Assembly (NCBI GenBank): GCA_046758745.1
Contig: JBHIAV010000069.1
Coordinates: forward strand, 1 to 11,430
Direction of reading: 5' to 3'
DNA length: 11,430 nucleotides
Origin: Gemmatimonadota bacterium
GTDB lineage: Bacteria > Gemmatimonadota > Gemmatimonadetes > Palauibacterales > Palauibacteraceae
Shown: one piece after another, positions 1-11,430 of the stretch
Layout: each line of letters starts with the position of its first letter
Position numbering within the stretch: the stretch's first letter is position 1
The notes under the pieces: model-generated
Databases searched by the model: none
What the model was told of the DNA's origin: nothing
What the model saw: only the letters and a program-made list of their open reading frames with translations
Program-made: the position numbers and the translations under genes

Positions 1-56
1 GCGGTGAACCATCGTGAAGAAGCGCTCGAATCCGTATTCGTCAACAGCCTGTTAAG

Positions 57-587
57 CAACGAGAGTACGGGGAAGCGCGACTGCTCTATGAGCGCGCCGT
101 GGCGATCCGGGAAAAGGCCCTTGGAGGCGAAAACCCACTGGTCGCGTCCACCCTTTACAGGCTTGCAAACGTGCTGCAGAAAACAGGCGACCTCAACGAG
201 GCTCGAGCCTACTATGAGCGTGCCCTAGCGATCCGGGAAAAGGCGTTTGGTTCCGAGCATAAGAGCCTTCGGTCCACATTGTGGAGACTCGGCGTGATTT
301 CGCTAGCGCTGGGTGATCGGGTAGGTGCCGAGCCTCTTTTTCAGCGAGCTCTGAGCATCAAAAAGAAAAACGCTGGGAGCGATGCGCCTGGGTTCGTATA
401 TGACCAAGCGTGCTATAGCGCGTTGACCGGTGACAGGGAGGGTGCCATTCATCTCCTGAGAAGAGCCGTGGATCTAGGATACCAAAGCGAGTGGATCGCC
501 CGAGACCCGGACCTGGACTCCCTTCATGGGGATCCCGCATTCGAGGCCATCGTTGCGGAAGTCAAAAGGCGAGTCGCGAGCAAGTGA
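57..587 (+). pseudogene. C-terminal part of a TPR-repeat protein (42-aa kinesin-light-chain-type repeats plus a terminal 'YNxAC...DPDLDSL' module typical of Ser/Thr kinase-TPR proteins); reading frame broken near the window start
   Basis: Repeats EARLLYERAVAIREKALG / EARAYYERALAIREKAFG / AEPLFQRALSIKKK and terminal YDQACYSALTGDREGAIHLLRRAVDLGY...DPDLDSLHGDPAF. TPR-like sequence extends upstream of the GTG at 99 to about 57, but this frame has TGA at 15-17, while frame 1 reads AVNHREEALES (TPR-like), suggesting a frameshift. Could instead be a short intact gene at 99-587. Confidence 0.7.
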
Positions 588-693
588 TTTCCCCGCAATG
601 CCCGTTGCGTAATTGTGTGCCCCATCCCGAAAAGAACTACTTCCTGACCCAATAAACCGGTAGAGGACGTCTCTCCTCCAGGAACGGCGGCGC

Positions 694-1488
694 ATGCGGC
701 GCCCGGAGGACGTCATGGAGTCCTTGTGCGGCACCCGGGGGAGCCCGAGCACGGTGAGGGAGCTGAACAAGAAGCTGTACGGCCGGATCGAGGCGTGGCG
801 GGCGCGGCGCCCGGAGGGCCATCGCCCCTACGTGTATCTGGATGGGATCCTGCTGAAGCGGAGCTGGGGTGGCGAGGTCCGGAACGCCACGGCTCCGGTG
901 GCCATCGGCGTGAGCGAGGACGGGTTCCGGCGGATCCTGGGAGTCGCCGAAGGCGCCAAGGAGGACAAGGCCAGCTGGAACACATTATTGCGACACTTGA
1001 AGGAGCGGAGTCTGGCGGGCGTCAAGCTGTTCATCTCGGACACGTGCTTGGGTCTTGTCGAGGCGCTGGGCGAGATGTACCCGGACGCGTCCTGGCAGCG
1101 CTGCATGGTGCACTTCTACCGGAACGTGTTCACGGTGGCTCCGAAGGGCAAGGTCCGGGAAGTGGTGGCGATGCTGAAGGCGATCCATGCCCAGGAGCAC
1201 CGCCGGGAGGCGTTGGGGAAGTCGCAGAGTGTGGCGAAGAAGCTCGAGGGGATGAAGCTGCGGAAGGCGCCGGATGGGAACCCGGCGCTGATGCTCGTGG
1301 CGGCAAGGCTGCGGCACATCGCCAGGAGCAAATGTGGCTCGCGGCAGTATCTCGACGTGAGCCTGTTGAAGCGGGATCGGATCGAGGAGCAGCAGTCAGC
1401 CTGACATCGGAGCCGACCCGCGGACCTTGAGATGAAGACCGGATTGAGGATCCACCCGATCGAAAGTGGAAGACGATCCTGACACTAC
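694..1488 (+). mobile_element. IS256-family element remnant: transposase ORF 694-1404 lacking the N-terminus and with an internal deletion; probable right end near 1463-1488
   Basis: IS256 motifs PYVYLDG, VAIGV..DG.R.ILG, LKER.L.GV.LFISD..LGL, WQRCMVHFYRN, MLKAIHAQE. KLRKA joins directly to PDG at 1269/1270, so the segment carrying the TNNxxER catalytic Glu is absent. AAAGTGGAAGACGATCCTGACACTAC (1463-1488) resembles recalled IS256 terminal repeats (lower confidence). Confidence 0.9.
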
Positions 1489-1635
1489 TGACGCATCGAG
1501 TGAGATGGGCTTTGTTGCAGAAAAGAGCGCGGCCAACGGCCCAGAAAACCCGGAGGAGGAGCGTCGGCGCCTCCTGTCCTCGGGAGTCGGGCTCGGTGCC
1601 GGAGGATACTCGGATTCGTCTAGGTTGAACTGAGT

Positions 1636-1915
1636 CGTAATAGTGCTGACAGGGTCTCCATCCATGGGAGAGGGCCATCTGCCCTATTCTTCCCAGAGTG
1701 ATTCGCGACGAAACGAAGGCACCTTGGGAGAGAGGACCGATGACCCTCGAGGACGGCATACGCATCTCGCGGCTGCGTGTCATCCGCCGTGCCCAGGATC
1801 TTGGGAGTATCAGCGCCGCCTGTCGCCCAGCACGGTGCAGCGCATGGTGCGCAGAACCGGGGTGCCGACGCGTCGCCAGCGGCTGCTGGTGCTCGAACAC
1901 CACAGTGCGCGGACG
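1636..1915 (+). mobile_element. IS481-like transposase 5' remnant (HTH fragments only), frameshifted and deleted
   Basis: RBS-like GGAGAGAGG before ATG 1740; MTLEDGIRISRLRVIRRAQDLGSISAACR resembles the IS481 N-terminal HTH. It continues in another frame from about 1820 as LSPSTVQRMVRRTGVPTRRQRLLVLEHHSART (second HTH-like segment). No DDE core follows. The left end at about 1636 is a guess. Confidence 0.6.
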
Positions 1916-2019
1916 GTGTTTCGAGTTCGGCGGGCGGCGGCCGCGAGTGCTCCGGGAGGCCCGGCCGGAGTCGGTGTCCCGGGTGCGCTATGGATGACAC
2001 TCCAGCCGTCGGCGGAGCG

Positions 2020-2748
2020 TCATGCCGACTGCTGGGGCCGGCAGACGCGGCAGGGGCGGTATCCGACCGAGCGGGCGTCGTCGACCGAGGCGAAGACGAC
2101 CCGGCGATCGGCGCGGGTGCGCTGCGAAGCAGGGCAGCCGACGCGACAGATGACGCGCGTGGCGCTGTTCCCCTGAAAGAGCGGCGTGGATCGCTCCAGA
2201 TCGAGCAGCAGCGGCTTCAGATCGATCCCCAGCCCGTACCCTCCCGGAACGCCGTCGCTCCGGAGAACGCGGTGGCACGGAACGATGAGCGGGACTGGGT
2301 TGCGTCCTAGTGCGGTCCCGACGGCGCGCACGGCGCGCGGGCTCCCGACCCGCCGCGCGATCCAGGCGTAGGCCCGCGTCTCGCCGAACGGGATCCGGAG
2401 GGCCGCCATGAGGACGCTCTTCTGGAAGGCGCCGAGAGCCGACAGATCGGCCGGGACGGAGAAGTAGGCGCGCCGGCCGCGGAAGTACTCCCGCAGCTCG
2501 GCGTGGGCGCGATCGACGAGACGTCTTGCCGCCGCGCCGGCCGACGGCGGGAGCCGCCCGAGATGGAGCCGGGTGATCCCGTGTGCGCTCGCCTGGATCG
2601 AGAGCCGATCGAGGAGGCGGCGCGACAGCCGCCCCGCGCGGGCGGCCCGGGCGGGGGCCGAGCGGGCGACTCGTGCGGCGAGCCCGGGGGGCGGATCCTC
2701 GGGACGAAAGAGAAGGTTCAGCCGGGCGTCGATCGGATCGTGCGTCAT
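2020..2748 (-). CDS. ogt: Methylated-DNA--protein-cysteine methyltransferase (MGMT/Ogt) with a C-terminal Ada-type Cys4 metal-binding domain and an N-terminal extension (242 aa)
   Basis: IPFGETRAY..IARRVGSPRAVRAVGTALGRNPVPLIVPCHRV (active-site PCHR at 2280-2269); C-terminal ICRVGC (Cys-to-Cys 2148-2134) ... GYRPCRVCRP (2052-2041) matches Ada FCRPSC...GFRPCKRC. ATG at 2748 has GGAGG at 2759-2755 and overlaps the sigma stop codon. Confidence 0.92.
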   Translation of the reverse strand: MTHDPIDARLNLLFRPEDPPPGLAARVARSAPARAARAGRLSRRLLDRLSIQASAHGITRLHLGRLPPSAGAAARRLVDRAHAELREYFRGRRAYFSVPADLSALGAFQKSVLMAALRIPFGETRAYAWIARRVGSPRAVRAVGTALGRNPVPLIVPCHRVLRSDGVPGGYGLGIDLKPLLLDLERSTPLFQGNSATRVICRVGCPASQRTRADRRVVFASVDDARSVGYRPCRVCRPQQSA

Positions 2749-3275
2749 CGTCGTCCTCCGCGGGCCAGCCCGGATCTCAGGACCCCCTTCGCCCGGCGCA
2801 GCTGGCTCTTCACCGTGTTGACGGAGATCCCGCGCACGCGGGCGAGCTCCCGGTACGAGAGCCCGTCGACGTAACGGAGCACCACCAGCACGCGCGCCTC
2901 GCGCGGCAGCTTCGCCAGGACGCGGTCGAGATCGGGCGCCGCTGTCGGGCCTCGGTTGGGGGAGGGCGCCCCCGCGGCGCGCAGCGTCGCCGGCAGCTTG
3001 CGGGCGCGGGCCCTGCGCCTGCGCAGCTCGTCGATGCAGATGTTGGTCAGGATCCGGTAGAGCCAGGTCGACACGGCCCACTCCGGCCGGTACGCCGCCC
3101 CCGCCGTGTAAACCTGAACGAAGGTCCTCTGCACCGCGTCTTCCGCATCCTCGGGTGAGCGCAGCAGACGGCGCGCCACGGAGAGCAGCCGTCCCCCGAA
3201 GCGCTCCACCAGCAGGGTGAAAGCCGCCTCATCGCGGCGGGCCACCCTCGTCATCAGCGCGCGGTCGCTCTCCAT
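2745..3275 (-). CDS. ECF (sigma-70 group 4) RNA polymerase sigma factor (176 aa)
   Basis: Region 2: DEAAFTLLVERF...DAEDAVQRTF...STWLYRILTNICIDELRRR; region 4: LAKLPREARVLVVLRYVDGLSYRELARVRGISVNTVKSQLRRAK. ATG 3275 is preceded by CAGGAG. Confidence 0.95.
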   Translation of the reverse strand: MESDRALMTRVARRDEAAFTLLVERFGGRLLSVARRLLRSPEDAEDAVQRTFVQVYTAGAAYRPEWAVSTWLYRILTNICIDELRRRRARARKLPATLRAAGAPSPNRGPTAAPDLDRVLAKLPREARVLVVLRYVDGLSYRELARVRGISVNTVKSQLRRAKGVLRSGLARGGRR

Positions 3276-3291
3276 CGCTCCTGTCACTGTG

Positions 3292-3330
3292 TACGCCGTC
3301 GCCAGCGGAATGGGTGGAAGCAGGATTATA
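3292..3330 (-). promoter_or_regulatory. Putative ECF-type promoter (CACCC-N16-CGTA) plus an upstream TATAAT hexamer for the sigma-ogt operon
   Basis: Minus strand reads TATAATcctgcttcCACCCattccgctggcgacggCGTAcacagtgaCAGGAGcgATG; CACCC 3316-3312, CGTA 3295-3292, TATAAT 3330-3325. Confidence 0.45.
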
Positions 3331-3344
3331 GACACGATGGAAAG

Positions 3345-3656
3345 ATGACGCGCGACGTGGCCTCCGTCGATCTCAGCCTCGCGGTGACGGTGGCCGGGTT
3401 CGAGCGCTTGTCGGAGCCGCAGTGCTTGGCGGTGGCGGCGGACGTCGACGTGCCTCCCCGGGGGATGCCGGCGCGGATGGCTCTCCTTGAAGAAGGTGAG
3501 CTGGTCAGGTCGCGTGACCTGGTGCGGATCGTGCTAACATATCTGTGCACTGGGCCGGCTTTCTCGCGGTTGATGGCGCGAAGGACGGCTGCAAGGCGGC
3601 TGGATGGTTGCCGAAGAGCCCGCCAGATCGAGGGTCCGGCCCCTCACGGCGATTGA
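3345..3656 (+). CDS. Possible hypothetical protein or gene fragment divergent from the sigma gene
   Basis: About the first 60 codons show strong G/C third-position bias, which then weakens; no recognisable motif or clear RBS. Confidence 0.3.
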   Translation: MTRDVASVDLSLAVTVAGFERLSEPQCLAVAADVDVPPRGMPARMALLEEGELVRSRDLVRIVLTYLCTGPAFSRLMARRTAARRLDGCRRARQIEGPAPHGD

Positions 3657-3833
3657 TTCATTCTCGGCGGGACCGACCTCGTTTCGTCCGCCGATGGCCG
3701 TTGCGCTGATCGGCCCTGCGGTGTCCGCCGAGGAGGGACGGAGCCCGTCGGCGCTCCGGGTATCGGGACAGCCCGCCGCACGCCGACGGTGCGTGATGTC
3801 GAGTGCTGAGACGGACGATTGGGAGAGGCGACC

Positions 3834-4124
3834 ATGGCCAAGGTGCATCTGAAACGAAAGGTCCGGCTGGATCGGTTCCTTCAGGAGCTGGTCGACACCG
3901 CGATCGCCAACTACGACGAGTTTTGTGGAGCGCGTTGCAGCCCCGAGGACCGGGAGCAGATGAATCGAGACCTCCAGCGTCGCTTTCGCGAGGTCCTTCG
4001 CATGGATCTGGAGGTGGCCGAGGAGTGCGGCCTGAGCATCTTCTGCCAGGAGGCGTCGCTGCTGGAGCCCTGGTCCGAAGAAGCCGAGCGAGCGCTGGAG
4101 GCGGACGAAAAGCCGCAGACATGA
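3834..4124 (+). CDS. Small hypothetical protein (96 aa) with four Cys and an acidic C-terminus
   Basis: GGGAGAGG RBS before ATG 3834; coding-like codon usage; MAKVHLKRKVRLDRFLQELVDTAIANYDEFCGARC...EECGLSIFCQE. Confidence 0.75.
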   Translation: MAKVHLKRKVRLDRFLQELVDTAIANYDEFCGARCSPEDREQMNRDLQRRFREVLRMDLEVAEECGLSIFCQEASLLEPWSEEAERALEADEKPQT

Positions 4125-4546
4125 GCCACCCCGGCGCCACCGCGCGGCCGGCGTCGCTGCGATGGAGCGCCCCTACCTCAGGGGACTCCACGAGGTGCGC
4201 CGTCTCCGGGGCTCGACGGGCCGCGAGCGGAGCGGGTAGCGGATTTGGCGATCCGCGACCGGCCGGCAGCCGCGCACCGCACAGCGGCACAATCCTCACC
4301 GAAACAGACCGGCGCTCCTCCGTGCTGCCGCCGGGCCGATCTCCCCGGTCGTGCATGACGGCGGGAAGGCGAGCTTCCACGCCCGCGCCTCCCGAGGGAT
4401 CGGTCCGGCCCGGAGGGGCATCCGGCCGAGGCGTCTCCCGATCGCGCGAGGGGCCTGGCATCGGGGGCCCGCCGCCCGCCTCCATCTCTCAGCGACCCGC
4501 CGGCAGCGCTCGGCCGCGTGATGAAGCGCAGCGTGATGCGGGAGTT

Positions 4547-5236
4547 CTACCCGCGCTTCTTGAGCGCCACCCCGATACCCGCGGCGTGCATGTTCAAAAA
4601 GAGTGTTTCCAGGTCCGGGTTGGTCGTGTAGGCCCTGATGAACTCCGGGTAGGGCGCGGGGCGGTGCATGTTGTGCGCGATCACCAGACCGCCGGGACGG
4701 ACGAGAGGCAGCAGCTTCTCCAGATAGTCGAGATACCCCTGCTTGTCGGCGTCCAGGAAGAGAATGTCGATGCGCTCCTTGAGCTTGGTGATCTCCTCGT
4801 GGGCATCTCCGAGGACGAGCGTGACCAGATCGCTCACGCCGGCACGCTCGAGGTTCCTCCTGGCGAGCTCGGCTCGCTCCTCGTTGATCTCGAAGGTCGT
4901 GAGCCTGCCTCCGGTCGTGCGCAAGGCCAGGCAGATCCAGATGGCGCTGTAGCCGTTGGACGTGCCGATCTCCACCACGTGGCGTGCGTTGATCGATTCG
5001 GTGAGCAGGCGGAGCAGGCGGCCATCCTCCTTCGGCACATTCATCATGCCCCGCCGCTGGTTCTTGTCCATGTCATCCAGTACGTCCAGGATCTTCTGTT
5101 CCTCCGGCGTCTTCGCAAGCGGCACGCTCTCGACCGGTCCGCCCTCCCGATCCTGTGCCCAGGACGGCCGCGAGTTCCCGAGTAGCGCAAGGATCGTGAC
5201 TGTGGCCAGAAGCACGATGTATTGAGCTGCCTTCAT
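4547..5236 (-). CDS. SAM-dependent O-methyltransferase (Methyltransf_3 / caffeoyl-CoA OMT-like) with predicted signal peptide (229 aa)
   Basis: VVEIGTSNGYSAIW (motif I), LTTFEI, GDA, DILFLDADKQGYLDYL, LVRPGGLVIAHN; N-terminus MKAAQYIVLLATVTILALLGNSRPSWA|QD; AGGGAG upstream of ATG 5236. Confidence 0.92.
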   Translation of the reverse strand: MKAAQYIVLLATVTILALLGNSRPSWAQDREGGPVESVPLAKTPEEQKILDVLDDMDKNQRRGMMNVPKEDGRLLRLLTESINARHVVEIGTSNGYSAIWICLALRTTGGRLTTFEINEERAELARRNLERAGVSDLVTLVLGDAHEEITKLKERIDILFLDADKQGYLDYLEKLLPLVRPGGLVIAHNMHRPAPYPEFIRAYTTNPDLETLFLNMHAAGIGVALKKRG

Positions 5237-5587
5237 GGTTTTCTCCCTTGTTTTCCAGTTGCGCCCATGCCGGCCTCGACGATCTTCTCGAACAGCAGGC
5301 AATGGGAGAGAATCCCGCCGGGGCTCAGGAGCGTCGTGCGCTTCGTCGCTGGTTCCGCTCTTGGCGGACCGGCACTGAATGAGCCCGGGCCGTCCGAATC
5401 CTCGGTGCGGCCTCATGATAGCGCGGCATCTGGGTATTCGGGATCATCGCGATCCCGCGTGGGCTCCGCGGCGGGACTCGGGCGGCCCGGAACATCCTGA
5501 CGGTGAGCGGGAAGGATGAGGTCCGGAGGAGCCGTCCGGGCCCTCCAGGGCAGGCTCCTGAAGTAGACTGATGGCCGGGGACCAGCC

Positions 5588-6625
5588 GTGAGCTTCCGCT
5601 TCTGGAGACGGATCAGGATCGCCCCGGGGGTGACCCTGAACCTGAGCAGGTCGGCCGGGTCGCTGTCGTTCGGGCCGCGGGGGGCGAAGCTCACCGTCGG
5701 CACGCGGGGCAGGCGGGCGACGGTCGGCATCCCGGGCACGGGCCTCTTCTACACGGCGACGCCTTCAGGCGGTCGGGCCCGGCGGCGGCCGGCCCCTTCC
5801 CCGATCCCGGGGGCTCCCCCTCGACCGCCTCGGGAGCCCCTGACGCTCGGCTTCTTCAAGCGGCTCGTCACGCCGGATGACGAGGAGGCGTTCGTGGACG
5901 GCTGCCGGGAGCTGGCCCTCGGCCATGAAGACAGGGCGCTCGAGCATCTTCAGAAGGCGGTCCACCTGGCGGACGGGGCCTACCTGGCGGGCTTCCTGTC
6001 CCTGAAGAGGAAGCGGCTTCCGCAGGCGCGCGGGTGCCTGATGGAGGCCGAGCGGAAGCGGGACAGGCTCGGACATTACTTCTCCAGGTACGGCATCACG
6101 GCCACCATGAGTCTTCGCATCACCGATGAGGTGTCGGCCCGCGTCGGGCCGGACCTGCGGGGCGTGCTGCTCGGCCTGGTCGAGGTCCACCAGCTCGAGA
6201 AGCGCCCGCAGGACGCGATCGAGTGCCTTCAGAGACTGCGGCGGCTGGAGCCCGACGATGTCGTCGTGAAGCTGTCGCTCGCCGAGCTGCTCCTCGAAGC
6301 CCGGCGGGAGGACAGGGAAGCCTGCCGGAAAGTGATCCGCCTCGCCGAAGCGATCGAGAACGAGACGCCGATCCACACCGCCCTGCTGCTGTACAAGGCG
6401 AGGGCCCTGCGCGCTCTCGGGCTCATGGAGGCGGCGCGGGAGTGCCTGACCGTGACCCTGCGCGGCAAGAGTGGGCGCCCGGAGGATCTCCTGCGGGCCC
6501 TGCGCTACGAGCGGGCCCTGGTCTACCAGGGCCTCGGCCAGCGCCGCCGGGCCCGCAGGGCGCTCGAGAAGCTCTACGCCGAAGATCCGGACTACGAGGA
6601 CGTCGCGTCGCGACTGGGCCTGTGA
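5588..6625 (+). CDS. DUF4236-domain protein with C-terminal TPR repeats (345 aa)
   Basis: N-terminal FRFWRRIRIAPGVTLNLSRS..SLSFGPRGAKLTVG.RG.RATVGIPGTGLFY is the DUF4236 signature; Pro-rich linker; TPR-like helices ending LRYERALVYQGLGQRRRARRALEKLYAEDPDYEDV. Confidence 0.88.
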   Translation: MSFRFWRRIRIAPGVTLNLSRSAGSLSFGPRGAKLTVGTRGRRATVGIPGTGLFYTATPSGGRARRRPAPSPIPGAPPRPPREPLTLGFFKRLVTPDDEEAFVDGCRELALGHEDRALEHLQKAVHLADGAYLAGFLSLKRKRLPQARGCLMEAERKRDRLGHYFSRYGITATMSLRITDEVSARVGPDLRGVLLGLVEVHQLEKRPQDAIECLQRLRRLEPDDVVVKLSLAELLLEARREDREACRKVIRLAEAIENETPIHTALLLYKARALRALGLMEAARECLTVTLRGKSGRPEDLLRALRYERALVYQGLGQRRRARRALEKLYAEDPDYEDVASRLGL

Positions 6626-6701
6626 GCGGAGGGGCGTCCCGATCGTGCACGGGACGCGGTTCCCGTTCCTCGGGGCGGGACGCGCCGAGGGGGATCTTGC
6701 A

Positions 6702-7060
6702 GTGACCGCGAGAAAGGTGAGGCCGGCTCGGCCCGCCGATCCCGCCATCGACCGGGTCCTCGACGAGTTTCCGGCCGGGCAGCGGGAGCGGCCGAGACCG
6801 AGGGCGCTGTCGAGGTAATGAGGAGGTGCTCGATGCCGGCAAGGACTATCTGGAGTTCGGCCACTTCACCATCAGGCGGGGTCGAGCCCGGAAAGCTCCG
6901 GTTGGAGCACTTCGGGGGCGGGAAGGGACGTCCGTACGGCCCCCTGCCGGTCCCGAGCGCCTCGACCGAGCTGCTCCGGGAAGGCTGGGACATCAGCTGC
7001 GCCCTCGGCCGGGTCCCCGGCAGGCGGCGGATCCTCGAGGTGGCGGACGTCCAGCCGTGA
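6702..7060 (+). pseudogene. Frameshifted, probably internally deleted hypothetical gene
   Basis: GAGGGGG RBS then GTG 6702. Removing one A at about 6817 and one G from the G4 run at 6878-6881 gives a continuous protein-like reading ...IDRVLDEFPAGQRERPRPRALSRYEEVLDAGKDYLEFGHFTIRRVEPGKLRLEH...GWDISCALGRVPGRRRILEVADVQP-stop (7058-7060). Confidence 0.6.
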
Positions 7061-7075
7061 CGGGATTGGTGGACT

Positions 7076-7615
7076 GTGAGATTCGTCGCCATTGATTTCG
7101 AGACCGCGGACTACGAGCCGGACAGCGCCTGCGCCATAGGGCTGGTGCGGGTGGAGGACGGGGAGATCGTCGCGAGGTATCACCATCTCATCAGGCCGCC
7201 GCGCCGCGCGTTCGTCTTCACCGATCTCCACGGCATTTCCTGGAAAGACGTCAGGGGCCAGCCGACCTTCTCGCGATTGTGGCCCGAGCTCACCGAGTTC
7301 TGGAGGGGCGCGGACTTCTTCGCGGCCCACAACGCCGCGTTCGACCGATCGGTCCTGCAGGCCTGCTGCACTCGGGCCGGCTTGAGACCGCCCGCGAAGG
7401 ATTTCACCTGCACGGTGGAGCTGTCACGCCGGGTCTGGGGCATCCGTCCGACGAAGCTGTCGGACGTGTGCCGAGCCCTGCGCATTCCCCTCAATCACCA
7501 CCAGGCGCTCAGCGACGCGGAGGCGTGCGCGCGCATCGTGATCGCGGCAAACGCGATTGCAGAGAAGTCCAGATCGAGAATCTCCCCAACAGTCAGGCGC
7601 ACCTTCTTGCCTTGA
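7076..7615 (+). CDS. DEDDh 3'-5' exonuclease (DNA polymerase III epsilon-like, stand-alone)
   Basis: ExoI FVAIDFETA, LHGI, ExoII AHNAAFD, ExoIII NHHQALSDAEAC. Confidence 0.93.
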   Translation: MRFVAIDFETADYEPDSACAIGLVRVEDGEIVARYHHLIRPPRRAFVFTDLHGISWKDVRGQPTFSRLWPELTEFWRGADFFAAHNAAFDRSVLQACCTRAGLRPPAKDFTCTVELSRRVWGIRPTKLSDVCRALRIPLNHHQALSDAEACARIVIAANAIAEKSRSRISPTVRRTFLP

Positions 7616-7675
7616 CATTGTTTTCACTGAAATGGAGCATTTCACCGTGCGGTGAAAGTGCTCATATTGGTGAAA
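7612..7675 (+). promoter_or_regulatory. Promoter/operator of the AbiEi-like gene: TTGACA plus TTTCAC/GTGAAA inverted repeats
   Basis: TTGACA 7612-7617; TTTCAcTGAAA 7622-7632; GAGCATTTCACCG-tg-CGGTGAAAgTGCTC 7635-7663; another GGTGAAA 7669-7675. The -10 element is not clear. Confidence 0.6.
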
Positions 7676-7690
7676 CCAAGATCCAAGATC

Positions 7691-8344
7691 ATGGTAGACG
7701 AGAAGCTCGAAAAGAGAGTCAGGGAGCGCCTCCGTCGGCTGCTCGAGGATCTGCCCTTCGTGCGCCTCAAGGGCTGGCGCAGGGGAGACGGGGCGCTGGA
7801 GGGGCGGAAGGTCGACTTGGCCGCCGAAGTGATCGCCAGGGGGGAACCGTGGCGCCCCCTCATCGAAGTCGAGGCCAACGGCGAGCCCAGGTACATCCGC
7901 AGCGCTGTCCAGCAGCTCTGTTCCTCCTTGTCCGAAGCACGCAGAGCGTGTGGGATCGTCGCGGCGCCGTATATCAGCCCCGAAGCAGGCAGGATCTGCA
8001 GAAACGAGGGAGTCGGCTATCTCGACCCGGCCGGAAACTGCGCGCTGACCTTCGCGAATCTCTTCATAGAGAGACAGGGGATTGCCAGGCCGACTCAGGA
8101 GCGGCGGCCCCTTCGGAGCCTGTTCGCCCCCAAGGCAGGGCGCGCGCTCAGGGTGCTGTTGGAAGAGCCGGGACGCTCCTGGACACTACAGGCACTCGCG
8201 GAAAGGGCCAAGGTCAGCCTCGGACTCGCCTTCAAGGTTAAGGAACGATTGCTCGACCTCGAGTTCGTCCTGGAAGGGGACGAAGGCCTGACCCTGGTGA
8301 AGCCTGAGCCGCTACTTCGCAGGTGGGGAACCGAATACTCCTAT
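7691..8344 (+). pseudogene. Type IV toxin-antitoxin AbiEi-like antitoxin / transcriptional regulator, C-terminally truncated
   Basis: IEVEANGEPR, GIVAAPYIS....IC...GVGYLD.AGN, wHTH region RSLFAPKAGRALRVLL..P.RSWTLQALAERAKVSLGLAFKV, LLRRWGTEYSY. Resemblance stops at about 8344, where toxin-like sequence begins in another frame. Start could be GTG 7652, GTG 7670 or ATG 7691. Confidence 0.72.
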
Positions 8345-8950
8345 GGTTGTGGTTGGAGGGTGGGTGCCCGTTCTCCTGGTCACCAGTGCTCGCGAGCCTC
8401 ATCCGGGAACCCTGGACATCGACTTAGCCCTCGATTTCACGCGCATTCCCGACGTACCGGACGATCCTGACTGGGTTCACTGTCAGGGGGTACAGACAGG
8501 ATCCCGGTCAACCCTTCCGCTTTTTCCGGACCATCGGCCTTCAGGCCGGCAACCAAGTTGTAGTTGAGGTCGACTTGCTCGCCGGGGAGTATGGTGGTGC
8601 CGGCCCCGGGCACCGAACTCAGCGTGTTCAGGATGCGCGAGCCCGTAAGGCGAGGGGTTGCGAGTTGGTCTTCTCGAATCAGGTGGAGGTGATGGTCGAG
8701 GGGACTCTCCCGGGTGGTGGTCGGGACCGGGTCACGGTTCGCGTGGCCGGCTTCGTAACGACTGGTGATGGAGGGGCTCGCTAAGATCCGTTCCAAGTTC
8801 AAGTCGGTCGATGATCTCGGTCCCAGGTGGGTCGCCGATTTCCTAGAGATCATGGACCCGAGAGAACGCGCGATCACGGTGCGCGACGCCTACGAGACCG
8901 TATGGGGTCTGCTCGATATGCTCGCGGTTGAACCGTGGGAGGGACCCTGA
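8343..8950 (+). pseudogene. AbiEii-like nucleotidyltransferase toxin, broken across three frames
   Basis: VVVGGWVP...HPGTLDIDLAL (Pol-beta NTase GG...DxD motif), frameshift at about 8451 into TYRTIL...GYRQ...QPFRFFRT...VEVDLLAGEYGG...RARKARGCELVF...VRVAGFVT, then a jump at about 8761 into LVMEGLAKIRSKF...GPRWVADF...RDAYETV. No KxxA / KDxxD segment is present. Confidence 0.72.
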
Positions 8951-9032
8951 GCGGCACGAACAGAGCTTCCCTGACGGCGCCGGTCCCGACATGATGTCTG
9001 CAATCTAGGCGCTGGGAGGTTCCGTCGGAGCG

Positions 9033-9078
9033 CGGGCCGGGGGGCCCGGTGAGGTCCGACGCCGGCCGTCGGCGTCGG
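9033..9078. terminator. Two GC-rich hairpins between convergent genes; possible terminator or RNA-stabilising structure
   Basis: CGGGCC-gggg-GGCCCG (9033-9048) and CCGACGCCG-gccgt-CGGCGTCGG (9056-9078); no U-tract on either strand. Confidence 0.3.
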
Positions 9079-9137
9079 CACCCCCCCTGGACGACCCGTC
9101 AACCTTGAGCCTGGCGCGCCGGTGCCGCCGGCAGGGG

Positions 9138-10415
9138 CTAGCCGCTCCGCCCGCTCCGCCAGGCGCGGAAGTATCGCTGATAGCTCGCGCGCTTTCGGGC
9201 CAGGCTCCGCGCCGGCCCGGGATGCTGCGTGGCCCGCAGCAACGACCCCAGGTCGCGGAACTGGCCGGCGTCGAGGCGCGCTTCCTCGTCGCCGAGACGG
9301 GCGTGGAGGCGGGACATCCGGAGGCTCCACTGGGCGGTGAGGTCCCTGGCCGATTCGTAGTCCCCCCTGTCGATGAATTCGACCGTCTCGCGCCGGGCCC
9401 GGGCGGCGCTCAGGAGCTCGACGGCGCGGTCGACGTCGGGATGGACGGGCATCGCGGCCACGCGCTCCGCCTCGCCGCCCGTGACGCGGGCGAGCTGCTG
9501 CAGCTCGATGCGGCCCTGGCCGGGAAGCTCGAGCCACAGGCGGACGTCGAAAAGGTCCAGCGGCTGGCCGGGCTCGCCGCCGTGCGCGGCGACGCGCGCG
9601 ACGATCTCGAGCGGCTGGCCGTGGTTGAGGTCGCCGATCCGCCAGCCCTCCGGGCCGGAGGGGAGGTCGTTCAGGATCTCGACCACCTTCGTGCCGGGCC
9701 GGCGCGGCTCGATCCTCAGGGCGCCCTTGTCGCTGTATAGAGCGGCCAGGCCGGCGAGCTCGGCCTCGAAGATCCGCTTGAGGTCGGCGGGGGACTCGAC
9801 GAACCAGCCGACGCCCCCTCCCGAGACGGCCATCGGGATCATCAGGTCCTCGTTGAAATCGGACCCGATGCCGATGGTGGAGGTGCTGACGCCGCTGCTG
9901 AACAGCTCGCGGACGCGCGTGACGATGGTCTCGGGGTCGATCACGCCGACGTTGGCGAGCCCGTCGCTTATCAGGAGCACCCTGTTGAGGCGCTCCGGGT
10001 CGAGCCGGCGGGAGACCGCGATGCTGCCCTGCACCCAGGCGTCGTAAAGCGCCGTGGTCCGCCCGGCGTCAATCCCCGGGAGCAGCGCCAGGATGCGCGC
10101 CGCCGCCTCGGAGACGGGGAGGGCCGGGACCAGCATCCTCACCCGATCGTCATAGATGGTGAGGCTCACAAGGTCGTCGGGCGCCATGTTCCGGAGGGCG
10201 AAGGCGACGGCCTCCTTCGCGCGGACGAGCTTGTCGCCCGCCATGCTGCCGCTGCGGTCGAGGACGATGCCGAGGTTGAGCCGGCGGCGCTCGGCCCGAG
10301 GCTCGGGAGCGGGGGGCTCGATGCGGATCAGGAAATACGTCGTGCTCTCCCGTCCGGCGACGAGCGCCGGCTTCGCGGGGATGATGGTGATCGTCGGTGC
10401 GCTGTGGTGCTTCAT
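9138..10415 (-). CDS. von Willebrand factor A (vWA) domain protein, cytoplasmic YfbK/CLCA-like type (425 aa)
   Basis: RRRLNLGIVLDRSGSM (MIDAS DxSxS), GRTTALYDAW, VLLISDGLANVG, STSTIGIGSDFNEDLM; AGGAGG RBS at 10427-10422; no signal peptide. Confidence 0.93.
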   Translation of the reverse strand: MKHHSAPTITIIPAKPALVAGRESTTYFLIRIEPPAPEPRAERRRLNLGIVLDRSGSMAGDKLVRAKEAVAFALRNMAPDDLVSLTIYDDRVRMLVPALPVSEAAARILALLPGIDAGRTTALYDAWVQGSIAVSRRLDPERLNRVLLISDGLANVGVIDPETIVTRVRELFSSGVSTSTIGIGSDFNEDLMIPMAVSGGGVGWFVESPADLKRIFEAELAGLAALYSDKGALRIEPRRPGTKVVEILNDLPSGPEGWRIGDLNHGQPLEIVARVAAHGGEPGQPLDLFDVRLWLELPGQGRIELQQLARVTGGEAERVAAMPVHPDVDRAVELLSAARARRETVEFIDRGDYESARDLTAQWSLRMSRLHARLGDEEARLDAGQFRDLGSLLRATQHPGPARSLARKRASYQRYFRAWRSGRSG

Positions 10416-10418
10416 GGC

Positions 10419-11126
10419 CTACCTCCTCACGTATCGGTCGAGAATGGCGCATAGCCTTGAGGCGAGCGCGTGCAGGAATGAGCGGCTCGCGGGGACGCGG
10501 GTGCCCTCGCGGATGTGCAGCTCGATGCCGGGGTGCAGCTCGACGCGGAGCCATCTGCCCTCGCCCCGGGGCTGGTCGGCTCCGGCGCCCGGGGCGGTCC
10601 AGTCGTCGGGGGGTTTGAGGGCGCACTGCAATAGCGCGTCAGGTGCCCTGAGGTCCCGCGTCAGCGTTGGCGCCTGCGTTTCCAAGGTCGGCGAGATCAT
10701 CTCCACCTCTCCCAGCGACTCCGAGTGCCACCGCGGGTTCCAGCTGGCCCATGCCTCGCGCGAGCGGGGCAGAGGCCCGGCCAGCCAGGCCTCGAGCCGC
10801 TCCTCCAGTTGCCGGTCGTCGAGCCCGCCGATGGCCGGGCGGATCGCACGGATCGGCAGGAAGTGCCCCTGCAGCACCTTGATCGCCACCAGCTGCAGGA
10901 GGTGGCGATAGGCGTAGAGCGCTGCGGTTCCGGCCGATGCGTGCGGGCGATCCACGAGCCCCTGCTGGATGTAGTAGCGGATCGTCCGCGCGTCCGGGAC
11001 CCCGGTCACACGGTGCCAGGCCTGCGGGCCGGTCAGTCTCGGGATGATCACGGCCGCCAGGCTCACCAGCTCGTCGATCTTGATGTCCGCTCTACCCCGG
11101 TAAGGGGCGAGCAGCTCGGTGACCAT
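10419..11126 (-). CDS. MerR-family HTH transcriptional regulator (235 aa)
   Basis: PDARTIRYYIQQGLVDRP....TAALYAYRHLLQLVAIKVLQ...LPIRAIR; low-complexity linker; C-terminal WLRVELHPGIELHIRE module. Stop lies 3 nt before the vWA ATG. Confidence 0.88.
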   Translation of the reverse strand: MVTELLAPYRGRADIKIDELVSLAAVIIPRLTGPQAWHRVTGVPDARTIRYYIQQGLVDRPHASAGTAALYAYRHLLQLVAIKVLQGHFLPIRAIRPAIGGLDDRQLEERLEAWLAGPLPRSREAWASWNPRWHSESLGEVEMISPTLETQAPTLTRDLRAPDALLQCALKPPDDWTAPGAGADQPRGEGRWLRVELHPGIELHIREGTRVPASRSFLHALASRLCAILDRYVRR

Positions 11127-11133
11127 CGGGGCG

Positions 11134-11173
11134 GTTATACTACGAACAGCAATACTGTGAACAGTAATATTGT
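11134..11173 (-). promoter_or_regulatory. Leaderless sigma70-type promoter of the merR-vWA operon, overlapped by two tandem imperfect palindromes
   Basis: Minus strand TTCACA (11161-11156)-N16-TATAAC (11139-11134)-7 nt-ATG (11126), with no Shine-Dalgarno. Direct repeats GAACAGCAATACTGT (11144-11158) and GAACAGTAATATTGT (11159-11173). Confidence 0.6.
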
Positions 11174-11346
11174 CATAATATTATATGCATTGTAGAATCA
11201 ATCAGTCACGGCAATCCCGGCACCTCATCCAAAGCGGAGATCGTGATCCGGGTCGGCGAAGGTTGCGCGCGCGGTGCGGCTCGCCGCCGGCGGCGCTCAC
11301 CGGGCCGGCAGGTAGCTCGACGTGATCGGCGGGCGCAAGCGCGGCG

Positions 11347-11372
11347 TGGTAGAATGCGCCCCTTTCGAGGAG
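11347..11372 (+). promoter_or_regulatory. Extended -10 promoter element and RBS for a gene leaving the window
   Basis: TGgTAGAAT at 11347-11355; GAGGAG at 11367-11372, 6 nt before ATG 11379. Confidence 0.55.
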
Positions 11373-11378
11373 CCCAGG

Positions 11379-11430
11379 ATGAATCGGACAATCCACCAGT
11401 CGCTATTCGTGTCTTTCGCCCTCTCGCTGA
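11379..11430 (+). CDS. 5' end of a gene running off the window; possible signal peptide
   Basis: MNRTIHQSLFVSFALSL... open to the window edge, with good RBS and extended -10; not in the ORF track. Confidence 0.55.
   Translation, partial: MNRTIHQSLFVSFALSL

What the first reader, a model, noticed from the sequence alone, without database searches (positions are those of the whole stretch)
2020..3330. ECF sigma factor coupled to an MGMT-Ada(Zn) fusion: candidate sigma-based alkylation (adaptive) response
Seen: the sigma stop and methyltransferase start overlap as ATGA (2748-2745), the slot usually held by an anti-sigma gene, and no other anti-sigma gene is adjacent. The partner has an N-terminal extension containing PPPGLAARV, an intact PCHR site and a C-terminal Cys4 Ada domain, but no AraC HTH and no transmembrane helix. 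Established: E. coli Ada senses methylphosphotriesters via Cys38 of its Zn domain and activates transcription through an AraC-type HTH; MGMTs are suicide enzymes that change conformation on methylation; ECFs are typically co-transcribed with their anti-sigma. Inference: this protein is both repair enzyme and soluble anti-sigma, and self-methylation releases the sigma, giving an adaptive response without Ada-type activation. ECF-ogt gene neighbours may already be noted in ECF classifications; I cannot check this, and I know of no demonstration of the mechanism.
Basis: partly seen in the sequence, partly recalled or inferred. Interest (0 to 1): 0.85.

Follow-up and report, generated by a model that had tools for sequence, protein, structure and literature searches.

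The report
Sigma factor paired with alkylation-repair protein
A small alternative sigma factor is made together with a single-use DNA-alkylation repair protein that probably also holds the sigma factor in check, a gene pairing that is already catalogued but whose mechanism nobody has tested.

Summary
An ECF sigma gene (3275..2745, minus strand) ends in ATGA with the start of a 242-aa protein (2748..2020). That protein has a 48-residue N-terminal extension, a complete O6-alkylguanine methyltransferase with PCHR, and a C-terminal Ada-type Cys4 zinc domain.

- **Pairing:** a sigma gene lies directly upstream in 78 of 80 related loci from several phyla, and 61 of 79 pairs share the 4-base overlap.
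- **Already known:** the ECF classification lists such pairs for Actinobacteria (ECF122, ECF203) with no anti-sigma and no known mechanism. This scan also met the module on at least 10 other genomes.
- **Promoter:** a conserved ECF-type promoter (TTCCACCC-N16-CGTACA) precedes the sigma gene and is the only strong site in the 3.08-Mb genome.
- **N-terminal extension:** it carries a motif conserved across phyla, but it is not a recognisable anti-sigma domain.
- **Second module:** another contig of the same genome encodes a sigma factor followed by a true zinc anti-sigma domain fused to an MGMT.
- **C-terminal tail:** many partners end in Ala-Ala, which resembles a degron.

Best reading, at about 0.5: the partner is a self-consuming anti-sigma. 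The complex prediction could not be run, so binding is untested.

The parts
3312..3319 (-). -35 element TTCCACCC of the conserved ECF-type promoter
   Evidence: The regex motif is in 17 of 22 clade-A upstream regions and in 0 of 200 shuffles. It is the only strict match in the 3.08-Mb genome.
3290..3295 (-). -10 element CGTACA, 16 nt after the -35 and 14 nt before the ATG
   Evidence: A PWM trained without the window scores this site 24.5 bits; the next best site in the genome scores 19.0.
3325..3330 (-). TATAAT hexamer just upstream of the ECF promoter. It is shared with the closest relative L004 and has no matching -35.
   Evidence: Read. The sigma-70 consensus scan found no full promoter.
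2745..3275 (-). ECF sigma factor gene (176 aa plus stop). Sigma-2 lies at about 3212-3009 and sigma-4 at about 2930-2787.
   Evidence: Pfam and NCBIfam. Start chosen from the RBS AGGAG at 3282-3278 and from homologue N-termini.
2745..2748 (-). ATGA overlap of the sigma stop and the partner start (translational coupling)
   Evidence: The same 4-nt overlap is in 61 of 79 pairs.
2605..2748 (-). N-terminal extension of the partner (residues 1-48). It forms two predicted helices (5-13 and 23-48) and contains PPPGLAARV.
   Evidence: AF2 pLDDT is 86-94 here. L10 and P20 are at least 90% conserved in 78 sequences across phyla. No Pfam or PDB sequence match.
2431..2604 (-). MGMT N-terminal (ribonuclease-like) domain, shortened (residues 49-106)
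   Evidence: The structure match to M. tuberculosis OGT 4bhb_A covers model residues 41-198 (Z 17.2). hhalign against the ZAS-MGMT family starts here.
2191..2430 (-). MGMT catalytic / DNA-binding domain (residues 107-186), with PCHR at 2280-2269
   Evidence: PF01035 E 2e-28; genome search places it at 2191-2430. C158, H159, R160, N150, Y127, R141 and E185 are invariant in 78 sequences.
2035..2178 (-). Ada-type Cys4 zinc domain (residues 191-238; C201, C205, C233, C236)
   Evidence: PF02805 E 3e-8; genome search. Matches 1u8b_A with Z 8.0, rmsd 1.0 over 52 residues. The four Cys are invariant.
2020..2034 (-). Short C-terminal tail (QQSA) plus the stop codon, predicted flexible
   Evidence: The last pLDDT block is 54. 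35 of 78 partners and 103 of 120 close homologues end in Ala-Ala, against 1.8% of own-genome frames. The window's own tail ends Ser-Ala.

Best explanation
The two genes form a self-contained, self-activating alkylation-damage switch.

SHOWN from sequence and comparison:
- The sigma factor and the MGMT-Ada(Zn) protein are made from one transcript, with overlapping stop and start codons.
- An ECF-type promoter precedes the sigma gene and is conserved across relatives.
- Both methyl-acceptor sites are intact.
- The partner carries a conserved N-terminal extension in all 78 sigma-linked sequences compared; 8 plain MGMTs sampled had neither an extension nor a sigma neighbour.

INFERRED:
- The unmethylated partner binds the sigma factor, through the N-terminal helices and possibly further surfaces, and keeps it off RNA polymerase.
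- Repair of O6-methylguanine (Cys158) and/or a methylphosphotriester (Cys201) methylates the partner irreversibly.
- The methylated form changes conformation or stability and may be degraded; many family members end in an ssrA-like Ala-Ala tail. The sigma factor is then set free.
- Free sigma transcribes its own operon, and new partner both restores repair capacity and re-sequesters the sigma.

The output seems to be mainly replacement of the consumed repair protein rather than a broad regulon.
For: Pairing. 78 of 80 loci carry the sigma gene upstream, and 61 of 79 pairs share the ATGA-type overlap. No other gene cluster is shared by more than 13 of 80 loci.

Catalytic sites. The PCHR Cys and the four zinc Cys are invariant in 78 of 78 sequences. 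All 78 carry PF01035 and PF02805.

N-terminal extension. The motif (L10, P20 at 90% or more) is conserved from Methylomirabilota and Acidobacteriota MAGs to Chloroflexota and Actinomycetota. It is predicted as two confident helices. Eight plain MGMTs without an extension have 0 adjacent sigma genes. The one locus without a sigma (L025) is frameshifted, and the motif is not recognisable there.

Autoregulation. The promoter motif is in 17 of 22 clade-A regions and 42 of 54 clade-B regions, against 0 and 0.2 in shuffles. The window's site scores 24.5 bits; the next best in the genome scores 19.0.

Rosetta-stone analogue. Contig C49 of the same genome has an ECF sigma followed by an MGMT whose N-terminus carries C...H-x3-C-x2-C. 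Its model matches anti-sigma domains: RslA 3hug_B Z 7.0, and ChrR 2z2s_B Z 5.5 with rmsd 1.5 over 55 residues at 31% identity. Seven of the first eight non-MGMT rows are anti-sigma factors. Of 13 Gemmatimonadota relatives, 12 keep the sigma upstream, and all 13 partner starts sit at the ATGA position.

Tail. Ala-Ala ends 35 of 78 partners and 103 of 120 homologues, 0 of 78 sigmas, and 1.8% of own-genome frames.

Literature.
- Alkylation destabilises an archaeal OGT through its interdomain contacts (PMC4605297; abstract and section 22 read).
- Alkylated AGT is degraded in several organisms, and Ada Cys38 methylation acts as an electrostatic switch (PMC10779285; passages read).
Against: - No binding evidence exists. 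The complex prediction never ran.
- The extension is not a recognisable anti-sigma domain. hhalign against the ZAS-MGMT family aligns only the MGMT part. There is no Pfam or PDB sequence hit, and no HxxxCxxC in 0 of 78. No anti-sigma row appears among the top 50 structure matches, although that region was barely tested.
- The extension is modelled confidently without sigma, so it could simply be a structural part of the enzyme.
- The authors of the ECF classification propose TetR control for ECF203 and saw no autoregulation there.
- The window's own tail ends Ser-Ala, not Ala-Ala.
- The three MGMT-linked sigma clades do not group together in a FastTree tree. What holds for the ZAS type may therefore not transfer to this one.
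Confidence: 0.5

Rival explanations
1. The partner is only cargo. The sigma factor drives a repair operon whose main product is the MGMT-Ada(Zn) enzyme. Sigma activity is set elsewhere, by transcription from another promoter, an unlinked regulator or protein turnover. The N-terminal extension is a structural addition to the enzyme.
For: No anti-sigma family matches the extension. The extension folds confidently in the monomer model. The ECF classification files ECF122 and ECF203 as lacking an anti-sigma, and suggests TetR control for ECF203. A TATAAT hexamer lies just upstream of the ECF promoter in the window and in L004.
Against: A self-activating ECF promoter with no brake would run away, and the only co-conserved gene is the partner. 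The 4-nt overlap, which keeps the two genes in one transcription and translation unit, is held across phyla. The eight plain MGMTs sampled, which have no sigma neighbour, lack the extension. A sister arrangement has a true anti-sigma domain in exactly this position. No TetR gene is found in the window.
Confidence: 0.27
2. The partner is a positive co-factor, as in Ada. After methylation of the zinc-site cysteine it gains DNA affinity and helps the sigma-RNA polymerase holoenzyme at the operon promoter. The sigma factor supplies the sequence recognition that the AraC-type HTH supplies in E. coli Ada.
For: The zinc domain matches methylated N-Ada bound to DNA (1u8b_A, Z 8.0, rmsd 1.0), and all four Cys are invariant. 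Methylation of Ada Cys38 raises DNA affinity by an electrostatic switch (PMC10779285 passages). That Ada contacts sigma-70 is my recollection and comes from no call.
Against: The ZAS-MGMT modules have no zinc domain, and the ECF122 context description names only the two MGMT domains, yet both keep the pairing, so the shared element is the MGMT part. In the ZAS type the added domain is an inhibitor fold. No Ada-box-like second motif was looked for, so this is untested rather than excluded.
Confidence: 0.13
3. The adjacency is incidental, or one of the genes is decaying, so there is no functional link.
For: The contig is short (11.4 kb) and carries a truncated Mutator-family transposase. The module is absent from the 40 closest genomes.
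Against: Both frames are intact, with all catalytic and zinc residues. Pairing and overlap recur in 78 of 80 loci and 61 of 79 pairs from several phyla. The promoter is conserved.
Confidence: 0.02

Closest known systems
ECF203 group of ECF sigma factors (Casas-Pastor et al. 2021, PMC7826278; supplement passages and one main-text passage read)
   Same: The ECF sigma has an O6-methylguanine methyltransferase at +1 and an Ada_Zn_binding domain in the context. No recognisable anti-sigma factor is present, and no member has been characterised.
   Different: - ECF203 is described as 100% Actinobacteria, with TetR, an HTH protein and an MFS transporter conserved nearby, and without a conserved promoter.
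- The window has none of these neighbours.
- The window's relatives are mostly Methylomirabilota and Acidobacteriota MAGs.
- The window's sigma falls in a clade apart from the Actinomycetota and Chloroflexota one.
- Both clades do show a conserved promoter.
- Whether my clade B is ECF203 could not be tested, because no ECF group HMMs are on hand.
ECF122 group (same source; review PMC8999054, passages read)
   Same: A 6-O-methylguanine DNA methyltransferase is conserved at +1. There is no putative anti-sigma. The group is listed under 'unknown mechanism' and thought to act in DNA damage repair.
   Different: ECF122 is Actinobacteria only. Its partner is described with the two MGMT domains only, with no Ada zinc domain mentioned. 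Its predicted promoter is CTCAC / CGTCTAC, against TTCCACCC / CGTACA here.
Escherichia coli Ada (adaptive response regulator)
   Same: It combines an MGMT domain and a Cys4 zinc methylphosphotriester-acceptor domain in one protein. Irreversible self-methylation is the signal, and the protein induces its own synthesis.
   Different: The domain order is reversed here (MGMT first, zinc domain last). There is no AraC-type HTH, and the first 17 profile positions of the zinc domain are missing. Promoter recognition would come from a separate sigma factor. The proposed logic is release of an inhibitor rather than activation of a DNA-binding protein.
Class I (zinc-binding, ZAS) anti-sigma factors such as ChrR, RslA, RsiW and RsrA
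   Same: The gene sits directly after the ECF sigma gene with overlapping stop and start, and the protein is soluble. A sister module in the same genome (contig C49) has a true ZAS domain fused to an MGMT.
   Different: The window's extension has two helices and no His or Cys ligands. It shows no detectable similarity to ZAS domains: sequence and profile tests gave nothing, and the fold comparison barely tested this part.
Stand-alone Ogt / MGMT (for example M. tuberculosis OGT, 4bhb)
   Same: It has the two-domain fold (Z 17.2, 38% identity), the PCHR active site and the DNA-binding helix-turn-helix.
   Different: The window's protein adds an N-terminal extension, a C-terminal zinc domain and a sigma gene upstream. 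The eight plain MGMT loci sampled have none of these.

Membership tests
ECF (group 4) sigma-70 family | Only the sigma-2 and sigma-4 domains are present, and the protein is about 170-200 aa | tested here: met
   Sigma70_r2 E 6e-18, Sigma70_r4_2 E 5e-16, Sigma70_ECF E 2e-5. TIGR02937 scores 99.8 bits against a cut-off of 42.9. The protein is 176 aa from ATG 3275.
ECF122 | Assignment by the group's own HMM / phylogenetic placement | not testable with these tools
   No ECF group HMMs or reference sequences are available. The held supplement text was cut when stored.
ECF122 | MGMT gene at +1 and no anti-sigma gene | tested here: met
ECF122 | Actinobacterial origin, and a promoter of the form CTCAC ... 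CGTCTAC | tested here: not met
   The promoter here is TTCCACCC-N16-CGTACA. The nearest relatives are Acidobacteriota and Methylomirabilota MAGs.
ECF203 | MGMT at +1 together with an Ada_Zn_binding domain | tested here: met
   PF01035 and PF02805 lie in one protein. All 78 of 78 relatives have the same architecture.
ECF203 | Conserved TetR, HTH and MFS neighbours; Actinobacteria | tested here: not met
   The window has no TetR or MFS Pfam hit. No further gene is shared by more than 13 of 80 loci.
O6-alkylguanine-DNA alkyltransferase (MGMT/Ogt) | PCHR active-site motif with the Asn hinge, Tyr, Arg finger and Glu of the catalytic network, and a two-domain fold | tested here: met
   PF01035 E 2e-28. 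C158, H159, R160, N150, Y127, R141 and E185 are invariant. Matches 4bhb_A at Z 17.2. Activity itself is not testable here.
Ada N-terminal zinc methylphosphotriester-repair domain (PF02805) | Four zinc-binding cysteines in CxxxC ... CxxC, and the N-Ada fold | tested here: met
   PF02805 scores 34 bits against a cut-off of 23, covering profile positions 18-64 of 65. C201, C205, C233 and C236 are invariant. Matches 1u8b_A at Z 8.0, rmsd 1.0 over 52 residues. The first helix of N-Ada is missing.
Ada / AdaA-type transcriptional regulator | AraC-type helix-turn-helix DNA-binding domain following the zinc domain | tested here: not met
   P0002 has no HTH_18 or AraC Pfam hit. The protein ends 6 residues after the last zinc Cys.
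Class I anti-sigma domain (ASD / ZAS, zf-HC2) | H-x3-C-x2-C zinc motif | tested here: not met
   0 of 78 partner N-termini carry the motif.
Class I anti-sigma domain (ASD / ZAS, zf-HC2) | Sequence or profile similarity to known anti-sigma domains | tested here: not met
   75 N-terminal fragments gave no anti-sigma Pfam hit at E up to 10. The PDB profile search gave no anti-sigma chain. hhalign against the ZAS-MGMT family aligns only from column 43 on.
Class I anti-sigma domain (ASD / ZAS, zf-HC2) | Three- to four-helix ASD fold | tested here: inconclusive
   The model has two helices (5-13 and 23-48). No anti-sigma row appears in the top 50, but the tool states that this part was barely tested.
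Anti-sigma factor (functional class) | Binds its cognate sigma and blocks its association with core RNA polymerase | not testable with these tools
   The complex prediction was never accepted by the queue. The question needs an experiment.

The most novel reading that the evidence does not exclude
A suicide DNA-repair enzyme acts as the anti-sigma factor. Each repair event irreversibly methylates one partner molecule. That molecule then lets go of its sigma factor and is probably cleared through its C-terminal Ala-Ala-type tail. This would be a new class of soluble anti-sigma sensor, with a two-helix sigma-binding module unrelated to known anti-sigma domains. It would also be a second route to an adaptive response to alkylation, evolved independently of Ada and spread over many soil phyla.
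Probability: 0.4. Interest if true: 0.8.

Novelty: new member of a known kind. Interest (0 to 1): 0.55.

Why it matters
The Ada response of E. coli is the textbook case of a protein that turns chemical damage into a transcriptional signal by methylating itself. If this module works as inferred, many uncultured soil phyla solve the same problem with a sigma/anti-sigma pair whose sensor is the repair enzyme itself.

That would add a new input type, irreversible enzyme consumption, to ECF signalling. It would also explain two catalogued ECF groups (ECF122 and ECF203) that have no known regulator.

The module is small (two genes and one promoter) and appears self-contained, so it is directly testable in a heterologous host. 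It could also serve as an alkylation-damage reporter.

The pairing itself is already in the literature, and this scan has met it repeatedly. What is open is the mechanism.

Tried and rejected
- **Complex prediction.** I sent sigma alignment A3 and partner alignment A2 to complex prediction 30 times. It was never accepted: the queue was full or the machine gave no usable answer. There is no verdict of any kind.
- **N-terminal extension against known families.** All of these gave nothing:
  - Pfam on 75 fragments at E up to 10;
  - a PDB profile search;
  - hhalign against the ZAS-MGMT family;
  - the ESM Atlas on residues 1-50;
  - an HMM of the extension against all 27,967 open frames of the own genome, which found only itself;
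  - a VIA-align wide search of the whole model, with no anti-sigma row in the top 50.
- **Bridging form.**
  - 0 of 78 partners have HxxxCxxC.
  - A protein search with the ZAS region of the C49 protein found only 3 proteins, none with PF02805.
- **Wider regulon.** The strict motif occurs once in the genome. The PWM's next best sites score 19 bits or less and were not examined gene by gene.
- **Other conserved neighbours.** None is shared by more than 13 of 80 loci. The large extra clusters are the two genes' own antisense shadow frames.
- **Promoter of the ZAS-type module.** I looked by eye only, and nothing was clear.
- **Other scans.** Rfam found no RNA family in the window. The sigma-70 promoter and terminator scan found none.
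- **Literature.** Searches for a demonstrated mechanism found nothing on an alkyltransferase acting as anti-sigma. The 2023 review of the alkyltransferase family (PMC10779285) has 0 occurrences of 'sigma' in its main text.
- **Limit on the classification source.** The supplement of PMC7826278 is held only in part (357,196 characters of a 20-MB archive). Other ECF groups with MGMT neighbours, or groups holding Rokubacteria sequences, may be described in parts I could not see.
Full report
**What is in the window**

On the minus strand, an ECF sigma gene and a methyltransferase gene overlap as ATGA at 2748-2745.

The sigma factor has only sigma-2 and sigma-4 domains (Pfam) and passes the NCBIfam ECF superfamily cut-off.

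The listed ORF starts at GTG 3335, but the likely start is ATG 3275. Three things point to this:
- it is preceded by AGGAG;
- homologues begin with the same M-E/D-x-D/E-R-A-L-M N-terminus;
- the conserved promoter lies inside the longer ORF.

The partner (P0002, 242 aa) has the following parts:
- an MGMT catalytic domain at residues 107-186, with PCHR at 157-160;
- an Ada-type zinc domain at residues 191-238, with CRVGC and PCRVC;
- a 48-residue N-terminal extension containing PPPGLAARV.

It has no AraC-type HTH. None of the flanking open frames on either strand has a Pfam match that could be an anti-sigma factor. Rfam finds nothing in the window.

**Is the pairing more than chance?**

A protein search found thousands of relatives. 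The best 120 all have the same two Pfam domains and near-full coverage, extension included.

In 78 of these 80 loci an ECF sigma homologue lies immediately upstream on the same strand. The two exceptions are:
- L075, where the contig ends before the gene;
- L025, where the gene is frameshifted and no sigma is present.

Of 79 pairs (78 loci plus the window), 61 share the 4-nt stop/start overlap and 76 lie within -14 to +7 nt. One of the three outliers, L072, is a start I could not assign.

The loci come from MAGs and isolates labelled as follows:
- Methylomirabilota, Acidobacteriota and Binatia;
- Chloroflexota and Actinomycetota (Nonomuraea, Actinokineospora, Acidimicrobiia);
- Dormibacterota-like and Entotheonella.

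No other gene is shared by more than 13 of the 80 loci. The conserved unit is therefore just the two genes.

**The partner protein**

I aligned 78 partners: the window plus 77 loci, with L072 dropped for its unassigned start. The PCHR cysteine, its catalytic neighbours and all four zinc cysteines are invariant. All 78 carry both Pfam domains.

The AF2 model is confident (pLDDT 94, pTM 0.83). Structure searches (values) match it to:
- M. tuberculosis OGT (4bhb_A, Z 17.2);
- methylated N-Ada bound to DNA, for the last 50 residues (1u8b_A, Z 8.0, rmsd 1.0 over 52 residues).

The protein therefore looks like a working double methyl acceptor, with the domain order reversed relative to E. coli Ada.

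The N-terminal extension is predicted as two helices (residues 5-13 and 23-48). It carries a motif, L..L...(A)P..L...V, whose L10 and P20 are kept in at least 90% of sequences across phyla.

It is not a recognisable anti-sigma domain:
- no Pfam or PDB sequence match;
- no zinc motif in any of the 78;
- no alignment to a zinc anti-sigma domain by profile-profile comparison;
- no anti-sigma structure among the top 50 fold matches, although the tool warns that this part was barely tested.

**Promoter and regulon**

The regions upstream of the sigma genes carry ECF-type promoters in two clade-specific forms.

| Clade | Members | Motif | Found in | In shuffles |
|---|---|---|---|---|
| A | window, Methylomirabilota, Acidobacteriota | TTCCACCC-N16/17-CGTA(T/C)A | 17 of 22 regions | 0 of 200 |
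| B | Chloroflexota, Actinomycetota | GCAAC-N17-21-GTT | 42 of 54 regions | mean 0.2 |

In clade A the -10 element ends 8-18 nt before the start codon in 16 of the 17 regions. In clade B it mostly ends 9-12 nt before the start. Some of the regions without a motif have starts that I probably mis-assigned.

In the window the site is at 3319-3290. The strict pattern occurs nowhere else in the 3.08-Mb, 87%-complete genome. A weight matrix trained without the window scores this site 24.5 bits and the next best site 19.0.

The sigma factor therefore very probably transcribes its own operon and little else. A self-activating sigma needs a brake, and the only co-conserved gene is the partner.

**A second module in the same genome**

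Contig C49 encodes another ECF sigma. Its stop overlaps the start of a 230-aa MGMT that has no Ada zinc domain but does have the N-terminal motif C...H-x3-C-x2-C. Pfam zf-HC2 is below threshold there (E 0.03).

The AF2 model of this protein (pLDDT 86) was searched against 48,161 solved chains. After seven MGMT rows, seven of the next eight rows are anti-sigma domains aligned to residues 3-57:
- RslA, Z 7.0;
- RsiW, Z 5.6;
- ChrR, Z 5.5, rmsd 1.5 over 55 residues at 31% identity;
- MucA, PupR, RskA and RseA.

The Z values are modest, but the enrichment is plain.

Thirteen Gemmatimonadota relatives keep this architecture. Twelve of them have a detectable sigma upstream, and all 13 partner starts sit at the ATGA position. 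In the same search, eight plain MGMTs without an extension have no sigma neighbour, 0 of 8.

So a true anti-sigma domain fused to an MGMT exists, in this very genome, in the same position as the window's partner. It does not prove that the window's different extension does the same job.

In a FastTree tree of 103 ECF sequences, the three MGMT-linked clades (A, B and the ZAS type) do not group together against the genome's other ECFs. Deep nodes of such a tree are unreliable. Taken at face value, the association arose more than once or is very old.

**C-terminal tail**

The partners end a few residues after the last zinc cysteine.

| Set | End in Ala-Ala |
|---|---|
| 78 partners | 35 |
| 120 close homologues | 103 |
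| 78 sigma factors | 0 |
| 6,805 own-genome frames of 200 aa or more | 1.8% |

The tail is the only low-confidence part of the model.

A C-terminal Ala-Ala resembles the ssrA-like degron. One preprint abstract, seen only in a search listing (10.1101/491043), reports such a degron for mycobacterial anti-sigma factors and ClpX.

The window's own tail ends Ser-Ala, and close homologues are not independent samples. This is a lead, not a finding.

**What is known**

The supplement of the ECF reclassification (PMC7826278, passages read) describes two groups.
- **ECF122:** Actinobacteria, no anti-sigma, a 6-O-methylguanine DNA methyltransferase at +1, and a CTCAC / CGTCTAC promoter.
- **ECF203:** Actinobacteria, an O6-methylguanine methyltransferase at +1 plus Ada_Zn_binding, with TetR and MFS neighbours.

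The main text says ECF203 'lacks any obvious regulator' and seems not to be auto-regulated. A 2022 review lists ECF122 under 'unknown mechanism' and ECF203 under possible TetR control (PMC8999054).

My searches found no paper that shows or proposes an alkyltransferase as anti-sigma. A 2023 review of the alkyltransferase family never mentions sigma factors in its main text.

The supplement is held only in part, so other relevant groups may exist in parts I could not read.

Earlier notes of this scan describe the same kind of module on at least ten other genomes. They agree with the reading here but are not independent evidence.

**Mechanism**

I commit to the self-consuming anti-sigma model at about 0.5.

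Shown:
- co-transcription and overlapping stop and start codons;
- intact acceptor sites;
- a conserved extension present in all 78 sigma-linked partners compared, and absent from the 8 plain MGMTs sampled;
- a conserved auto-promoter;
- a true ASD-MGMT analogue in the same genome.

Inferred:
- binding of sigma by the unmethylated partner;
- loss of binding or stability after methylation;
- possible proteolysis through the tail;
- re-synthesis that closes the loop.

Published work makes the middle steps plausible. Alkylation destabilises an archaeal OGT by disturbing its interdomain contacts (PMC4605297; abstract and section 22 read). Alkylated AGT is degraded in several organisms, and Ada Cys38 methylation is an electrostatic switch (PMC10779285).

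The rivals are:
- the partner is only cargo (0.27);
- the partner is an Ada-like co-activator (0.13);
- the adjacency is chance or decay (0.02).

**Context and caveats**

The window is a whole 11.4-kb contig carrying a truncated Mutator-family transposase at 694-1404.

None of the 40 closest genomes has a full-length window-type partner. They have MGMT-only matches or canonical Ada-order genes. The nearest homologue, at 78% identity, is in a MAG of another phylum. The module was therefore either acquired horizontally or the contig is mis-binned.

The own assembly has no other Ada zinc domain.

The complex prediction that would have tested binding in silico could not be run.

**Verdict**

The anti-sigma mechanism is plausible, indirectly supported and untested.

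Noticed in passing
own genome contig C49 = L001:113-1695 (minus strand): This is a second sigma-coupled MGMT module in the same genome. An ECF sigma is followed, with overlapping stop and start, by a 230-aa MGMT. Its N-terminus is a zinc anti-sigma domain (C...H-x3-C-x2-C) whose model matches ChrR, RslA and RsiW. It has no Ada zinc domain. Its relatives are Gemmatimonadota MAGs, 12 of 13 with the sigma upstream.
   Followed up: yes
window 2020-2034 (-) and the C-termini of L004-L083 partners: Partners end a few residues after the last zinc Cys. They often end in Ala-Ala: 35 of 78 partners and 103 of 120 close homologues, against 1.8% of own-genome frames and 0 of 78 sigmas. This may be an ssrA-like degron. 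The window's own tail ends Ser-Ala.
   Followed up: partly
window 694-1404 (+): A truncated Mutator-family (IS256-like) transposase lies here (Pfam profile positions 118-306 of 379), about 600 bp beyond the end of the partner gene. None of the 40 closest genomes has a window-type partner, and the best homologue is in another phylum. The module may be horizontally acquired, or the contig may be mis-binned.
   Followed up: partly
own genome (G000) and relatives G001-G040: The own assembly (87% complete) has no canonical Ada; its only Ada zinc domain is the window's. Several relatives have the classical order, with the zinc domain upstream of MGMT in one frame, for example G011:C3:85379-86377.
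   Followed up: partly
window 3276-3295 (-) and the upstream regions of L004-L083: The -10 element ends only 8-18 nt (clade A) or mostly 9-12 nt (clade B) before the sigma start codon. Many of these transcripts would therefore be leaderless or nearly so. The window itself keeps an AGGAG.
   Followed up: partly
L025:2765-3507: This is the only related locus with upstream DNA but no sigma gene. Its MGMT-Ada(Zn) gene is split over two frames, by a frameshift or an assembly error, and the N-terminal motif is not recognisable. An acyl-CoA dehydrogenase-like gene lies divergently upstream.
   Followed up: partly
window 3336-4546: About 1.2 kb between the sigma promoter and the O-methyltransferase gene has only Arg/Pro-rich open frames with no Pfam match and no Rfam match. 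No gene is recognisable there.
   Followed up: no
window 9138-11126 (-): A MerR-like HTH protein (10419-11126) is directly followed by a von Willebrand factor A domain protein (9138-10415). This may be a two-gene unit of unknown role.
   Followed up: no
window 4547-5416 (-), 5588-6625 (+), 7076-7615 (+), 7652-8470 (+): Other genes in the window are:
- a family-3 O-methyltransferase with an N-terminal hydrophobic segment;
- a DUF4236 plus TPR protein;
- an RNase T / DnaQ-like exonuclease;
- a 272-aa protein with no Pfam match.
   Followed up: no
L084-L095, upstream of the ZAS-type sigma genes: Several of these loci seem to encode a short hydrophobic peptide (...VLLGYLS.VLT...) just upstream of the sigma gene. 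I looked by eye only.
   Followed up: no
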